Shown here: positions 1 through 64,000 of the stretch, piece after piece
How the letters are laid out: each line of letters opens with the position of its first letter
Position numbering within the stretch: position 1 is the stretch's first letter
Assembly: GCA_963827735.1 (NCBI GenBank)
Contig: CAWHBO010000001.1
Span: 40,297-104,296, forward strand
DNA length: 64,000 nt
DNA from: Candidatus Parcubacteria bacterium
Lineage (GTDB): Bacteria > Patescibacteriota > Patescibacteriia > Patescibacteriales > UBA12075
Direction: 5' to 3'
Program-made: the position numbers and the translations under genes
The notes under the pieces: generated by a model
Seen by the model: the letters and a program-made list of their open reading frames with translations, nothing else
What the model was told of the DNA's origin: nothing
The model's database searches: none

Positions 1-1
1 T

Positions 2-2038
2 ACAAACGTACTTGATGTAGATGGCTGGACGACTGGGGAATATAATTATATTAAAGTTTATACGACTGAATCGGCGAGGCATCGGGGGAAGTGGGATGAG
101 GGGAAGTATCGGATTGAATCGGCCGATACAGCTATTTTCCTTTTTGAAAATTATACTAATATTGACGGTTTACAAATACAAATTAATAGTGTAGGGGATG
201 AACAAGGCATTTTTGTAGGTGGTTCATATTGTACAATAAATAATAACATAATGAAGGATGTTGGTGTTAGCACTCAATGGGATAGTGGCGGAATTATAAA
301 CTGGGACACTGAACCGTCATATATATATAATAATATAATTTATAATTTTAACCTCGGAATTGATGCGCAAAATGGTCATTTGTATGCTTATAATAATACT
401 GTTAATAATTGTAGAGATCTTTGCTTTGACGCAACATATCTTGGTATTACAGCAAAAAATAATATTGCGTTAAATTGCGGAAATAATTGTTTTGATGGTT
501 CGCCATATAGTGATTCTTCCAATAATCTTTCATCTGACGGAACAGCGCCCGGTAGTTATTCACTTACAAATACCAGTGTAACATTTGTTGACGAAGCCAA
601 CGACGATTTTAGACTTATGCCGGAGGATACAGGCGCAAAAAATATTGGCGCAAATTTATCAAGTGACGCTACATCATCGTTTGCGACCGACATAGAAGGT
701 CAAGCGCGTTATGATGGACTGTGGGACATTGGAGCCGATGAAGCACCGACTATATTATATCGGTCGGTGGGAAATGATACGAGTAATCTTTTGCATAGTT
801 CAGCGTACACGGTAACGATCGCGACGACGACCGCTACGCTTTCAGCTGACGCTACAGCGAATATCGGAGTGGGGGATGTTCTGCAAATTGGGACATCCAC
901 TTATCAGCTCGCCTTCATCACCGGCCGGATATCGTCCAGTACTTACAGCGTGCAATCCGCCACCGGCTCTCTTGCTGTCGCCACCACCAGCGCGCCGGTG
1001 TCTGTTTATCGGGCGCATGAATTGCTGGATAAATGGGCATATCGCATTGTTAATAATGTTAATTCTGGGGTTGATGACAGTGTTGACGACATAGTTATAA
1101 ATTATAGCCAGAATTTAGTTGCGTCCAATACGGCTATATTTATCCCTTGTTATGCATCCACTAGTCCGGATGATGCACACGCAGAAGTTAACGGTTGGAC
1201 AACCGGAACCAGCACCTATATAAAAATTTATACTCCAGTATATTCTGATGAAGTTGGTTCGAGTCAGAGACACAGCGGGACATGGGATGATTCATCGTAT
1301 AGAATTGTACTATCGAGTATTACCCGAGTACTTTCTTTGTATAATAGTAATGTCTGGATCGATGGCTTGCAAATCAAAAATACCGACACAGGTGATTCTG
1401 ATACTTTGTCGTCCTGTATAAACAGCAATGTTGCCGCGCAAAATTTGAAAATTTCTAATTCAATTATACATGGAAGCCATGGCGGAAGCGCGATTGACTT
1501 TGATAATACGGAAATAACAGCTATGATGTGGAATAATTTAATTTATCACAACACAATGGGTACTTGGGACGAGGGAATTGATGCTAGTGTAAAAATTTTA
1601 AATATCCATAATTGCACAATATATAATTTTAATACAGGAATTAATCAAGATGCCGGCACGCTGTTAGCCTATAATAATGCCGTATTTGGCAATGCCAATG
1701 ATTTTGATGGCACAATGACATTAGATTATAACGCCTCAGACGACAAAGACGGGACAAATGCGATTGATATTAGTCCGGCCGGGTTTGCCACTGAAGCGGA
1801 TGCCTGGAAAGCTGCCTTTACGGATTATGCGAATGGAGATTTCAGCATTCGCGATACTTCCTCAGTGCTGTATGATTCCGGTACCACTATCATCGCCGTG
1901 ACCGATGATATTTTGGGGACAGTTAGGCCGCAGGGGGATGGGTATGATGTCGGGGCTTTTGAATATAATTTTGGACGTTATAAATATAGATTTAATGATG
2001 GGAGTTTTAAAGTTAGGGGAACTTTGAAGTTCCGCTAA
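2..2038 (+). CDS. Large secreted/surface protein with repeated beta-helix and choice-of-anchor-Q-like modules (5'-truncated by the window)
   Basis: The frame of ORF 251..2038 is open back to position 2. The module VDGWTTG..YIKVYT..RHxGxWD..YRI and the D-I-x-G-x-x-R...D-I/V-G-A motif each occur twice. Asn/Gly/Ile-rich beta-helix-like sequence. Confidence 0.7.
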   Translation, partial: TNVLDVDGWTTGEYNYIKVYTTESARHRGKWDEGKYRIESADTAIFLFENYTNIDGLQIQINSVGDEQGIFVGGSYCTINNNIMKDVGVSTQWDSGGIINWDTEPSYIYNNIIYNFNLGIDAQNGHLYAYNNTVNNCRDLCFDATYLGITAKNNIALNCGNNCFDGSPYSDSSNNLSSDGTAPGSYSLTNTSVTFVDEANDDFRLMPEDTGAKNIGANLSSDATSSFATDIEGQARYDGLWDIGADEAPTILYRSVGNDTSNLLHSSAYTVTIATTTATLSADATANIGVGDVLQIGTSTYQLAFITGRISSSTYSVQSATGSLAVATTSAPVSVYRAHELLDKWAYRIVNNVNSGVDDSVDDIVINYSQNLVASNTAIFIPCYASTSPDDAHAEVNGWTTGTSTYIKIYTPVYSDEVGSSQRHSGTWDDSSYRIVLSSITRVLSLYNSNVWIDGLQIKNTDTGDSDTLSSCINSNVAAQNLKISNSIIHGSHGGSAIDFDNTEITAMMWNNLIYHNTMGTWDEGIDASVKILNIHNCTIYNFNTGINQDAGTLLAYNNAVFGNANDFDGTMTLDYNASDDKDGTNAIDISPAGFATEADAWKAAFTDYANGDFSIRDTSSVLYDSGTTIIAVTDDILGTVRPQGDGYDVGAFEYNFGRYKYRFNDGSFKVRGTLKFR

Positions 2039-2080
2039 CGGATTAGCACGGATACAGGACGGATATAACGGATCACGGAT
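2038..2080 (+). repeat. Left arm: 5 x ACGGAT-core tandem array (7-11 nt period)
   Basis: ACGGAT at 2038, 2048, 2059, 2068, 2075; reverse complement of the 2514-2556 array. Confidence 0.9.
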
Positions 2081-2101
2081 ATTTAATTAAATGTTTCTAC
2101 T

Positions 2102-2521
2102 ATGAATAAATTGCTTGAAGAAGAATTAACTTACAAGATAAGGGGTTGTATTTTTAATGTTTCAAATAAGTATGGTAGGGGATTGAAAGAAAAAATTTAT
2201 CAGAAAGTATTGGCTGAAGAATTGCTTAAGGCAGGTATAAAATTTGTTGAACAGAAAAGAATTAATATCTATTCATTGGAAACCGGCAAACATATCGGCG
2301 TGTATATTCCTGATTTTGTAATTAATGATAAGATTATCATAGAAATAAAAGCTACTGCTTTTACCACCAGGCAAGATATAGAACAACAAAGGTCGTATTT
2401 GCGGGTAAGTATTTATGAAATCGCGTATTTAGTAAATTTTTCCACTCCAAAACTTGAAATACACAGATCCATATTTACGAACGATAGAAAACCATTTATA
2501 TCTAAAATACTTAATCCGTGA
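2102..2521 (+). CDS. GxxExxY protein (PD-(D/E)xK nuclease-like family)
   Basis: GLKEKIY motif, YIPDFVINDKIIIEIK (PD..ExK) and YLVNF; 139 aa. Confidence 0.9.
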   Translation: MNKLLEEELTYKIRGCIFNVSNKYGRGLKEKIYQKVLAEELLKAGIKFVEQKRINIYSLETGKHIGVYIPDFVINDKIIIEIKATAFTTRQDIEQQRSYLRVSIYEIAYLVNFSTPKLEIHRSIFTNDRKPFISKILNP

Positions 2522-2556
2522 TCCGTGCTAATCTGTATATATCCGTGATTATCAGT
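2514..2556 (-). repeat. Right arm: ATCCGT-core tandem array, inverted relative to 2038-2080
   Basis: ATCCGT/ATCTGT/ATCAGT at 2514, 2521, 2531, 2541, 2551; contains the GxxExxY stop codon. Confidence 0.9.
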
Positions 2557-2563
2557 TAAGAAT

Positions 2564-4015
2564 ATGAGAATAAACAACATAGCCAAAAACACCTCCTACT
2601 TCACCCTCGCCCTCATCCTCCAAAAGGCGCTCAGTTTTGCGTACTTTACCATTCTTGCGCGTAATTTTGTTCCTGATGATCTTGGAAAATATTACTTTGC
2701 CATTTCTTTTACGGCCATCTTCGCCATCATGATTGATCTTGGATTTGCGAATGTGATAACGCGCGAAGTTGCGAAAGCGGGGGAGCGGGCCGGGGAGATT
2801 GCGCGCGCGGTAATAGCCATGAAAATTCCGCTCGCTATCTTGTCGCTTTTATCCGTGGTATTTTTGATAAACCTTTTACACTATCCCGAAAGCACCAAAC
2901 TGCTTGTTTATTTTTCCGCCATTTGCATGACCCTTGACTCCTTCACCCTGGCTTTCTATGCCGTCAGCCGCGGCCGGCATAACCTGAAATTTGAAAGCGT
3001 TGGCTCAGTTGTTTATCAGGTGATTGTTTTGCTTACAGGGATAACGGTCATAAAATTAAATCTCGGATTGGCTTGGCTCATGGCCGCGACCATATCGGCG
3101 AGCCTCATTAACTTTATTTTTTCCTGGGCGGTTCTTAAAATTAAGTGGGGGATAAGTCCTTTGCCTTTTACGGGGGGTTTCAAGTTTGATAAGGTTTTAA
3201 CTCGCGCTCTCGTTGCAATTGCCATACCATTCGCGCTATACGGCATTTTTCAGCGTTTATACATGTATCTGGACAGCGTATTCTTATCCATCCTCGCCGG
3301 CGATTACCAAGTTGGAATTTACCAAGTGCCGTTTAAGATTGTCTTTGCTTTGCAATTCTTGCCATCAGCCTTCATGGCCTCGCTTTATCCGGCGTTTGCG
3401 AGTTATTGGCGGGGTGAAAAAAACCAACTCGCAATTTCTTTTGAACGCGCCATGAACTACCTGACAATCATTGCCTTGCCGGTAAGCGTCGGTGTGATTA
3501 CCCTTGCGGACAAGATTGTAAAATTGTTCAAAACCGAGTATACTGATGCCATCCTTCCGCTCCAACTGGTGATGATCGCCCTTTTTTTCATTTTCATTAA
3601 CTTCCCGATCGGCGCCCTGCTCAACGCCTGCGACCGGCAGAAACGCAACACCTTGAACATGGGCATTGTCCTCGTTGCCAGTATAATTTTAAACCTCTGG
3701 CTGATTCCCAAATTTCAAGCGGTCGGCGCCAGCATAACCGTGATCATCACGAACATTTTGATGTTTATCCTGGGCGCGCTGGTTGTGCCAAAGATCGCAC
3801 CCGTCAGCTTAAGCAAGCTGATTTGGCCATTCTTAAAATCCATTTTCGCAGTTGCCTGCATGGCCTTGATCGTGCTAACATTAAAACCGTACTTGAACAT
3901 ATTTATCGTGATCGCGCTTGGCGGAATGGTCTATGTTTTGTTGCTTTTTGCGATGGGGGGTTTTAGCCGAGAGGATGTGAAGAGTGTTTGGAGGTCTTTT
4001 TCTCATAACTCATAA
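2564..4015 (+). CDS. Wzx-type polysaccharide flippase (MOP superfamily)
   Basis: About 14 hydrophobic segments; IAKNT..ARNF..GKYYFA..DLGF..ITREVA N-terminal signature. Confidence 0.9.
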   Translation: MRINNIAKNTSYFTLALILQKALSFAYFTILARNFVPDDLGKYYFAISFTAIFAIMIDLGFANVITREVAKAGERAGEIARAVIAMKIPLAILSLLSVVFLINLLHYPESTKLLVYFSAICMTLDSFTLAFYAVSRGRHNLKFESVGSVVYQVIVLLTGITVIKLNLGLAWLMAATISASLINFIFSWAVLKIKWGISPLPFTGGFKFDKVLTRALVAIAIPFALYGIFQRLYMYLDSVFLSILAGDYQVGIYQVPFKIVFALQFLPSAFMASLYPAFASYWRGEKNQLAISFERAMNYLTIIALPVSVGVITLADKIVKLFKTEYTDAILPLQLVMIALFFIFINFPIGALLNACDRQKRNTLNMGIVLVASIILNLWLIPKFQAVGASITVIITNILMFILGALVVPKIAPVSLSKLIWPFLKSIFAVACMALIVLTLKPYLNIFIVIALGGMVYVLLLFAMGGFSREDVKSVWRSFSHNS

Positions 4016-4031
4016 CTTGGAACTCATAACT
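4002..4031 (+). repeat. Left arm: CTCATAA/CTTGGAA heptamer array
   Basis: ctcataa-ctcataa-cttggaa-ctcataa-ct; supplies the flippase stop codon. Confidence 0.9.
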
Positions 4032-4033
4032 TT

Positions 4034-4378
4034 ATGGCTTTCCATGATGATCTAAAAAAATACGTTCACGAGTATATAAAATTTATTTATAATATAACAA
4101 AATCTTTTCCCAAAGAAGAAATGTATGGCGTAACTTCACAGTTCAGGCGAGCAGGTATGTCAATTATGTTAAATTATATTGAGGGTTACGCCAGAAACAA
4201 TAAAACCAAAGAAAAAGTATATAAAAATTTTTTGGAAACTTCTTATGGTTCACTTAAAGAGTCAAAATATTTGTTATTTTTTTCATTTGATATAAAATAT
4301 ATTAACAAAGATAATTATACCTACGGCTTGGAATTGTCTGACAAGATCGGAGCTATGCTCTGGAGCTTAATTCAATAA
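4034..4378 (+). CDS. Four-helix-bundle protein (23S rRNA IVS protein / bAvd-like family)
   Basis: FPKEEMYGVTSQFRRAGMSIMLNYIEG and FLETSYGSLKE match the family consensus FPxxExYGLxSQxRRAAxSIxxNIxEG..GSxxE. Confidence 0.9.
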   Translation: MAFHDDLKKYVHEYIKFIYNITKSFPKEEMYGVTSQFRRAGMSIMLNYIEGYARNNKTKEKVYKNFLETSYGSLKESKYLLFFSFDIKYINKDNYTYGLELSDKIGAMLWSLIQ

Positions 4379-4425
4379 ATGAGTTATGCGTTATGAGTTC
4401 CAAGTTATGAGTTCCAAGTTATGAG
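4379..4425 (-). repeat. Right arm: TTATGAG/TTCCAAG heptamer array, inverted relative to 4002-4031
   Basis: atgag-ttatgcg-ttatgag-ttccaag-ttatgag-ttccaag-ttatgag; the last unit supplies the ATG of the next gene. Confidence 0.9.
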
Positions 4426-5569
4426 AGTACTCCTCTTCACTCTAGAATACCCTCCCTTCAAAGGCGGCGTTGCCAACTTTTACGAAAACATTGTAAAACA
4501 TTGGCCCTCCTGCGCTGAAGCTTCGGAGGGCAAGCCTTCCTTCGCTGAAGCTTCGGAGGGCAAGCCCTCTTTGGGAATTTTCGTCTTGCACAACAATAAC
4601 AACAACTTAATAAGCAATAACTTCTTCCCCAAATGGCTGCCGGCTTTTTGGCAACTGTATAAAGCGATCAAAAAAAATAAGATAGACCATGTTTTGGTTG
4701 GGCATATCTTACCGCTCGGCACAGTAACATACTATATTTCAAAAATTCTTAAAATTAAATATTCCGTTTTTCTCCACGGCATGGATCTGGCTTTTTCTCA
4801 AAAGACTCAACGCAAGAAAAACATGAGCCTTAAAATTTTAACGCACGCGTCAAAAATTCTCTGCACCAATTCTTACGTAGCCGAGCTTGTCCGCGAGACG
4901 CTTCCCGATGAAGACAGCCATGATAAGATTGAAGTCATCAATCCCGGAGTGGAGGCGCCGTATATTTCCGGCACAGACACCCGCGCCTTGCAAGAAAAAA
5001 ACAAGCTGGGCGAAAAGCTGGTTTTGTTTACCATCAGCCGGCTGGTAAAAAGAAAAGGCCATGACCTGGTCATAAAAATCATGCCCCAGTTAACGGAAAA
5101 ATATCCCAATCTTTTTTATTATATCGCGGGAACCGGAGAAGATGAGGACTATTTGAAAGATTTGGCCAAGGGCAATGACCATATCATCTTCCTCGGCAAG
5201 CTCAAAGAAAGAGACAAATGGAACTGGCTCTGCGCCTGCGACATTTTCGTCATGCCCTCCAGGCATATAGGTGATGATTTTACGCCAAATGATTTTGAAG
5301 GCTTCGGCATCGTTTATTTGGAAGCGGCAATCTGCGGTAAACCGGTCATAGCCGGCAGAAGCGGAGGCATAGAAGATGCAGTTGTTGACCACGAAACCGG
5401 CATCCTCGTTGATCCTGAAAGCGAAGATAGCATTTTGGACGGCATTGACGAGCTGGCGGGAAATTTTTTGCTCCGAAAAGAAATGGGGGAAAGAGCGCTG
5501 GAAAGAGCGGCGGAAGAATTTAACTGGGGGGATAAGGCGAAGGAGATATATGAGAGGATTGCGGAATAG
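4421..5569 (+). CDS. Glycosyltransferase family 4 (PimA/PimB-like)
   Basis: YPPFKGG, SRLVKRKG and EGFGIVYLEA..GKPVI motifs. Confidence 0.9.
   Translation: MRVLLFTLEYPPFKGGVANFYENIVKHWPSCAEASEGKPSFAEASEGKPSLGIFVLHNNNNNLISNNFFPKWLPAFWQLYKAIKKNKIDHVLVGHILPLGTVTYYISKILKIKYSVFLHGMDLAFSQKTQRKKNMSLKILTHASKILCTNSYVAELVRETLPDEDSHDKIEVINPGVEAPYISGTDTRALQEKNKLGEKLVLFTISRLVKRKGHDLVIKIMPQLTEKYPNLFYYIAGTGEDEDYLKDLAKGNDHIIFLGKLKERDKWNWLCACDIFVMPSRHIGDDFTPNDFEGFGIVYLEAAICGKPVIAGRSGGIEDAVVDHETGILVDPESEDSILDGIDELAGNFLLRKEMGERALERAAEEFNWGDKAKEIYERIAE
4505..4564 (+). repeat. 2 x 30-bp palindromic element inserted in frame in the GT4 gene
   Basis: CCCTCCTGCGCTGAAGCTTCGGAGGGCAAG followed by CCTTCCTTCGCTGAAGCTTCGGAGGGCAAG; encodes PSCAEASEGK/PSFAEASEGK. 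Confidence 0.9.
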
Positions 5570-5604
5570 GGTGTGATAATATAAATTATTTTTACTCTTT
5601 AAAT

Positions 5605-5682
5605 CTCATAACTTGGAACTCATAACTCGTAACTTTTTTAGTCAAATAATTTAAGTTCCAAGTTATGAGTTACGAGTTATGA
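5605..5682. repeat. Empty inverted heptamer-array element (same units as the four-helix-bundle flanks, no cargo gene)
   Basis: ctcataa-cttggaa-ctcataa-ctcgtaa, about 20 nt AT-rich spacer, then ttccaag-ttatgag-ttacgag-ttatga. Confidence 0.9.
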
Positions 5683-5689
5683 AACTAAT

Positions 5690-6394
5690 ATGATCTCCAT
5701 AATAATTCCATTATACAACCAATCCGACAAGATCAAGTCATGCCTTCAGAGCATAAAAAATCAAACTTATGATAATTATGAAATTATCGTCGTTAACGAC
5801 CGGTCGCGCGACCATTTGAGCAAAGTCATAAAATGGGCCCAAAGCGAATTCGGATATAAGCTTCTCTGGATCAACAATCAGGAAAACCATGGAGCGCCGT
5901 ACTCCCGGAACAAAGGCTTATATAAATCCAAAGGCGAATATGTCTTGTTTTGCGACGCTGATATCGTTTTGGAACCAAACGCCTTGGAACTCATGATTCA
6001 AACCCTGAACACCCACCCGGAGGCGGCTTACGCTTATCCTTCGCACTTGCACGGTTCAAAATTGTTTAGACTCTGGCCCTTTGACGCGGAAAAATTAAAA
6101 ACCATGCCGTATATCCATTCCACCGCTCTGGTCCGGAGAAAATGCCTGCCGGCATCCGGTTGGGATGAAACCTTAAAGAGATTCCAAGACTGGGACCTGT
6201 GGCTGACAATGCTGGAGGCGGGACACCAAGGAATCTGGATTGACAACGTTCTCTTTAAAATCGTCGGCGGCGGCCACACCATGAGCGCCTGGCTCCCGTC
6301 GTTTGCATATAAATACCTGCCATTTTTGCCGCGGGTAAAGAAATATAAAGCGGCGATGGAGGTGATAAAGAAGAAGCATGGAATTTTATTTTAA
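5690..6394 (+). CDS. Glycosyltransferase family 2
   Basis: ISIIIPLYN, EIIVVNDRS, FCDAD (DxD) and QDWDLWL motifs. Confidence 0.9.
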   Translation: MISIIIPLYNQSDKIKSCLQSIKNQTYDNYEIIVVNDRSRDHLSKVIKWAQSEFGYKLLWINNQENHGAPYSRNKGLYKSKGEYVLFCDADIVLEPNALELMIQTLNTHPEAAYAYPSHLHGSKLFRLWPFDAEKLKTMPYIHSTALVRRKCLPASGWDETLKRFQDWDLWLTMLEAGHQGIWIDNVLFKIVGGGHTMSAWLPSFAYKYLPFLPRVKKYKAAMEVIKKKHGILF

Positions 6395-6525
6395 TGTCAA
6401 ATTTCCAATTTCCAATGACAAATCAAACTCAAAATCCTAATTTCAAATTAATATAATATTTGTTATTTGATATTTGGATTTGATTGCTTGTGCCCTATGG
6501 GTAGAAATTGGAAATTTGACATTAA
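6391..6525. mobile_element. 135-bp MITE-like element with 22-bp perfect terminal inverted repeats
   Basis: TTAATGTCAAATTTCCAATTTC (6391-6412) and GAAATTGGAAATTTGACATTAA (6504-6525); a second copy lies inverted at 57949-58076. Confidence 0.75.
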
Positions 6526-6569
6526 TAACAATTTATACTGTCATTACGAGATATACATTTTAAATTTTT

Positions 6570-7046
6570 ATGAAAAATTACTCCTACAAAAACCTCATCT
6601 TCATCCTCCCGCTGATATTCTTCGTCTTTTCATTTATATACGTAAGCTTGGACCGCATGACGAAGACAACCTATTCCCACGGCGAACAGAATATCATCAT
6701 CGGCGACAAGCCGATCACAGTTATGGTGGCAGACGAGATTGGCATGCAATGGCAAGGCCTTTCCGACCGCAATTCGCTGGGGGCTGATAACGGCATGCTC
6801 TTCGTTTTTCCAAATTTTCAAAAAAGAACCTTTGTCATGCGCCGCATGCATTTTCCGCTGGATATCATCTGGATAAGCAACGGCCGCGTGGTGGGCATTG
6901 ACAAGCGCCTGGAACCGGAAGGCGAAAAACCAACAAAACTTTATTCTTCCCCAGAACCGGTGGACAAAGTTCTGGAAGTAAACGGAGGCTTCGCAGATGC
7001 GTTTGGGATAAGGGTGGGGGACGGGGTGCAGTATAATTTGAAATAA
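6570..7046 (+). CDS. DUF192 family protein with N-terminal TM
   Basis: QGLSDR..GMLFVF..F.M..M.FPLDIIWI..VLEVNGG motifs. Confidence 0.9.
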   Translation: MKNYSYKNLIFILPLIFFVFSFIYVSLDRMTKTTYSHGEQNIIIGDKPITVMVADEIGMQWQGLSDRNSLGADNGMLFVFPNFQKRTFVMRRMHFPLDIIWISNGRVVGIDKRLEPEGEKPTKLYSSPEPVDKVLEVNGGFADAFGIRVGDGVQYNLK

Positions 7047-7185
7047 TTCCCCTCTAAAAAGAGGGGAATAAAATGTAATTTTTAAAAATAAAACTATTAA
7101 TATCAAAAACTATTTTCAAAAAACACTAACCGTTCTCATCATCATTGAGCTCCTCTCCCTCATCTCTTTCCTCATACCCTCCCTG

Positions 7186-8619
7186 ATGCCTTTTGTTTTT
7201 ATTTCCATCGTCTTGGCGGCATTGATGATCTCCGTCAAAAAACTTGAACACGGCTTGCTTTTGATTTTTGTTGAAATCGTTATCGGCTCCCTTGGATATC
7301 TTTTCTGGTTTGATTTAAACGGCTTTCGGCTGTCAATCAGAGTGGCCTTGTGGGTGATCGTGATGGCGGTTTGGTTCGTAAGATTTTCCCTTGATTTTAT
7401 AAGGTCGCGAACATGGAAAAATTTCAATTCGCAAGCCATCATATCGGCAATCAAAAAGAATCCTTTTTTACCTTACCTCGCAATTCTTTTTACTTCAATC
7501 GCTTGGGGGCTGATTAACGGATTTTTAAACCATAACGGGTTTAAAAATATATTTTTTGATAGCAACGGCTGGTTATACTTTTTGCTCTTGTTTCCGGTTT
7601 ATTCCGTTTTAAAAAATCTTTCCAAAGATCTTGTTCCGGGATTCCTTGCGATTTTAAGCGCTGCTTGCTTTTGGCTATGCATAAAGACATTCATCTTGCT
7701 GTATGTCTTTTCCCACGCTTCCAGTGGAATCATCTTTGAAATCTACCGCTGGGTCAGAGATACGCGAGTAGGGGAGATAACCAACATTCAGGGAGGTTTC
7801 TACCGCATTTTTTTCCAATCCCATATTTTTATCTTGATCGCCTTTTTTGTCGTCTTGGGGATGCTGGCATATTATCAAAAAAATAAACCGTTGAACAAAA
7901 AATTTGCTTTCTTGCTTTCTTGCTTTTTTACTGTCTTGTTCTCCGTAAACATCCTCAATTTTTCCCGCAGTAACTGGGTGGGACTGGCTTGTGGTATTTT
8001 ACTTTTCAGCAGCCTTTCTTTAAAATTTTACGGCTGGAAAATACTATTCAAGCTTGCGGGCATATCGGCAATTTCCGCGGTTCTTGGATTCGCGCTAATC
8101 GTTGCCGTGGTAAAATTTCCATACCCGATTCCCAAAGGCGGTTTTGATACATCTTCGCTTTTATCAGAAAGAGCCATGCAAATCACCGGCGAAGCCGGTG
8201 TTTCTTCCCGCTGGTCGCTCTTGCCAAAGCTGTTAGAAAAAATCAAGCAATCTTCGGCGCTGGGACAGGGATTTGGAGCGGCGATAACGTATATATCAAG
8301 CGACCCAAGAGTGCTGGAAAAAGATCCTAGTGGAAAATTTACCACATACGCTTTTGAATGGGGCTGGCTGGATATCTGGATCAAACTTGGCCTGTTGGGC
8401 GTGGTTGCCTATATTGCCTTGATTTTAAAAATTTTTATGATTGGCATCACATCCCAAAATGACGCAAGTTTTTCATTTAAAATTGGCTTAATTTTTGGCC
8501 TAATCGCCATTTCTATCATAAGTTTTTTCAGTCCCTACATGAACCATCCCTTGGGAATATCTTATCTAATCCTGGTTATGGCCATGCTAAATACCAACAA
8601 ACCGAAGGCTCTTGCATAA
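7186..8619 (+). CDS. O-antigen ligase / Wzy_C-like membrane protein (true start may lie further upstream)
   Basis: Multi-TM protein with NFSRSNW, R..LGQGFG and EWGWLDIWIKLGLLG motifs. The frame is open from 7072 without an upstream ATG. Confidence 0.75.
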   Translation: MPFVFISIVLAALMISVKKLEHGLLLIFVEIVIGSLGYLFWFDLNGFRLSIRVALWVIVMAVWFVRFSLDFIRSRTWKNFNSQAIISAIKKNPFLPYLAILFTSIAWGLINGFLNHNGFKNIFFDSNGWLYFLLLFPVYSVLKNLSKDLVPGFLAILSAACFWLCIKTFILLYVFSHASSGIIFEIYRWVRDTRVGEITNIQGGFYRIFFQSHIFILIAFFVVLGMLAYYQKNKPLNKKFAFLLSCFFTVLFSVNILNFSRSNWVGLACGILLFSSLSLKFYGWKILFKLAGISAISAVLGFALIVAVVKFPYPIPKGGFDTSSLLSERAMQITGEAGVSSRWSLLPKLLEKIKQSSALGQGFGAAITYISSDPRVLEKDPSGKFTTYAFEWGWLDIWIKLGLLGVVAYIALILKIFMIGITSQNDASFSFKIGLIFGLIAISIISFFSPYMNHPLGISYLILVMAMLNTNKPKALA

Positions 8620-8667
8620 TTTTTCATTTTCCTGTATATTTAATTTTATAAAAATTATATAAACAAT

Positions 8668-9127
8668 ATGAATGACCAAATTATTTCCAGAGAAGGCTAC
8701 GATAAGCTTAAAAATGAATTAGACATCTTGATAAACATCAAGCGCCGAGATATCGCCGACCGCATCCAAAAAGCCAAAGATATGGGCGATTTGAGCGAAA
8801 ACGCGGAATATGCCGAGGCTAAAGACGCCCAAGCTTTCAACGAAGGCCGGATTGCGGAATTGAGCCAAACTTTAAAAAATGTTACGGTCGTGGAAAACAG
8901 CAACGGCGAGGGTAAAGTTAGCATGGGTTCATCACTGATTGTCAAATCAAACGGGAACGAGAAAAATTTTAAAGATCGTCAGCTTCAATGAGGCGGATCC
9001 GATGGAGGGAAAAATTTCCAACGAATCTCCAATTGGCCGCAGTTTTGTCGGGAAAAAGCGGGGAGATAAAGTGATTGTTGAAACCCCTAAAGGCAAAATG
9101 GAATACGAAATCTTAAGCATTTCATAA
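8668..9127 (+). CDS. greA: Transcription elongation factor GreA, split by a 1-nt insertion near 8970
   Basis: GDLSENAEY in ORF 8668..8991 and EADP..ISNESPIG..VETPKG in ORF 8939..9127. Removing one A from TTTTAAAGATC joins them. Confidence 0.85.
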
Positions 9128-9146
9128 ATTTTTTGAAAGTTAGCAT

Positions 9147-9179
9147 AAAAAAACGACTGCGGACGCAGCCGTTTTTTTA
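9147..9179 (+). terminator. Intrinsic terminator after greA
   Basis: AAAAAAACGACTGC-GGAC-GCAGCCGTTTTTTT hairpin with U-tract. Confidence 0.75.
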
Positions 9180-9189
9180 TGTCCTTTTT

Positions 9190-9218
9190 TTGACTTTTTT
9201 TTCCAACTTTAGTATAAT
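9190..9218 (+). promoter_or_regulatory. Sigma70 promoter of lysS-serS-ddl
   Basis: TTGACT-17 nt-TATAAT. Confidence 0.7.
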
Positions 9219-9265
9219 ATTTGATATGTGTTAAGAAAACTCTATTATTATTTTATTACATAATT

Positions 9266-10780
9266 ATGACTGAAGAAATTCTCAACGAGCGCGAAGAAAG
9301 GCTTAAAAAATTACAGGAGCTTATAAAAAGAGGGGTGAATCCTTATCCGGCTAAGAGTTCAAAAAACCGAGAAATCAAAGACATCTTTGAACGTTTTGCT
9401 GATTTTGAAAAATCGCAAGTTCAAATTATTGCCGCCGGCAGGATTCGCAGTTTAAGAGCTCACGGGAATTTGAGCTTTTTTACCATTGAAGACGCGACCG
9501 GAAAAATCCAGGTAGCGCTCAGCAAAAAAGAGATAGATGACTCAGCAAATGCTTTAACTTATAAAGACTTTGTGAAACTGATTGACGTCGGTGATTTCAT
9601 TGAAGTGGAAGGAACCTGTTTTGTTACGCACAAGGGCGAGCAAAGCTTGATGGCAAAAAAATTCAGATTGCTTGCAAAAGCTTTAAGCCCATTGCCGGAC
9701 AAATGGCACGGGCTGAAAAACGATGACGAGCGCTACCGCAAAAGATATCTGGATATTCTCATGGATCCGGAGCTAAAAGATCTGATGCGAAAGAAATCAA
9801 AGTTCTGGGATGTTACCAGAACGTTTATGAAAGATCGGGGATTCTTTGAAGTGGAAACCCCCACCCTGGAAACGACCACCGGCGGCGCCGAAGCCAACCC
9901 GTTCAAGACGCATCATGATGACTATGATCTGGATGTCTTCTTGCGCATTTCCGTGGGCGAACTGTGGCAAAAAAGATTGATGGCCGCGGGCTTTGAAAAA
10001 ACTTTTGAGATCGGAAGAGCGTATCGCAACGAAGGTTCCAGCCCTGAGCATTTGCAAGAATTCACCAACATGGAATTCTACTGGGCCTACGCGAATTATG
10101 AAGACGGCATGGAACTGGCCAAAGAATTGTACCGGACAATCGCCATGAAAGTCTTTGGCACCACAAAATTCAAGACCAAGGACCATGTATATGATTTGGC
10201 GGATGACTGGATCAAGCTTGATTATACGGAGGAAATCCAAAAGCAAACCGGCATCAATGTCCTTGCGTCCGCAGAGAAAGATATGGCCAAGAAACTTGAT
10301 GAATTAAAAGTTAAATACGAAGGAGAAAACCGCGAACGCCTTACTGATACTTTATGGAAATTCTGCCGCAAGCAGATTTCCGGCCCGGCCTTTGTGATCA
10401 ATCACCCCAAGTTGATTTCCCCCCTGGCTAAAGCAAAAGAAGATAATCCGGAGCTTACTGAACGCTTCCAAATCTTGATTGCCGGCGCAGAAATCGGCAA
10501 TGGCTATTCAGAGCTTAACAATCCGGTTGACCAGAGGCGTCGTTTTGAAGAACAGCAGAAGCTTCTGGACGCAGGCGACACGGAAGCGATGATGCCTGAC
10601 TTTGAATTTGTGGAAATGCTGGAACATGGCATGCCCCCAACCTGCGGCTTCGGCTTTGGCGAGCGCTTGTTTGCCTTCATGGCCGATAAGCCGGTCAGAG
10701 AAACATCGCTGTTTCCGCTGGTACGGCCCAAGTTGCCGATGGTGAGGGAGAAAGGGGAAATAATTATCAATAATCAATAA
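9266..10780 (+). CDS. lysS: Lysine-tRNA ligase (class II)
   Basis: LPDKWHGL, RYRKRYLD, GGAEANPF, YRNEG, ERFQ and GMPPT motifs. Start moved to ATG 9266, downstream of the promoter. Confidence 0.97.
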   Translation: MTEEILNEREERLKKLQELIKRGVNPYPAKSSKNREIKDIFERFADFEKSQVQIIAAGRIRSLRAHGNLSFFTIEDATGKIQVALSKKEIDDSANALTYKDFVKLIDVGDFIEVEGTCFVTHKGEQSLMAKKFRLLAKALSPLPDKWHGLKNDDERYRKRYLDILMDPELKDLMRKKSKFWDVTRTFMKDRGFFEVETPTLETTTGGAEANPFKTHHDDYDLDVFLRISVGELWQKRLMAAGFEKTFEIGRAYRNEGSSPEHLQEFTNMEFYWAYANYEDGMELAKELYRTIAMKVFGTTKFKTKDHVYDLADDWIKLDYTEEIQKQTGINVLASAEKDMAKKLDELKVKYEGENRERLTDTLWKFCRKQISGPAFVINHPKLISPLAKAKEDNPELTERFQILIAGAEIGNGYSELNNPVDQRRRFEEQQKLLDAGDTEAMMPDFEFVEMLEHGMPPTCGFGFGERLFAFMADKPVRETSLFPLVRPKLPMVREKGEIIINNQ

Positions 10781-10866
10781 TCAATATTCATTCAATAATC
10801 AATACCAAAATAATCAATGGATATTAAATTATTTTAATATTGAATGGTTATTGATTATTGAATATT
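10766..10866. repeat. Inverted (AT)ATTCA/TAATCAA heptamer-array element between lysS and serS
   Basis: Left taatcaa/tattca units; right attgaat/ttgatta units; overlaps the lysS stop. Confidence 0.8.
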
Positions 10867-10873
10867 AATTTTT

Positions 10874-12154
10874 ATGCTAGACATAAAATACATCCGCGAA
10901 AACGTTGAAGAAATAAAAGCCAATTGCAAAAACCGTCTCGCCAAAGTCGACATTGACGAATTGCTAAAATACGACGAACTGCGCCGCAAGATGGAAACGG
11001 AATTGGGGGAATTACGCGCCAAACGCAACAGCGGTTCAAAATCAAAACCAAGTCCAGAGGAAATCCAAGCTATGAAGGAATTGGGCGAGAAAATAAAACA
11101 GCTGGAAGAAAATTTGGAGCCGGTAAAAGAAAAAGTCCGCGAATTGCTTATGGCTGTTCCGAATCTGACCCACTCTGACGTAGTTGTGAGTTTGAATGAA
11201 GACGATAATCCTGTGCTTGATACGTTCATGGAACCGACAAAATTCGATTTTAAACCTTTAGACCATGTTGAGTTGGCGGAGCAATTGGACTTGATAGATT
11301 TTGACCGCGCGACCAAAGTAAGCGGAGCAAAATTTTATTACCTGAAAAACGAACTGGCCATCATGGAATTCGCGCTCATACAATATGCGCTTGAAAAAGT
11401 CGTAACTCACGGTTTTACACCCTTTGTAACACCAGACTTAGCGAGGCGCGAAGTGCTGGAAGGGCTTGGGTTTACGCCGCGCGGCGAATCAACGCAGATA
11501 TATAACGTTGAAAATTCTGATTTATGCCTTATCGGAACAGCCGAAATAACGATGGGAGGGTACCATAAAGACGAGAATTTTAACGCAAATGATTTACCGA
11601 AAAAATATGTCGCAGTATCCCACTGCTTTCGCACTGAAGCCGGCGCATATTCAAAATTTTCCAAAGGCATCTTTCGCGTCCATCAATTCACGAAGATTGA
11701 AATGTTTGAGTACGTGCTTCCGGAAAAAAGCGAAGACGCGCACAAAGAGCTTTTGGGCATTGAACGAGAAATTTTTGAAGGCCTTAAGATTCCATTCCGC
11801 GTGATTGATCATTGCACTGCCGATTTGGGCGGACCGGCCATCAGGACATACGATCTGGAAGCTTGGATGCCGGGCAAGCCGGGTGTTGATGATAAATTGG
11901 GCAACTGGGCTGAAATAACATCAACCTCAAATTGTACGGATTACCAAGCCAGGGGACTCAACATAAAGTACAAGACAAAAAACAATGCTTCTGAATTCAC
12001 GCATATGCTCAATGGAACCGCGATCGCCGTTCCGCGGGCAATGATTGCCATCCTGGAAAATTACCAGCAAGCCGACGGCTCCGTGGTCATTCCGGAAGCT
12101 CTAAGGAAATATATGCCGGGGGGAGTCTCAATCATAAAAGAAAATAAAATATGA
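10874..12154 (+). CDS. serS: Serine-tRNA ligase
   Basis: MLDIKYIR, LIGTAE, CFRTEAG, RVHQF.KIE, SNCTDYQAR and LNGT motifs. Confidence 0.97.
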   Translation: MLDIKYIRENVEEIKANCKNRLAKVDIDELLKYDELRRKMETELGELRAKRNSGSKSKPSPEEIQAMKELGEKIKQLEENLEPVKEKVRELLMAVPNLTHSDVVVSLNEDDNPVLDTFMEPTKFDFKPLDHVELAEQLDLIDFDRATKVSGAKFYYLKNELAIMEFALIQYALEKVVTHGFTPFVTPDLARREVLEGLGFTPRGESTQIYNVENSDLCLIGTAEITMGGYHKDENFNANDLPKKYVAVSHCFRTEAGAYSKFSKGIFRVHQFTKIEMFEYVLPEKSEDAHKELLGIEREIFEGLKIPFRVIDHCTADLGGPAIRTYDLEAWMPGKPGVDDKLGNWAEITSTSNCTDYQARGLNIKYKTKNNASEFTHMLNGTAIAVPRAMIAILENYQQADGSVVIPEALRKYMPGGVSIIKENKI

Positions 12155-13212
12155 ACAAAATCCGACTCGCAGTCATTTTTGGCGGAAAATCAGGGGAACA
12201 CGAAGTTTCATTGTCTTCCGCCTCTGCGGTTTTACAAGCACTGGATAAAAACAAATACGAAATCATCCCGGTCGCAATCACAAAAAACGGCGACTGGCTT
12301 TTTGGAGAAGACGGACAAAAATATATTGACCTGAACAAAAGCAAGGCCGGCAAAGAAGGGTCCATCAAAAACGATGATCCAGAAATTTTAAGTTTATCCC
12401 AATATAACCCCGGTTTTTATAACTTTACAAAAGCGGTCAAAGAAAAAAAAATTGATTTGGTATTTCCCATCATCCATGGCCCATTCGGGGAAGATGGGCG
12501 CTTGCAGGGATTTTTGGATATCATCGGCGCGCCGTACGTATTTTCCGGTGTCTTAGCGCACGCGATCGCGATGAACAAACCTAAAGCCAAAATCTTGGTA
12601 AAAAATTGCGGCGTCCCGACCCCGGATAGTCTGCTGGCTGGCAAGGATTATGATGTTGATGAAATCCTTAAAAGAATAAAATTCCCGATTTTCGTAAAAC
12701 CGGCTGAACTCGGGTCTTCGGTCGGGGTTTCAATGATAAAAACGTCTGAAGATCTGAGATCAGGAATTGATGAAGCTTTGAGATACGGAAATGAAGTTTT
12801 ACTTGAGGAATATATCAAGGGCAGGGAATTTACAGTAACCGTAATGGAAAGCGAAGAAATCAAGGCATTGGCTGTTACGGAAATTGTCCCGTTAATTTCA
12901 GAGTTCTATGATTATAAAGCCAAGTACGAGATTGGCGGAAGCAAACATGTCACCCCGGCTGATATTCCCAAAGAGATTGAAAATAAGCTAAAACAATATG
13001 CGGTAATCGTCTTCAAGGCGATCGAGTGCAAAGACTTGGCGCGCGCTGACTTCATCTGGGACGAAACAAAAAATGAATGTTATTTCATTGAACTCAACAC
13101 GATCCCGGGCATGACCGCCACCAGCCTGGCCCCGGAAGCCGCAAAATTAGCCGGATATAGTTTCACAGAATTCTTAGACGCTCTCATATCCAACAAAAAC
13201 CGTTGCCAATGA
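12151..13212 (+). CDS. ddl: D-alanine-D-alanine ligase
   Basis: GGKSGEHEVS, HGPFGEDG, GSSVG, FYDYKAKY and ELNTIPGMT motifs. Confidence 0.96.
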   Translation: MNKIRLAVIFGGKSGEHEVSLSSASAVLQALDKNKYEIIPVAITKNGDWLFGEDGQKYIDLNKSKAGKEGSIKNDDPEILSLSQYNPGFYNFTKAVKEKKIDLVFPIIHGPFGEDGRLQGFLDIIGAPYVFSGVLAHAIAMNKPKAKILVKNCGVPTPDSLLAGKDYDVDEILKRIKFPIFVKPAELGSSVGVSMIKTSEDLRSGIDEALRYGNEVLLEEYIKGREFTVTVMESEEIKALAVTEIVPLISEFYDYKAKYEIGGSKHVTPADIPKEIENKLKQYAVIVFKAIECKDLARADFIWDETKNECYFIELNTIPGMTATSLAPEAAKLAGYSFTEFLDALISNKNRCQ

Positions 13213-13266
13213 ATATTTAATTATTAAAATATTGAATGGATATTGGATATTGAACATTGAATATTA
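13207..13266. repeat. ATTGAAT-family heptamer array (mostly right arm) between ddl and ftsQ
   Basis: attgaatggatattggatattgaacattgaatatt ending just before the ATG. Confidence 0.75.
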
Positions 13267-13270
13267 ATTT

Positions 13271-14158
13271 ATGCTGGCAAACAAATTCTTAAAACCGAAA
13301 AATCTGTATCGGAACAAAGGCAGCCTGAAATTCAGCGGCAGAGAATATGAAAATCCGTTTTTTGAAAACAAAAAAAAATTCAAAAGCGGTTTTAGTTTTA
13401 ATTTTTCGTTGAGCCGAAGGATAAAAATCCTTTTTTATGCTTGCCTGCTCGTCTTCATGGTTTTAACGGCCAGCGCGGCCTATTCCGGATATTTTGATAT
13501 CAAGAACATAGAAATCACCGGCGACGGCCGTATAAACATTGACGATATCCGAAACATTATAAACGGCCAAACCAATGACAAATTTTTTCATATCATATCC
13601 CAAAAAAACATTTTTCTTTTTAACACCCACGGGTTAAAACAGACACTGGAAAAAAAATATGTTTTTGACTCATTGGATATAAAAAAAGATTTTCCCGGCG
13701 CGTTGGTGGTGGTTTTTAAAGAAAAAACTTACGCCTTCATCTTGAAAGAAGATGAAAAATTCTTTTATGCCGATAAAGAGGGGACTGTCATAGACGAAAT
13801 AAGCCCGTTGGAGGTTTCAAGCAAGGCATATCCGGTGGTAAGGAATGAATCACAAAACAAGACCACAGATGGCAAGATCAGTTTCAACGCAAGTTACATC
13901 GGTTTCGCGCTAGAGCTTTTTTCTGAAATCAAGAAATATCCGGATGATTTCAAGGTTGACAGCTTCATCGTTGATAATGACCTCAAATCCCTTAAGCTGG
14001 CGCTAACTGACGGTCCCAGGATTTTTTTTAACACAGACAACAACATCGGTACCCAGGTGGATAAACTGCTTATCCTAAAAAGAGAAAAACTCAAGGATGC
14101 TTTCGTTAAAAAAGAATATATAGATCTTAGGTACGGCGAAAGCATATATTATAGATAA
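13271..14158 (+). CDS. ftsQ: FtsQ/DivIB-like cell division protein (POTRA)
   Basis: Single TM, FDIKNIEITG, KKDFPGALVV..E and C-terminal YIDLRYG; follows ddl. Confidence 0.75.
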   Translation: MLANKFLKPKNLYRNKGSLKFSGREYENPFFENKKKFKSGFSFNFSLSRRIKILFYACLLVFMVLTASAAYSGYFDIKNIEITGDGRINIDDIRNIINGQTNDKFFHIISQKNIFLFNTHGLKQTLEKKYVFDSLDIKKDFPGALVVVFKEKTYAFILKEDEKFFYADKEGTVIDEISPLEVSSKAYPVVRNESQNKTTDGKISFNASYIGFALELFSEIKKYPDDFKVDSFIVDNDLKSLKLALTDGPRIFFNTDNNIGTQVDKLLILKREKLKDAFVKKEYIDLRYGESIYYR

Positions 14159-14308
14159 GAGAATTAGCGGTATTAAAAGATTTTATAGGTGACAAATCCT
14201 TGCTATAGTGCTATAGTATTATCATGATGACAAAAACATCAGGGGGACAAATGAACAGACTAAAAAAACAAATTAACTAATTAACTAATCCCTAATGAAC
14301 TAAAACGT

Positions 14309-14488
14309 ATGTCAGACGGAATGGAAATAGCTTTTAAAATTGTGTTTTTTCTCGCAGTCATAACTTTTTGCTTGGCAATTGTCGGAGTGTTCCTGCTGAT
14401 TGTTAAAATCATCTTCCTGTTCATGCCAAGCTTTGTGCTGATGGGCATCAAATTCGCTCCGACGGCGTCAGCTTTGCTTACTCAATGA
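14309..14488 (+). CDS. Small hydrophobic membrane protein, 59 aa (below the ORF-track cutoff)
   Basis: MSDGMEIAFKIVFFLAVITFCLAIVGVFLLIVKIIFLFMPSFVLMGIKFAPTASALLTQ; followed by a terminator-like hairpin at 14533-14557. Confidence 0.6.
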   Translation: MSDGMEIAFKIVFFLAVITFCLAIVGVFLLIVKIIFLFMPSFVLMGIKFAPTASALLTQ

Positions 14489-14489
14489 T

Positions 14490-14517
14490 ACTTCGCTTAA
14501 TCTACATTATGCGAAGT
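14490..14517. other. dif-like Xer recombination site (11-6-11)
   Basis: ACTTCGCTTAA-TCTACA-TTATGCGAAGT; near-symmetric arms extend over 14486-14521; about 275 bp upstream of the xer gene. Confidence 0.75.
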
Positions 14518-14603
14518 ATCAAATATTGGAATAGCCCTTCATTACAAGGGCTTTTTGTTATCACCTATTTTAACATTTAACAGATTTACATTAAATTTAA
14601 ACA

Positions 14604-14710
14604 AATATTCAATACTCAATATTCATTCAATACTTTTATATATTAATAATCATTGAATATTAAAATATTTAGATATTGAATGGTTATTGAATATTGAATA
14701 TTGGATATTT
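14604..14710. repeat. Inverted ATATTCA/TGAATAT heptamer-array element
   Basis: aatattcaatactcaatattcattcaat ... attgaatggttattgaatattgaatatt. Confidence 0.8.
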
Positions 14711-14770
14711 AAATATATTTTAAATAATTTTTGATATCTCCCCCACCTTATGCTATTATTACTATACGAC

Positions 14771-14781
14771 ACTTCGCATAA
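14771..14781 (+). promoter_or_regulatory. dif half-site immediately upstream of the xer start codon
   Basis: ACTTCGCATAA is the exact reverse complement of the dif arm at 14507-14517; it ends 11 nt before ATG 14793. Confidence 0.65.
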
Positions 14782-14792
14782 TATAAACAGCC

Positions 14793-15758
14793 ATGATCAA
14801 CAAAAATAAACCCATAATTGAACATCTTACAGACTATCTTGATCATCTTGAGATTGAAAGAGGCTTAAGCTCAAAAACTCAGGAGAACTACTCCCGGTTT
14901 TTAAACAAATTCTTCAACTGGCTGACAGACCAGAATCTGGATAAGCTAAAACCGGAAAAACTGGACGCTAACCATGTCTGGAAATATCGTATTTTTTTAT
15001 CCAGGCATACTGACCCGAAATCCGGCAAACCTCTCAAGAAAACCACGCAGAATTATTACCTGATTGCCTTAAGGAGTCTGCTGGAATTTTTTGTTGAAAA
15101 AAATATTTCTTCTCTTTCCCCTTCTTCAGTCAAACTTGCCAAAGACAAATCAGACAAGCAGGTTAAATTTTTAAATTTAAGCCAGTTGGAAAAATTGCTG
15201 CTGGCTCCTGATATTTACAACCTTCAAGGCCTGAGGGATCGCGCAATCTTGGAAACGCTTTTTTCCACCGGTTTGCGCGTGGCAGAACTTACCGGTCTTA
15301 ACCGCGAACAGATAAAGATAAAAAAAATCACCGAAGAGCTTGAGCTTTCGGTGACCGGCAAAGGCCAAAAGGTCCGTACGGTGTATTTTTCAACCAGAGC
15401 CGTCAAATATCTTAAAGCTTACCTGGATAAGCGCAATGACATTGATCCGGCGCTTTTTATAAATTATAAGCGCGGAGCCGAAAATTCTTCTGAAACCCGG
15501 CGCTTAAGCTCCCGCAGTATTGAAGATATCGTCAAAAAATATGTAAAAATCGCAGGTCTGCCCATCCTCACCACGCCTCACACTCTCAGGCACTCATTTG
15601 CCACGGATTTGCTGGCTCAAGGCGTAGACCTAAGGCTGGTTCAAGAATTTCTTGGCCATCAAAACATTTCCACCACGCAGATATATACCCATGTAACGAA
15701 CAAGCAGCTTAAGGACGTCCATAGGAACCTACACGGAGGTAAAAAAATCAAAGAATAA
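14793..15758 (+). CDS. XerC/XerD-family tyrosine recombinase
   Basis: [35 protein letters not shown] and [15 protein letters not shown] catalytic motifs, with an N-terminal SAM-like domain. Confidence 0.95.
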
Positions 15759-15762
15759 AAAA

Positions 15763-15788
15763 GTAGAGACGAGGCATGCCTCGTCTCT
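15763..15788. repeat. GTAG-type REP-like palindrome between convergent genes
   Basis: GTAGAGACGAGGCATGCCTCGTCTCT: 24-bp perfect palindrome preceded by GT. Confidence 0.75.
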
Positions 15789-17056
15789 TACGGTAAGTAC
15801 CCGAGCGGATCAACCGGTATGCCATTCAATCTTGATTCAAAATGCAGATGCGAACCGGTTGTCAATCCTCCTGCCCCCACTGTTCCCGGAAAGCCGCCGG
15901 AAAGCCCAATTTTCTGTCCTTGAACCACATATTCATCTTCTTTAACATAAACTTCTGAAACATGGCCATAGACCGTTGAAAGACCGTCGCCATGCACCAG
16001 CATGATATAAGCGTAATTTTTTGTACCGTCAAATTTTACTTTAGCCACATAGCCGGAAGCCGCGGCTTTGACGACTGTCCCCTGCGCCGCTCTGACATCA
16101 ATCGCAGGATGTTCAAAAATATTTCTAAAAGGATAATCCGGATCATGAAAGTAAGCGGTAACGGTATTCTTTGTTACCGGCCAAATCATGCCGTTCTCAT
16201 TGAATTGCAGTTTCTCTCCTCCAAGTTGAGCAAGCTTGGCTCTGGCAAGCTTTTCCATGTTGGAAATCTCTGCCGCCGCGTCCTCCTGCTCTTTTTTGGC
16301 TTGCGCCAAAAGGCGCTGATACTCTTTTTCAGATTTCCCGACCTGATCCAAAAGGTATATTTTCGTATCTTTTTCTCCAAGTAGATTATTCTGCTTGTCA
16401 ACCAATTCTTTTTTTAAGGCAAGCAAGCTTTCATTTTGTTTGTTTAAATTTGCCTTGTTATTTTCCATCTGCCTCTGCATTTTTTCAAGCGCTGCCAAGC
16501 TGTCCCCCAAATTTTCGTTAATATCTTCCAAATATTTCGTCTGACTTAAAAAATCAGCCAATGAATCGTTAAGAAGCAAAATTTCCAGTGAAGTGACATT
16601 ATCTTGCTGGTATAAAATCTTAAGAACATTTTTGATGTGATCTTTTTCTTTTGATATTTCCGCTTCTTTCCCCGCGATTTCAATGTCCGTTTTTTTCATT
16701 TGCAGTTGAGTGGCGTTGATATCAGTTTCCGTAAGCTCAACATCAAGCTCGGCCTTCGCAGTCCGATTATCCAGAATCGCCATCTGATTCTTAAGGCTGG
16801 CTTTTTCAAGCTGTTTCTGCTGAATCTGTTTTGAATACTCCGCTTGCTTATCCTGAATTTTTTTTATCTCTTGTTGTTTATCCTGAATCCCGTTGTTGAT
16901 TTCTTTGATTTGATTGTTTATGATTTCGTCTTCAGGAGTTAGATATTCTTCCTCCGCTCCCTCGCAAAACAAAACACCGTCTTTGTAAGGAACGGTTAAA
17001 ATCGCGATGATTCCCAAGATTATCAAAAAATTAGCTAAAGTAAATTTTTTTAGCAT
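15788..17056 (-). CDS. Coiled-coil M23 family peptidase (EnvC/MepM-like)
   Basis: Signal/TM segment, long coiled coil, HPAID, TVYGH and HLHFE motifs. Confidence 0.9.
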   Translation of the reverse strand: MLKKFTLANFLIILGIIAILTVPYKDGVLFCEGAEEEYLTPEDEIINNQIKEINNGIQDKQQEIKKIQDKQAEYSKQIQQKQLEKASLKNQMAILDNRTAKAELDVELTETDINATQLQMKKTDIEIAGKEAEISKEKDHIKNVLKILYQQDNVTSLEILLLNDSLADFLSQTKYLEDINENLGDSLAALEKMQRQMENNKANLNKQNESLLALKKELVDKQNNLLGEKDTKIYLLDQVGKSEKEYQRLLAQAKKEQEDAAAEISNMEKLARAKLAQLGGEKLQFNENGMIWPVTKNTVTAYFHDPDYPFRNIFEHPAIDVRAAQGTVVKAAASGYVAKVKFDGTKNYAYIMLVHGDGLSTVYGHVSEVYVKEDEYVVQGQKIGLSGGFPGTVGAGGLTTGSHLHFESRLNGIPVDPLGYLP

Positions 17057-17183
17057 ATAATTTTTACAATTTATATTCTCTATTATAACATTTTTTAAAG
17101 AAAATAAAAAATAAGCCTGCTTTGAACAGTCTTATTTTTCTAAAAATATTAATCTCAAAGCTAAAATTTAGCAATGGCTTTTT

Positions 17184-18626
17184 TTATTCTCTCTCGCGAG
17201 CTTTCTTACCCAAAATTTCCGCCACATCAAAAGGTCCCGGACTGGCCTTTTGCCCGGTCAGAGCCACCCTCATCGGCCACAGATAATCCCCTACTTTCAA
17301 TTCCTGCGGCTTGATATATGACATCAGACATTCCTCAATGGAGTCATTTGTCCAATCTTCTTCAGGTATTTTTTCCAAAAGCTCTGCAACTGTTTTTAAG
17401 TTATGCGCCACTTCCTCTGCTGTTAATTTTTTCCAAATCAAAAGATCCTTATCATAAACCAATTTATCAAGAAAAAAGAACTCGCTTAAATCCTTGATAT
17501 CTATCAGGCGTTTCAATCTCTCTTGTTCCAGTTTTATAATTTTCTTTGCGAAATCAAATGTCTGCCGGTTGGCATCTTTGGTTTTGGAAAAATTTTCTTG
17601 GATAAAAGGAAGGCATTTTTTCGTAAGTTCATCCGCATCCATTTTTCTGATATAATAGCCGTTTAAATAGTCAAGCTTTTCAAGATCAAAAACCGCCGGG
17701 CTTGTACCCATGTCTTCAGTTTTGAATTGTTCAAGCAGATCAGTCAAAGAAAAAATTTCTTGATCGGATTTTGGCCGCCAGCCGAGCAAAACGCAGAAAT
17801 TTATCAAAGTCTCAACCAGATATCCTTTATCGCGAAAATCTTCCACCGACACATCGCCATGCCGCTTGCTTAACTTTCCGCCTTCTTTGTTCAAAGTTAC
17901 CGGCAGATGCAAAAACTTTGGCGGTTCCCAGCCGAATGATTGATACAGCAAAATATTCTTGGGAAATGAAGGCAGCCACTCGTCGCCTCGAAGGACCATG
18001 GTGATTTCCATGAGCGTATCATCAACCACATTTGCAAACTGGTAAGTCGGCATACCATCGGATTTTATCAGCACTTGATCTTCCATTTCTTCAGCTTTGA
18101 ATGTTATATCTCCTCTCAGTTCATCTTTAACAGTAACTGCGCCCTCCAATGGCATTTTTTGTCTGATAACATAGCTCTCCCCTGCTTTGATCCGCCTTTC
18201 AACTTCTTCTTTGCTTAAATTCCGGCAAACTCGGTCGTATCTCGGCGGCAGCTTATTTTCTTGCTGCTTGGTCCGCATTTCTTCCAATCTTTCGGAGGTA
18301 CAAAAACAATGATAGGCTTCGCCTTTTTCAAGCAGTACATCTTTGTACTTATCATAAATTTCTCTACGTTCACTTTGCCTATATGGACCGAATTTTCCGC
18401 CCACATCCGGACCCTCATCCCATTTCAGGCCCGCCCATTTCAAGACATCAATCAATTTTTCCTCACTGCCTTCAACTTTTCGTTTTTGATCCGTATCTTC
18501 AATGCGCAGGATGAATTCACCGCCCTGGGATCTGGCCGTTAAATACGCGAAAAGAGCAGTCCTAAGGCCGCCGATATGAAGATTTCCGGTTGGAGAGGGA
18601 GCGAAACGAGTTTTTATTTTTGACAT
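17184..18626 (-). CDS. gltX: Glutamate-tRNA ligase (C-terminus probably frameshifted; true stop likely at 17161)
   Basis: RFAPSPTG.LHIGG, RIEDTD, KLSKR and PMRVALTG motifs. An alternate frame continues ESSRERIKKAIAKF* to 17161. Confidence 0.95.
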   Translation of the reverse strand: MSKIKTRFAPSPTGNLHIGGLRTALFAYLTARSQGGEFILRIEDTDQKRKVEGSEEKLIDVLKWAGLKWDEGPDVGGKFGPYRQSERREIYDKYKDVLLEKGEAYHCFCTSERLEEMRTKQQENKLPPRYDRVCRNLSKEEVERRIKAGESYVIRQKMPLEGAVTVKDELRGDITFKAEEMEDQVLIKSDGMPTYQFANVVDDTLMEITMVLRGDEWLPSFPKNILLYQSFGWEPPKFLHLPVTLNKEGGKLSKRHGDVSVEDFRDKGYLVETLINFCVLLGWRPKSDQEIFSLTDLLEQFKTEDMGTSPAVFDLEKLDYLNGYYIRKMDADELTKKCLPFIQENFSKTKDANRQTFDFAKKIIKLEQERLKRLIDIKDLSEFFFLDKLVYDKDLLIWKKLTAEEVAHNLKTVAELLEKIPEEDWTNDSIEECLMSYIKPQELKVGDYLWPMRVALTGQKASPGPFDVAEILGKKARERE

Positions 18627-18717
18627 AAGCTATGTATTTGCAATTTATTAAGTTGTTATATACTATAATATTTTAGAGAAATTTTCAAGGTTGCAGAAAA
18701 ATACTTTATAATTACTT

Positions 18718-18808
18718 AATATTCAATAATTAATATTCAATCAATATTTAAATATTTAAATGATCATTAATTCATTGATTATTGAATGGTCATTGAATAT
18801 TGAATATT
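18718..18808. repeat. Inverted ATATTCA/TGAATAT heptamer-array element
   Basis: Terminal AATATTCAATA ... TATTGAATATT; abuts the stop codon at 18808. Confidence 0.8.
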
Positions 18809-20025
18809 TAAAAGGTTTTCCTAAACTTCTCCAAAAACATCATCATCGCTTCCCTTCTCACTGGATATACCTCGTCAATCGCTTCATCAGCATCAACCCA
18901 CTTCCAATCAGAATGATCCCAATAGCTCAATTTTATATCACTGTCTTCTCCAAGAAATTCTGCAACAACAAGCCCTTGCCTTTGCCCCTTGTAGCCGAAG
19001 TGCTTGGAGTAGACCGCTCCCCTGTGCCGGGGAGAGTTTACTGGAAATTCATATTGTTTTAAATCAGGAAAAGATTTTATGAATTTGAATTTTTCATTCC
19101 CAAGTTCTTCTCTCAACTCTTTCATCCCGGCGTCTTCCAAGCTAAGGCCATCAGTCCCCCCTTGCGGAATTTGCCAATGACCAGGCTGATCCTGGCGCTC
19201 CACGATCAAGATTTTTTTTCCGTCTCCCCTATTCTTAAAAACCAGACAAGCGACATTTTTTCTGTATAAAAAAGGGTAAACGAAGCGCCACAGCAAAAAT
19301 TTATAGGTAAAAACAAAAACCGCGTCAAAAATCCTTTTCAAGCGCCAAATCTTTTTTCCGGACGGCTGCTTAAAGACGCGCCACAGCCATTCAAAACCGA
19401 TGATGCGCATGAACCTGGGGGCTCTTGGGGTTTTCTCTGTCAAAAAATCAATTGCCCCGCCGATGCCGATGGCAACTTTTACGGAAGGAATTTTTTTCAA
19501 ATTATGATAAATGAATTTTTCCTGGTAAGGGTTCCCAAGCGTTACAAACATGAGCTCGGGCGAGAAACCGGTAATTTCCAGAGGGTTATCAATCTCAATC
19601 TTTTCCTTTTGGTGATCAACCACAAGAAAGCTGAGTTTTGGAAAATTTTTTTTGAAAACAAATTCAATTTCAGATTTATCAGATAATCCCGCCTGCCAAT
19701 TGACAACGCAAATTTTTATAGAATTCCGCTCGCAATATTTTAGCAATTCAATGGTTAGGTCTGCCCCGGTTATCCGAATAATATTTTCAAATTCCGCCCA
19801 AGCGGCGAATTTCAAGCCGATGCCATCGGGGATGGATAAATCCGCATTGTTGATGATGTGAAAATATTCCTCGTCATTGATGGCGCGCAGGACAATTTCA
19901 GGATTAGGCGTAACGATATAATGTTGTCCGCCATCAGACATAAAACCGGATATTTTTTCAAAAACTTCCTGTTTGCTGATGACATTCAAATTTATTCCCA
20001 AGATATTTATGATCTTTGTTTCCAT
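18808..20025 (-). CDS. WecB/TagA/CpsF glycosyltransferase fused to a C-terminal Nudix (RppH-like) domain
   Basis: IVTPNPE, PDGIG, G.P.QE and RAP..GFEWLWR, then WQIPQGG..RELREELG. Start placed at METKIINILG. Confidence 0.85.
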   Translation of the reverse strand: METKIINILGINLNVISKQEVFEKISGFMSDGGQHYIVTPNPEIVLRAINDEEYFHIINNADLSIPDGIGLKFAAWAEFENIIRITGADLTIELLKYCERNSIKICVVNWQAGLSDKSEIEFVFKKNFPKLSFLVVDHQKEKIEIDNPLEITGFSPELMFVTLGNPYQEKFIYHNLKKIPSVKVAIGIGGAIDFLTEKTPRAPRFMRIIGFEWLWRVFKQPSGKKIWRLKRIFDAVFVFTYKFLLWRFVYPFLYRKNVACLVFKNRGDGKKILIVERQDQPGHWQIPQGGTDGLSLEDAGMKELREELGNEKFKFIKSFPDLKQYEFPVNSPRHRGAVYSKHFGYKGQRQGLVVAEFLGEDSDIKLSYWDHSDWKWVDADEAIDEVYPVRREAMMMFLEKFRKTF

Positions 20026-20155
20026 TTGATAATTCTCTTTATCTTTAATGTTTTTTAATTTAAAGTTAGTTATAAAATAATTATAACGAAATATCTTGTC
20101 ATTGGCAATGTTATGTGATATTTTTATAATAACTTGATAAAACATCAAATCCTTT

Positions 20156-21172
20156 ATGCAAACAGCTCAATTTTTTGAAAAAATATCTAACGACGAAGTG
20201 AAATGCTCGCTGTGCGATCATTTTTGCATCATCAAAAAAAATAAGACGGGAATTTGCCGCGCCAGACTGAATTTAAACAACACTTTATATTCTTTAAACT
20301 ACGGCTATCCGATTGATATGAATGCTGATCCGATTGAGAAAAAACCCTTGTATCATTTTTTTCCAGGGTCGCTGACTTTTTCAATCGGCGCTTTGGGCTG
20401 TAATTTTAAATGCGCTAATTGTTTGAATCACCGCCTGAGCCAAGCAGAGCATATTGAGAAAAAAACCGAAGCGATGGACTTTTTTTCTCCGGAAAGGATT
20501 GTGGAAAATGCCTTGGCCGATGGCTGCTTATCAATTTCATATACATATAATGAACCGACGATGTGGCTGGAATACGCTCTGGATGTCATGAAAATTGCTC
20601 ATGAAAATGATTTGAAAAATGTTTGGGTGTCAAATGGTTATATGAGCGAGCAAGCGTTAAACAAAATCATCCCATATCTTGACGCCGCCAACATTGACCT
20701 TAAATCTTTTGATGAGTCATTTTACCGCGATAACTGCGGAGCGTCATTAAAACCGGTGCTGAGAAACTTACAAAAAATCAAGCAAGAACAGGTGCACCTG
20801 GAAATTACCACCCTGATCATCCCCACTTTATCATTTGACACTGATATGCTGAAAGAATTGGCGGAATTTATCGCCTCTGACCTGGACACAGACACGCCTT
20901 GGCATCTCTCACGCTTCAGCCCGGAAATTTCCTGGAAACTCAAAAATCTTCCCCAAACCGGAGAAGACATACTTTACGAGGCGCATGAAATCGGAAAAAT
21001 GGCCGGTCTTAAGTACGTTTATGTCGGAAACTTGCCCGGCGACCAGAATGAAAACACTTACTGTCCGAAATGCGGCGAAATCGGCATCCGCCGCTTTGGT
21101 TATCAAATTGAAAGGCTGGACAGCGGCGGCCGCTGTTCCTTCTGCGACCGAGATTTGGATATCGTTGAATAG
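20156..21172 (+). CDS. amrS: AmmeMemoRadiSam-system radical SAM enzyme
   Basis: DPIEKKPLYHF.PG, GCNFKCANC (CxxxCxxC), YTYNEP and TYCPKCG motifs. Confidence 0.9.
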   Translation: MQTAQFFEKISNDEVKCSLCDHFCIIKKNKTGICRARLNLNNTLYSLNYGYPIDMNADPIEKKPLYHFFPGSLTFSIGALGCNFKCANCLNHRLSQAEHIEKKTEAMDFFSPERIVENALADGCLSISYTYNEPTMWLEYALDVMKIAHENDLKNVWVSNGYMSEQALNKIIPYLDAANIDLKSFDESFYRDNCGASLKPVLRNLQKIKQEQVHLEITTLIIPTLSFDTDMLKELAEFIASDLDTDTPWHLSRFSPEISWKLKNLPQTGEDILYEAHEIGKMAGLKYVYVGNLPGDQNENTYCPKCGEIGIRRFGYQIERLDSGGRCSFCDRDLDIVE

Positions 21173-21184
21173 TTTGCTTAAATT

Positions 21185-21217
21185 AAAAACTAGCCTTCAC
21201 AAAGAAGGCTAGTTTTT
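21185..21217. terminator. Bidirectional intrinsic terminator
   Basis: AAAAACTAGCCTTC-ACAAA-GAAGGCTAGTTTTT between convergent genes. Confidence 0.8.
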
Positions 21218-21232
21218 ATTGGTTAACATTGG

Positions 21233-21273
21233 ATCAGCGTAATATCAGCGTAGCAATCAGCGATAAATCTGCG
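21233..21273. repeat. Solo ATCAGCG/ATCTGCG array (11-12 nt period)
   Basis: Units at 21233, 21244, 21256, 21267; related array at 62564-62604. Confidence 0.8.
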
Positions 21274-21326
21274 GAGTAACCAATTTCTTTAAAAGCATGA
21301 AAACTAGATATAAAAAAATTCTATGC

Positions 21327-22670
21327 TTAAATTATGAGAATATCCACAAAATCCGTAATTTTAAAATCTATTTTCCAATACACCAATCCGGATATCAAGA
21401 GCAGCAGAAGTAATGTTTGAATGATGACGTGTTTATGTTGGATCCTGAATTTTACCAAGATGTTAACGATTAGCGCCATAATGATCATCACAAGCGCCGC
21501 GACAAAAATATAATTAAGAGAATTAAATATACTGGAAATAAAAGTCAAACGCGAGTTTTCCGAATTGGGCATGCGCAACACTTTGAAATCGTCAGGATTG
21601 TTAAAAACGTTGTTGGGACTGGCGGCAATTTCTGCGTTTTCCGATTTTTGATTGGTAAATTCCTCAACCAAGCTTGGCGTATTTTCTACGATCTTTTCCG
21701 AGGTAAACTGCTTGGAAACGCCGGCGACTTCAGTTATGTTCGGTACGGCGGCAACTTCCGCTTGAGGCTCTGTATTTTTGACCGCAGGATTTGCGGCCGG
21801 GGCGATTTGCGTCTTGGCATTGTTTACGATCTTGGGCTGGGGAATTTCAGCAGCTGCAATCTTCTCAGCCTGCTTAACGGACGGCTCAGCTTGGCTCTTG
21901 CTGGCAAACAATTGTACCAAAACATTGGTTTTTTCACCGTTGATTTCCCCACTTACGATCGCCAACCCAACTTCACTGTATCTTGAATTAAGAATATTTT
22001 TTTTATGGCTGGGAGAATTCATAAGTGCTGTGTTAACTGAATCGGCTGAGGTAAAATTCATCGCCAGGTTTTCTCCAACAAACAGATATTCATATTGTCC
22101 CCTATCTATAAAATCCCATGGTTTTCTTCCATCAGGACTGAAGTGATCAAAATAGTTCTTTTTAAGCATATCATTCGCTTTTTCCAGCGCCGATTGGGAT
22201 AAAATGGAATTCAAAACCAGCGCTGGCATTTTTTCCTCTGCCCGCTCCTCATTGATCAATTCCAAAACTCGGCTTGACATCACTTCCGACATCCAAGCCT
22301 TGAAAGGATTTATAAAAAACACATAGCTTAAAATCATCATTTTAAGCATGATCATGATGAATGCGATCGTTACCAGTGATTTTGTCCGAAGAATTTTTGG
22401 CTTATGGCAATTTTTTCTGTTGGGCACGAAATAATCTTTAAAGATGCCAAATGAGTCATGCCAATATTCCTGCGCATCTTCTTTTCCGCATTCATAGTCT
22501 TTAAACTTTTCCTCTTCTTTGTTTTTAAATTTTATAAAATTATCTTTTACGGCAGAAAGTTTTTTGCCGGAAAACAACAAACCTGCCAGTTTAGCCAGCA
22601 GTCCAAAAATAAAGAAGAAAAAAATGATTTTTTCTATCAATCCCCTATTTTTATCTTTTGAATTTTTCAT
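21327..22670 (-). CDS. CAP/SCP-domain membrane protein
   Basis: LIN.ER, KANDM..NYFDH.SPDG, GENLA and SPSHKKNILN motifs; TM segments at both ends. Confidence 0.9.
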   Translation of the reverse strand: MKNSKDKNRGLIEKIIFFFFIFGLLAKLAGLLFSGKKLSAVKDNFIKFKNKEEEKFKDYECGKEDAQEYWHDSFGIFKDYFVPNRKNCHKPKILRTKSLVTIAFIMIMLKMMILSYVFFINPFKAWMSEVMSSRVLELINEERAEEKMPALVLNSILSQSALEKANDMLKKNYFDHFSPDGRKPWDFIDRGQYEYLFVGENLAMNFTSADSVNTALMNSPSHKKNILNSRYSEVGLAIVSGEINGEKTNVLVQLFASKSQAEPSVKQAEKIAAAEIPQPKIVNNAKTQIAPAANPAVKNTEPQAEVAAVPNITEVAGVSKQFTSEKIVENTPSLVEEFTNQKSENAEIAASPNNVFNNPDDFKVLRMPNSENSRLTFISSIFNSLNYIFVAALVMIIMALIVNILVKFRIQHKHVIIQTLLLLLLISGLVYWKIDFKITDFVDILII

Positions 22671-22848
22671 GGCTTTATTATATCACTTTAGCATATATTT
22701 GTCAAATGCAATGCGCCTCTAATATAAGTCTTATTTTTGCTATTGATAAATTATATTCTTTGTGTTAATGTATATATAAAGTAATTATTATTAAACATTA
22801 TAAGACATATTCTGCTGATTTAAAAGCCATTGCAGATATAATTTATTT

Positions 22849-23157
22849 ATGAAAAAAGACATTCATCCAAAGTACAATGACAAAATGAAGGCAATCTGCG
22901 CCTGCGGTTATGAATTTGAAACTGGATCAATTTTACCGGAAATCAAAACGGAACTGTGCTCAATGTGCCATCCTTTTTATACGGGCAAACAAAAATTGGT
23001 TGACACTGCCAGGAGAGTAGAAAAATTCAAAGACAAACAAAAGGCCAGCGAAGAGGTATCAAAGCAAAGAATTGGTAAAAAGGCGAAGTATGCCGCTAAG
23101 ACTGCTGTTAAAAAAGGTAAAATTGAAAAGGCAGAAAAAAAATCAACAAAAAAATAG
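22849..23157 (+). CDS. rpmE: 50S ribosomal protein L31 (Zn-binding type, Lys-rich tail)
   Basis: [23 protein letters not shown] and RVEKF motifs. Confidence 0.96.
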
Positions 23158-23164
23158 CGATCTT

Positions 23165-23232
23165 AAACGGTTATTCTTTTTTGTATGGTATAATTATATC
23201 AATACTCTACAAACAAGAATAACCGTTTTTTT
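23165..23232 (+). terminator. Long hairpin with U-tract after rpmE; loop holds an extended -10 (TGGTATAAT)
   Basis: AAACGGTTATTCTT (23165-23178) pairs with AAGAATAACCGTTT (23215-23228). Confidence 0.6.
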
Positions 23233-23297
23233 ATAAAATACAAATTTAGATTATATTCGCGTCATTCGCATTTAATTCGCGGATTAGCATTATTCAT

Positions 23298-24350
23298 ATG
23301 TACGAAGATGTAAAACAAAAATTCAGCGAACTTGAGAAAAAGCTTTCTGACCCGAAAATTGCTTCTGACATCAAAAAAATGACTCAAATTTCCAAAGAGC
23401 ACACAGCCCTAAGAGAAGTTATGGTTATGATTTTTGAGTTGGAAAAAACTGAAAAAAATCTTCAAGATAACCAAGATATCATAAACAATGAAACTGATGC
23501 CGATCTAAGAGAAATGGCTCAAAGCGAACAAGAGACCCTTGCAAACAAGATTACGGAGCTTAAAAAAGACATCAACAGCGAGCTTAACCCGCCGGATCCG
23601 AATGATAAAAAAGACGTAATCATGGAAATCCGAGCCGGAACCGGCGGCGATGAATCAGCGCTTTTCGCAGCTGACCTTTTCCGGATGTATTCCCGTTTTG
23701 CCGAACGCCAAGGTTGGAAAATTTCCATTCTTGATTCCAGTCCCATCGGAATCGGCGGGTACAAAGAGATCATTTTTGAAATTACCGGAAAAAATGTTTT
23801 TGGATTCTTAAAATATGAAAGCGGCACTCACCGCGTCCAACGCGTTCCGGAAACTGAAAAAGCCGGTCGGATACACACTTCCGCGGCTACGGTCGCAGTG
23901 TTGCCGCAAGCCGAGGAAGTTGACGTTGAGATCAGACCTCAAGACTTGAAAATTGACACATATTGCTCTTCCGGACCGGGCGGGCAGAGCGTTAACACGA
24001 CATATTCCGCCATCAGGATAACTCATTTGCCGACAGGACTCGTGGTAACGTGCCAAGACCAGAGATCCCAACAGCAAAACAAGATCAAAGCCATGCAGAT
24101 CTTGCGTTCTCGTCTTTATGAAAAACTGGAAAATGACAGGCACGCTTTGGAGGCGGCGGACAGGAAACAGCAGATCGGATCAGGTGATCGTTCTGAAAAA
24201 ATCCGGACTTACAATTTTCCTCAAGACCGCATAACCGACCATCGCATCAAGCAGTCATGGCATTCCATCACGCGCATCATGGACGGTGAAATTTTGGAGA
24301 TCATTTTAGCTTTAAAGAAAGCATCCCAAGATATTTCGCAACCAAAATAA
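23298..24350 (+). CDS. prfA: Peptide chain release factor 1
   Basis: [16 protein letters not shown] (PxT), GPGGQSVN and [12 protein letters not shown] motifs. Confidence 0.97.
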
Positions 24351-24364
24351 ATAAATACATTGCA

Positions 24365-25321
24365 ATGCTCATAAAAGAAGCGATAAAATACGCAACTGAA
24401 AAATTGCAAACGGCAAAAATAAAAAATCCGCGCCTGGAAGCGGAATTTTTATTATCCCATATCCTGAAAAAATCGCGAGAATATATCTTATCTTATCCGG
24501 AAAAAAAATTAATAAAAATTCAAGTTATGCGTTTTGAGTTATGCGTTACGCAAAGATTAAGGGGTATGCCGCTGGCCTATATTGTCGGCCACAAAGGATT
24601 CTACGGCCTGGATTTCAAGGTTAATAAAAATGTCCTTATCCCCCGTCCGGAAACGGAACTTATGGTTGATAATGTCTTGGAACTCATAACTCGTAACTCA
24701 CAACTTAAAACTCAAAACTCACTTGTACCCGAATGGGCAAAACTTTTAATCATTGATGTCGGCACCGGGAGCGGTTGTATCGCAATCTCACTTGCCAAAC
24801 AATTAAAAAGTTACGAGTTACGAGTTCCAAGTTACGAGATTTATGCGACTGATATCTCCAAACCGGCTCTTATGGTAGCCAAACAAAACTCCAAATCCAA
24901 TAAGGTATATGGCCAGATAAAATTTTTTCCTGGCGATTTACTTGAGCCGGTTATAGATAAGTTACGAGTTACGAGTTATGAGTTACAAGTAATCATCACC
25001 GCCAACCTCCCCTACGGCTGGTCTGCCTGGAAAAACAACACATCAGCCGATACCATAGGTCTAAAATTTGAACCTCAAATCGCCTTGTTTACCGGGAAAA
25101 ATGGTCTTGAGCTTTATGAAAAATTATTTAATCAAATAACAAATATTATTTCAATATCCAAATATCCCAATATCCCAATATCCCTACTCTGTGAATTTGA
25201 TCCCAGACAAACCGCTCAATTAAAAAAAATGATCAAAAAAATTCTTCCAAAGTCAACGACAGTAATAAAAAAAGACCTGAGCGGCCTTGATAGATTGGCA
25301 ATAATAAAAATCCAAAATTAA
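24365..25321 (+). CDS. prmC: Release factor glutamine methyltransferase carrying five in-frame repeat arrays
   Basis: PLAYIVG, VLIPRPETE, DVGTGSGCIA and ANLPY motifs; follows prfA. Confidence 0.93.
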   Translation: MLIKEAIKYATEKLQTAKIKNPRLEAEFLLSHILKKSREYILSYPEKKLIKIQVMRFELCVTQRLRGMPLAYIVGHKGFYGLDFKVNKNVLIPRPETELMVDNVLELITRNSQLKTQNSLVPEWAKLLIIDVGTGSGCIAISLAKQLKSYELRVPSYEIYATDISKPALMVAKQNSKSNKVYGQIKFFPGDLLEPVIDKLRVTSYELQVIITANLPYGWSAWKNNTSADTIGLKFEPQIALFTGKNGLELYEKLFNQITNIISISKYPNIPISLLCEFDPRQTAQLKKMIKKILPKSTTVIKKDLSGLDRLAIIKIQN

Positions 25322-26397
25322 TACGTAACCTTATAACCTTGTTTCACGACTTCAACCCAAGTTGTCCCCCGGTTGAACATAACTTCATTATCGCCGATAA
25401 AAAATCTGGTACGCTCTTCCTTCGCGGGCTTGCTCCATGTACCGCTTTGGCACTTGCCGTCAAAACACGCCAAAGCTTCACCGGTACCGATATTTTTCAG
25501 ATCAAGCCTGAGCTTATCATCAATAGCCTCCGCGGCCACATACATGATCGCGACATTCCTAGCTGTGATAAAATCATTGCTTTCTGTTTTTTGAGGTTCA
25601 TCGGCTATAAACCGGATAAAATCATTATTGTTTTTGTCGTATTTCCAAGAAACAATATAATCTGACATCGCGAATTCAATCTTGATGTTTGTAGCATCAG
25701 GCCTGACCGCTAAATCAGCATCCGCCTTATACTTCCAAGGTAAAAACGCTTCCGTATTTTTTTGATGTTTGTTGATATAAGAATTAAGCAGTCGTGACGA
25801 TGTATAAACGTTATGCGGCGCCAGGCGCGCCGTATCTCGCCAAAAATAAGCTCCGTTAAAAAATTCATTTATGGCAAAAAAATCTTCATCAATCAGCTTG
25901 GCCAGCGCGTCCGGAGAACCGCCGACATGCGCGTATAGGGCGTTGAATTCATTTGCCCAATCAACAAAGTACGGCCTGGCGCTTCGGACCGGTCCGATTT
26001 TTTCAATCGCCATGTCTGATGAAAAAAAAGCCAAAAACCTGGTGATCCCTCCCTCCGCTTCCGCTTCAAAAACGATTCCGGCTTTTTCCAGCCCAGCTTC
26101 CGGCCGGGCATCAACATGGTTATCAATCATCACCCCGTAAACCGATGAACTGGCTTGTGATTCATAAACGAGTGTTCCGTCCAGCATTCTTTCGCTCAAA
26201 CGAGGCGTAACTGTGTTATTTTTTGTTTCTAACGCAATTTTTTGGGCGTTAACTGCCTTCGTATTCTGCGTTTTTTGCGCCAGAAACAAATAGCCGGCCC
26301 AAACAAAGACGATAACAAAAAAAGCTCCGCTTAAACAAAACCATAAGCGAGCTTTTTTTATGTTTGAGTTTTCTTTATCAATTGCAGTTTCCTCCAT
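25318..26397 (-). CDS. DUF3048 family membrane-anchored protein
   Basis: VMIDN..ARP..GL, EGGITRF, GPVRSARPY and APHNVY motifs. Confidence 0.9.
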   Translation of the reverse strand: MEETAIDKENSNIKKARLWFCLSGAFFVIVFVWAGYLFLAQKTQNTKAVNAQKIALETKNNTVTPRLSERMLDGTLVYESQASSSVYGVMIDNHVDARPEAGLEKAGIVFEAEAEGGITRFLAFFSSDMAIEKIGPVRSARPYFVDWANEFNALYAHVGGSPDALAKLIDEDFFAINEFFNGAYFWRDTARLAPHNVYTSSRLLNSYINKHQKNTEAFLPWKYKADADLAVRPDATNIKIEFAMSDYIVSWKYDKNNNDFIRFIADEPQKTESNDFITARNVAIMYVAAEAIDDKLRLDLKNIGTGEALACFDGKCQSGTWSKPAKEERTRFFIGDNEVMFNRGTTWVEVVKQGYKVTY

Positions 26398-26423
26398 AGC
26401 AAACGAAAAAAAATTTCTTTTAA

Positions 26424-27113
26424 TTATTTTTTTCCAGCATCTTTTTTGGGAGCTTCTTTTTTGGGAGCTTCTTTCTTGCTTGCGTCATTGCCATCCGCCT
26501 TCACTTCTGCGGTAGCGGCAGGAGTTTCCGCGACAACCGGAGCAACTTCTTCTTCCACTTTCGGTTCGATAACATTTACAATAACATCATGAGGATGAGT
26601 AACCAGTTCAATATTTTCAGGCAATTTTATGCTTCCCGCCTGAATGGTTTCATGGAAATTTGTCAGGACTGATAAGTCAACGTTAATGCTCTCAACCAAA
26701 TCAGAAGGCAGACAGTTTATATGGATCGTTTCCATGCTCTTGACCAAGGTGCCGCCCATTTCTTTCTCAGCTTTTGATTCTCCGACAAAATTCAAAGGAA
26801 TTTCAACGCTAATCTTCTTTTTCATATTTACCGCATAAAAATCAGCGTGAATAAATTTCCCTCTGATGTTCTCTTTCTGAACATCTTTGATCAAAGTTTT
26901 GATCGGTTCCGCGCCATCAATGGAAAGATCAACCAAAGCGGCTTCTCCGGCTGATTCGTAGATTTTCTGAAAATCATGAGCCTTGACCTGAATATTTTTT
27001 GGTTCCATTTCCTGTCCGTAAAGAACAGCAGGCAAGAACCCGGCTTTTTTTATCTCCGTGATCTTTGTTTTCTTATCTCTTTTTTTTACCTCCAACTTGA
27101 TTTGTTTTACCAT
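26424..27113 (-). CDS. rplY: 50S ribosomal protein L25/Ctc
   Basis: PAVLYG, HADFY and VEIPL.FVGES motifs. Confidence 0.93.
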   Translation of the reverse strand: MVKQIKLEVKKRDKKTKITEIKKAGFLPAVLYGQEMEPKNIQVKAHDFQKIYESAGEAALVDLSIDGAEPIKTLIKDVQKENIRGKFIHADFYAVNMKKKISVEIPLNFVGESKAEKEMGGTLVKSMETIHINCLPSDLVESINVDLSVLTNFHETIQAGSIKLPENIELVTHPHDVIVNVIEPKVEEEVAPVVAETPAATAEVKADGNDASKKEAPKKEAPKKDAGKK

Positions 27114-27176
27114 ATTTTTATATCTGCACAGCGTATGCTGTTTTAATTATTTAAATATATAGAAATGATTACACTA

Positions 27177-27271
27177 AATTTTATTGTTCTTTTATTTTTT
27201 TCTTGAAAGTCAGCCTCCTTTTTTTGATTAAGGCATTGATTTCAAGAAAAAAATAAAAGAACAATAAAATT
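27177..27271. repeat. Long inverted repeat: 32-bp perfect arms, 31-nt spacer
   Basis: AATTTTATTGTTCTTTTATTTTTTTCTTGAAA and its exact reverse complement at 27240-27271. Confidence 0.9.
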
Positions 27272-27288
27272 GAGCGGTTGCAATATGT

Positions 27289-28395
27289 TTAATATTTTAA
27301 TTTTGATTGAATGATGATATTTTGACAAATTCCCATCAACACCAAGCTTGATAGGATTGCCGAACCTCCATAACTTAAAAATGGCAGGGAAATACCTACC
27401 ACTGGCAATAAACCTATATTCATACCAATATTAATAAACATTTCAATAAAAATCAAGGCCCCGCTCCCCAAAAGGAAATAAATACCAAAATTGTTGCTGC
27501 TATTCTTGGCTGATTTTATTAATCTTAGGTAAAAAATAACAAAAAAACCAATTACCAAACAAACCCCAAGAAATCCCAATTCCTCTGAAATTACCGCAAA
27601 GATGAAATCATTTTGAGATTCCGGTAAAAATTTTAATTGAGATTGAGAACCAAAACCAACGCCTCTTCCAATCAATCCTCCCGCGCCAATAGCTATGGTT
27701 GCTTGTCTTATATTATATCCTTCTTCCAGGGAACCGGTGTCGGGCCTTAAAAAAGTCATGACTCTTTCTTTCTGATAATCCTGAAAGAAAAATAACCAAG
27801 CGCCTACAAACATCATCAAGCCGGCAATCACCAGCATAAAAATGTATTTTTTTTTGAAGCCTGAAAACAAGAGCATCACCACCCAAATCACAACCAAGAT
27901 CAAAGCCGATCCAAAATCCGGTTGCCTTAAAACCAGGAGCACGAACAACAAAGCGCTTATTCCGGTGACAGCCATGTGCCTCAGGGGATGATTCTGGATG
28001 TTGTGGCTTGAAAAATATTTTGCTAAAAAAATTATCAAGATTATTTTGGCAATTTCAACCGGCTGCAAGCTCATAACTCCGAAAATATCGTACCACCCTC
28101 TTGTCCCTCTCACCACTTTCCCGAAAAATAGCACGCCGAGCAAAAGCAAAAAACCAAAGGCATAAAGCAAGTTGCTGAAACTGGAATAATTGTTAAAATC
28201 TATAAAGCAAAGTCCAAAAGTCAAGACGATTCCAATCACAACAAACAGAATCTGCTTATGGAAATTATCCAAATTGTTCCCTCCATGGCTTAAAGCAATG
28301 CTATAGATTTCAACCAGCCCGAAACTCATAAGAAGAACAACGGAAAAAAACAATATCCAATCTATTTTTTTCAAATAAAGCAAGATCTTATTCAT
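27289..28395 (-). CDS. rodA: Rod shape-determining SEDS protein RodA
   Basis: QPVE.AK, QPDFG, GYNIRQA.IAIG.GG, FLPESQNDFIF..EELGF and LPFLSYGGS motifs. Confidence 0.9.
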   Translation of the reverse strand: MNKILLYLKKIDWILFFSVVLLMSFGLVEIYSIALSHGGNNLDNFHKQILFVVIGIVLTFGLCFIDFNNYSSFSNLLYAFGFLLLLGVLFFGKVVRGTRGWYDIFGVMSLQPVEIAKIILIIFLAKYFSSHNIQNHPLRHMAVTGISALLFVLLVLRQPDFGSALILVVIWVVMLLFSGFKKKYIFMLVIAGLMMFVGAWLFFFQDYQKERVMTFLRPDTGSLEEGYNIRQATIAIGAGGLIGRGVGFGSQSQLKFLPESQNDFIFAVISEELGFLGVCLVIGFFVIFYLRLIKSAKNSSNNFGIYFLLGSGALIFIEMFINIGMNIGLLPVVGISLPFLSYGGSAILSSLVLMGICQNIIIQSKLKY

Positions 28396-29412
28396 AGTTT
28401 AAATCCTCTCCCCTGCCCTCAAATTCCATGTACACGCTGTCATCAAAAATATCTATTTCCGGTTGAATCGTGATATCTCTCACCGCTCCAATTCGACCAG
28501 GGATGGTTAGCCCTACCTTCCTTATGTCTCCGGCTTTTATTTTTTCAACAGTTATCTGACTGATTCCCAAAAGACTGCTGTTTCCATAGAAGAAAATGTT
28601 TAATGGCACTTCCCAAAAATTAAAGACTGAGTTATTTTGTAAAGAAAAATCAAAACTGTTCAGCGGTATTTTTTCGGTAAGACTGGAAGAATTTGCCGAC
28701 GTATATTTTAGGTCTTTATAATCAAAATTGATCCGATCATTTAAAAAGTCCTGGTAATCGGAGATTTTTTTGGAATCGATTCTTTTCCAGTTTTCTTTAA
28801 AAAAAACAATGGCAGCGTTTGATGGCTTGCTGCCATGTTCGTTTGCAAGAGAAATCAGATTTTTTGTCTGCCCCGGAAGAATAAAACTTTTAACCATATC
28901 GGTTTTCCCGGTATCAGAATAAAAATAATACTCAAGTTGCGCCCAGCTCATTGTGTTAGGATTCGTTACTTCAACAAAATAACTGTACAAATCAAGATCA
29001 GCTTCAATTACAATCACTTCGCCAATGATAAGATCTTTCGGCATCCTTTCCAGGACCATACCGTGATTGATTGGCGCCGCTTGCATCAGATTAGAAAACA
29101 TTGCTCTATCGGCGCGAATATCAAAAAAATAATATTTTCCAAAAGTAAAAAAGAAAATTGACCAGGTAACAGCTCCTAAAACGCCTAAAATTATATAAAT
29201 AACTTTTTTAAAAAAAGGAATTTTTGTTATAAACCAAAATCCAAAATTCATTTTTCCAATCGTAAGACCGGCCGGATCGTGATATCGGTTGATGTTGATA
29301 TTTTTTTTCTGTTTTTCTATCCCTTCCAAATCTTGTGACATAACCAAATCATCTGATTCACCTGGCTTATATTCAATATTTTTTTGTTTTTTCAGCAAAT
29401 TTATCATAACCA
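28388..29412 (-). CDS. Hypothetical single-pass membrane protein
   Basis: Long ORF with one TM, overlapping the rodA start; start estimated at MVMINLL. Confidence 0.65.
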
Positions 29413-29523
29413 TATAATAACAGACAATGATATTTTTGGCAAACAAAAACCCTTGTATTATCCATAAATTTTTGATAAAATATAAACAGTCGAGCACCCA
29501 TAAAAACGGGTATTTTTGTTTAA

Positions 29524-31614
<2,091 letters not shown>

Positions 31615-31630
31615 AAAATATCAGAATACA

Positions 31631-31662
31631 AAAAACGGGAGTCAAAAAAGATTCCCGTTTTT
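31631..31662. terminator. Bidirectional terminator
   Basis: AAAAACGGGAGTC-AAAAAA-GATTCCCGTTTTT between convergent genes. Confidence 0.75.
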
Positions 31663-31670
31663 ATATTTAC

Positions 31671-33770
31671 TTATTTTCCACAAAGTAATATTTTTGCATC
31701 CAGCACCACTCCCCCTTTTGCGTCTATTGCGAACGGATTGATGTCCAATTCCTTGATTTCAGGAAAATCCGCAATGAGTCTGGAAAATTTATACAAGATG
31801 AATTGAAGATCATCCAAGTTAACCCCAGGCATTCCTCGATAACCTTTCAGCAGGGTAAAAATTTTCGTTTTCTCCATGATTTTTTTCGCATCGCACATGT
31901 CAATTGGCAGCAAGGCAATCGCTGTATCCTTATAAACTTCAACTGCCGTTCCGCCTCTTCCAAATGCAATCACCGGTCCAAAAATATCGTCCTTCTTCGC
32001 TCCGATCAAAAGCTCATAAGTCTTCTTCACCATCCCTTCAATCAAAACTCCTTGGATGGCGGCCTTCGGCATTTTCTTTTTTACGGAACTAATGATTTTC
32101 GTAAAAGCATCTTTTGCTTCCTTGCTTGAGCCTATGTTCAGCATAACACCCCCCGCATCGGTTTTATGGATGATATCAGATGAAAGAATTTTCATCGCGG
32201 CTGGAAAGCCGATTTTTTTTGCTGCTTCGCCTGCTTGTTTGACTGTTTTAACTACAGCGTTTTTTACCACCGGAATTTTGTAATTCTTGAGGAAAATTTT
32301 TGCTTCCACCTCATTTAAAGCCACACGCCCCGCTTGTAATGCGTTTGCTATGATTTTCTTGTTCGCTTTCATATTTGGTGAAAAAACCGGTGCTGATTTT
32401 GAACATTCCGACCCGCTGGAATTCGCGTAAATCTTGTTTATGTAAGAAAAGCTCTTAATCGCATCTTCCGGCTCACTATATATCGGGATGTTGCCTTGTT
32501 CCAAAATCTTTCCACCTTCAGCGACTGCCGCTCCACCCATCCAGGAAGCATAGATTGTTTTCTTTTTTAAATTCTTTTCCGCTAACAACGCTTTAGCGGT
32601 AGCGGTCGGATTGGTCATTGATTGCGGTGTCAGGACCACAAGCACGGCATCAGCGGCATCATCACTCAGGCAAACATCCAAAGTTTTGGCATACCTCTCC
32701 GGATCAGCGTCACCCAAAATGTCCACCGGATTGCTATGGCTCCAGTTTGGCGGCAAAAAAGTGTTTAACTTGTCAATGGTAGCTTTTTTAAGCTCGGCAA
32801 TATGGCTGCCGGATGACATCAAAGCGTCGGCAACAATCACCCCCGGTCCGCCGGCATTCGTAACCACGCACATCCTGTTGCCTTTGGGAATCGGTTGCAT
32901 CGCCAAAGCTCGCGCAACATGGAAAAGATTTTCAATCGTTTCCACGCGAATGATGCCGGCTTTTTCAAAAGCGGCGGAAAAAACCTCGTCATCCCCCACA
33001 ATACTGCCGGTGTGCGACTTGGCGGCTTGCGCTCCGGCCGAAGTTCTTCCGACCTTAAGGATAACGATCGGCTTCTTCTTTGAAAGCGCTTTGGCCGCTC
33101 TTATGAATTTTTCCGCATTGCCGATGGATTCCATGTAGATGATGATGCTTTCAGTTTCGGGATCAGTCGCCAGATAATCTATCAGGTCGCTGAAATCCAC
33201 GTCCAGCATGGATCCAATGGAGATAAAATGTGAAAAGCCGACATTGTTTATAAGCGACCAATCCAGGATCGCGGTGCATAAAGCTCCTGATTGAGATATG
33301 AAAGCAATCTTGCCCTTAAGCGCCATGAGCGGGGCAAAACTGGCGTTAAGTCCGAGCGACGGACGGATAAACCCAAGGCAATTGGGGCCGATGATATGCA
33401 TTTTATGTTTTTTTGCCGTTGCCAAAATTTGTTCGCCAAGCTTTTTCCCTTCCTCTCCGATTTCACTGAAGCCGGATGAAATGATGACAATTCCTGACAC
33501 ATGCGCTTCACCGCATTCCAAAACGATACTAGGCACGGTTACGGCAGGCGTGGCAATGATTGCCAGATCAATCTGCCCGCTAATATCCTTAACTGATTTA
33601 AAAGTCTTGCGGCCCAAAATGCTATCACGCTTGTTGTTTACCGGACAAATCTCGCCTGGGTATTCAGAATTCACAAGATTGCTCATAAGCGCATAACCGA
33701 CGCTTCCCTCGCGTTCCGATGCGCCGATGATGGCGATCTTTTTCGGATTAAACATTTTATCTAGTTGCAT
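31671..33770 (-). CDS. ADP-forming acetate/acyl-CoA ligase (CoA-binding, ligase and ATP-grasp domains)
   Basis: IIGAS, GPNCLG, SQSGA, SHTG (phospho-His), NPVDILGDA, HKTDAGGV and ELDINP motifs. Confidence 0.9.
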   Translation of the reverse strand: MQLDKMFNPKKIAIIGASEREGSVGYALMSNLVNSEYPGEICPVNNKRDSILGRKTFKSVKDISGQIDLAIIATPAVTVPSIVLECGEAHVSGIVIISSGFSEIGEEGKKLGEQILATAKKHKMHIIGPNCLGFIRPSLGLNASFAPLMALKGKIAFISQSGALCTAILDWSLINNVGFSHFISIGSMLDVDFSDLIDYLATDPETESIIIYMESIGNAEKFIRAAKALSKKKPIVILKVGRTSAGAQAAKSHTGSIVGDDEVFSAAFEKAGIIRVETIENLFHVARALAMQPIPKGNRMCVVTNAGGPGVIVADALMSSGSHIAELKKATIDKLNTFLPPNWSHSNPVDILGDADPERYAKTLDVCLSDDAADAVLVVLTPQSMTNPTATAKALLAEKNLKKKTIYASWMGGAAVAEGGKILEQGNIPIYSEPEDAIKSFSYINKIYANSSGSECSKSAPVFSPNMKANKKIIANALQAGRVALNEVEAKIFLKNYKIPVVKNAVVKTVKQAGEAAKKIGFPAAMKILSSDIIHKTDAGGVMLNIGSSKEAKDAFTKIISSVKKKMPKAAIQGVLIEGMVKKTYELLIGAKKDDIFGPVIAFGRGGTAVEVYKDTAIALLPIDMCDAKKIMEKTKIFTLLKGYRGMPGVNLDDLQFILYKFSRLIADFPEIKELDINPFAIDAKGGVVLDAKILLCGK

Positions 33771-33962
33771 AATTGCTATTTTTAAAAATAAATTATTAAC
33801 ATGCTTTTATTATAGCATAATTTACAGTGGGATAAAAAAGGTTGACTTTTTTATATAAATATAGTATAAATATAAATAAGGCGTTTTATCTTAAAAACGC
33901 GTTTATCTGCTTCTGAAAAGGCAGTTTTTATTTTTGTTTAATATAAGCTAAAATTATAAGAT

Positions 33963-35759
33963 ATGGAAATCAGAAACATTGCCATCATTGCCCACGTAGA
34001 CCATGGCAAAACCACTTTAACCGACGCTTTGATGCGCCAGACCGGCATGGCAGAGGCAGGAGTCAGCATGGATTCAAACGCCTTGGAATTGGAACGCGGC
34101 ATCACGATTTATTCCAAAAATACTTCTGTGTTGTATAAAGACACAAAAATCAATATTGTAGACACTCCTGGTCACGCTGATTTCGGTTCTGAAGTTGAAC
34201 GGGTTTTAAGATCAATTGATTCCGTACTTTTGGTGGTTGACGCGCAGGAAGGGCCGATGCCGCAGACAAAATTTGTTTTAAAAAAATCACTTAACCTGGG
34301 GCTCAAGCCGATTGTGGTCATAAACAAAATTGACAAACCCGCCGCCCGACCGGATGAAGTGCAGGAAATGGTGTATGAGTTATTTTTAGACCTGGGAGCG
34401 ACAGACGAACAATTGAATTTCACCACGATTTTTGCGATTGCCAAAACCGGAGTGGCGATGGCAAAACCCGGAGATGAACAAAAAGATCTGTCCCCGCTCC
34501 TGGACGCGATTCTCAAGGAAGTGCCGATTGCTTCCAGTTTAGAGGCTAATCTTTTGCCGCTTCGCGTACAACCCTTCAATCTTGGTTACGACAACTTCTT
34601 GGGACGCTTGGCTGTGGGCAGGATCTATGAAGGAACGATAAAAAAAGCCGGCACCGTCGTCATAAAAAGCGCCGGAAAGGAAAACCGCACCGGAAAAATC
34701 AACAAACTTTATACTTTTCAAGGCCTTACCAGAAAAGAAGTTGATGAGGCGGTTGCCGGCGATATCGTCATGATTGCCGGACTGCCCAACATTTTTATCG
34801 GTGAAACCATTTGCGATAACGCTGATCAGGAAATCTTGCCGGCCATCAACATTGATGAACCGACAATTTCTCTTAACTTTTTGGTAAACAACTCCCCCTT
34901 CGCGGGCCGTGAAGGCAAGCTGGTCACGAATCGCCAAATCAAAGAAAGACTGGAAAGAGAACTGGAAATTAACGTCGGTCTCAAGATTGATTTCTCCAGC
35001 ACCGATCATTATAAAGTGTACGGCCGGGGCGAAATGCATATCGCGATCCTTTTGGAAAACATGCGCCGCGAAGGCTATGAGATGCAGATTTCCATGCCGC
35101 ACGTGATCATCAAAGAAGAAAATGGAGAAAAGCTTGAGCCTTACGAAGAAGTTACAATCAACATCCCGAACGATATGGCCGGACCAGTCATTGAAAAACT
35201 TTCCAAAAGGCAGGGCCGGATGCTTGAGATGAAGCCGGAGCACGGGACAACCAGAATTGTGTTTGAAATGCCGACGCGCGGTCTCTTGGGCTATCGCAGC
35301 GACTTTATCGTAGATACCAGAGGCGAGGGCATCCTTTATTCCCGAGTCATCGGCTTCAAACCGTATGCCGGCAAGATTGAAAAACACGATGTCGGTTCCA
35401 TGATATCCATGGCCAGCGGCAAGGCTTTGGCTTTTTCACTTTTTAACCTCCAAGATCGCGGATCCTTATACATACCCGCCAACACGGAAGTGTATGAAGG
35501 CATGGTGGTGGGCGACGTATCCAAAGGCAACGACATGTCAGTAAATCCGATCAAAGGAAAACAGCTTACAAACATGCGGGCTTCCGGATCGGACGAAGCG
35601 ATCCGCTTGACTCCCCCGCTGGAACTGAGCTTGGAAAGAGGAATGAGCGTCATGAAAGACGATGAATATCTTGAAATAACACCCAAAAGCGTGCGTTTAA
35701 GAAAACAGCTTTTAAAAGAAGTGCAAAGAGTCCAATCCGCTAGAAGAAGCAAAGATTAA
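33963..35759 (+). CDS. typA: Translational GTPase TypA/BipA
   Basis: RNIAIIAHVDHGKTT, DTPGHADF, NKID, GRGEMH..RREG and KQLTNMRASG motifs; promoter TTGACT-17-TATAAA at 33842-33870. Confidence 0.96.
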   Translation: MEIRNIAIIAHVDHGKTTLTDALMRQTGMAEAGVSMDSNALELERGITIYSKNTSVLYKDTKINIVDTPGHADFGSEVERVLRSIDSVLLVVDAQEGPMPQTKFVLKKSLNLGLKPIVVINKIDKPAARPDEVQEMVYELFLDLGATDEQLNFTTIFAIAKTGVAMAKPGDEQKDLSPLLDAILKEVPIASSLEANLLPLRVQPFNLGYDNFLGRLAVGRIYEGTIKKAGTVVIKSAGKENRTGKINKLYTFQGLTRKEVDEAVAGDIVMIAGLPNIFIGETICDNADQEILPAINIDEPTISLNFLVNNSPFAGREGKLVTNRQIKERLERELEINVGLKIDFSSTDHYKVYGRGEMHIAILLENMRREGYEMQISMPHVIIKEENGEKLEPYEEVTINIPNDMAGPVIEKLSKRQGRMLEMKPEHGTTRIVFEMPTRGLLGYRSDFIVDTRGEGILYSRVIGFKPYAGKIEKHDVGSMISMASGKALAFSLFNLQDRGSLYIPANTEVYEGMVVGDVSKGNDMSVNPIKGKQLTNMRASGSDEAIRLTPPLELSLERGMSVMKDDEYLEITPKSVRLRKQLLKEVQRVQSARRSKD

Positions 35760-35769
35760 CCACTTTTAT

Positions 35770-35807
35770 AAAAGGCCTTTACAATGCATGATTGTAAAGG
35801 CCTTTTT
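35770..35807. terminator. Bidirectional terminator
   Basis: AAAAGGCCTTTACAAT-GCATG-ATTGTAAAGGCCTTTT. Confidence 0.8.
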
Positions 35808-35824
35808 ATTTGATGAACAAAATT

Positions 35825-36370
35825 TTAAAGTATATTTTTTGCTGTCATAAAATCATATAAGCTTTTTATGGTGGACTGGTTCAGATTTGGCACAAATCTT
35901 TGGCTTTCGGCGTCACTCATGTTTAACAGCTTATCAATCGGCCAAGCTTCAAATTCTTCACCGGTTCCTGATTTCAAATTGGTCACAGCGTTATCATATA
36001 TAAAAAGATATTTGCTCTTAAAGGCGTTGTTAACAATCCCCTTAACGAGCGGCTGGGATTTAATCTCTTCTTTATCAACAAAAATCAAGTCAGCCACATT
36101 GATTGGAAGTCCGGTTTTGTTTTTGATTTCATTAAATGCGGCTTTTTTATAGCTGTCGCCTCTCTCCACATGGCACCCGATGCAAGCGTCAAGCAATCCG
36201 GGATAAATTTCTTTTTGCTTGGACCGGCGCTCAAAAATCATTTCTTTTTGCGGCGTCACAAAAAAAACATGGACTTCCCTGTGCAACAAGCCTTTTTTGT
36301 GGATGTTTTCCCTGGTTTCTTTGCCGATGATTTTGTCTTTATCATCAACAACATTTAAGATTTGCGGCAT
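35825..36370 (-). CDS. Nudix-fold protein (IPP isomerase type 1 / YfcD-like, degenerate Nudix box)
   Basis: VVD..D..IG..R..IH..GLLHREVH..RS..K..YPG..D motifs. Confidence 0.75.
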   Translation of the reverse strand: MPQILNVVDDKDKIIGKETRENIHKKGLLHREVHVFFVTPQKEMIFERRSKQKEIYPGLLDACIGCHVERGDSYKKAAFNEIKNKTGLPINVADLIFVDKEEIKSQPLVKGIVNNAFKSKYLFIYDNAVTNLKSGTGEEFEAWPIDKLLNMSDAESQRFVPNLNQSTIKSLYDFMTAKNIL

Positions 36371-36501
36371 ATAAAAAATTTTAAAAATTATTTTAGAATA
36401 TACTTTATATAAAAATCATCTCATATCTCCGGATTTTAGTCAAAAAAAATAAGCCCGAAATGTCAGTTTGAAATGACATTTGGGGCTCAAGATTGTTTTA
36501 T

Positions 36502-36666
36502 TTACCGAGCTTGCTCAGTAAATATGTTTCCATGGGGAGGAGCTTTATAATACTTTTCTTCAAGAACCATAGCGGTAATGACTATTATAGCCGTTACTAT
36601 ACCAATGACCGCTACTCCTCCCATCGGCGTGAGAGTCTTCATGATTTTATTTATTAACTTTTTCAT
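36502..36666 (-). CDS. Small single-TM orphan protein, 54 aa (not in ORF track)
   Basis: MKKLINKIMKTLTPMGGVAVIGIVTAIIVITAMVLEEKYYKAPPHGNIFTEQAR; AAGGAG RBS, TTGACA-17-TATATT promoter and a downstream hairpin at 36452-36487. Confidence 0.65.
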   Translation of the reverse strand: MKKLINKIMKTLTPMGGVAVIGIVTAIIVITAMVLEEKYYKAPPHGNIFTEQAR

Positions 36667-36792
36667 TTTTCTCCTTTTTGTTGTATGTTTTATTATGTTT
36701 TAAATATAACACATATATTAATATTTGTCAAGCAGGCAAAAATGCAACAAAAAACACCATTATTATTGGTGTTTAATATTAAAAATGATTTT

Positions 36793-37128
36793 TTATATTC
36801 CTGCCGTTAGCTCATTTATCTGCTCAATGTACAGGCTGAAGATAGAAAATGTATAGTAAATCGTTAAAACGCTGGAAAGAAGCGTCAGCGCGATCGTAAC
36901 TCCCCCAACCCATTTGGCTTGCTTGGAATTTTTCATCAGATACTTGATGCCGGGCCACAACCCTAAAGGCGGTAAAAAAATTGCCAAAGCATAAACACCG
37001 ATCTGCGCAATAACGGAGATCGGCATCGGTTTTTCTTTCAGATTGTACCCGCAGTTTGGGCAGAAAAAAAATTCTGGCAAAACCGGCTGATGACAAACTG
37101 GGCAAATGATTTGATTGGTTTCTTGCAT
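36793..37128 (-). CDS. Zinc-ribbon membrane protein
   Basis: CPVC..FCPNCG followed by two TMs (FLPPLG motif); start estimated at MQETNQ. Confidence 0.7.
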   Translation of the reverse strand: MQETNQIICPVCHQPVLPEFFFCPNCGYNLKEKPMPISVIAQIGVYALAIFLPPLGLWPGIKYLMKNSKQAKWVGGVTIALTLLSSVLTIYYTFSIFSLYIEQINELTAGI

Positions 37129-37199
37129 AACTTTGAAAGTCGCTCTTAGTGGCCTGAAGTCGTAAAAGACGAAAGCTTGATCTAAATTCAAGTCTAAAA

Positions 37200-39275
37200 T
37201 TATTTTACGCCCCTCACATCTCCTACCTCTATTTTTCTAATATCATCTGGTTTAGCCCCCAAACTTCTTGCTTTCATTATTTCATACATGCTATCCTCTG
37301 TGCCTCCATACCATCTTTTACCATCTTTAATATACCATATTTCACCGTGAGAATTGGGCCCTGATACCTGTAGAAGCATTTTGCCTTCTAGTCTATCTAC
37401 CAAGTTTTGACTATAATCATACTTTACATTAGTCATTGGATTGTAACCATTTTCCACTTCTCCTTTATCGTTAAACCCATCACCATCCGTATCATTTTTA
37501 TTAGGATCAGAACCGAGTGCTGATTCTAGCCTGTCTGGCAAACCATCACTGTCTGTATCTTGTAAATTATATAATTTATTAGGCACGCCAACTGGAATTT
37601 TTTGAATATCATCATAAGTAATGCCTGTCGCTAATTTTGAGCCGATGCTTAATGCCGCTTCACCATTTTCAAAATAAAATCTATTTTTACTTAACGGATC
37701 AACATACCATAATCTTCCATGATTTTCCACATCCAACAACATTGTACCAGCATATTTTTCTGCAAATTTCTGGTCTAGTTGGGTAAGTTTTTTCTCTAAC
37801 TCAATAACTTGTTTTTCTAATGCACTAATTTGTCTTTGTAATTGAGGAACTAATTGATTTATAGAGTCTTTGTCATTATTGATATTATTATCATCGATGA
37901 TATCAGAACCACCATCAATAGTTGTGGTAAAAGAATATTCTTTGGAAGTAGTTTTAGGCACACCAGCTTTTTTTTGTCCAGAAACTGTAAATTTATAAGT
38001 TGTAAACGGGGTTAAATTTTTTAATACTATTGAGTGGCTAGTTTGCGTATAATCATCAATTTTATCCCAGTTCCAATTTTCGTGATTTCCGTCAACGCTC
38101 CAATAATGAACATCGCTGTTTGTTGGATAATTTGTTGTCCAGTTAACGGTAACGGCAGTTGGCCTGATTAAAGATGTTGGGACATTGATATTTGAAAACT
38201 GAATAATGTCGCTATTATTATTTCCTGAGTCATATGTGGTTGTAAATTCTAGCGTATCAGATTTAGTTAAATTTTTCAGAGAGTCTTTTGCATTTATGTA
38301 ATATTGGTATGTTGTAAATGACTGTAAGCCAGTTATTTTAACAAAGTGGTTTTTTGAAAAATCGTCTGTTCCTTGCCATGACCAATTATTAGATCCTGCT
38401 TTAGCGTAATACACAATACTATCGGTTTGCACATTTGTGTTCCAAGTTATAGTTGCTCTGTCAATTCCAATTGATTGATACGGAACTTCAATGTTTGAAA
38501 TAATAGGATTTTTTTTGTCGCTACCAAAAGGAAAATCAAAAGTATAAACTGAAGATGTCGCTTTATTTCTATCATTATCATAGCAAATCAAATTATAATA
38601 ACCCTTATCGCCATTAAAATACTTTGTATTCTCACCTTGGTTTTTGATTTCAATTGCATATTTATAATTTCCGTTACTGTCTGATTTTGGATAATTTGAA
38701 CCAAAAATATAATCATCAGCATCTCTTGTCGAAATAAGTAAATCATCGTCTAAATTTCCATCCTTTATGCTATAAATCATTGTGCAATCATAATCGCCAT
38801 TAGTCTGCCACCCAATATAAAATGCTTCGCTGGTTACACTGCTTGCTTCAATGTTTGAAATAGTTAAATCAGTATCCAAAGTTATAGTAATTGCGTTAGT
38901 TGTTGTCATTGTACAACCGTTTGTTGAACATACACTGATTGTATAATCAGCATTACCACCAGAAACAAACCCATTTATTTCATCCAAATCAATATAAACA
39001 ATTTTTTTACCACTAGAAACTAAAACATTAGGTTCTACTAGAAAAACATCGCTGGTGCCTTGGGCTAACTGCTTACTTGCAAATACGTCTACATAATACG
39101 AATCAATTGTGGGATTAATTTTTTCAAGTTCTAATTGAACTTCTTCATCAATAGAATAAGAATCTTTGTACGTTGACATTTTGAATCCTGGATAATTATC
39201 AACGGAAGCAAAAACAGGCACACTTGCGAGAATCAAAGACAAACCTAAAATTATGGGCAATATTTTTTTCTGCAT
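37200..39275 (-). CDS. Secreted protein: FN3/purple-acid-phosphatase-N-like repeats, coiled coil, Ca-binding DxDxDG repeats and duplicated LLxVE..GxxWY domain
   Basis: Signal peptide, ATITWNTN/VNWTTN..H..L..FTTY repeats, DTDSDGLPD and DTDGDGFND; more AT-rich than flanking core genes. Confidence 0.75.
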   Translation of the reverse strand: MQKKILPIILGLSLILASVPVFASVDNYPGFKMSTYKDSYSIDEEVQLELEKINPTIDSYYVDVFASKQLAQGTSDVFLVEPNVLVSSGKKIVYIDLDEINGFVSGGNADYTISVCSTNGCTMTTTNAITITLDTDLTISNIEASSVTSEAFYIGWQTNGDYDCTMIYSIKDGNLDDDLLISTRDADDYIFGSNYPKSDSNGNYKYAIEIKNQGENTKYFNGDKGYYNLICYDNDRNKATSSVYTFDFPFGSDKKNPIISNIEVPYQSIGIDRATITWNTNVQTDSIVYYAKAGSNNWSWQGTDDFSKNHFVKITGLQSFTTYQYYINAKDSLKNLTKSDTLEFTTTYDSGNNNSDIIQFSNINVPTSLIRPTAVTVNWTTNYPTNSDVHYWSVDGNHENWNWDKIDDYTQTSHSIVLKNLTPFTTYKFTVSGQKKAGVPKTTSKEYSFTTTIDGGSDIIDDNNINNDKDSINQLVPQLQRQISALEKQVIELEKKLTQLDQKFAEKYAGTMLLDVENHGRLWYVDPLSKNRFYFENGEAALSIGSKLATGITYDDIQKIPVGVPNKLYNLQDTDSDGLPDRLESALGSDPNKNDTDGDGFNDKGEVENGYNPMTNVKYDYSQNLVDRLEGKMLLQVSGPNSHGEIWYIKDGKRWYGGTEDSMYEIMKARSLGAKPDDIRKIEVGDVRGVK

Positions 39276-39340
39276 ATTTTTATCTTAGTAATATTATAAA
39301 AATAATTAATTTCTAGACGCTGCGGCAAAGCCATTTTTCG

Positions 39341-39414
39341 TGGCTCGGGGACAGAGATTCGAACTCCGATAAACAGGACCAGAACCTGTTGTCCTACCAT
39401 TAGACGATCCCCGA
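39341..39414 (-). tRNA. tRNA-Gln (anticodon CUG)
   Basis: TCGGGGA-TC-GTCTAATGGTAGGAC-A-ACAGG-TT-CTG-GT-CCTGT..GTTCGAATC..TCCCCGA-G-CCA; full cloverleaf with encoded CCA. Confidence 0.95.
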
Positions 39415-39621
39415 AAATATAAAAAAATAAATTTTTTTAATCGGGGCACACCCCGAAGATTCAATTAAGAATTAAAAAAATAATAATTAAAAATTCAATA
39501 AAAAACCACCGTTTGTGGCTATTGTTAATATATTCTAATATATATTTTAAAAAATGTAAATATAAGCAAATATTATCTTAATAAATACTTTTTTAAAAAA
39601 ATAATATTACCAATAAAATTT

Positions 39622-40434
39622 TTAATTTTTAATTGAATCCAATCTTAACCTGATCTCTCCCATCATCTCCTCGGTTGCCGTCTCGCCTTTCTTGATTATG
39701 GCGGGTATTTCAGAAAATTTAAAACTCTCAATGATGCCCCCGACATGCGGCTTGATAAGCACCGCGCATTCATTCGCTTTTTGCATTTTATATTTTACCG
39801 CCATCATCCGGATGATGTCGTATGATTGCATCAAGACCGCAATCGTCCCGGGGTTATCAAGCTTTATCCTTCTTTTTGTTATCAAATCCACTCCGATGAT
39901 CAGATCCGCTCCCTGGCTTTTTGAGACGTCAATTGGCGTTGGATTGACAACGCCGCCATCAATCAAATAACTGTCGCCAATCTTAACCGGTGGAAAAATC
40001 CCCGGGACACTGATGCTGGCCTGGACGGCTTCCGCAATCAAGCCTTTCTCAATGATCTCTTCATCGCCGGTTTCAAGATTTGTCGTTACAACCGCAAAGG
40101 GAATTTTCGTCTGCGAAAATTTTGCGTCGCCGATCAAGCTGGTTATGTACTGATACACGTTGTTGCCTTTGATGATGGAGCGCTTGGGGTGCCTTAAGTC
40201 AACCATTTTCATCAGATCTCTTTTTCTTATCTTAAGCGCATGCTGTTCAATCTCCGCGACCGGCATTCCCAACGCGTAGCAGGAACCGAAAAGCGCGCCC
40301 ATGCTTGTCCCGCATAAATAATCTATCTTTATACCCTCTCTTTCCAGAACCTTTAGCACTCCGATGTGGGCGATGCCCCTGGCACCCCCGCCGCCCAGCG
40401 CTAAGCCTATTTTATTTTTGTTGATCATATTCAA
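39622..40434 (-). CDS. Patatin-like phospholipase (RssA-like)
   Basis: LGGGGARGIAHIGV, GTSMG and DGG motifs. Confidence 0.93.
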   Translation of the reverse strand: MNMINKNKIGLALGGGGARGIAHIGVLKVLEREGIKIDYLCGTSMGALFGSCYALGMPVAEIEQHALKIRKRDLMKMVDLRHPKRSIIKGNNVYQYITSLIGDAKFSQTKIPFAVVTTNLETGDEEIIEKGLIAEAVQASISVPGIFPPVKIGDSYLIDGGVVNPTPIDVSKSQGADLIIGVDLITKRRIKLDNPGTIAVLMQSYDIIRMMAVKYKMQKANECAVLIKPHVGGIIESFKFSEIPAIIKKGETATEEMMGEIRLRLDSIKN

Positions 40435-40447
40435 AAATTATCAGCTG

Positions 40448-42103
40448 TCAGCTTATCACTTTCCCTCCAAAAGTTTTAAGGAGGCTGTCCACAACTTTGT
40501 CTTTATCAATCTTGATGTTTGCGGGGTAATCCTCCTCAATGCTTGCCGGAGCGCTTTCTTCGGAAAAAACCGGAGCATTTTCACTGGCTGACAAAGAATT
40601 GTTCGCTTGGATATTCTCATCAATGATCGCTTCAATTGAAAAACGTCGGCCATACACCTCTTCCATCACTTTTTCCACGATTTGTCTGATGCCGTTGTCG
40701 CTTAAGCGATCCTTATGGAATTTATATTTAAAAGCCAGGCACACATCATTTCCGGTAACGCTTCTTGGCTCGCAAACGCGCAGAATAAAAGAAAGTGAAT
40801 GGTTATATTTTTTTATCTTTGCCAGCACCTCGTTCCAACGGGATGATATCTCGTTTTTTTCAATCTCAGTTGAAGGAATTTTATCCGCGTCCCGAAACGG
40901 TGTTTGTCCGTTTGCCGGCTTCGCTTGAGATAAGCCTTGGTTGCCATAATTGCGGTTGGAGGCAGATACGGTATTCATGGAAATCATCCTGGCATTTTGA
41001 TCGGAAACCGAAGATGATGAAAGATTGATGATCGCAACCTCCAAGGGCAGCTGCTGGATAAAACTCGCGCTCAAGCTGTTTTTGGCGATTGAAAATCCGT
41101 TGATCGCTCCGATTATCTGAGCCAAATCCATTTTCGACGCAACATTTGAAAGCCTAGTTTCCATATCCGGGCTAAGTTCTTGCCCGAATTTTTCAGAAAG
41201 TCCGGGGGATATTTTGAGTAGCATCAATTTGCGCAAAACTTCAATCAAATCAATCGTAAATCTCTTCAAATCAACACCATCTCTGATCAGATTGTTTATA
41301 AGCTCAATCGCCTTGGCCGCGTCTTTCTGGCTTAAAAACTCAATCAGCGTCATCACTTCATTCATATCGCTTCTTGGAATCACCAGGTCAGCGTCTTTTT
41401 CCGTTATCTCATCGCCGCCAATGGCTGCAATTTGGCCGAGCAAGCCAATAGCGTCTCGCATATGCCCCTCAGAATGCCGGGCGATTGACTCCAGGACGCC
41501 TTTTTGAATCTTAATTTTTTCTGAATCAGCGATAAAAGACAAGCGTTTAACGATATCTGAAAATGACATCCGCTTAAAATCAAATCTCTCGCAGCGTGAA
41601 ATTATAGTGTTGGGAATTTTATGAGCTTCGGTCGTACACAAGACAAAAATCACATTCAGCGGCGGCTCTTCCAAAACTTTTAGCAAAGCATTGAAAGCTG
41701 AAATCGAAAGCATATGGACCTCATCAATGATAAAAACTTTGAATTTTGAATGGCTCGGGGCAATGCGCGAAACAGCAATGATGTTTTCTCTGACATTGTC
41801 AACGCCCGTATGGCTGGCCGCGTCTATCTCAATCGTGTCCATGTCATTCCCTTTGGAAACATTCTCGCAAGAAGCGCAATTGTTGCATGGTTCAAATTCA
41901 CCCGGTTTCTTTTGCTCGCAATTGAGTGACTTGGCGATCAGGCGGGCCAGCGTCGTTTTTCCAACTCCGCGCGGACCGCAAAACAAATAAGCATGCGCCA
42001 GCTTGCCGGCTGCAATCTCATGCTCAATGGTAACTTTTATGTGATTCTGCCCGGTAAGCTCAGAAAAACCCTGGGGGCGGTATTTACGGTATAGAGTGGC
42101 CAT
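40448..42103 (-). CDS. dnaX: DNA polymerase III subunit gamma/tau
   Basis: LYRKYRP, GPRGVGKTT, EIDAAS, IDEVHML and SRC motifs. Confidence 0.96.
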   Translation of the reverse strand: MATLYRKYRPQGFSELTGQNHIKVTIEHEIAAGKLAHAYLFCGPRGVGKTTLARLIAKSLNCEQKKPGEFEPCNNCASCENVSKGNDMDTIEIDAASHTGVDNVRENIIAVSRIAPSHSKFKVFIIDEVHMLSISAFNALLKVLEEPPLNVIFVLCTTEAHKIPNTIISRCERFDFKRMSFSDIVKRLSFIADSEKIKIQKGVLESIARHSEGHMRDAIGLLGQIAAIGGDEITEKDADLVIPRSDMNEVMTLIEFLSQKDAAKAIELINNLIRDGVDLKRFTIDLIEVLRKLMLLKISPGLSEKFGQELSPDMETRLSNVASKMDLAQIIGAINGFSIAKNSLSASFIQQLPLEVAIINLSSSSVSDQNARMISMNTVSASNRNYGNQGLSQAKPANGQTPFRDADKIPSTEIEKNEISSRWNEVLAKIKKYNHSLSFILRVCEPRSVTGNDVCLAFKYKFHKDRLSDNGIRQIVEKVMEEVYGRRFSIEAIIDENIQANNSLSASENAPVFSEESAPASIEEDYPANIKIDKDKVVDSLLKTFGGKVIS

Positions 42104-42140
42104 ACTTTATAATATAATTAACCTTTACGTTTTATTAAAA

Positions 42141-42245
42141 AATATTCAATGATCAATAACCAATATTCAATCAATAATCAATGAAAAAATAATCAATTGA
42201 GCATTAAAAAATTGGATATTGATTGAATGTTGATCATTGAATATT
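42141..42245. repeat. Inverted ATATTCA-family element with 16-bp perfect terminal IRs
   Basis: AATATTCAATGATCAA ... TTGATCATTGAATATT. Confidence 0.85.
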
Positions 42246-42314
42246 ATACCTGAAATGTTAAAAAAAATTAAAACAACAGACAATCATGCCGTTCTTATAA
42301 ATAAAAATTCTGTT

Positions 42315-42998
42315 CTATTGCTTCACAATATTCTCCACCGCCGCCCATTTGCTTTCTCCGACTTTGGGGACCAAAATCACGACTTCGTCGCCGTTTTGGC
42401 CTTTGAAATAAGTGACGGAAGCCGTAAGCACTCTCCAGCTTTTGTCCTCGGAATGGACAGTGAAATTTCCATTAGCGGCTTGCTCCAGGATGCCGATAAC
42501 CCTGCCTCTTTCAATCGGACCAATCTGTTTGTAGACGAATGTTCCGTTGGCAGTGATCGTAAGCTTCAAGATATCGCCTTCCACCAGCTTAGACTTTGAA
42601 GCATAGTTGGCCGGGATGCTATATTGCTTGCCGTCCGGGCCAATCATGCATTCGCCATCAAAGACGCCTTCAATGATTTGCCCGCTGTCATCCTCTGAAG
42701 CGTCATCTTGTTTTTCGCTCATCTGCCCGATGCTGATGCGCGCTTCGTTCTCGCTCATCACGCCGGAAAGCAGATCAATCATCTTCTCAATGCTCTGCTT
42801 CTGGTTAAGCAACAGTTTTCTGAGAAGATCTATTTTTGTTTTTGAAAACTCGCGAGTTTCCTCATGTTCATCGCTTTTTGGCTTTTTTTTGCTTTTTTCT
42901 TCGGCATGACCTTCCAATTCCAGGTCATCAACCAAAAAATTTTCTTCACTTTCATTGTTTAACTCATCATTTTGAGCGTTTTTTTGATTTGAAACCAT
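42315..42998 (-). CDS. Conserved hypothetical protein
   Basis: Acidic N-terminus, then a globular domain IIEGVFDG..GPDGKQYSIPANYASKSKLVEGD. Confidence 0.75.
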   Translation of the reverse strand: MVSNQKNAQNDELNNESEENFLVDDLELEGHAEEKSKKKPKSDEHEETREFSKTKIDLLRKLLLNQKQSIEKMIDLLSGVMSENEARISIGQMSEKQDDASEDDSGQIIEGVFDGECMIGPDGKQYSIPANYASKSKLVEGDILKLTITANGTFVYKQIGPIERGRVIGILEQAANGNFTVHSEDKSWRVLTASVTYFKGQNGDEVVILVPKVGESKWAAVENIVKQ

Positions 42999-43096
42999 AT
43001 ATTTTTATTTTAATATTGGGGATTTTTTATTTTAATAAACTAATTTTTGACTTTTACATCTTAGAACAAATTTTGGTTTTTGTAAACAACTTATTT

Positions 43097-43164
43097 TACA
43101 AAATACAAATTTATACAAATATACAAACAATTGTTTGTATATTTGTATAAATTTGTATTTTGTA
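43097..43164. repeat. 68-bp perfect, spacer-less palindrome built from TACAAA(T) units
   Basis: TACAAAATACAAATTTATACAAATATACAAACAA|TTGTTTGTATATTTGTATAAATTTGTATTTTGTA. Confidence 0.92.
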
Positions 43165-43166
43165 TA

Positions 43167-45692
43167 CTAGTAATTCGACCGCCTGCGTATCTCCGCCTCT
43201 ATCAGCTTCCTATCTTGCCCGTACTTCAGACGGCTTAACATCTTTATCTTGCCAACGAGTTCCGGCCGCTCAATCCCCGGCAAAGGATATGTGGCGCGCA
43301 TGGAAAACGGCCGGCTGGAGGCATTATCAATGAGCAGTTTTACATAAGCTGTATATCTTTCAATGTTGATCAAATCGTATTGATTAAAAACCGGCGCAAA
43401 TTCTTTTTCCATCACCTCAGCGTCTTCCGAGCCGACTTTGAACAAAATCCAAGTGCCGACGTTTCCAAAAACGGCCTCTTTGATTGAAGAATCTTGATTC
43501 TTCACAAGCTGTCCCAGATACTGGTGAGCGATGATCAAATTTAATTTATACTTTCTCGCTTCTGACAAAATTGAGTTGATGGAGTCAGTGGTGAAATTTT
43601 GGAATTCATCAATATATAAATAAAAATCTTTGCGGGCTTCTTCGGGGATATCGGTCCGTGACAGCGCCGCCATGAGAATTTGACCGACCAAAATCATGCC
43701 GAGAAGATGAGCATTCATTTCTCCAACTTGTCCTTTTGAAAGATCAATCAGCAAGATTTTGCGCTTATCCATCACATCTCTCAAATTGAAGGCGCTTTTC
43801 TGCTGAGCGATGATGGGGCGCATGGTATCGTTGGAAATAAATTGCGTCAGCTTGGATGTAACGTACGGCACAACGTTGGCCAGAGCCGCGTCTCCTCCGG
43901 CTTTTTCCGCTTCCTTGCGCCAAAAATCAACCACGGTCTGGTCGGCGCATTTTTCCAGCTTCATCTTTCGGAATTCTGCATCAGCCAAAACCTTCGGCAC
44001 CTCCATAAGCGTTGATCCTGATTCGGGACTGGCCATGATGAGCAGCATCGCATTCCTGACATATTGCTCAAAGATCGGTCCGCCGGTCGCTTTGAGATCA
44101 TACAGCTTATCAAAGATTTTTATCATCTCGTTTATGACAAAGGTCTTTTGTTCCGGATATCTGGGGTCATATTCAAGCAGATTGAGCCCCAGCGGCCTTT
44201 CCGTGTCAGCCGGTGCGAACAAAATGACATCTTCCGCTCTTTCCGGGGGAATTCTGGACATAACATCCGATACCAAGTCGCCATGCGGATCAAGCAAGCA
44301 CACGCCTTCTCCATTTAAAATATCCTGAACAGCCATGCTGGCGATCATGGTGGATTTGCCTGATCCTGATTTTCCAATCATGTACGTATGGCGCCTTCGA
44401 TCATTTCTTTTCATATGGATATCCCTCGTTATGCCGCGATAAACATTTTGTCCAAGGACGATGCCTTCGCCCGGCAATTCCGAAGGGGCGGGAGCGTGGC
44501 TCGCGGAGAGCCAAAGGATGTTCGGTGTTTCGCTGGTCTTGTTGGGAAAATGAAAAAGGCTTGCCAATTCTTCCGTATTCAGAAGAAATCTTATCTTTCT
44601 GTTGAAACGACGATAAATAAAATCGTGGATGGTTCTTCGTTTTTCGCCAATCCTGATCTTGTTCATGAAGCTGTTGCCATATTCATACAGATTGTATTGC
44701 GCGTAAGCGCTGATAAGATTCTCCAGATACATTCTTCCTTGTCCCGCATTTTCCGCGCTGACAACGATGCGAAGATTGACATCCAAACCGGCCTTGGAAT
44801 TCTTTTCTTCAATGCCCTTAAGCATCTCTTCCTCCATCTGGGTAAGCCTGTTCATCTGAGGGTTGTTTATATCCTTGCTGGGAGATTTCGCCGCCTTGAA
44901 AAGCTCATAAAAAAAACGTGTGATTGGATTCATATCATGCGTCCTAAGAATTTGCCTGATAGACTCGCCTTTGTATATCTTGCGTCCAATCTTGCCCGCC
45001 TTGCTATGCCATCTGGGATGCGCGCTCCTTACGATATACTGAATTGACATCCCTTCATCTTCTCTGAGCTTGGTCATTACATTGAGAATCGTATTTAAAG
45101 GATCGACTTCCATCTTGTTATATGTCTTCAAGGGCAAAAGCATATTGCGGCGGGTTTTGATATCACCGGCAATGATCGCGCTTTGGGGATTAAAAATGTT
45201 ATAATCAGAGGATTCTTCCACCACGGCTGAAGGGTAGTGGGCATTGATCTGCTGTTCCATATAACGCTTCATGCCGGTTGGGACAATCACGTAAAAAATG
45301 ATCTTCTTCTCTTTGGCGACAATTTCAAAACTGAAATGGTCATTCCTTCCCAAAAACCAACTTTTAATCCCCCTCTGCGCTCTCAAGCCTCCAATTGAAG
45401 AAAAAATCGTTTCTCCCTTTGCCAGAATCTCCTTCAATTCCTGCACCGTTGTTTCCTTGTCCTTATCTCCCGGCTTATCTTTCGGCAGACGAACGATAAA
45501 TACCGTATGCTGGTAAAAAGCGCTTTTTGACGCCAAACTCTCGCAGATCCTTCTTAACGCAAAAACAAAAACCACGGCCAGCAAAGCCAAAAAGGGATAC
45601 AGCGCCCAAGTGCCGAAAACGATATCAAAGATGCTGCGGCTTACGATTATAAAATTTTGATCAATGATTGGATTTGACAGGCCGTAATCCAT
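43167..45692 (-). CDS. Membrane-anchored VirD4/TraM-recognition/HerA-like P-loop ATPase
   Basis: DRRRHTYMIGKSGSGKS (Walker A), LDPHGD, YIDEFQNF (Walker B) and LSEARKY.L.LIIAHQY motifs. Confidence 0.85.
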   Translation of the reverse strand: MDYGLSNPIIDQNFIIVSRSIFDIVFGTWALYPFLALLAVVFVFALRRICESLASKSAFYQHTVFIVRLPKDKPGDKDKETTVQELKEILAKGETIFSSIGGLRAQRGIKSWFLGRNDHFSFEIVAKEKKIIFYVIVPTGMKRYMEQQINAHYPSAVVEESSDYNIFNPQSAIIAGDIKTRRNMLLPLKTYNKMEVDPLNTILNVMTKLREDEGMSIQYIVRSAHPRWHSKAGKIGRKIYKGESIRQILRTHDMNPITRFFYELFKAAKSPSKDINNPQMNRLTQMEEEMLKGIEEKNSKAGLDVNLRIVVSAENAGQGRMYLENLISAYAQYNLYEYGNSFMNKIRIGEKRRTIHDFIYRRFNRKIRFLLNTEELASLFHFPNKTSETPNILWLSASHAPAPSELPGEGIVLGQNVYRGITRDIHMKRNDRRRHTYMIGKSGSGKSTMIASMAVQDILNGEGVCLLDPHGDLVSDVMSRIPPERAEDVILFAPADTERPLGLNLLEYDPRYPEQKTFVINEMIKIFDKLYDLKATGGPIFEQYVRNAMLLIMASPESGSTLMEVPKVLADAEFRKMKLEKCADQTVVDFWRKEAEKAGGDAALANVVPYVTSKLTQFISNDTMRPIIAQQKSAFNLRDVMDKRKILLIDLSKGQVGEMNAHLLGMILVGQILMAALSRTDIPEEARKDFYLYIDEFQNFTTDSINSILSEARKYKLNLIIAHQYLGQLVKNQDSSIKEAVFGNVGTWILFKVGSEDAEVMEKEFAPVFNQYDLINIERYTAYVKLLIDNASSRPFSMRATYPLPGIERPELVGKIKMLSRLKYGQDRKLIEAEIRRRSNY

Positions 45693-45774
45693 ATGGATAA
45701 TCTTTTAAATTATATTTTAATATCTAAAATAACTATTTTAAAATTCTTTTATATTGCCGTCTCTAAATGTTTTT

Positions 45775-45858
45775 AATAATCAATATCCAATGATCAATAT
45801 TCAATGAATATTCAATATTTAATATTCATTGAATATTGAATATTGTGCATTGAACATT
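45775..45858. repeat. Inverted ATATTCA/TGAATAT heptamer-array element
   Basis: caatattcaatgaatattcaatatt-t-aatattcattgaatattgaatattg. Confidence 0.8.
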
Positions 45859-45916
45859 CTAGATTTTTTACACAAAACTTCAATCTTAATCAATTTAAAG
45901 GAGCAACTCAAAATTA

Positions 45917-48520
45917 TCAGTTGATCCTGTATACCTCCCCCCAATGCTTATCGCTATCAAGCTCGCATCCGGAAGAGCAAACATCAAATGCGCGGCTGTA
46001 AATTTTTTGAAAATTTGACGCAACCACAATGTCGCGTTTGATAAAAACGCCAATGGTTCCGGCTTGCTTCTGCCAAAGCAATGAATATGGCGCAAATTTT
46101 TCCGAATCAGCTCCCATGATCATAAGAAGCTTATTCTTCCAAGTATCTTCCGCTTTTACCGCCTCCAATCTAAACGGCAATCGGTACTTGATTCTTGCAG
46201 TGATTGATTTTCCGGGATCAACCATAAGCCACCCGGCAAAAACCGTCTTGCCTGATTCTTTATAAATCTTAGCTCCGCTCTCGGGATCAGTTAGCGCCAT
46301 GCCTTCGGTTTCCGCAATATATATATCTGTTTCCGCATCACCCTCCGGCTTTGAAAAAAATTTTTCATCCGGTGAAGTGAAGCCTTCAGCAAAAATCATT
46401 TCTGAACCTTCTGGCACATAGACCCTAAGCCAGTCCACGTTTCTGACGCCGCTAAAGGCAGTTCCTTTGACACCGGAATGAGTTCTTTTGATGCTTAAGG
46501 TGTTTTCAATCTGTCCATTTTGCAGGATTTCCGTTTCTAAGGCGACTTTATCATTTATCATCTTATCGCTTTTCCCGCCGGCGATGTTCGTATGTACGAC
46601 ACTCAGATAATCTGAATCTGTTTCTTTCATTCGACCGCTAAAATTATAGTCATCGGATATTTTTCCAAGTTCGTTATTTTTAAAATAAAGCAGGATTTGC
46701 TTTTCCGCTAGATTTTTTTCCATCACATTCAAAAATTCAATGAATTTTCCACGATCCATTCTCTCTGATATTGCCGGTATCAATTTATCCGCCAAATCTC
46801 CAATGATTTTTTTTGGTTCAACATTGTTTTTTTCAATCGCTGTATTCGGACTTGTGCTTGCCTCTGTTGAACTGGCAGACAACTCCTCATTTGCGCTCAT
46901 ATATTTGTTTTCCGTATACGCCGGATGATCCTTGGGTTTTTGTTCGGAAAATGTCTGAACAATATCCCAAAAATTTTCACTGTTGATTGTGAGATTTTCA
47001 TAGTCAGGCCCCATGTCGATTGGGCCGATGATTTTTAACAAGCGCTCAATCACTGTCGGGGTCAAGCTTAACACTCCATCCACGCTCGGACCTGAGCTTT
47101 TTTCATAAAAAAATTCCAACTTTTTCGCGCTTTTTGTCCAATCCGGCCACCAATTTGCATCCCAAAAATGCCAAAAAGGATTAACCAGATGGAGCGGTTC
47201 GGGAGCGATAAAACGATCCATCATGCCGCCCTCGGTGTCATAACTGCCGCCGGTCGGAACTTCTATATTTTTTATTTTTCCTTCGGAGAAATCAAGCAAG
47301 GCGTAAGATCCGATAAAGCCTCCGGTCGCTCTCAGTTCGGTGTTATTTTGAAAAACGATCAGATAACGCTTATCATAATCAAAGCCGAGAAAAATCTTTA
47401 AGCCATAAAGAAGGTTGTTTACTTCCTTCACGCTTAAAATGATGGGCTCAAAATTTTCTTGCAGCTCTTTAAACTGCGCTTGGTATTCTTCCGGCAAGCT
47501 TCCGGCATCGATCGCATCCAGTTTGCGTCCCAGTTCATCGGCAAGTTTTTCAATGTTTTTAAAACGCTGAGAAAAATTTTCCACAATGATTTGTATGCTC
47601 TTATCATCTTCATTCAAAGGCAAAAAAGCTGAAGAAAGCTCTTCTCCGATTCGAGCGGATAGCCTTCCGGCGTCAAGGATATCATCGGCTTGCCCGGCCA
47701 TCTGCGCCATTTTTCCCGGTATGATTTTTCCGATCAAGCCAAAGAGAATTGACAGTTTGCCAATTTGCTTTCTCGCGTCTGAAAATTTATCTCCAGCAGC
47801 TTTAAAATTCGCTTCAGCCAGAGAAAAATCAATCTGCTCCGCGTTTGCGCCGGCTGACTTGATATCTTCAACCGCGTCTTCGGAAACCCCCAAGACTCTG
47901 CCTTTCATATCCAAGACATCCGCATACAAAAGAAATCCTTTAAACGGCAAGACGGCTACAAAAAAAATAACGCCTGTAACCAAACAGATTTTAAAAGAGT
48001 TAAAGCTGAATTTGGGAAGAAAAATCCGATATGAGAATACCGGTTGTTTTTTAAGCACCATTTCCGGCTCCTGCAAGTCTGGCTGGTTTTTTTTCTCTTT
48101 CTTTTTGAACAGCTGACTGAGCAAATGTTTTTTTGTTTTTTGCTTTTCCGGCGGTATCAAGCAGAAACGCCTTATTTCATCATCAGCCCCCGTTTCAATT
48201 CTCATGACCAAGTTTTTTTCTTTGGATTTTCTTGAACTTAACAGAAACGCGATGGGTATAAAAAAAACAAAACGCAGGATGTTAACCACAAGCTTGCCGA
48301 TTTTCATGCTTAGTTTAAAAAACATGAGGGCAAAAGGATAGATAAACAACCGTTTGCTTTGTTGCCTTTTTTTATACAGATACTTTAAATCATTTTCTTC
48401 TTCTTCGGGTATCGACAAAAGTTCTTCTTCAGCGCAAGGAGTGAGATTTACCAAAAAACGGGACCTTGGGATCCCTTTTTTTGTATATAAAATCTGCTGT
48501 TTTTTTATTTTCTGAAGCAT
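45917..48520 (-). CDS. DUF4012 domain membrane protein
   Basis: YLIVFQNNTELRATGGFIGS, DANWWPD, N..GGKSD and WLRVYVPEGS motifs. Confidence 0.9.
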   Translation of the reverse strand: MLQKIKKQQILYTKKGIPRSRFLVNLTPCAEEELLSIPEEEENDLKYLYKKRQQSKRLFIYPFALMFFKLSMKIGKLVVNILRFVFFIPIAFLLSSRKSKEKNLVMRIETGADDEIRRFCLIPPEKQKTKKHLLSQLFKKKEKKNQPDLQEPEMVLKKQPVFSYRIFLPKFSFNSFKICLVTGVIFFVAVLPFKGFLLYADVLDMKGRVLGVSEDAVEDIKSAGANAEQIDFSLAEANFKAAGDKFSDARKQIGKLSILFGLIGKIIPGKMAQMAGQADDILDAGRLSARIGEELSSAFLPLNEDDKSIQIIVENFSQRFKNIEKLADELGRKLDAIDAGSLPEEYQAQFKELQENFEPIILSVKEVNNLLYGLKIFLGFDYDKRYLIVFQNNTELRATGGFIGSYALLDFSEGKIKNIEVPTGGSYDTEGGMMDRFIAPEPLHLVNPFWHFWDANWWPDWTKSAKKLEFFYEKSSGPSVDGVLSLTPTVIERLLKIIGPIDMGPDYENLTINSENFWDIVQTFSEQKPKDHPAYTENKYMSANEELSASSTEASTSPNTAIEKNNVEPKKIIGDLADKLIPAISERMDRGKFIEFLNVMEKNLAEKQILLYFKNNELGKISDDYNFSGRMKETDSDYLSVVHTNIAGGKSDKMINDKVALETEILQNGQIENTLSIKRTHSGVKGTAFSGVRNVDWLRVYVPEGSEMIFAEGFTSPDEKFFSKPEGDAETDIYIAETEGMALTDPESGAKIYKESGKTVFAGWLMVDPGKSITARIKYRLPFRLEAVKAEDTWKNKLLMIMGADSEKFAPYSLLWQKQAGTIGVFIKRDIVVASNFQKIYSRAFDVCSSGCELDSDKHWGEVYRIN

Positions 48521-48750
48521 GAGAAAAAATCCAAAAACATTTAAAAATTTTCTATAAACTTGTGTATATTATACCAAAATTTACCGGCAATTACAAATTA
48601 GCTTATTGTCTGTAATATTTTACTATTTAATTCTTATTTTTCTTATTTTTCTTATTTTTCTTTTTATTCTTCTTGCTCTTCAACCAATACCCGAAGCAAC
48701 AAAAAAAAGCTTTTGAAATTCCAAAAGCTTTTTATACATATACAAAACCC

Positions 48751-49785
48751 CTACCTTGGATACTGGAGCAACGTCGTTATCAAATCCTCCATATCAACTT
48801 TTGCCACCGCAATCTTGCTGTCTGCCGCGCCGTAATAGATATACAGGTCGTTTCCGAATTGAGCAGTGCCGGTCGGGAAGACGACATCATTGACTGTTCC
48901 TTCAATCTCGTAATTTTGATCCGGAGAAAAAAGCGGCATTGGCAGCCGGGCCATGACTTTGTTGGGATTGTTTATGTCAAGTAGCGCCGCGCCGGCATGG
49001 TAAACTCTTTTTTTGTTCATTTCCTGCGCCGTATGGAAAATCACCAGCCAGCCAGCTCTGGTTCTGATCGGAGGGGCCCCCGCGCCCACGTGCCGGCTGT
49101 CAAAACCATGCTCGCCTTCCAAAATGACGTTATTACCCAGGTTCATCAAGCTGAAAATCCAAAAATATTTATCTTTCAGTTGTCCAAAATCTTCAAAGTC
49201 AACCATTTGCGCGTCCGGTAAAATTCTCTGTATCCCTCGGAAGCGTCCGTCAATCAGTTCCGGGAAAAGCACAAAGTCCTTGTGCCAGATAAGGATGTTG
49301 CTGCCGTTGAACTCCCGGTAAAAAGATTCAAAAAAGTAGTAGCTGTCTTTAAGTTTTGAATACCGGAAAATTTTGACAGCATCGCGGTACTGAATTTTGG
49401 GACTGATCACGCCTCCCCTTTTCAGCTTAAACAGGTCGGGTCCATACGCATACGAACTGATGGCATTCTTGCCATCATGCGCGACGTAAGTCATGTAAAA
49501 AGTATCGTCAATTTTTACGATCCGCGGATCTTCCATGCCTTTTGATTCTTCTTTGCGCTGCGGCAACATAAAAGGCTTGTCCCAGCGTTCCGCGATTGTT
49601 GTCGGTCCGGACAAACGCGCGTACCCGAGGCAAGATCCTTCGTCTTTGCTGATCGCTCGGTAAATCAAATGGATGTTATCGCCATCCTGATAAATAGCCG
49701 GATTCAAAACCCCTTGATCCTCAAATTTGTTGGTTGTGGGGCCGAGTATCACGCCCAATTTTTGCACTTTTACTTTTTTTGGCAT
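48751..49785 (-). CDS. GH130-like five-bladed beta-propeller glycosidase/phosphorylase
   Basis: VLNPA, EDPRI, GAGAPP, VVFPTG and IYYGAAD motifs. Confidence 0.85.
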   Translation of the reverse strand: MPKKVKVQKLGVILGPTTNKFEDQGVLNPAIYQDGDNIHLIYRAISKDEGSCLGYARLSGPTTIAERWDKPFMLPQRKEESKGMEDPRIVKIDDTFYMTYVAHDGKNAISSYAYGPDLFKLKRGGVISPKIQYRDAVKIFRYSKLKDSYYFFESFYREFNGSNILIWHKDFVLFPELIDGRFRGIQRILPDAQMVDFEDFGQLKDKYFWIFSLMNLGNNVILEGEHGFDSRHVGAGAPPIRTRAGWLVIFHTAQEMNKKRVYHAGAALLDINNPNKVMARLPMPLFSPDQNYEIEGTVNDVVFPTGTAQFGNDLYIYYGAADSKIAVAKVDMEDLITTLLQYPR

Positions 49786-49857
49786 AAATTATCAATGTTT
49801 AATTGTATTTTGGAATTATAACAGATTATCGGATTTTTATAAAATTACAAACTTATT

Positions 49858-50265
49858 CTAAATTTCATTTTCATTAACATAATCTAACACAATCTTTTTT
49901 AAAATATTGGCGAACTTAACTCCCGGAATATCCTTTCTTGAAAAAAATTTCAACCGCTCCCCCTCTTGCAAAGTAATTTTGCCAATTGGTAAATCAATCT
50001 TACCAATATATACATATTTTTCATTTTGAAAGGCATCTCCTTCCAGACATTCATATTTCCTAAAAAACCGAAATTCTTTAAGGTCATAATTCAACTCTTC
50101 TTTTACCTCTCGAATCAATGCTTCTTCCGGAGTTTCATCAACTTCAACATGTCCACCAAATAAATCCCAATGATGAGGAAAGGGTATGTTTGGTTTATTA
50201 TCACGCAAGTAAAGCAGGATTTCTTTATTATTATTTTCCAGAATTATTGATGCAATTTTCTCCAT
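49858..50265 (-). CDS. Nudix hydrolase
   Basis: GGHVEVDETPEEALIREVKEEL Nudix box. Confidence 0.9.
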   Translation of the reverse strand: MEKIASIILENNNKEILLYLRDNKPNIPFPHHWDLFGGHVEVDETPEEALIREVKEELNYDLKEFRFFRKYECLEGDAFQNEKYVYIGKIDLPIGKITLQEGERLKFFSRKDIPGVKFANILKKIVLDYVNENEI

Positions 50266-50278
50266 ATTAAGTTAAAGA

Positions 50279-51295
50279 TTATTTATTTTTATCACTCTCC
50301 ACTATTTTAGTGTCTAACGATTCTAACCAACTTTTGATTTTTAAAACAAAAGCTTCGGGATGAGAACTGATTTCATCGTGCAAACCATCAATTTCAATCC
50401 TATGTTGTTTTTGGATATTGTCAGGTAGCTTTTCGTATAATTCCTTTCTTGTTTGCCTAAAATCGCTAAGCTCATCGGTACTACTTAATATTAAAATATT
50501 TGATTTAATTTCAGATAACAGTTTTTCCAAGTCAACTTCTTTTCTTTGAGCAACAGATTTTAACTGATTAACAGCTCTTATGGGGTTAATAAAATTTTTT
50601 ATCTGATCTACATCTTGCCGCAGATAATTTTTAAATGCCTCAGGATCATCATTAAGTGATTCAGAAAAACGAGCTGGGGCGATATCTAGAATATGATGTT
50701 TAACAAAATCTTTTGCTAGAGCGGTTATATTTTTATCATTTGCGGCTATACCGTTAACAAGCACTATATTCTTAACAATCTCAGGGTGTGATTTTGCAAG
50801 TTCCATCGCTATGATATCTGATCGAGAATGACCAATCACGGTCACTTCTGAATATTCAGGTCTGATTCCAATTTTTTGAAAAGCTGCATAATAGACATCA
50901 TTCATTTTTTTAAGGCTGCTCCTTTTTAACGACGAACTTTTCCCGGAATCAAGCGGTGAAAAACAGATAACCCTGCAATTTCCCATATACTGCGCCAACT
51001 CTTTTGCGGTACAGTCATAAGAGACGTGAGAAAATGAAAATCCGGGAATTATAACCAACACCTTCTCCTCGCCTTCTGCCTTTTCTTTGGCGGGAATTTC
51101 TATATATTCCAATTGTATAACCTGCCCCTCATATTCTAAGGAAATTTGTTTTGAATTTTTTATGTCCTCCATTATTTCAGAAAGCCTCTTTGGGTCTTTT
51201 TCTCTTTCATATTTAATATATGAATTTTTCTCGTTATCCGAATCTTGATTAATTGGCTGGGCATATATATCGTTTGTAGGTAACAATTCTTTCAT
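50279..51295 (-). CDS. Alpha/beta hydrolase-fold protein
   Basis: VIIPGF, VTVIGHSRS (atypical nucleophile elbow) and a C-terminal His (GLHD). Confidence 0.65.
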   Translation of the reverse strand: MKELLPTNDIYAQPINQDSDNEKNSYIKYEREKDPKRLSEIMEDIKNSKQISLEYEGQVIQLEYIEIPAKEKAEGEEKVLVIIPGFSFSHVSYDCTAKELAQYMGNCRVICFSPLDSGKSSSLKRSSLKKMNDVYYAAFQKIGIRPEYSEVTVIGHSRSDIIAMELAKSHPEIVKNIVLVNGIAANDKNITALAKDFVKHHILDIAPARFSESLNDDPEAFKNYLRQDVDQIKNFINPIRAVNQLKSVAQRKEVDLEKLLSEIKSNILILSSTDELSDFRQTRKELYEKLPDNIQKQHRIEIDGLHDEISSHPEAFVLKIKSWLESLDTKIVESDKNK

Positions 51296-51311
51296 AATTA
51301 CTATTTAATAA

Positions 51312-53174
51312 TTATTTAGTTTCACTTAACGCCGCCGCGCTCGTCGTCGCAACTTCCACCGTTTCAGATAATCTATATAATGTAAAATCTTCCGTTATCT
51401 TTTTAACTTCCTTAATCTCAAGCCCGAAGTCCTTAAGCCTTCTGGAATTCAGGTATTCAAAGTCGCGGTCCGGGAAGCGGAAATTATAGTAATAGACCGG
51501 GATGAATTTAACCAGATTTTTGTACTCCGCCACCATGTTCTGGTCGGTGAAATTTCCGACAATCACTTTTCTTTCCGGAAAGACCAGTTTGTCATGATAC
51601 ATGGTGATGATCGCGGAATTGCTTTCGGTTGTAGCTATGAGCTTTTGCCATTCAATCTTGCTTTCTACCTGGCGCCTGGCAGTGAATATCAAACCTTCCT
51701 CTGAGCCGTATAAAACGAATCCGACTGAAGTGAAGATCGTCACGGCCACGATAACCGCGCGCAAGCTGTTGGCAAAAAATTTGCGCGAAAGCCATTTCTT
51801 ATAGTAATCCTTTTCCGCCAATCCCCGCTTGAGCGGAATCCGAAAAAGTTCGCCCAGCGCCCACGTCAGTTTTATAATAAAATATGAAACGAAAGGGATG
51901 AGGCCAAGATAGATCGGCAGCCAGTAGCGCGTGTAAGAATTTCCGATCGTAAATTGTTTCGGGTCAGGATTGTCATGGAACTCCCAGCTGCCATAATACA
52001 AAACCAAAATTGATGCGGACACAGCAAAGGCAAACAAATATGCGACGTGGCCGATTTTAACTTTTCTGAAATTCAGGAAGAAAGCGATGGCTCCGAATAT
52101 TGCCGGCCAAAACAGCAATGGAAACATTTTTACGAAATAGTAGTACAACATCTTGAGGCTGTCTTTGGGGTGGATGCCAAAATGAAACACTCCGGTTTTA
52201 ACTGTCGTGATGACGCCATCACCCTGCCTCGGCGACCCGATTACCGCTGTTTCCAAGAAACTCGTACCGGCTTTCGTGATGCGTTCAATCGTCTGATTCA
52301 TTTCATTGTAGCCGCCGAAAAAGTATGAGCCATAAAGAATCTTGTTATATGAAAGAGCGGGAATTATAGCTATGATAAAAAAACCAAAAAAAATAAGGAT
52401 CTTGGCGAATGATATTTTCTTTATGTTAAAAATCCAAAGGATAAAAAACATTGGTACGAGCCAGATGAGCTCGGATGCCCTGGTGATAACTGAAAGCCCG
52501 ACAAAAAAGCCCGCCAGCGCTGAATATAAAAACCAAAGCAAATTCTTGTTCCAGATTTTCCAAGTCAAAAATTTCAATTTATCCTGTGATTTTCTCCCCA
52601 TTAAAACCAAATAATAAATTCCGATGATCAAAAACACCACAAACAGGACATTATGAAACATGCTTCTGGCGGTATAATATAAATAAGGAGGAAATCCCGC
52701 CAAAATGATCGCTGAAATCAAGGCGTTGGTCTTGCCAAAGAATTCTTTAACCAGAAAATAAAAAAAGATGATTCCAAGGGCGGCAAAGAACGGAGTTAAA
52801 AATGGAAGGACTTGGTAGCCAAAAACGCTCACGATCTTACCGTAAACAATGACCAGTCCCAGAAAACTTACCGGCTTGATCTCGCCATAATCCGAACGGA
52901 AACTTCTGGGGTGCATGATATCTTTCGTCACAAAATTATATTTTTCATCAATCACCATTTTTCCGGTCTGTCCGTAAAGCTTGGCAAAAACATAATTGGC
53001 AGTTTCATCCGGCGAAGTCCATTTGACGAAATCCAATTGCTTGGGATCTTTAGCATGGCTTTGCGTAAAAAAATTAAAGCTTCCGGCCGCAATGAAAAAA
53101 ACGCCTGCTAAGCTAAGGATTGCCAGCAAACGCCAATGTTTTATAAATTTATTTTTTATATCCGATATCGTCAT
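51312..53174 (-). CDS. GT-C fold membrane glycosyltransferase (PMT/ArnT-like)
   Basis: SPDE after TM1, many TMs and a YTRYWLP motif. Confidence 0.75.
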   Translation of the reverse strand: MTISDIKNKFIKHWRLLAILSLAGVFFIAAGSFNFFTQSHAKDPKQLDFVKWTSPDETANYVFAKLYGQTGKMVIDEKYNFVTKDIMHPRSFRSDYGEIKPVSFLGLVIVYGKIVSVFGYQVLPFLTPFFAALGIIFFYFLVKEFFGKTNALISAIILAGFPPYLYYTARSMFHNVLFVVFLIIGIYYLVLMGRKSQDKLKFLTWKIWNKNLLWFLYSALAGFFVGLSVITRASELIWLVPMFFILWIFNIKKISFAKILIFFGFFIIAIIPALSYNKILYGSYFFGGYNEMNQTIERITKAGTSFLETAVIGSPRQGDGVITTVKTGVFHFGIHPKDSLKMLYYYFVKMFPLLFWPAIFGAIAFFLNFRKVKIGHVAYLFAFAVSASILVLYYGSWEFHDNPDPKQFTIGNSYTRYWLPIYLGLIPFVSYFIIKLTWALGELFRIPLKRGLAEKDYYKKWLSRKFFANSLRAVIVAVTIFTSVGFVLYGSEEGLIFTARRQVESKIEWQKLIATTESNSAIITMYHDKLVFPERKVIVGNFTDQNMVAEYKNLVKFIPVYYYNFRFPDRDFEYLNSRRLKDFGLEIKEVKKITEDFTLYRLSETVEVATTSAAALSETK

Positions 53175-53202
53175 TATTTTGTTGTTTTAAAAACAATCCA
53201 AT

Positions 53203-53811
53203 TTACATGCCATGCGTAACCAAACTTACCAAGGCAAATGCAATGGCGAGATAAAATGTGCCGGAAGCTATATGAAAAAGACTTGCCCAGTTAAACACAA
53301 CTGCCAAGAGCAGAAGAGAAACACCGGAAACCTGCAACCACATTTTGATCTTTCCCCAAACATTAGCCTGGACATGACCGCCAATTCGGAGTCGCCGCCA
53401 AGCTAAAAATATAAAGATCATTTCCAAAAATATGATCACGATTGAAGCAAAAAAATCAATATATCTTAAAACAATCGTAAACACCATGGAACCGATCAGG
53501 ATTTTATCAGCCAGCGGATCATATATTTTCCCCCATTCCGTAATTTGATTTCTGGTTCTGGCCATGGCGCCGTCAATCGCGTCCGAAAAAGCGACAATCA
53601 AAAAAACCCAAAGCCCAACCTGATAGTATTCAAAAAAAGTTAAAAGAATCACCGCCGGGGTCGCATAAAAACGAAACAAAGTGATATGATTCGGACATAT
53701 CCATTTTGGGAAAAGCTTTAAAAATGTTTTTTCAAAAAACTTATCATGAAATTGCAGCTTCTCGGCTTTTTCATAATTCGTATCCAAATTTGAAATTTTA
53801 TACCAAGACAT
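53203..53811 (-). CDS. CDP-alcohol phosphatidyltransferase (PgsA-like)
   Basis: PNHIT..R, DAIDGAMAR..T.WGKIYDPLADK and GKIK motifs. Confidence 0.92.
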   Translation of the reverse strand: MSWYKISNLDTNYEKAEKLQFHDKFFEKTFLKLFPKWICPNHITLFRFYATPAVILLTFFEYYQVGLWVFLIVAFSDAIDGAMARTRNQITEWGKIYDPLADKILIGSMVFTIVLRYIDFFASIVIIFLEMIFIFLAWRRLRIGGHVQANVWGKIKMWLQVSGVSLLLLAVVFNWASLFHIASGTFYLAIAFALVSLVTHGM

Positions 53812-53851
53812 AGTATACTTAGATTAGAATCTTTTTTATAAACAACTTTTC

Positions 53852-55850
53852 ATGCCTGACTTCGTAAAAAAATTACTCTTGTATTTTCTGGCCGCTTTGA
53901 GCCTCGTCTCAATTTCCAGCGGTTTTGTATATAAAATCTATAAATTGGATTTTTTTGGTGTGGTCGCAAGCCTTTGTCTGGCGGCCATATCGTTTATTAT
54001 TGTACTATTTTTAGAGAAAAAAATCAAGACGAATTCAGTCAACCTTTTAAAGAACAACCAAAAGCTTATCTTGCAAAATTATTTCAAGGATAAAAGCAAC
54101 TTCAAGCCTTTAAACCTCATAATTTTGGTTTTGTATCTTTGCTCAGCTGTTTTTTCAATTTACCTGATGATAAAAAATAGCACGACCGAGCCCCTCATCT
54201 CACCTTGGCAGGTTCTGCATTGGCCATTTTTTACAAGCTTTATCGCCGCCACCGTACTGCTTTTCATTAATATTTTTAAAAACACCAAACTTTCTTTTTT
54301 TCTGGTTATCATTCATTATTTTTTAAGTTTTTCCCTTGCGGTTTTTGTATACAAGCTGGGATTCGGTTTTGATCCCTTCATACATAACGCGACCATGGAT
54401 TACATCAGCCTGCACGGCCAAGCGCTCCCCAAACCATTTTACTATCTGGGGTATTACGGCCTCATCGTGATCACGCATAAACTTACCCTCATACCCATAG
54501 CCCCGCTTGATAAATTCATCGTTCCGGCTCTCAGCGCGATTTATCTGCCCTTCGCGGCCTATCAAGTCGGCAGGAAATGGTTTTCAGACAAAAAAAAGAT
54601 CTTGCTCTCAATCATTCTTTTCTTGATCCTCCCGTTCGGTTTTTTCATCATATCAACTCCGCAAAACTTGGCATTTTTATTTCTTCTGCTCGTAATCATG
54701 TTTCGGGCTTACCTGCTCTGATCATTTTGATTTGATCATGATATACGTTCTAAGTTTGGCGGCCATAAGCTATCAGCCGATCGCCGGACTCCCGGCGCTT
54801 TTTCTTGCCATCGGTTTAACCATCTATCATTCCGGTTTAAAAAAATTCAAGAAGCTCGCTTTTTTGCTTTTGTTTGTCTTGAATGCTATCGCCCTTCCCA
54901 TGGCCTTTCATGTTGTTAACAATTTCGACGGACAGGCTGGCGCGGAAAACCCTGCGGTTTCATCATCTCAAGCTATAAAAAACTTTTTCAGCATAAGTTT
55001 CGCCGGGAGCGAAAATGCTCTGCTCAATTTCATTTATTTCTATATTTTCAACATCCACTGGCTGATTTTTTTGCTGGCAGCCGCAGGGCTGATCATCGCC
55101 GTCAAATACCGCAAAGAGTGTAAAATCACTTTTTTGTATCTGTCGCTTTCGCTTTCTCTCTTTCTTTCCTTCTTTTTGGCAAAATCTTTATCGTTTTCTT
55201 ATCTGATTGACTACGAACAAAACAATTTCACAGACAGGATTCTTTCGGCCGCGATATTTTTCTTGTTGCCTTTCGTGTTCATTTCATTCCACGCTTTTTT
55301 TACAAAACTGGAAGCGCAGACAAAGATTTTTAAGCTTATAATCATCATCTCTCTTGCCTTATTGCTGACAGCTTCTTTGTACGGTAGCTACCCGCGAAAA
55401 GATAACTACTTTGATTCGCACGGATATGCCGTTTCTGAGCATGACGTTGCCGCCGCAAACTGGATTGATGGCGATGCCCAAGGCGATTACGTCGTGCTGG
55501 CAAATCAGCAAGTGTCAGCGGCCGCCTTATCGCAATATGGCTTTAAAAAATATTATACAATATCCCCCCTCTCCGGACTGGGAGAGGGGCAGGGGGTGAG
55601 GGAAATTTTTTACTATCCCATTCCAACCGGCGGCAATCTTTATCAGATGTATCTTGATATGGTCTATACAAAACCTGCCCGCGCAACAATGCTGAAAGCC
55701 ATGGATCTGACAGGAGCAAATACGTCATATTTTGTGCTTAACAAATACTGGTGGGCCTCAACCAAAATCCTGAGCGAAGCCAAGCTTGAAGCGGATAGTT
55801 TTCAGGAAATAAACAATGGTGAAATATTTATTTTTAAATTTACAAGATAA
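53852..55850 (+). CDS. Polytopic membrane protein (GT-C-like), split into two ORFs by a 1-nt insertion near 54701
   Basis: Removing one T from ATGTTTCGGG gives IMFGLTCSDHFDLIMIYV, joining 53852..54721 to 54732..55850; GFDPFIH motif. Confidence 0.7.
55564..55601 (-). repeat. REP-like palindrome (CCTCACCCC..CCCTCTCCC..GGAGAGGGG type) inserted in frame
   Basis: GC-rich CCCCCCTCTCCGGACTGGGAGAGGGGCAGGGGGTGAGG, read as SPLSGLGEGQGVR inside an AT-rich gene. Confidence 0.75.
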
Positions 55851-55897
55851 AAAAAAATCGCCTGCAAGGTTTTTGTCCTTGAACAGGCGTTTAAAAT

Positions 55898-56152
55898 TTA
55901 AACAATGAAACTTTTTTTGCAATAAGGGCATCGTTTTTTTATCCCAAGTCCGGATGAAAAATATCCTTCAAGCAACTCGTTGCAATGCGGACATCTTTTC
56001 CTATACGATGAGTAAGTTGCGCCGTTACCGCCATTAGAATCAATATTTATTGTCCCTGAGCAGTAATTGCAAGAATAACTTTCAAAATATACAAATCTGC
56101 CATCATTTAATTCACCGCAATGAGGGCATCTTATGCGGTATGTCATTCCCAT
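55898..56152 (-). CDS. Small Cys-rich zinc-ribbon protein (4 CxxC)
   Basis: CPHC, CNYC, CPHC and CPYC motifs; GGGAGG RBS. Confidence 0.7.
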   Translation of the reverse strand: MGMTYRIRCPHCGELNDGRFVYFESYSCNYCSGTINIDSNGGNGATYSSYRKRCPHCNELLEGYFSSGLGIKKRCPYCKKSFIV

Positions 56153-56167
56153 TTACTGTCCTCCCTT

Positions 56168-56461
56168 TTACTGATAACGAATTGCAATAATATCTTTATT
56201 GCATTTATAAAAAAATTGAGATTCTCCTCCTGAAATAAAATCAATTTCAACTTTTGCCTTTTGTGTTTTCGCTTCCTGTAATACTTCTTTGTACACTTCA
56301 ATATTTTGTACTTTTTCAATGATTATTGTAGTGTTTTCGTCTAACATTTTAATCGTGTTTTCTCCAATCTCGGTAATCACTCCTTCTTCGGAAATGGGAC
56401 CACAAGAAGCAAGACCAAAAAAACAAAAAGTAATCAACATAATTATAAAAATTTTTTTCAT
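56168..56461 (-). CDS. Small putative lipoprotein
   Basis: MKKIFIIMLITFCFFGLASC lipobox-like signal; GGAGG RBS. Confidence 0.65.
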   Translation of the reverse strand: MKKIFIIMLITFCFFGLASCGPISEEGVITEIGENTIKMLDENTTIIIEKVQNIEVYKEVLQEAKTQKAKVEIDFISGGESQFFYKCNKDIIAIRYQ

Positions 56462-56616
56462 TTTTTAAAGAACCTCCAAATTTTTAATATCAAGCTTAAT
56501 TGCTCAATGCATTATATAAACATATATTTAAGTATTTGTCAATACAAGTAGTATTTTATAATAAAATAAGCCATTTTAAAGGCCTATTTTAAAAAATTTA
56601 TATATTGATTGATCAT

Positions 56617-57879
56617 TTACTTCTTATAGATCGGATTCATCTTCCTAAGTCTCGCAACAATCGGCGGCAAAATTTTTATCACTCGGTCAATCTCCTCTTT
56701 CGTGTTGTGCTTCCCCACGGTAAATCTGATGGAATAATGCGACACTTCCTTGTCAATGCCCATGGCCAGAAGCACATGGGATGATTTGAGGCTTCCGGAA
56801 GCGCATGCGGAACCAGTGGATACGGCAATGCCTTCAAGATCCAAAGACATCAAAAGCGATTCGCCTTCCACGCCGTTAAAAGAAAAATGCGCGTGAGACG
56901 GGGTTGATGATTCTCTGTCAGTGTTTAAAACTATATCAGGAATTTTTTTGGTAATCCCGTTTACAAGCCTATCTCTCAAGACGGAAATATATTTGTTTGT
57001 TTTGTCTTGTTCTCTGCTCGGCTCCCCTTTTTCTCCAATGCGCAATTGTGCAATCGCCGCGCCCATGCCGACGATTCCGGCCGCGTTGATCGTTCCGCTT
57101 CGCAAATTCTTCTCCTGATGCCCGCCTCTCTGCAAAGCGGCAATTTTTATCCGATCATGCTTATACAAAAGCCCGACGCCTTTGGGTCCGTATATTTTGT
57201 GCGCTGAGAGGGAAAGCATATCAACATAGTTCCACTGCACATCGCAGTTTATAAAATTGGCAGCTTGCGTGGCATCCACGTGGAAAATGATAAAATTTGG
57301 CTTTGCCCCTCTGGTTTTCGGATCAGAATTTTTCCAGTCTTTTTCTCTTCTCTCATTTATCTTTCTGATGATCTTTCCAATCATTTTGATTGGCATGATC
57401 GCGCCAACTTCGGAATTAACCCACATGATTGATACAAAAACAGTTTTGTCACTCAATTCTTTTTTGAATTTTTCAACATCAACGACTCCGTTCTTTTTAA
57501 CCGGAATACGTGAAACTTTTAAGCCGGAATTTTCAAGCTCCCTGAAAGGCTCCAGGACAGCATCATGCTCAACCAGCGAAGTGATAGCGTGCATTTCAGA
57601 ATACTGCTTTCCCTGTGCGATCAAGCTCTTGAAATATCCTTTAATGGCCAAATTGTTGGATTCAGTGGCGCCTGATGTGAAGTAGATATCTCCCGGCTCG
57701 CAATTCAAAAACTTTGCCGCCTGCTCCCGGGCAAGGTCAACGCCGGCTAAAGCCTCCTGCCCAAAAGCATGCATGGAAGACGGATTGCCGAATTTTTGGG
57801 AAAAATATGGAAACATTTTTTTTATCACTTTTTCGTCAACAGGAGTGGTGGCGCTGTGGTCTAGGTATATGGGTTTCAT
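56617..57879 (-). CDS. iscS: Cysteine desulfurase (IscS/NifS type)
   Basis: YLDHSATTP, GNPSS, SAHKIYGPKG and STGSAC motifs. Confidence 0.93.
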   Translation of the reverse strand: MKPIYLDHSATTPVDEKVIKKMFPYFSQKFGNPSSMHAFGQEALAGVDLAREQAAKFLNCEPGDIYFTSGATESNNLAIKGYFKSLIAQGKQYSEMHAITSLVEHDAVLEPFRELENSGLKVSRIPVKKNGVVDVEKFKKELSDKTVFVSIMWVNSEVGAIMPIKMIGKIIRKINERREKDWKNSDPKTRGAKPNFIIFHVDATQAANFINCDVQWNYVDMLSLSAHKIYGPKGVGLLYKHDRIKIAALQRGGHQEKNLRSGTINAAGIVGMGAAIAQLRIGEKGEPSREQDKTNKYISVLRDRLVNGITKKIPDIVLNTDRESSTPSHAHFSFNGVEGESLLMSLDLEGIAVSTGSACASGSLKSSHVLLAMGIDKEVSHYSIRFTVGKHNTKEEIDRVIKILPPIVARLRKMNPIYKK

Positions 57880-57948
57880 ATTTATTATATATAATTCAAA
57901 ATGTAAATCTCAAATGCAAAATGACAGTTAAAAATTTAAAATTGTTTT

Positions 57949-58076
57949 TTAATGTCAAATTTCCAATTTCAAATTTCCAATCAAATTCAAATAACAAATG
58001 ACAAAATATTAATATAAAATTTGAAATTAGGACTTTGAACTTGATTTGTCATTGGAAATTGGATATTTGACATTTT
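57949..58076. mobile_element. Second copy (inverted) of the MITE-like element at 6391-6525
   Basis: Its reverse complement aligns along the length of 6391-6525; same TIRs; abuts the nifU stop. Confidence 0.75.
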
Positions 58077-58320
58077 AAACTCCCACCACTTCCTTAACTT
58101 CCGGCACCTCTTCCCTCACCGTCTTCTCCACTCCTTCTTTTAAGGTAATTTTCGCCATCGGGCAATGCATGCACATTCCCTGAAGCGCGACTGCCACCAC
58201 CCCGGTCTTTTCATTCCAAGAAACAAACTGCACATCCCCGCCATCCATCTGCAACCCCGGCCTGACTTTTTCCAAAGCTTTTTTAATCCTTGTTTCAATT
58301 GAAATATTTTTCTTTTCCAT
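58075..58320 (-). CDS. NifU C-terminal / NfuA-like Fe-S carrier
   Basis: VRPGLQMDGGDV..LQGMCMHCPMA..TLK.GVE motif. Confidence 0.92.
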   Translation of the reverse strand: MEKKNISIETRIKKALEKVRPGLQMDGGDVQFVSWNEKTGVVAVALQGMCMHCPMAKITLKEGVEKTVREEVPEVKEVVGV

Positions 58321-58333
58321 ATAAGTCTTAATG

Positions 58334-58366
58334 TTATGAGTTATGAGTTATGAGTTATGAGTTATG
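58334..58366. repeat. Solo (TTATGAG)4+ heptamer array overlapping the iscU stop
   Basis: Same unit as the four-helix-bundle flanks; gives IscU the ..THNS* tail, like the flippase ..SHNS* tail. Confidence 0.9.
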
Positions 58367-58719
58367 TAATCTTTGATTGCCGCCTGCAAAGCATCAACTC
58401 CAAGCATGGAACAGTGAATTTTCTGCACCGGCAAGCCGCCAAGATCGTTTACGATTGAATCTTTGGTAATTTTCAAAGCTTCATCCAAAGTTTTTCCCTT
58501 CACCAACTCTGTCAACGCCGAAGACACGGCAATCGCCGCGGCGCAACCAAGAGTTTCAAACTTTATATCTTTGATTTTGTTGTCCTTGATCTTTAAATAG
58601 ATCTTCATCACATCGCCGCAAGTCGGATTGCCTTCCTGCCCAATGGCATCGGCATCCTCAATCACACCCTGATTGCGGGGATTCTTGAAATGATCCATTA
58701 CTTTGTCAGTATACATCAT
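58348..58719 (-). CDS. iscU: Fe-S cluster scaffold IscU/NifU N-terminal type
   Basis: DHFKNPRN, GNPTCGD, GCAAAIA and LPVQKIHCS motifs. Confidence 0.93.
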   Translation of the reverse strand: MMYTDKVMDHFKNPRNQGVIEDADAIGQEGNPTCGDVMKIYLKIKDNKIKDIKFETLGCAAAIAVSSALTELVKGKTLDEALKITKDSIVNDLGGLPVQKIHCSMLGVDALQAAIKDYITHNS

Positions 58720-58760
58720 AATGTTAATTTAAATTACAAAATAAAACCTTTAATGATCTA

Positions 58761-58822
58761 TTTCTAATTTCTAATTTCTAATTTCTAATTTCTAATTTCT
58801 AATTTCTAATTTCTAATTTCTA
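58761..58822. repeat. Perfect (TTTCTAA)8+ heptamer microsatellite
   Basis: 8 exact units plus TTTCTA, overlapping the Rrf2 stop codon. Confidence 0.95.
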
Positions 58823-59221
58823 TAAAAGTTCCCCCAAATTCATAGACTTAAGCGTTGTATTTACCGCCTCCTGCACTTTTGACAAAACCTTTGTCGCTCC
58901 GCAATGGCATTTGGCCGCGCAGTAAATTTTTCCATCCTCACCCATGCAGTAAAACGGCGACATTTTTCCTTCCAAAGCTTTTACGATATCAAAAACAATG
59001 ATTTCCTTGGATTTTTTTGCAAGGCTATATCCCCCGCCCGCACCCATTTCCGATTTTATCAGCTCAGCTTTTTTCAGTTGCGCGAATAACCTTTCCAAAT
59101 ATTTCAAAGAAATATTTTCTTTATCCGCGATTTTTTTGAGCGCCAAACTTCCCTGCTTTTCGTGCCTGGCCAGTTCAATCATTGCCCTCAGGCCATAAGT
59201 TGTCTTGGTTGAAAACTTCAT
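58820..59221 (-). CDS. Rrf2 family regulator (IscR-like)
   Basis: STKTTYGLRAM, YLERLF..LK..G.GGGY.L and a Cys cluster; heads the isc operon. Confidence 0.92.
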   Translation of the reverse strand: MKFSTKTTYGLRAMIELARHEKQGSLALKKIADKENISLKYLERLFAQLKKAELIKSEMGAGGGYSLAKKSKEIIVFDIVKALEGKMSPFYCMGEDGKIYCAAKCHCGATKVLSKVQEAVNTTLKSMNLGELL

Positions 59222-59228
59222 ATTTTAT

Positions 59229-59284
59229 ATATCCTACCAAACTAGTTGGTATTATCAATATATCATTTCTATTTTTTTTGTCAA
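59229..59284 (-). promoter_or_regulatory. isc operon promoter with an imperfect palindromic Rrf2/IscR-like operator
   Basis: TTGACA (59279-59284), TGaTATATT, then ATAATACCAACTAGTTTGGTAGGATAT between the -10 and the ATG. Confidence 0.6.
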
Positions 59285-59345
59285 GAATAATAAAACCCCG
59301 AGACAATCATTTCTGTCCCGGGGTGATGAATGGAGAGAATTATTT

Positions 59346-60065
59346 CTATTCTTCTTGAAACTTATGTATCTGCGAAGAAATTTTCACAACTAGGCCATCT
59401 TTTAATAGCTTTTGATTTATCGTACTTTCTATGTACGAATTTACTGCCGCAATGTCAATCAATCCTTTTTCTTTTGCAATCTTCTCAATTTCATTTTTAT
59501 TATTAAGAAAAAAAGATAAAGTTTGATTTTTAACAATTCCTTCCGGGCGATCTTTATATTTAGTAATTTTTTGCATACGGCGCTCTGGTTTACTATAAAA
59601 TTTGGTTGGATTAACCATTTTCCATTTTTCAAAAATGGTTATCTGGTAATACAAATTATTTTCTTTCACAAATATATCTGAAATGCTTTTTTGTTTACCT
59701 TTATAATATGCACCTTGCCAACCCTGAGGTATGTTTACAACTCCTGAATTTTGTGGAGTAAACAATCCCCACTTGTGATAAATCGGTTCACCAGCTTGAT
59801 TGAACGTAGCTACATTGCCTTTTCCAAAGATTACCGGAAACTCAAAATATATTGGAGTAAAAATCACATATGCGCTAATCATTAAAAAAGCTAAACAATT
59901 TCTAAAATCTTTAGCTTTTTTTATTTTTTCATAATAAAAGTGCTTATGTAGTTCCTCTACGTATTTTGGTACCTTATATATTTTATATAATACAAGCCTT
60001 GCCAATATATCTCCACATTTCACAGCAAAATATGCCCAAATTATTCCAATAATAACATATGCCAT
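59346..60065 (-). CDS. Hypothetical membrane protein (orphan, AT-rich)
   Basis: 239-aa ORF with two TMs, AAGGAG RBS and a downstream hairpin at 59295-59324. Confidence 0.65.
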   Translation of the reverse strand: MAYVIIGIIWAYFAVKCGDILARLVLYKIYKVPKYVEELHKHFYYEKIKKAKDFRNCLAFLMISAYVIFTPIYFEFPVIFGKGNVATFNQAGEPIYHKWGLFTPQNSGVVNIPQGWQGAYYKGKQKSISDIFVKENNLYYQITIFEKWKMVNPTKFYSKPERRMQKITKYKDRPEGIVKNQTLSFFLNNKNEIEKIAKEKGLIDIAAVNSYIESTINQKLLKDGLVVKISSQIHKFQEE

Positions 60066-60278
60066 CTTATTCTCTCCTTTTTGCTTATATGATTATTAAA
60101 AATGAAAAGAACTTCCCTTTTTTATTAAAATTAAAAATAACCTATTTTTATTTTTTTGTCAAGTGCTTGACACCTCTCCTCTTTTCCTGTATTATTTACA
60201 GTGTAAACAATAAAACAGCCCCGATGGGCCGTTTTTAATTACTTTAGCAATTATACAGCTAATATTAAACAAATTTAT

Positions 60279-60461
60279 ATGAATAAGATAAGCGCATACA
60301 TCAAAGGAGCAATTGAAGAAATGAAGAAAGTTACCTGGCCCACCAAAAAAGAAACCAGAAACTATACGTATCTGGTCATCGGCATCAGCCTGGGTGTGGC
60401 CGCATTTTTGGGCTTGCTTGATCTCCTTTTTTCCATCGGCCTGCAATCCGTTATAAAATAA
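60279..60461 (+). CDS. secE: Preprotein translocase subunit SecE
   Basis: EMKKVTWPTKKE plus TM; precedes nusG; promoter TTGACA-17-TATTAT at 60167-60195. Confidence 0.93.
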   Translation: MNKISAYIKGAIEEMKKVTWPTKKETRNYTYLVIGISLGVAAFLGLLDLLFSIGLQSVIK

Positions 60462-60498
60462 TTAAAATTGATCTCATAAAATTCTAAATTAAAAAAGT

Positions 60499-61044
60499 AT
60501 GGCCAAACAAACTCTCAATCAAGGACGCCGCTGGTATGTTCTTCATACCTACTCCGGATACGAAGAAAACGTTGAAAAAAACCTCAAACAAAGAATTGAA
60601 TCCATGGACATGGAGGATAAGATTTTTAACATCCTGATTCCGGTTGAGAAAAAAATCAAAATCAAGAATGGCAAGCGCAAAGTCGTGGAGGAAAAGATAT
60701 TCCCGGGCTACGTCATGGTGGAAATGGTGGTAACCGACAAATCTTGGTATGTTGTCAGAAACACGCCGAACGTTACCGGCTTTATCGGCACTGGAACGAT
60801 TCCCACCCCGATTTCTGAAAAAGAAATCAAGGGTCTTCAGAAAAGAATGGGCGTTGACGAGCCGAAATTTAAGATTGACGTTGTGGAAGGCTCACCTGTG
60901 CGCATCATGGATGGCCCGTTCAAAAATTTGGAAGGCAAAGTCACAAGCATAGATGAAGGAAAAGGCAAGATCAAAGTCCTGGTCAACATGTTCGGTCGCG
61001 AAACGCCGATTGAATTGGATTTCTTGCAAATTAAAAAAATATAA
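60499..61044 (+). CDS. nusG: Transcription termination/antitermination factor NusG
   Basis: WYVLHTYSGYE, FPGYV, RNTPNVTGF, GPF and FGRETP motifs. Confidence 0.97.
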   Translation: MAKQTLNQGRRWYVLHTYSGYEENVEKNLKQRIESMDMEDKIFNILIPVEKKIKIKNGKRKVVEEKIFPGYVMVEMVVTDKSWYVVRNTPNVTGFIGTGTIPTPISEKEIKGLQKRMGVDEPKFKIDVVEGSPVRIMDGPFKNLEGKVTSIDEGKGKIKVLVNMFGRETPIELDFLQIKKI

Positions 61045-61200
61045 GATTACAAATTACAAATCATTACAAATATACAAATATTTTATCCCCGTCCAATTAA
61101 GGATAAGCTTCTCGGGGCATAAAATTTAATCTAACAAAAATTATTCGCATAATTCGCAATTTGCGGTATTCGCATTTATTCGCGGATTAGCATCATACCT

Positions 61201-61623
61201 ATGGCTAAAAAAATTAAGACAATCATAAAATTACAAATTCCGGCTGGGGCCGCCAATCCTGCTCCTCCGGTTGGACCAGCTCTCGGGCAGCATGGCTTAC
61301 CGATCCAAGAATTTTGCCAAAAATTCAATGAGGCTTCCAGAGATCGCGCCGGCGACATCGTACCGGTGGAAATCACTGTTTATGAAAACCGGTCATATTC
61401 TTTCATCATGAAAACCTCCCCGGCTTCCATTTTGATCCGGAACGCCGCTGGCATAAAAAAGGGTTCAGGAAAACCATTGACAGAAAAAGTCGGTTCCATC
61501 ACCAAGGCTCAGCTTAAAGAAATTGCCCAAAAGAAACTTTCTGACCTTAACACTGACGACGTAGAGCAAGCAATGAAAATCATAGCCGGCACAGCCAGAC
61601 AGATGGGCGTAGAAATTAAATAA
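61201..61623 (+). CDS. rplK: 50S ribosomal protein L11
   Basis: [22 protein letters not shown] and IAGTARQMG motifs. Confidence 0.97.
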
Positions 61624-61643
61624 TTATTTTAATAAATAACCTT

Positions 61644-61733
61644 GTGGGAGAGAGAAAGTAGAAGCTATATATTTTAAAGCTATAAAACTTTATGAACTTT
61701 ATAACTTTATAACTTTCAACTCGATTTTACCAC
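61644..61733 (+). promoter_or_regulatory. Putative L1-binding leader of rplA with a repeat-expanded loop
   Basis: GTGGGAG ... ACCAC closing motif of the type seen between rplK and rplA in Firmicutes; the loop holds AACTTTAT repeats. Confidence 0.5.
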
Positions 61734-61741
61734 GAACAACT

Positions 61742-62506
61742 ATGACTGAAGAAAAAAAAGAAGCCGCTTCTGAAACAAAAGCGGTTCAACCAAAAGACAA
61801 AAAAGTTAAAAAAGGCAAATCGCAGACAAAACCCAGAAAGCCAAAACCAGCAGCGGAGTATGACAAATCAAAAGCATATCCGATTGAAGAAGCCGTCAAA
61901 ATGACCAAAGAATTTTCCAAAACAAAGTTTGATGCTTCTGTGGAAATTCATTTCCGCTTAGGGATAGATCCCAAAAAAGGAGACCAGCAAGTAAGGGCTG
62001 CCATTTCCCTTCCTCACGGAACCGGAAAAACCATCAGAGTAGCCGCGTTTGTGTCCTCTGATAAAGAGAAGGAATGCAAGGCAGCGGGCGCTGACATTGT
62101 CGGATCAGACGATTTGATCGCTGAAATCAAAAAAACTGAAAAAACCGACTTCCAAGTCGCGGTCGCCGAGCCGTCGATGATGAAAAATCTGGCTCAGATC
62201 GCAAAAATCCTTGGAACCCGCGGACTTATGCCTTCCCCGAAGAATGAGACCGTCAGTCCGAACCCTGCTAAAGCGATTGAAGAGCTTAAGAAAGGAAAAG
62301 TAAGCTTTAAAAATGATGATACGGCTAACGTTCATGTAGCAATCGGCAAAGTGTCTTTTGATGAGATAAAATTAAAAGAAAACTTTGAAAAAATTCTGGG
62401 AGCCATCAGAAAAACCAAACCGGCGTCTTCTAAAGGCGTTTATCTCAAAAATATTTCCATCACTTCTTCAATGGGACCAGGCATAAAAGTCCAAATCCCC
62501 AAATAA
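61742..62506 (+). CDS. rplA: 50S ribosomal protein L1
   Basis: KFDASVE, LPHGTGK, LGTRGLMPSPK, GKVSF and SSMGPG motifs. Confidence 0.97.
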   Translation: MTEEKKEAASETKAVQPKDKKVKKGKSQTKPRKPKPAAEYDKSKAYPIEEAVKMTKEFSKTKFDASVEIHFRLGIDPKKGDQQVRAAISLPHGTGKTIRVAAFVSSDKEKECKAAGADIVGSDDLIAEIKKTEKTDFQVAVAEPSMMKNLAQIAKILGTRGLMPSPKNETVSPNPAKAIEELKKGKVSFKNDDTANVHVAIGKVSFDEIKLKENFEKILGAIRKTKPASSKGVYLKNISITSSMGPGIKVQIPK

Positions 62507-62514
62507 CTTCAAAC

Positions 62515-62549
62515 AAAAAAACATCCTCCGCAAAAGAGGATGTTTTTTT
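62515..62549. terminator. Bidirectional terminator
   Basis: AAAAAAACATCCTC-CGCAAAA-GAGGATGTTTTTTT. Confidence 0.8.
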
Positions 62550-62669
62550 ATGCAAATATATTTATCAGCGTTCTATCCGCGTATATATCCGCGTAAAATC
62601 AGCGGTAAAAACTTCAAACATGCACAAACAATCTATATAGAAAAAATATTAATAAATAATCATGACGTT

Positions 62670-63509
62670 TTAAATATTAAACAAACTTCTTGCCGTTTTT
62701 GTCGTCATCTCAGCCACTTTTTCTTCCGGCAAATTTTTTATTTCCGCAATTCTTTTGGCAACGTATTTCACCAAACAAGGCTCGTTTCGTTTCCCCCTGA
62801 AAGGCTCAGGAGTCATAAATGGACAATCGGTTTCAATCATGATCTTGTCCAATGGCAAACGCCTGATCAAGTCATCCCATTGTTTTGAAAATGTGATAAG
62901 ACCGGTAAACGATATGATCAAGCCAAAATTAAAATATTGCCAAGCCCTGTCCTCATCACCGGAAAAACAATGAACCACACCCCAAGGCTTATTTACTGGC
63001 ATCAATTCGGAAAATTCTTTCCTAAAATTTTTTATCAACGCCACCAGATCATCATGGGCCTGCCGGCAATGGAGAATGACTGGCAAATCCAACCGCCTGG
63101 CGAGCAAAAGCTCCTGCCACAGTGCTTCCTTTTGTTTCTTTTTTACTTCTTCCAGGTTTTCCAAGGATTCATCATGATAATAGTCAAGGCCGATTTCTCC
63201 AATCGCGACCGCTTTTTCAAATTTTGCCAACTTCTCATACATGTCATAGTTAAAGATCTCCCCTCTGGTCTGAAAATCATAGTCCTCGCCTTGGGCATGA
63301 AAAGATTCAATGTGTATCGGATGAAGGCCAACGGCGGCATATACGCCTTTCTCATATTTGTTGGCGTAATCCAAAGCTCTTTTTGAAGTTTTATAGTCCG
63401 CGCCGACATTTATCATCCAAACGTCGTCATTAAGAGCGCGCTGTATCGTTTCATCTCCATCGTCTTTGAAATATTTAAAATTTATATGCGCGTGCGTATC
63501 AATGTACAT
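62670..63509 (-). CDS. tatD: TatD family DNase
   Basis: IDTHAH, GLHP, IGEIGLDY, HCR, HCFSG and ETDCPF motifs. Confidence 0.95.
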   Translation of the reverse strand: MYIDTHAHINFKYFKDDGDETIQRALNDDVWMINVGADYKTSKRALDYANKYEKGVYAAVGLHPIHIESFHAQGEDYDFQTRGEIFNYDMYEKLAKFEKAVAIGEIGLDYYHDESLENLEEVKKKQKEALWQELLLARRLDLPVILHCRQAHDDLVALIKNFRKEFSELMPVNKPWGVVHCFSGDEDRAWQYFNFGLIISFTGLITFSKQWDDLIRRLPLDKIMIETDCPFMTPEPFRGKRNEPCLVKYVAKRIAEIKNLPEEKVAEMTTKTARSLFNI

Positions 63510-63515
63510 ATTTAT

Positions 63516-64000
63516 CTAAATCAAACCGTTAAGCCGCTTAAGCATAACAGGCAGCAATGGCAGTGCCATGCTGCTTATTTTTAAAAATATCGGTGCCAGA
63601 AAAGAATCTTGCAGCCAATACCCGATGAAAAAATCTAAAACCGCGTAACGAGAAATTACAAACAAAATCAGTCCGATCGTAATCACTCCGGTAAAAATCC
63701 CCAAGATTGAGCCGGCCAATTTGTTTATCGTCCCCAAAAAGGGAATGATGGAAAGCAGATTAAATCCCTTTTCAATAAAGTAAAATCCGAAGCTTGTCAG
63801 TTTGCTTACAAGCAGATAGACTGCCAAAAAAACCGCAACTTTGCCCAGGTTGTCGTAGCCGAAAAAAATCGGAGAAACAATTCCGTACACAAAAAGATAT
63901 ACGCGGCTGGCGATCAGAGCGCCGGCGATCATCCCCAAAAACAAGCCGATGGTCCTGACAAAACCAAAAAACAAACCGTAAAAGAAAAATCCGGACAAAA
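63516..64000 (-). CDS. cvpA: CvpA (colicin V production) family membrane protein, 5'-truncated by the window
   Basis: G..FGFVR, INKLAGSILG and S.LAP motifs; four TMs. Confidence 0.75.
   Translation of the reverse strand, partial: LSGFFFYGLFFGFVRTIGLFLGMIAGALIASRVYLFVYGIVSPIFFGYDNLGKVAVFLAVYLLVSKLTSFGFYFIEKGFNLLSIIPFLGTINKLAGSILGIFTGVITIGLILFVISRYAVLDFFIGYWLQDSFLAPIFLKISSMALPLLPVMLKRLNGLI

Follow-up and report, generated by a model that had tools for sequence, protein, structure and literature searches.

How two small genes of unrelated families came to lie in a glycan (sugar-coat) operon, each between protein-coding genes and each enclosed by a pair of inverted repeat arms, is the question raised by the stretch of DNA analysed here, the whole 64,000 nucleotides of which we refer to as the window. 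The source genome is Patescibacteria-like, comprises 1.34 Mb and is 90.8% complete.

The first gene (2102-2521, + strand) encodes a GxxExxY protein of 139 residues, i.e. a PD-(D/E)xK nuclease, as assigned by profile searches with PF13366 (E 7e-28) and TIGR04256 (E 7.5e-29). The nuclease retains catalytic residues; it has the G-x-x-E30-x-x-Y33 motif plus D71, E81 and K83, and E30, D71, E81 and K83 are invariant across 26 aligned homologues. The left arm (2036-2080; arms and arrays bracketing genes are given without strand) consists of five irregularly spaced ACGGAT cores and overlaps the stop codon of the upstream ORF (2036-2038). The right arm (2514-2558) holds the stop codon of the GxxExxY gene itself (2519-2521) and ends 5 nt short of the flippase start at 2564. 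The complete arms, 45 nt each, are 73% complementary, including a stretch, ACGGATCACGGAT (2068-2080), that is the perfect reverse complement of 2514-2526 (13/13), and a second one in which 2038-2053 and 2521-2536 are complementary at 15/16 positions. They pair in both the MFE and the centroid structure of a 536-nt in silico fold (z -2.65).

The second gene (4034-4378, + strand) encodes a four-helix-bundle (4HB) protein of 114 residues from the 23S rRNA intervening sequence (IVS) protein family (PF05635, E 6.3e-25; TIGR02436, E 1.1e-24; profile search), which also matches XCC0516 (PDB 2gsc, E 1.1e-9). The gene upstream, for a Wzx-type polysaccharide flippase (2564-4015, + strand), takes its final codons and its stop codon, TAA 4013-4015, from the left heptamer array (4001-4033, the period-7 array proper being 4002-4031; CTCATAA/CTTGGAA units, 4.3 copies), and the gene downstream, for a GT4 glycosyltransferase (4421-5569, + strand), has its ATG at 4421 inside the last unit of the right heptamer array (4379-4426, the period-7 array proper being 4379-4425; 6.7 copies). 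The two arrays include a 24-nt perfect inverted repeat in two registers and pair in predicted MFE and centroid folds (z -5.9). An earlier note on this DNA had described the GxxExxY gene as lying between an ACGGAT array and its reverse complement and the 4HB gene as lying between CTCATAA/CTTGGAA heptamer arrays and their inverse, with the arms supplying codons to the neighbouring genes; its coordinates and pairing counts, the period-7 arrays on both sides and the two codons all stand.

The inverted arms around the two genes are real and far from chance. Across 1189 crude ORFs of the source genome, a score for inverted repeats in the flanks has a median of 8, a 95th percentile of 12 and a 99th percentile of 22; the 4HB gene of the window scores 24 (rank 10 of 1189) and the GxxExxY gene 16 (rank 25 of 1189). 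In this genome the two families have 10 members, all with inverted arms and each with a unit of its own; seven of them rank within the top 25 of the 1189 ORFs, the remaining three being detected as long-loop hairpins. Seven members are 4HB genes (PF05635), and their units differ from copy to copy. Units are private to the gene lineage rather than, as the earlier note proposed, to the cargo family.

That such units move as DNA is suggested by two 4HB copies at different loci (C1 and C8), which are identical at 339 of 345 nt, the identity starting and stopping at the arms and the arms differing by unit-number indels only. At the junctions of C1, C8 and the GxxExxY copies inverted arms are present and we observed no direct repeat or target-site duplication; profile searches found no transposase domain in either cargo gene (PF13366, PF05635).

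Arm units also occur apart from any cargo. The CTCATAA family has 22 loci in the source genome, of which nine are hairpins with units in both orientations and two are filled, and an orphan, perfect array of GTTATGA, from the same unit family, lies at 58333-58366 of the window (4.9 copies). More generally, 7 is the commonest tandem-repeat period in this genome (173 of 642 arrays), and 134 of the 173 period-7 arrays fall outside crude ORFs. The excess of orphan over filled hairpins would suit a process in which only the gene is mobile and inserts by homing at loops of palindromes that the host already had (hairpins of a REP-like or terminator-like type), the arms then being the target site, as would the empty hairpin 1.2 kb downstream in the window (CTCATAA-family units, about 5604-5682; arms 5606-5635 and 5653-5682, 30 nt, 87% complementary, loop 17; in silico fold -30.3 kcal/mol, z -7.8) and the location of rRNA IVSs and CPR rRNA insertions at helix tips. 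We nevertheless regard homing of the gene alone as unlikely, given that the arm sequence tracks the protein lineage across phyla rather than the host, that the seven 4HB genes of one genome have different units, and that the ACGGAT arms of the window, which formed no dispersed family in a genome-wide search (1 site), are without another copy to act as target. Genomes free of the genes are, moreover, nearly free of heptamer arrays, which means that hosts do not have these hairpins independently of the genes. A possible homing variant, with a cognate orphan palindrome being cut by the protein and repaired from the filled copy, merges with the explanation preferred below.

The association of genes with arrays at the genome level comes from a comparison of related genomes in small numbers, the gene-free ones mostly from other families of the order, in which period-7 arrays number 6 over 792 kb in six relatives lacking both families and 75 over 716 kb in seven gene-rich ones, with no overlap between the ranges of array density. 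The gene-rich relatives and the source genome have 5-16 heptamer arrays per 100 kb. For one relative (G037), with 87 CATAAC-type array matches, a search with the window protein as query returned no close cognate 4HB.

A survey across bacterial phyla extends these observations. Of 106 4HB loci from many phyla that could be measured, 71 have a flank score of at least 12.5, as do 23 of 28 GxxExxY loci, compared with the 95th percentile of 12 in the source genome; the lower scores of the other 35 4HB loci stem in part from genes that are broken or have crudely called starts. The 4HB arms have a period of 7 in 80 of 120 cases and of 8 in 16 of 120, compared with 1 of 120 for controls, and a median copy number of 4.3 (IQR 3.4-4.9). 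Arm relatedness follows protein relatedness (Spearman 0.19, n=62, and 0.42, n=21; neither value was reached in any of 1000 permutations); for instance, an arm of ~40 nt is almost identical in two genera whose enclosed proteins are 65% identical, and one Flavobacterium genome has nine 4HB genes with nine different units. The groES-groEL spacer holds a cassette in 5 of 30 Flavobacterium genomes. Neighbouring genes are mostly on the same strand, both for 4HB genes (upstream 89/100, downstream 95/104) and for GxxExxY genes (29/30 and 22/24). The earlier note had read the two units as transposase-free mobile or excisable cassettes, IVS-like in nature, and had proposed to test for enrichment of inverted arrays around homologues, for units that follow protein relatedness, and for presence or absence at syntenic sites. 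Because all three are borne out, the last by the Flavobacterium spacer and by the duplicate with identity ending at the arms, this is a fair description; the note missed the genome-wide orphan arrays and hairpins and the pan-bacterial spread.

The same results bear on whether the arrays are ordinary slippage-prone SSRs, or sites serving the cis-regulation or phase variation of surface-glycan genes, with the small genes being incidental. Within the glycan operon the arrays do extend over stop and start codons of host genes, their copy number varies, as between C1 and C8, and heptamers are reported to be more abundant in bacteria than any other class of long SSR, which has been ascribed to polymerase slippage (PMC4679880, PMC4692102). 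Slippage, however, leaves unexplained the matched inverted arrays flanking two gene families in many phyla, the tracking of protein lineage by the units and the near-absence of arrays from gene-free genomes. The contexts are also not specific to glycans, since they include the groES-groEL spacer, cas operons, which are another context of the family (PMC3936711), and a site adjoining a tRNA (L027), and at the window gain or loss of units would not turn the flanking ORFs on or off. We consider this explanation hardly credible.

It has also to be asked whether the arms are mainly an RNA device, i.e. a stem processed by RNase III that cuts the operon transcript and frees a small mRNA, maintained by selection on RNA pairing and with negligible DNA mobility. 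The pairing of arms in the predicted folds of the two cassettes and the empty hairpin, the strong bias to sense orientation, the RNase III gene found in the source genome and the IVS precedent are all in line with such a role. On the sense strand, however, mismatches between arms comprise 90 G:T and 93 A:C (and 198 of other types), so that there is no wobble bias, and over half of the isolated mismatches are not compensable; selection for pairing as RNA is thus not apparent. The long mRNA stem proposed in the note stands as an in silico fold, but finds no counterpart in an excess of G:U over A:C. In addition, the duplicate that is nearly identical at another locus, the patchiness at syntenic sites and the dispersed orphan arrays all require spread at the DNA level, and a purely RNA-based role appears improbable.

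We conclude that both units probably belong to a widespread class of selfish cassettes of ~0.4-0.5 kb, of the same kind as the ORF-bearing 23S rRNA IVSs but lodged between the genes of operons. The best reading of the class is as a pan-bacterial, non-rRNA form of these IVSs with orphan arms of a REP/MITE-like type. Its plan is one small ORF, for either a 4HB protein (PF05635) or a GxxExxY PD-(D/E)xK nuclease (PF13366), between two inverted arms, the unit of which is short and specific to the lineage of the enclosed protein; the arms are tandem heptamers, typically of 4-5 units, in the 4HB type and longer inverted repeats with a recurring hexamer core, irregularly spaced, in the GxxExxY type. 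Arms and ORF are passed on and duplicated as one, the cassettes lie in sense orientation inside strings of co-directional genes, and ORF-less units are dispersed as orphan arrays and hairpins, even in frame in a coding gene, in a manner that, by analogy, resembles REP or MITE populations around a master gene.

With respect to mechanism, the encoded protein would recognise its own units and so take part in copying or spreading the arms and the cassette; the roughly five units per arm would suit a 4HB ring that is pentameric, and the nuclease has kept its catalytic residues. No catalytic activity is known for 4HB proteins. Expression of the cassette would depend on read-through transcription, and pairing of the arms in the transcript would give a long stem that renders the insertion harmless and, by analogy with rRNA IVSs, may be a substrate for an RNase III-type enzyme.

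Of known systems, the ORF-bearing 23S rRNA IVSs (Leptospira, Coxiella, Brucella; S23p) are closest, as they share the PF05635 family with the 4HB cargo, have terminal inverted repeats forming a predicted stem around the ORF and, like the cassettes, are without a transposase; the S23p-type protein fits the 4HB cassette, not the GxxExxY cassette. According to PMC4990558, the terminal repeats of the Coxiella IVS form a stem of 28 bp and RNase III cuts the element out; upstream of the 4HB ORF there are 2-3 tandem heptamers, in a number that differs between strains. This IVS measures about 430 nt, compared with 426 nt for the 4HB cassette of the window. An actual insertion in 23S rRNA was rejected, the sole LSU rRNA match (C5:127642-130825) coinciding with none of the seven PF05635 matches. 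The window cassettes differ from IVSs, which sit in an rRNA helix, in lying between protein-coding genes, in that a second, unrelated cargo family (the GxxExxY nuclease) has the same architecture, and in that arms here belong to dispersed families of orphan arrays.

In REP/REPIN-RAYT systems, reportedly the subject of work by Nunvar in 2010 and by Bertels and Rainey in 2011, one gene is flanked by inverted short palindromic repeats, the repeat family is dispersed intergenically and each gene lineage has its own family. The 4HB cassette, with 22 loci of its unit family, is similar in having a gene flanked by an inverted, genome-dispersed repeat, whereas the ACGGAT arm of the GxxExxY cassette is not dispersed. 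The arms here are, furthermore, tandem heptamer arrays and not a single hairpin, and the cassettes are inside operons in sense orientation. Identity with RAYTs was rejected, as the cargo is PF13366 or PF05635 and not a Y1 HUH transposase; the only PF01797 (Y1_Tnp-like) match of the genome (C3:347485-347790) is flanked by a different, GC-rich REP. MITEs, such as the Correia elements, and also the Rickettsia palindromic elements (RPEs) are small, palindromic and non-autonomous; RNase III acts on Correia hairpins in mRNA, and RPEs insert in frame in coding genes. Like the latter, three CTCATAA-family arrays of the window (24676-24722, forward; 24809-24838 and 24960-24990, reverse) are in frame within a prmC-like ORF (24365-25321). 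The present elements differ from MITEs and RPEs in showing no visible target-site duplication at the junctions examined, in having arms that are low-complexity unit arrays and in a full-length form with a small non-transposase ORF. The 4HB protein has a fold related to that of DGR Avd (PF22296, E 3.4e-6; NF033474, E 1.2e-8; both under cut-offs), but assignment as Avd was rejected (NF033474, 35.2 bits against a cut-off of 80), and no reverse transcriptase (PF00078) was matched in the source genome, which is 90.8% complete. In a search for anti-phage defence components, neither protein matched any PADLOC family with E values of up to 0.01 allowed.

Dispersed heptanucleotide families have been described in several bacteria, i.e. 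STRR in Calothrix/Nostoc, GGGAATC in Xanthomonas, TAACTGA in Beggiatoaceae/Microcystis, and GGGACCG and MTYCTGA in Geobacter; they typically have 2-6 units, are mostly intergenic, often abut start codons and are sometimes in frame in ORFs (PMC4692102, PMC4679880, PMC2700814). They often form convergent inverted pairs, 70 of them in X. campestris (PMC4692102). The source genome is similar in its tandem 7-nt units, present in few copies at many, mostly intergenic, loci; the excerpted texts name no associated protein family (PMC4692102, PMC4679880, PMC2700814), whereas here 4HB genes lie between such arrays and the two go together at the genome level. It is possible, as a tentative extension, that 4HB 'IVS proteins' and GxxExxY nucleases are the protein partners of such repeats (STRR, TAACTGA, GGGAATC and others), with each lineage recognising its own ~7-nt unit, a pentameric ring reading some five tandem units, and the protein driving the spread, homogenisation or maintenance of arrays from a master cassette. 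Such a symbiosis would be RAYT/REPIN-like but based on a protein of non-HUH type, and rRNA IVSs would be the special case of cassettes that landed at helix tips of rRNA. We found no paper linking 4HB or GxxExxY proteins to dispersed heptamer repeats.

The results may connect the unexplained seven-base repeats across bacterial genomes with a protein family whose function is unknown, and they join the function of IVS proteins and the origin of rRNA IVSs, questions that date from the early 1990s, with the reason for the prevalence of heptamers among the long simple repeats of bacteria. It is a testable hypothesis that a small pentameric protein, or a minimal PD-(D/E)xK nuclease, recognises tandem units by their sequence; there are cultured carriers, and one Flavobacterium genome has the nine paralogues. 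With respect to annotation, cassettes inside cas, chaperone and glycan operons, and arrays that can invade coding genes in frame, call for caution, and operon-internal cassettes may account for reported 'associations' of the family with CRISPR loci. In the window, arrays also stand on both sides of the GT4 gene, as a by-product, giving it a flank score of 27.5 (rank 7 of 1189).

The two small genes lie in a string of co-directional genes, the first two gaps of which they wholly occupy. A large ORF that ends at 2038 and has no match in Pfam is followed by the GxxExxY gene (2102-2521; 139 aa; PD-(D/E)xK; PF13366 at 7e-28, TIGR04256), a Wzx-type flippase (2564-4015), the four-helix-bundle (4HB) gene of the 23S-rRNA-IVS-protein family (4034-4378; 114 aa; PF05635 at 6.3e-25, TIGR02436; IVS, intervening sequence), a GT4 glycosyltransferase (4421-5569) and a GT2 glycosyltransferase (5690-6394). 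The repeats that the earlier note had described around both small genes are all present: the GxxExxY arms (2036-2080 and 2514-2558; 45 nt, 73% complementary) contain the exact 13-mer and the 16-mer matching at 15 of 16 positions, and the 4HB gene is bracketed by period-7 arrays (4002-4031 and 4379-4425) containing, in two registers, a perfect inverted repeat of 24 nt. The same heptamers recur in a cargo-less hairpin at 5606-5635/5653-5682. The arms adjoin the host genes or run into them: the stop codons of the upstream ORF, the flippase and the GxxExxY gene itself, as well as the GT4 start codon, all lie inside arm sequence. Within the GT4 gene, a 30-nt unit repeated 2.2 times (4504-4569) gives a duplicated decapeptide near the N terminus and itself holds a short GC-rich hairpin.

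Database searches place the window 4HB protein as a relative of the structurally characterized pentameric XCC0516 (2gsc, E 1.1e-9). For the GxxExxY protein, a single-sequence search of the PDB gave 0 matches and a profile search with the family alignment gave nothing significant, with 3cae, 'Endonuclease I', as the top-ranking nuclease (E 0.15); residues E30, D71, E81 and K83 are invariant among 26 GxxExxY sequences. Neither cassette protein was matched by the PADLOC models, Rfam (E up to 1) returned no known RNA family, the orphan hairpin giving only sub-threshold matches to plant miRNA-precursor hairpins, and the promoter/terminator scan was not enriched (13 versus 9.9 expected, and 2 versus 4.3).

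The window is C1:40297-104296 of the source genome, a 1.34-Mb assembly of 8 contigs (90.8% complete), which provides a background against which the arms can be judged. Flank scores, i.e. the best local alignment of the upstream flank with the reverse complement of the downstream flank, were calculated with 90-nt flanks for 1189 crudely called ORFs, giving a median of 8, a 95th percentile of 12 and a 99th percentile of 22. The genome has ten matches to the two families (3 to PF13366 and 7 to PF05635, including a pseudogene), of which seven rank 1, 3, 4, 6, 10, 15 and 25 among the 1189; the arms of the other three lie farther out and were recovered by a long-loop hairpin census. The proposal that each cargo family has its own repeat unit holds insofar as the units are specific, but their owner is the gene lineage: the unit differs from copy to copy, except that the window 4HB gene has its unit in common with a C8 copy, the products of the two being identical at 113/114 residues.

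The arm units are also dispersed as orphan arrays. The CTCATAA/CTTGGAA family occupies 22 loci genome-wide, 9 of which have both orientations close together, i.e. are orphan hairpins. For the two other GxxExxY copies, the corresponding arm families are found at 11 and 18 loci, and the ACGGAT arm of the window GxxExxY gene occurs once. Tandem Repeats Finder (TRF) reported 642 arrays, with period 7 being the commonest (173, of which 134 are outside crude ORFs). Arrays can also lie within coding sequence: a prmC/HemK-like ORF (24365-25321, + strand), downstream of prfA (23298-24350) and intact at 318 aa, holds four in frame, three of the 4HB cassette unit family in opposing orientations (24676-24722, 24809-24838 and 24960-24990) and one CAATATCC array (25152-25184); given the opposing orientations, hairpins could arise within the coding part of its mRNA. 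Elsewhere in the window there is a perfect 9-copy ATTTCTA array (58760-58822) and a complex AATATTC/TGAATAT array region (45775-45858); no 4HB gene with an AATATTC-type unit, a family of 14 arrays genome-wide, was found in the 90.8%-complete assembly. A CTCATAA-family inverted pair with a loop of ~100 nt (C5:127055-127217) lies ~430 nt upstream of the 23S rRNA gene (127642), with the RNase III gene (125136-125528) upstream of the pair.

Comparison of the 4HB copy in the window (contig C1) with that on C8 reveals that arms and gene have been duplicated together. The ORFs are identical at 339/345 nt, with one amino acid change, and the similarity extends from the outer edge of the left array to a few bases past the right array; the arms differ by indels only, 66 nt in the left arm and exactly 7 nt in the right one. 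At both sites a GT4 gene takes its ATG from the last unit, the two GT4 genes being different. No target-site duplication is visible at the C1, C8 or GxxExxY junctions. Among homologues, arm 6-mer similarity rises with protein identity, the mean Jaccard index for 4HB being 0.10 above 60% identity versus about 0.01 below 50%. As had been predicted, the repeat unit tracks protein relatedness (Spearman 0.19 for 4HB, n=62; 0.42 for GxxExxY, n=21; neither value equalled in any of 1000 permutations), for a set without arm scores <14, proteins <95 aa, identical proteins and loci L001, L036 and L051. This correlation shows co-inheritance, and not necessarily co-evolution. The nearest relatives of the window 4HB protein (52-66% identity, from several candidate phyla) all have CATAAC-like heptamers. 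In a GxxExxY pair from two genera, proteins that are only 65% identical share a ~40-nt arm almost letter for letter, which suggests that the arm sequence itself is under constraint.

The same anatomy is widespread. Homologues of both genes with it were found in 40 related genomes (loci L001-L060), and a scan of one genome per species added 80 4HB loci from Patescibacteria, Bacteroidota, Planctomycetota, Omnitrophota, Elusimicrobia, Proteobacteria, Acidobacteriota and other phyla. In the pooled set, flank scores of >=12.5 were obtained for 71/106 measurable 4HB loci and 23/28 GxxExxY loci (medians 15.25 and 22.25, respectively), counts that are lower bounds because start codons were crudely called and several low scorers are broken genes, and that benefit slightly from the longer flanks of the test set (100 nt, compared with 90 nt in the background set); contig ends or N removed 4/110 4HB and 2/30 GxxExxY loci. 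The observation made in the earlier note is confirmed, and its extent is much broader than was described there. Measured on the aligned arms of 4HB loci scoring >=14, period 7 was found in 80/120, period 8 in 16 and none in 18, compared with 1/120 periodic among matched random segments; GxxExxY arms are mostly not strictly periodic (40/44), with a hexamer core recurring at irregular spacing. TRF places a period-7/8 array in 145/214 4HB flanks; the median copy number is 4.3 (IQR 3.4-4.9), and the median distances are 19 nt upstream of the start codon and 10 nt downstream of the stop codon. In a cultured Flavobacterium genome there are nine 4HB genes, each of which has a different unit. Two loci, L037 and L052, have ORFs of 259 and 280 aa with low flank scores (10 and 12, respectively); with two matches each, these appear to be tandem fusions of a pair of GxxExxY domains.

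Presence and absence at a syntenic site, as anticipated for a mobile cassette, is observed in the groES-groEL spacer of 30 Flavobacterium genomes, which measures 11-102 nt in 25 of them, as against 413-494 nt in the other 5. Each long spacer (L145, L152, L154, L160 and L169) contains one 4HB gene, broken in one case, between inverted TAAGC-type heptamer arrays, and the five cassette-bearing genomes are scattered over GroES identities of 88-100%; the junctions themselves are unreadable, non-coding divergence being too high. Several 'empty' spacers (e.g. L144) hold a different heptamer array. The environmental Flavobacterium of locus L105 has one cassette in this spacer and eight others elsewhere. 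Pattern counts in Flavobacterium (AAGTC, 10 versus 7 in a noisy reversed control, genome G041; TAAGC, 5 versus 0, clean but low) are taken only as evidence that the cassette units also occur there as orphan arrays.

Genome-level co-occurrence of arrays and genes is also apparent. The 792 kb sampled from six relatives in which neither family was matched contain 6 period-7 arrays (0-2.5 per 100 kb), compared with 75 in the 716 kb from seven relatives rich in these genes (5.0-16 per 100 kb); the source genome is at 12.9 per 100 kb. There is no overlap between the ranges and the Spearman correlation with gene density is 0.81, for groups selected as the extremes of gene count and for genomes that are related and not independent, the gene-free ones being mostly from other families of the order; for tandem-repeat periods other than 7 the difference between the groups is much smaller. 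A CATAAC-type double unit occurs 100 times in the source genome, 10-41 times in five relatives the cognate 4HB gene of which has CATAAC-type arms, and 0 times in 15/40 relatives; in one further genome, G037, there are 87 matches and a close cognate 4HB gene was not found.

Cassettes lie in sense orientation with respect to their neighbors. Based on crude ORFs, the upstream neighbor is on the same strand at 89/100 4HB and 29/30 GxxExxY loci, and the downstream neighbor at 95/104 and 22/24, respectively. This bias is consistent with the cassette genes relying on read-through transcription, and could also be produced by a bias of insertion linked to replication. With respect to the RNA, predicted folds pair the arms in all three elements, with z -5.9 for the 437-nt 4HB cassette, z -2.65 for the 536-nt GxxExxY cassette and z -7.8 for the orphan hairpin, and the source genome has an RNase III gene. 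There is no sign in the arm mismatches of selection preserving a sense-strand RNA stem: isolated mismatches at 98 loci (without identical proteins and loci scoring <14) comprise 90 of the G:T type, 93 of the A:C type and 198 others, i.e. no excess of G:T, and a looser count over 51 broad loci (64 G:T versus 95 A:C) likewise does not support RNA constraint.

The description of the window elements as transposase-free, IVS-like cassettes was right in kind. By their anatomy, they are most likely of the ORF-bearing 23S rRNA IVS element type, located outside rRNA, with which they have in common the protein family, an ORF within a long terminal stem and the lack of a transposase. The Coxiella IVS, as described in PMC4990558, has 2-3 tandem heptamers before its ORF, the number being strain-variable, and its excision by RNase III has been demonstrated. 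Unlike the rRNA IVS, the cassettes are located outside rRNA, have a second, interchangeable cargo (the GxxExxY nuclease) and have orphan arms. Mechanistically, the cassette protein may bind its own units, about 4-5 units per arm being set against a pentameric ring; the GxxExxY protein would be catalytically active, as its four invariant residues imply; and the paired arms could make insertions tolerable and subject to RNase III.

Families of dispersed heptamers have been described more than once, with no protein partner named in those descriptions. PMC4692102 covers GGGAATC of Xanthomonas, which has 70 convergent pairs, together with GGGGAYT of Nostoc; PMC4679880 covers TAACTGA, which occurs in Beggiatoaceae, cyanobacteria and Bacteroidetes; and PMC2700814 covers heptamer elements of four and five units in Geobacter. 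That the 4HB and GxxExxY families are the partners of such bacterial heptamer repeat families is a tentative and somewhat doubtful proposal. In the literature searched, no paper ties non-rRNA genes of PF05635 or PF13366 to repeat arrays, whether flanking or dispersed; subscription journals and supplements lay outside the search, so an earlier description is possible. PF05635 genes are reported inside cas operons (PMC3936711), among CRISPR-array-linked proteins (in a legend of PMC10910872) and in CPR rRNA insertions (bioRxiv 2024.02.27.582315). The reported link of 23S_rRNA_IVP to cas operons and CRISPR arrays may in part reflect the insertion of these cassettes into any operon and the possible detection of their flanking short-repeat arrays by repeat finders.

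The dispersal of the arms as orphans also gives the cassettes a likeness to REP elements and MITEs, comparable systems being REP/RAYT, Correia elements and RPEs. The source genome contains a classical comparator, a Y1_Tnp (IS200/RAYT-like) gene (C3:347308-347847, - strand; PF01797, E 2.7e-6) with several copies of its own GC-rich hairpin REP on both sides, which is a classical REP-RAYT arrangement. On the same contig, at about 156000-175400, a string of small genes, each within its own unique inverted repeat of 17-29 nt and with a conserved attC-like sequence outside the repeats, resembles either an integron-type array of cassettes or another, third architecture of the 'gene in hairpin loop' kind.

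Follow-up and report, generated by a model that had tools for sequence, protein, structure and literature searches.

Between two glycosyltransferase genes of a Candidatus Parcubacteria bacterium lies a short hairpin built from the same seven-base units as the arms of a gene-bearing cassette 1.2 kb upstream. The question raised by this locus is whether the hairpin is a mobile, gene-less relative of that cassette, the remnant of a cassette that lost its gene, or a structure serving the host. It was addressed starting from a window of 64,000 nt, meaning the whole stretch of DNA that was analysed (assembly GCA_963827735.1, contig CAWHBO010000001.1; in our numbering G000:C1:40297-104296). With a probability of about 60%, we consider the hairpin to belong, as a gene-less copy, to a family of palindromic elements with inverted tandem-heptamer arms, which resemble the intervening sequences (IVS) of rRNA genes and are linked to cassettes encoding four-helix-bundle (4HB) proteins. 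The genes concerned follow each other in the order flippase-like gene, 4HB cassette, GT4, gene-less hairpin, GT2, and the features of the region are, in window positions:

2039 to 2549, plus strand: cassette with inverted arrays of an ACGGAT-type short repeat, containing a GxxExxY (PF13366) gene of the PD-(D/E)XK fold at 2102-2521
2564 to 4015, plus strand: polysaccharide flippase-like gene (PF01943), next to the full cassette on its upstream side
4002 to 4029, no strand: left arm of the gene-bearing cassette, 4 heptamers, with the flippase-like stop codon (4013-4015) inside
4034 to 4378, plus strand: 4HB gene, 345 nt, 114 aa (PF05635 23S_rRNA_IVP, TIGR02436), cargo of the full cassette
4384 to 4425, no strand: right arm of the gene-bearing cassette, 6 heptamers, the last of which gives the GT4 ATG (4421)
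4421 to 5569, plus strand: GT4 glycosyltransferase gene, with the full cassette on one side and the gene-less hairpin on the other
5605 to 5632, no strand: left arm of the gene-less hairpin, four heptamers (CTCATAA-CTTGGAA-CTCATAA-CTCGTAA)
5633 to 5655, no strand: AT-rich loop or spacer separating the two arrays of the gene-less hairpin by 23 nt, with outer bases that lengthen the stem
5656 to 5682, no strand: right arm of the gene-less hairpin, TTCCAAG-TTATGAG-TTACGAG and a partial TTATGA
5690 to 6394, plus strand: GT2 glycosyltransferase gene, directly downstream of the gene-less hairpin
6391 to 6525, no strand: second gene-less hairpin, with AATTTCC-type heptamer arms and a 91-nt loop, at the junction that follows GT2

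The sequence from 5605 to 5682 is an imperfect hairpin of 78 nt with four seven-base units in each arm. The initial annotation had described these units, their inverted arrangement and an AT-rich spacer of about 20 nt, and the sequence is as described, with 23 nt from array to array and 17 nt between the paired arms. A repeat search placed the arms at 5606-5635 and 5653-5682, each 30 nt long and 87% complementary. The units follow the order A-B-A-C on the left and B'-A'-C'-A' on the right, which is an imperfect mirror, and two of the four unit pairs therefore carry two mismatches each. Their identity with the units of the 4HB cassette was also borne out, as the family (CTCATAA/CTTGGAA/CTCGTAA) and the polarity match those of the arms around 4034-4378. 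A degenerate 22-mer of the hairpin arm had 12 matches in the window and none in 100 shuffles. The computed RNA fold of the element reaches -30.3 kcal/mol, compared to -12.5 +/- 2.8 kcal/mol for 200 shuffles, none of which was as stable (z = -6.3). The hairpin starts 35 nt past the GT4 stop codon, ends 8 nt ahead of the GT2 start codon and contains no ORF.

An intrinsic (Rho-independent) terminator was rejected for this position, the stem being AT-rich and followed by AAACTAAT, with no T run, and a terminator scan of the window called no terminator-like site at 5605-5682 on either strand. When the hairpin was compared to Rfam, just two matches were obtained, both to plant microRNA precursors and both sub-threshold (33.6 and 26.2 bits, with gathering scores near 90); they were put down to chance hairpin likeness. 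Perfect pairings shifted by 14 nt within the hairpin hinted at an H-type pseudoknot, which we dropped by steric reasoning.

In the gene-bearing cassette, the arms at 4002-4029 and 4384-4425 pair over 24 nt at 100% complementarity. The enclosed gene matches PF05635, a family that first became known from insertions within ribosomal RNA genes, with an E value of 6e-25, and the solved structure nearest to its product is that of Xanthomonas XCC0516 (PDB 2gsc, E 1e-9). To our knowledge, no catalytic activity has been described for 4HB proteins. An identity of the gene as DGR Avd was discarded, as the Avd models remained under their cut-offs and no reverse transcriptase match was found in the 91%-complete genome. 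We also observed that the arms of this cassette contribute a stop codon to the upstream flippase-like gene and the ATG to the downstream GT4 gene.

A regular-expression search of the 1.34-Mb genome detected 49 arrays of the TAACTCA family, each of 3 to 18 units, and none in the shuffled genome. Fifteen left-to-right pairs of these arrays surround loops of 15-101 nt and are gene-less, and two pairs enclose a 4HB gene; the other arrays are solitary (up to 18 units) or lie in frame inside prmC. In all 17 pairs CTCATAA is on the left arm, and the reverse polarity was not seen (0 cases). Five gene-less copies have in common a 30-nt loop of their own that is unrelated to the 4HB gene. The units stand head to tail in intergenic DNA in variable copy number, as in tandem heptamer simple repeats, and period 7 dominates the genome, with 13.8 arrays per 100 kb compared to 1.3-4.9 for periods 5, 6, 8 and 9. 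A stricter, seed-based census of all unit types counted 57 heptamer-armed hairpins, 49 of them with loops shorter than 150 nt, which is an undercount because the 5605-5682 hairpin itself was missed. One other family, of AATATTC type, has 50 arrays, yet no resident 4HB gene was found in the 91%-complete assembly.

Gene-less TAACTCA hairpins are thus many, and they cluster beside the full cassettes. The initial annotation had noted full and empty forms side by side, and this holds at both full cassettes, each having a same-family gene-less hairpin at the adjacent gene junction, 1.2 and 1.7 kb away. When 15 hairpins were placed at random, such an adjacency came up in 0.17% of the trials (P about 0.002, for a 1.7-kb threshold picked after the data had been seen).

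The second full cassette (G000:C8:66236-66736) is 98% identical to the first through the gene and the inner arms. The two genes differ at 6 of 345 positions and their products at one amino acid. The inner arm units are exactly alike, the outer arm comprises 4 units in one cassette and about 14 in the other, and the flanks are unrelated, the neighbours at C8 being a different sugar transferase gene and a GT4 gene just 30% identical to that of the window. The full cassette has therefore been moved or copied between unrelated sites, its arms together with its gene. No target-site duplication was visible by eye at 5605-5682, around either full cassette or beside any of the five copies with the common loop; the inverted arms of a MITE are present and its duplicated flank is not. 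Likewise, no transposase could be tied to the TAACTCA family. The exact arm 22-mer was found at 8 loci in other candidate-phyla-type metagenome-assembled genomes, none of which has an ORF of at least 70 aa between paired arms. Mobility of the 5605-5682 copy is something we infer from these paralogues and from distant relatives.

The same junctions were then compared in relatives from other genera, the nearest of which have GT4 proteins 41-54% identical to that of the window; a metagenome scan with the GT4 protein gave five further loci, at 43-51%. The gene order flippase-GT4-GT2 is conserved. Between GT4 and GT2, the gap is at most 50 nt in 12 of 16 distant relatives' loci. The other four junctions are of 86 nt with GC-rich palindromes (L002), of 105 nt opening with a solitary TAACTCA-like array (L004), of 119 nt forming a hairpin of other heptamers (L008) and of 634 nt without a 4HB match (L019). 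Between flippase and GT4, 16 of 17 loci have a gap of at most 90 nt, and the junction of L007 (genome G019) holds a different PF05635 gene (G019:C25:44221-44544) between other arms with a period-7 structure. Both junctions have been occupied independently in other genera. As the relatives' junctions are short or differ, the hairpin is best read as a lineage-specific insertion and not as a conserved signal, and the comparison indicates the same for the elements at co-directional gene junctions in general. A single short hairpin kept as a terminator by all relatives, the finding that would have overturned the initial annotation, was not seen, given the 12 of 16 gaps of at most 50 nt.

In this genome, all seven PF05635 matches (one of them broken) and all three PF13366 genes lie between inverted short-repeat arms, the units of which differ from one to the next. 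PF05635 is present in 32 of 41 genomes of the order (the present one included), with up to 15 matches per genome. Flanking inverted repeats exceeded the best of 20 shuffles at 27 of 29 PF05635 loci from 29 genomes. Period 7 was the strongest in the arms of 21 of these 29 loci, and period 6, 8, 9 or 11 in those of the remaining eight. The density of period-7 arrays was 0-2.5 per 100 kb in eight genomes without PF05635 and 3.3-28.3 in eight genomes with 5-15 matches, so that the two groups separate completely; it followed the number of PF05635 matches with a Spearman rho of 0.93, in samples of 20-100 kb per genome that were chosen by the analyst and from genomes that are kin, so that p-values are overstated. 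G+C content does not account for the split. Among related genomes, heptamer arrays thus go together with 4HB genes.

That the arms also track the protein they enclose was borne out only in part. When arm-unit labels, assigned by eye, were mapped onto a 35-protein tree, they required at least 25 changes, compared to a mean of 30.5 for shuffled labels, and 0 of 200 shuffles were as low. A Mantel comparison of protein identity with shared arm 8-mers, from which one near-duplicate row was dropped, gave no correlation (r = -0.035; 1285 of 2000 permutations reached or exceeded it), sharing being enriched only in pairs with at least 60% identity (6/18 vs 7/543). In 7 of 12 close 4HB pairs, at least one arm scored above the shuffled-left maximum, the arms being 75-97% and the proteins 57-75% identical; two further pairs have low-complexity arms with scores barely over the control, and three show no arm similarity. 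The protein may nevertheless recognise its own heptamer arms.

The gene-less hairpins probably stand to the cassettes as REPINs do to RAYT genes or MITEs to IS elements, being their non-autonomous relatives. Of the two halves of the interpretation in the initial annotation, a non-autonomous derivative or a scar, the first is the better one and is plausible, heptamer arrays being dense only in relatives with PF05635; the second found no support, as described below. Spread of the elements would take place at the DNA level and depend on the arms, which might be acted on by a trans-supplied factor (the 4HB protein being a candidate) or might recombine with arms homologous to them. Transcribed along with GT4 and GT2, the element would fold into a stem of about 30 bp that is not a terminator and, by analogy with rRNA intervening sequences, is a likely substrate for RNase III.

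It is also conceivable, if unlikely, that the hairpin is a scar formed in situ, a full 4HB cassette having once stood between GT4 and GT2 and its gene having been deleted, with the arms and a short spacer left. The unit family and polarity, which equal those of the neighbouring full cassette, fit this course of events, and cargo does degrade in place, since the heptamer arms at C3:312858-313397 still enclose a 4HB gene in decay, interrupted by two internal stops. The spacer also contains TCAAATAA, which resembles the end of the 4HB gene, TCAATAA, over 7 of 8 bases, a weak likeness in AT-rich sequence. Against loss of cargo, a tblastn search of 35 4HB proteins against 113 short loops gave a best E value of 0.1, the DNA matches were low-complexity AT runs, and no remnant of a gene was therefore recognised in any of the 113 loops. 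Gene-less copies outnumber full cassettes by 15 to 2 in the TAACTCA family, and five of them have their own common loop, unrelated to the gene. Moreover, the A-B-A-C / B'-A'-C'-A' order of the hairpin differs from that of both full cassettes, and none of the 16 relatives' loci has a 4HB gene at the GT4-GT2 junction. Former cargo in the 5605-5682 copy is therefore less likely than independent insertion of a copy that was gene-less already.

Quite unlikely, in our view, is a third explanation, in which heptamers arise as a by-product of replication slippage in the host and form hairpins, the 4HB and GxxExxY genes being passengers lodged in the loops; the hairpin would then have come about independently of the cassette. 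Expansion does take place with no such gene nearby, as in the solitary arrays and the in-frame prmC arrays, and two unrelated protein folds occupy the same type of loop. According to PMC4679880, heptamers make up the largest class of longer simple repeats in many bacteria, and the TAACTGA units described there occur as direct repeats with no inverted partner. A slippage bias, however, should not follow one small gene family so closely within one order, as is seen in the complete separation of period-7 densities (at most 2.5 per 100 kb in 8/8 genomes without PF05635, at least 3.3 in 8/8 genomes with it). Nor does slippage fit the two recent cassette copies, which brought their own arms along, the arm units kept between cassettes whose proteins are just 57-75% identical, or the polarity of 17 to 0.

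A low probability is also given to the hairpin being a non-mobile regulatory RNA of the host, that is, an intercistronic stem-loop that processes, stabilises or translationally couples the GT4 and GT2 messages. The stable fold, the position close to both coding sequences, the stop codon and ATG provided by the full-cassette arms and the presence of an RNase III gene in the genome would all suit such a role. So would the orientation of the neighbouring genes: on this basis 48 of 58 short-loop heptamer hairpins were classifiable, and 44 of these lie between co-directional genes. The folds of the short-loop hairpins, however, are equally stable in sense and antisense (21 vs 23; Wilcoxon p = 0.69), and a G-U signature, as expected from selection on RNA of the coding strand, is therefore missing, the symmetry being at the DNA level. 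In addition, the junction is without such a hairpin in 15 of 16 relatives that share the gene order, and members of the same sequence family occupy dozens of unrelated junctions and turn up within a coding gene as well. An effect at the RNA level would be compatible with mobility, and this explanation is only partly exclusive of the preferred one. Mobilisation of the hairpin as a REPIN by one of the genome's RAYT (Y1 family) genes is very improbable, since the two candidates, a Y1_Tnp match at C3:347485-347790 (27.6 bits) and a second IS200-like ORF at C3:284346-284758, are both flanked by GC-rich palindromes of their own (one of which occurs at 11 sites) and neither by a heptamer array, and no Y1 gene stands beside TAACTCA arrays or is flanked by them as a cognate RAYT gene would be.

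Reading the hairpin as a gene-less, IVS-like element, we compared it and its cassettes to known systems. The closest likeness is with the ORF-bearing 23S rRNA intervening sequences of Coxiella burnetii (helix 45) and Leptospira. According to the available text of PMC4990558, the Coxiella IVS carries an S23p ORF and a 28-bp terminal inverted-repeat stem that is cut by RNase III, has tandem GACAGAT heptamers the number of which varies by strain, and is termed a selfish element; an idea of Ralph and McClelland, that the ORF serves mobility, is cited in the same text. The full cassette shares with these sequences a PF05635 gene in the loop of a long terminal-inverted-repeat stem, variable-number tandem heptamers beside the ORF and a ribosome-binding site that is poor or absent. 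The 5605-5682 hairpin has the long stem, with its 30-nt arms at 87% complementarity. It differs in having no ORF and hence no PF05635 gene in its loop, and the elements described here lie between protein genes of operons and not in 23S helices 25 or 45, with gene-less copies dispersed by dozens through the genome. The organism's own 23S gene (C5:127642-130825) showed no PF05635 match and no heptamer hairpin. Short IVS hairpins of about 100 nt without an ORF are found in Salmonella-type 23S genes.

Features are also shared with the REP/REPIN-RAYT system as presented in the accessible part of PMC3116915: multi-copy, short, palindromic extragenic repeats (here 49 dispersed arrays and 15 short-loop hairpins), a protein gene flanked by inverted copies of a genome-dispersed repeat, no target-site duplication, and several repeat families in one genome. 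The enclosed protein here, however, is a four-helix bundle (of PD-(D/E)XK fold in the sister cassettes) and not a Y1 transposase, the arms are variable-number tandem heptamers and not a fixed GC-rich palindrome, and the repeats cognate to this genome's two RAYT-like genes are different ones. The integron attC pattern would seem to differ as well, since here arms flank the gene on both sides and consist of heptamer arrays.

One base separates TAACTCA from the TAACTGA unit of Beggiatoaceae, Cyanobacteria and Bacteroidetes, which belongs, with the cyanobacterial STRR, to the direct heptamer repeats of bacteria. According to PMC4679880, the TAACTGA arrays occupy intergenic DNA, frequently directly at a start codon or directly behind the preceding ORF, in copy numbers that vary, and some of them are found within ORFs. 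Unlike the elements described here, in which hairpin-forming inverted pairs dominate, they are direct repeats, with 1 inverted set in 170 in the Guaymas genome according to the same article. The terms 'S23', 'four helix' and 'intervening sequence' do not occur in the text of that article. The 30-nt loop common to five gene-less copies bears some resemblance to the small dispersed repeats of Nostoc, where, in work by Elhai and colleagues, short conserved inserts are reportedly found within hairpins and tandem heptamers. We know of no link of these Nostoc repeats to 4HB genes. Full-text searches, covering journals outside subscription, found no published link of heptamer-repeat hairpins outside rRNA to the 4HB family.

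One 1.3 Mb genome thus combines gene-bearing cassettes with many gene-less hairpins built from the same repeat family, and related genomes without 4HB genes are poor in heptamer arrays. This makes binding of the protein to the arms, RNase III cuts in the mRNA stems and dependence of the gene-less copies on a gene-bearing one testable now. Annotation is affected as well, since adjacent genes take stop or start codons from these arms, and a housekeeping gene (prmC) contains such units in frame. The finding bears on how rRNA intervening sequences originate and move and on what the S23p/four-helix-bundle proteins do, the origin and function of the Coxiella IVS being called unclear in the available text of PMC4990558. 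We tentatively suggest, as a wider reading that is rather doubtful at present, that a large class of transposase-less hairpin selfish elements has the 4HB proteins, and GxxExxY proteins in the sister cassettes, as its autonomous cores; each protein would recognise its own arm heptamers and help hairpins with or without a gene to be copied into gene junctions and rRNA helices. If true, this would account for the intervening sequences of rRNA, for a protein family to which no function has been assigned and for the so far unexplained surplus of heptamer repeats that many bacteria show.

Between the full cassette, whose arms surround a four-helix-bundle (4HB, PF05635) gene, and the gene-less hairpin at the GT4-GT2 junction, the facing arms (right arm of the cassette, window 4390-4426; left arm of the hairpin, window 5604-5634) are 94% complementary over 31 nt, and the entire GT4 gene therefore lies inside an inverted repeat of opposite polarity. 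The same bracketing by neighbouring elements was found at other housekeeping genes of the source genome, rpsD (C1:13960-14812) and frr (C3:93434-94619). Within its 5' part, GT4 contains a tandem 30-nt duplication (window 4504-4563; 93% identical), by which an AEASEGKP-type stretch is repeated in the protein. The GT4 orthologues of three relatives were each matched in two pieces, approximately 80-160 nt apart:

G013:C2:11505-12623, two-piece GT4 orthologue
G037:C124:4168-5383, two-piece GT4 orthologue
G038:C33:11450-12607, two-piece GT4 orthologue

As a single open frame contains both pieces in G013 and G038, an in-frame insert within these two orthologues is possible.

Elsewhere in the source genome, five gene-less hairpins of the TAACTCA family, the heptamer repeats that form the arms of these hairpins and cassettes, have a conserved 30-nt loop in common:

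C3:27254, gene-less TAACTCA hairpin
C3:68808, gene-less TAACTCA hairpin
C3:275025, gene-less TAACTCA hairpin
C3:361981, gene-less TAACTCA hairpin
C5:193802, gene-less TAACTCA hairpin

All five have asymmetric arms, a short mixed one of 4 units and a long uniform one of 4-12 units, and together with the conserved loop this points to a sub-family copied as one whole. At 58333-58368 of the window, between two minus-strand genes, five GTTATGA units form a solitary array without inverted partner.

The family also extends into coding sequence, as the prmC/HemK-like gene (window 24365-25321) contains four heptamer arrays, in frame and in both orientations, whose translation gives peptide runs such as SYELRV and LITRNSQ; the segment encoding the SAM-binding DVGTGSG motif lies between two of these arrays. 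The 23S rRNA match (C5:127642-130825) is 3184 nt long against a model of 2925 positions and thus has approximately 260 extra nt. No heptamer hairpin or 4HB gene was found inside this match, and a TAACTCA hairpin is located ~430 nt upstream of it.

Two gene-less hairpins with nearly identical 20-nt arms (AATGTCAAATTTCCAATTTC type), at 6391-6525 (91-nt loop) and 57951-58074 (84-nt loop), belong to a second repeat family of the window. At 2039-2549, in the junction upstream of the flippase-like gene, a GxxExxY / PF13366 gene of the PD-(D/E)XK fold is located between inverted arrays of an irregularly spaced ACGGAT-type repeat. Two further such cassettes were identified:

C3:270758-271269, GxxExxY / PF13366 cassette
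C3:93434-93900, GxxExxY / PF13366 cassette

Two genes resembling REP-associated tyrosine transposases (RAYT; IS200/Y1) are each flanked by their own GC-rich palindromic repeats:

C3:284318-284786, RAYT-like gene with palindromes
C3:347085-348190, RAYT-like gene with palindromes

One of the RAYT-associated palindromes occurs at 11 sites of the genome, and one copy of a RAYT-associated palindrome lies at ~15763 of the window. The genome thus also contains classical REP/RAYT systems.

Follow-up and report, generated by a model that had tools for sequence, protein, structure and literature searches.

The prmC gene of a Candidatus Parcubacteria genome contains five in-frame arrays of 7- or 8-nt repeat units. 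We consider it probable that these arrays are old, fast-changing repeats that occupy slots tolerated by the protein and filtered by selection, and that they have no dedicated role in PrmC. The original prediction had described them as arms of a mobile four-helix-bundle cassette that invaded the gene, a story that should yield to one of old repeat slots under selection. Coordinates refer to the window, i.e., the whole 64,000-nt stretch of DNA that was analyzed, unless another contig (C3, C8) is named. The genome comprises 1.34 Mb in 8 contigs and is labeled G000 in the comparisons.

prmC encodes a predicted release-factor methyltransferase

The prmC gene (24365-25321, plus strand), encoding the release-factor glutamine N5-methyltransferase, is an intact ORF of 318 aa that starts 14 nt after prfA (RF1; 23298-24350, plus strand; Pfam PCRF and RF-1). 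The two genes adjoin, with the end of prfA at 24350 and the start of prmC at 24365, as expected for a PrmC neighborhood, and prfA, the upstream partner, was used as a repeat-poor control. The prmC product contains the PrmC_N N-terminal helical domain in residues 5-75 (Pfam PF17827, 3.4e-19), also matches methyltransferase domains in Pfam, and matches solved HemK/PrmC chains at sequence level (2.2e-21). Using AlphaFold, we obtained a PrmC model built on 29 orthologues with a mean pLDDT of 89 and a pTM of 0.87, which Foldseek aligned with HemK (1nv8; TM 0.88 on target) and with PrmC in the PrmC-RF1 structure (2b3t; 0.90). Based on the ORF, the PrmC_N and methyltransferase domains, the HemK/PrmC match, and the superposition of the model, we judge that prmC is an intact, working-looking release-factor methyltransferase gene.

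The SAM-binding motif supports this assignment. This motif, DVGTGSG (residues 131-137; 24755-24775, plus strand), retains D131, G133, T134, G135, and G137 in all 29 orthologues, in agreement with a class I methyltransferase fold. Catalytic motif IV (25004-25015, plus strand), whose canonical form in PrmC is NPPY, reads NLPY (N214 L215 P216 Y217), a conservative variant that is invariant in 29 of 29 PrmC orthologues. The nearest PrmC sequences among named records come from Patescibacteria MAGs assigned to Falkowbacteria, Magasanikbacteria, and Moraniibacteriota.

With a draft genome of 8 contigs, 5.1% contamination, and contig GC values of 0.40-0.46, repeats might have been collapsed or mis-joined into prmC during metagenome assembly or binning. 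We regard the chance of such an artefact as practically negligible, given that the ORF is full-length, can be aligned over its entire length with 28 orthologues, and yields a PrmC fold, and that independent assemblies show arrays at the same places.

Position of the five arrays in prmC and in the PrmC model

All five arrays were found within 1-2 nt of the positions originally predicted, all are in frame, and the repeat-derived peptides quoted with them are present in the translation of the prmC ORF. Slot 1 (s1; 24524-24551, plus strand) consists of the four GTTAYGN-type heptamers GTTATGC/GTTTTGA/GTTATGC/GTTACGC and codes for V54-T62. Slot 2 (s2; 24677-24722, minus strand) contains about 6.5 TCRTAAC-type heptamers in reverse orientation (TTGGAAC/TCATAAC/TCGTAAC/TCACAAC/TTAAAAC/TCAAAAC/TCAC) and codes for L105-L120, at the end of helix 95-117 and in the loop preceding strand beta-1. 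Slot 3 (s3; 24810-24838, plus strand; GTTACGA/GTTACGA/GTTCCAA/GTTACGA) codes for S149-E158 in the loop before strand beta-2. Slot 4 (s4; 24961-24989, plus strand), with two GTTACGA units followed by GTTATGA and GTTACAA, codes for K199-V209, which form a helix end, a loop, and the start of beta-4 immediately ahead of NLPY. Slot 5 (s5; 25152-25184, plus strand) is an array of 4.1 copies of the octamer CAATATCC with 92% matches and a score of 59, and codes for S263-L274 in the loop before beta-5. The AATATCCC octamer family has 6 exact two-copy arrays across the genome, and the two-unit pattern GTTAYGAGTTAYGA, allowing up to one mismatch, has 15 matches in the window versus 0.06 expected, a number reached by none of 100 shuffles.

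The expectation that the arrays would fall in loops holds for four of the five. The s2-s5 segments are helix-to-strand connections before beta-1, beta-2, beta-4, and beta-5 in which the orthologues vary in length and model confidence is lower, with block means of pLDDT between 59 and 78 (59 for block 111-120 within s2). Judged by fold topology, these connections would be found along that edge of the Rossmann sheet which faces away from the SAM/NLPY site. The expectation fails for s1, which encodes a confidently ordered helix of the N-domain (residues 51-65, pLDDT ~98) and aligns to the orthologues without gaps, the outcome that had been named in advance as speaking against an insert. Arrays of 7-nt units can thus encode an ordered helix as well as a loop. 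The claim that the repeats create new peptide likewise stands only in part: the gain over the orthologues amounts to about 12 aa in s2, 6-7 aa in s3, and 3-5 aa in s5, whereas s1, s4, and the first five s2 units are no longer than the corresponding orthologue segments.

Since 7 is not a multiple of 3, slippage by a single unit would shift the frame, and prmC could be a phase-variable (contingency) gene whose frame is switched on and off whenever a 7-nt unit is gained or lost; phase variation by heptanucleotides is found elsewhere, for instance in neuO. We give this explanation very little credence. Contingency loci have long and pure tracts, whereas those in prmC comprise only 4-6.5 units with 82-92% matches, and such shortness and impurity suppress slippage. 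Moreover, the five arrays reside in one housekeeping gene that forms an operon with prfA, and the gene is in frame in 29 of 29 orthologues.

Units that would create a stop codon are altered

Translation of a 7-nt repeat passes through all three phases within 21 nt, so that a pure GTTATGA array yields TGA (forward) or TAA (reverse) in any frame. In prmC, all five units at a stop-prone phase are altered (to TGC, CAA, CGA, CGA, and CAA). No unit has thus kept a consensus that would introduce an in-frame stop, just as predicted, and the purifying-selection part of the prediction is also borne out: prmC stays open only because the stop-making units are altered. The companion claim, that TTATGA is kept where the frame is safe, applies to the reverse array, in which TAA is kept in two of two units, but only partly to the forward arrays, in which the T is kept in one of three safe-phase units.

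The same pattern was found in the 15 in-ORF arrays of the GTTAYGA family in the whole genome, where 16 of 16 stop-prone units are altered versus 12 of 35 at safe phases (p = 6e-6). For in-ORF units in reverse orientation the counts are 6/6 (stop-prone) versus 1/16 (safe), and 5 of 166 intergenic units lack TAA. Consensus units account for 17 of 51 units inside ORFs versus 123 of 166 outside (p = 2e-7). Alteration at safe phases in genes (12/35) shows no significant excess over that of intergenic units (42/166; p = 0.30), and the variants GTTACGA, GTTATGC, and GTTCCAA are present between genes, too. A special stop-avoiding mechanism is unnecessary, as altered units also occur at safe phases and intergenically. 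Stop avoidance proves selection and no such mechanism, because any surviving ORF must show altered stop-prone units.

The genome harbors a large, mostly intergenic repeat population

TRF reported 418 period-7 rows for the genome versus 32-36 in three second-order Markov simulations, and 239 period-8 rows versus 44-52. Merging yielded 261 period-7 arrays, of which 153 are intergenic, 58 are located at ORF edges, and 50 lie within 34 ORFs, a classification that rests on a crude longest-ORF gene set covering ~88.5% of the genome. With 211 of the 261 arrays between genes or at ORF edges, the enrichment outside genes resembles that of dispersed heptanucleotide SSR families, and the GTTAYGA family, with many tandem 7-nt copies far above chance, behaves as one of these. 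Arrays were found inside the ORFs of ValRS, LeuRS, the CCA-adding enzyme, KsgA, a MiaB-like protein, and a FemAB protein; further array-bearing ORFs include radical-SAM proteins, glycosyltransferases, and giant ORFs. The copy number of period-7 arrays peaks at four units (58, 52, 67, 23, and 3 arrays with 2, 3, 4, 5, and 6 units, respectively).

The GTTAYGA family comprises 53 arrays genome-wide, 15 of them in ORFs, and prmC alone has 4 of these 15. Where two arrays of opposite orientation are adjacent, the order is reverse-then-forward in 16 of 17 cases; the sole exception is s1/s2 in prmC, and outside prmC the ratio is 15:0. An example is the intergenic hairpin at 5605-5682 (reverse arm 5605-5634, forward arm 5661-5682), whose reverse arm shares a 19-mer with s2. 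An array of 4.9 pure GTTATGA units (100% matches) lies at a gene boundary at 58333-58366 (plus strand). Thus, the repeat population is mostly intergenic, its arrays typically have about four units, and they are arranged as one-handed hairpins; the heptamer arrays of prmC and the arms of these hairpins are members of one repeat family, in line with the original prediction.

The heptamer is not specific to four-helix-bundle genes

The unit had been called the four-helix-bundle heptamer. A four-helix-bundle gene of 114 aa (4034-4378, plus strand; 23S_rRNA_IVP family, Pfam PF05635, 6.3e-25) is indeed framed by a left hairpin arm of reverse-orientation heptamers (4002-4031, minus strand) and a right arm of forward heptamers (4379-4425, plus strand), which pair with each other and share a 24-nt exact inverted match. 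This gene has a twin at C8:66305-66601, and both are wrapped by heptamers at a 359-nt spacing. However, the GTTAYGA heptamer wraps only 2 of the 7 four-helix-bundle genes in the genome, and the name is therefore too narrow. Of the remaining five, two are enclosed by inverted arms made of different repeats, two are flanked on either side by arrays in the same orientation, and one lacks such repeats. Considering the 53 family arrays across the genome, the heptamer cannot be regarded as specific to the four-helix bundle; it represents one among many families of 7- or 8-nt repeats scattered over this genome.

According to the invasion scenario, arms of this mobile cassette recently entered prmC at five points and were tolerated in loops. 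The wrapping of the gene at 4034-4378 and of its twin by the same heptamer speaks for it, as do the arm order of s2/s3, which equals that of the intergenic hairpins, and the concentration of in-ORF family arrays in prmC. Besides the low number of wrapped four-helix-bundle genes, the architecture of prmC argues against it. As claimed, DVGTGSG sits between s2 and s3, but this motif is native PrmC sequence, and the whole s2-s3 interval is the most conserved native part of the protein, so that no cassette has been inserted between the two arrays. Instead of the foreign DNA that a miniature inverted-repeat element would carry, native, invariant PrmC sequence lies between the arms. Finally, the protein is not lengthened by s1, by s4, or by the greater part of s2.

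The slots are occupied in most related prmC genes

To compare orthologues, we used 29 PrmC sequences belonging to the same family and order, obtained from 30 loci after the N-terminally cut L026 had been dropped; related genomes among them do not represent independent samples. Slots were defined from the G000 prmC gene alone (86 of 318 residues), and arrays were counted at a TRF score of at least 27. A period-7 or period-8 array is present in at least one slot in 20 of the 28 other orthologues, usually with other units. In these 28 genes, 48 slot cells are occupied versus 6 arrays outside the slots, 4 of which are A-rich runs near residue 300. When the G000 gene is included (29 orthologues), s1 is occupied in 9, s2 in 14, s3 in 8, s4 in 14, and s5 in 7 genes; the s1 array of G000 itself was not called by TRF at the threshold used. 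Array length in the prmC orthologues peaks at 27-32 nt. Eight of the 29 orthologues have no period-7/8 arrays, which shows that the slots are not obligatory, and in 25 orthologues of the control gene prfA (25.2 kb in total) no more than 8 arrays, all of them weak, were counted.

A second set built from named records gave slot arrays in 10 of 11 Patescibacteria-like PrmC genes. Among 29 more distant PrmC sequences, from Clostridia, Acholeplasmatales, Flavobacteriia, Dojkabacteria, Omnitrophota, and others, arrays were limited to an Omnitrophica gene (in s2 and s4) and to one other gene with a weak slot array. These data show that the five segments are long-standing PrmC repeat slots in this lineage of Patescibacteria, and that at least one Omnitrophota genome has them, too. 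The slots are permissive places of the fold which are filled wherever the genome makes such repeats.

The array in s2 provides a measure of age. At least 10 orthologues belonging to several families share, in the same frame, a homologous array that consists of five units and one additional base (12 codons), with an AAC anchor in each unit and with conserved length; G000 prmC lengthens this array by more units and a short tail, adding about 12 aa. Together with the occupied slots in 20 of 28 other orthologues, this homology gives no support to a recent invasion, and we consider the invasion reading to be largely refuted by the orthologue comparison and highly unlikely overall.

Arrays are apparently overwritten within the slots

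Turnover is best seen in the genus g13, for which three genomes were available. Their s2 units are unrelated and yet code for exactly 16 aa each, and their s4 segments, all of 19 aa, consist of CAATCAC x4, of CAATCCC x4, which differs from the former by one base in every copy, or of a third unrelated unit. Identity among the three genes is 56-60% in the slots versus 73-80% outside. Because unrelated units occupy slots 2 and 4 at identical length, the arrays appear to have been overwritten rather than inserted. These alignments suggest that arrays change as whole blocks and can be replaced without a change in length, and the comparison of CAATCAC x4 with CAATCCC x4 shows what looks like whole-array homogenization.

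Pattern searches of several genomes gave a mixed answer as to whether prmC arrays are drawn from the dispersed families of their own genome. AGACAGC is dispersed in all three g13 genomes (18, 13, and 4 pattern matches), and 13 of the 41 genomes contain GTTATGA. AACTTTC x3 was found only inside prmC in G026, and in prmC and at one other site in G001; the reversed-pattern control of this search is void because reversing AACTTTC merely rotates the unit. In G012, CAATCCC was found at two places only.

The first 32 nt of s2 are frozen in two genomes

G000 and G020 (orthologue L008) agree at 32 of 32 positions, every third position included, in the initial 32 nt of s2, whereas the two prmC genes are only 59% identical outside the slots and 42% at third positions. 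In s4, 29 of 33 nt are identical between the same two genes. The G000 PrmC is nearer to L002-L004 (64-67% nucleotide identity and a shared substrate-loop variant), in which the s2 array is decayed to 22-25 of 35 matches. Near-consensus s2 arrays (28-31 of 35) were found only in three genomes holding the GTTATGA family (76, 27, and 9 pattern matches), and seven genomes without the family score 21-26 of 35. The 19-mer core of s2 occurs twice in G000, once in G020 (in prmC), and once in G022, and is absent from the other 38 of the 41 genomes searched. As this core is rare everywhere, there is no evident homogenizing donor, and the idea that the identity between G000 and G020 arose by repeated copying of a common structured element is unsupported.

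Two further observations concern s2-s4. First, s3 is complementary to s2 over 22 bp with one mismatch; the predicted RNA fold of 24660-24855 has a dG of -53 kcal/mol (z -3.94), and none of 200 shuffles was as stable. Second, the identical 30 nt of s4 are found, in identical frame, in an ORF of 6008 aa at C3:296000-296030.

The arrays might be functional nucleic-acid elements, acting either as an mRNA stem of s2/s3 (or s2/s4) or as binding sites of a repeat-specific protein. A stem serving as a dsRNA processing or stability signal in the prfA-prmC mRNA, comparable to the stems of rRNA intervening sequences, would explain the conservation at nucleotide level. The strength of the predicted stem, an arm order equal to that of all 15 intergenic opposite-strand pairs, the 32 nt identical to G020, and the restriction of near-consensus s2 to the three family-holding genomes are all consistent with such a function. 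However, most orthologues carry non-complementary slot units, so pairing is not a conserved feature of prmC, and L006 retains a near-consensus s2 without a complementary partner. On balance, we find a functional element doubtful, though the frozen s2, the s2/s3 stem, the 30-nt match of s4, and the family-linked decay keep a functional or maintained reading alive.

Tolerated slots filtered by selection, or an active writing process

In the explanation that we prefer, that of tolerated slots, five tolerant segments of PrmC are encoded by arrays from the genome-wide heptamer and octamer population. The content of a slot would change by point mutation, by homogenization of whole arrays, for instance through slippage in frame-preserving steps of 21 nt, and occasionally by a length-preserving swap to another unit. 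Purifying selection would then remove variants that make a stop or break the frame, which would account for the alteration of stop-prone units exactly at the in-frame phase and for sense-strand units that are mostly stop-free. The arrays themselves would be tolerated products of a repeat-generating process. Stop avoidance and strand choice are then readable signatures of selection on a mutational process.

Several observations strain this explanation. A neutral, fast-changing repeat should not behave like the frozen 32 nt of s2; replacement by unrelated units at constant length has no known mechanism; and a mode of four units is not what simple slippage predicts. We also consider an active, undescribed process in some bacteria, here a Patescibacteria lineage, that writes and re-writes blocks of about four heptamers at existing repeat sites in a length-preserving manner, with essential genes affected in their coding slots. 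In that case, a machinery that writes or corrects sequence, and not passive slippage, would have left the arrays behind as its footprint. Hints in this direction are the four-unit mode in units unable to form quadruplexes, the joint change of all units of an array, the equal-length swaps between unrelated units in one genus, the 15:0 arm order of the intergenic hairpins, and a 32-nt array that is frozen at 59% gene identity and decayed where the family is missing. We regard such a process as possible, though unlikely. If it existed, an active mechanism behind both the length-preserving replacement and the frozen array would represent a new kind of genome maintenance or editing.

Relation to known repeat systems

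Heptamer repeats are over-represented in many bacterial genomes. The STRR heptamers of heterocystous cyanobacteria form several coexisting tandem families per genome and resemble the present repeats in this respect; phylum and units differ, and to our knowledge a behavior in coding slots has not been described for them. Three tandem heptanucleotides of Calothrix PCC 7601 are cited in PMC4692102. The relevant passages of the same study (Rehm et al., 2015) report over-represented dispersed heptamers such as GGGAATC in Xanthomonas and GGGGA(C/T)T in Nostoc, with a preference for four units that is put down to G-quadruplex formation and with under-representation in coding regions, and state that detailed literature on heptamers was absent at that time. 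Compared with these G-rich units as described there, the units found here are A/T/C-rich and cannot form a G4, yet have the same four-unit mode, and they occupy conserved in-frame slots of housekeeping genes.

In Geobacter, Aklujkar et al. (2009; PMC2700814) describe elements of four heptamers (Gmet_H4 type) at 49 sites within or between genes, with more than one element in some genes. Judging from these passages, four-unit heptamer blocks inside and between genes, with several in one gene, are common to both systems. The Geobacter elements are read there as regulatory RNA, and the passages concerned contain no analysis of frame, stop avoidance, or orthologous positions. Topical literature searches revealed no description of heptamer arrays that are in frame at conserved positions, and none of repeats of this type in genomes of the Candidate Phyla Radiation.

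The in-ORF repeats of Borg elements reportedly have unit lengths divisible by three, which the 7- and 8-nt units of prmC do not. As a result of these unit lengths, the peptide in prmC repeats every 7 or 8 aa, each of the three phases is translated, and stop codons have to be avoided. Tandem repeats of Borg elements are described as creating disordered protein regions (PMC9879509), and fast-evolving in-ORF tandem repeats that add peptide segments are a feature shared with prmC.

Compared across dozens of genomes, prmC offers a clean system with arrays that can be aligned at five fixed positions of a well-understood enzyme, and because these positions are fixed, the surrounding gene can serve as the yardstick for rates of unit change, homogenization, and replacement. 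In ORF-bearing 23S rRNA intervening sequences, four-helix-bundle/S23p genes are contained inside a stem. The cassette at 4002-4425 is similar in that its four-helix-bundle gene lies within a long inverted repeat, but its arms are tandem-repetitive and it is located outside rRNA; this likeness concerns the cassette and not prmC.

In-frame arrays of other repeat families

The commonest exact heptamer repeat of the genome is AAATTAG/CTAATTT, which forms 45 arrays. Genome-wide, AAATTAG arrays lie within three different genes, and in all of them TTG or TGG stands in place of the in-frame TAG; a variant array of 33 nt is identical between two genes. The loss of TAG in these genic arrays is the stop-avoidance signature also seen in the release-factor methyltransferase gene prmC, where in-frame repeat units are altered wherever the consensus would give a stop codon.

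In-frame 7-/8-nt arrays also occur in a 7731-aa ORF (C1:19139-42334), the C-terminal end of which corresponds to window 2-2038. Four or five of its eight arrays are of the octamer type (C)CAATTTC and encode near-identical peptide at positions that are far apart.

Repeat arms and flanking arrays

Inverted arms enclose four of the seven four-helix-bundle (23S_rRNA_IVP) genes of the genome; the arms are tandem repeats, of families that differ. At window 4002-4425, a 114-aa gene is framed by heptamer arms with an exact inverted match of 24 nt. A second copy of this gene together with its arms lies on a different contig (C8:66246-66724), and the arm spacing is 359 nt in both copies. Elsewhere, a 123-aa ORF on the minus strand (window 58348-58719) has perfect heptamer arrays on either side, namely GTTATGA x4.9 (window 58333-58366) and ATTTCTA x9 (window 58760-58822).

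Heptamer arrays of the GTTAYGA family, which fills four of the prmC slots, are present on seven of the eight contigs. With contig GC between 0.40 and 0.46 and an estimated contamination of 5.1%, the bin may not be wholly clean.

GC-rich segments and the PrmC motif

The slot-3 region of prmC (window 24810-24838) holds, in orthologues L003, L009, L011, and L020, a GC-rich segment of 24-34 nt with internal inverted repeats, which is translated in frame and cuts the heptamer array in two in three of the four; that of L011 is a near-perfect palindrome of 16 bp. These segments resemble small hairpin elements nested within heptamer arrays. Within ORF 4421-5569, a low-GC gene, a GC-rich 30-nt unit containing a short inverted repeat is repeated 2.2 times with 91% matches (window 4504-4569) and is likewise translated in frame.

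The canonical PrmC motif is NPPY. NLPY replaces it in all 29 PrmC orthologues (here window 25004-25015). The loop that follows (window 25016-25075) is a tryptophan-rich variant, 4 aa longer, common to the source genome and orthologues L002-L004, and is modelled at low confidence (pLDDT block means 58-73).
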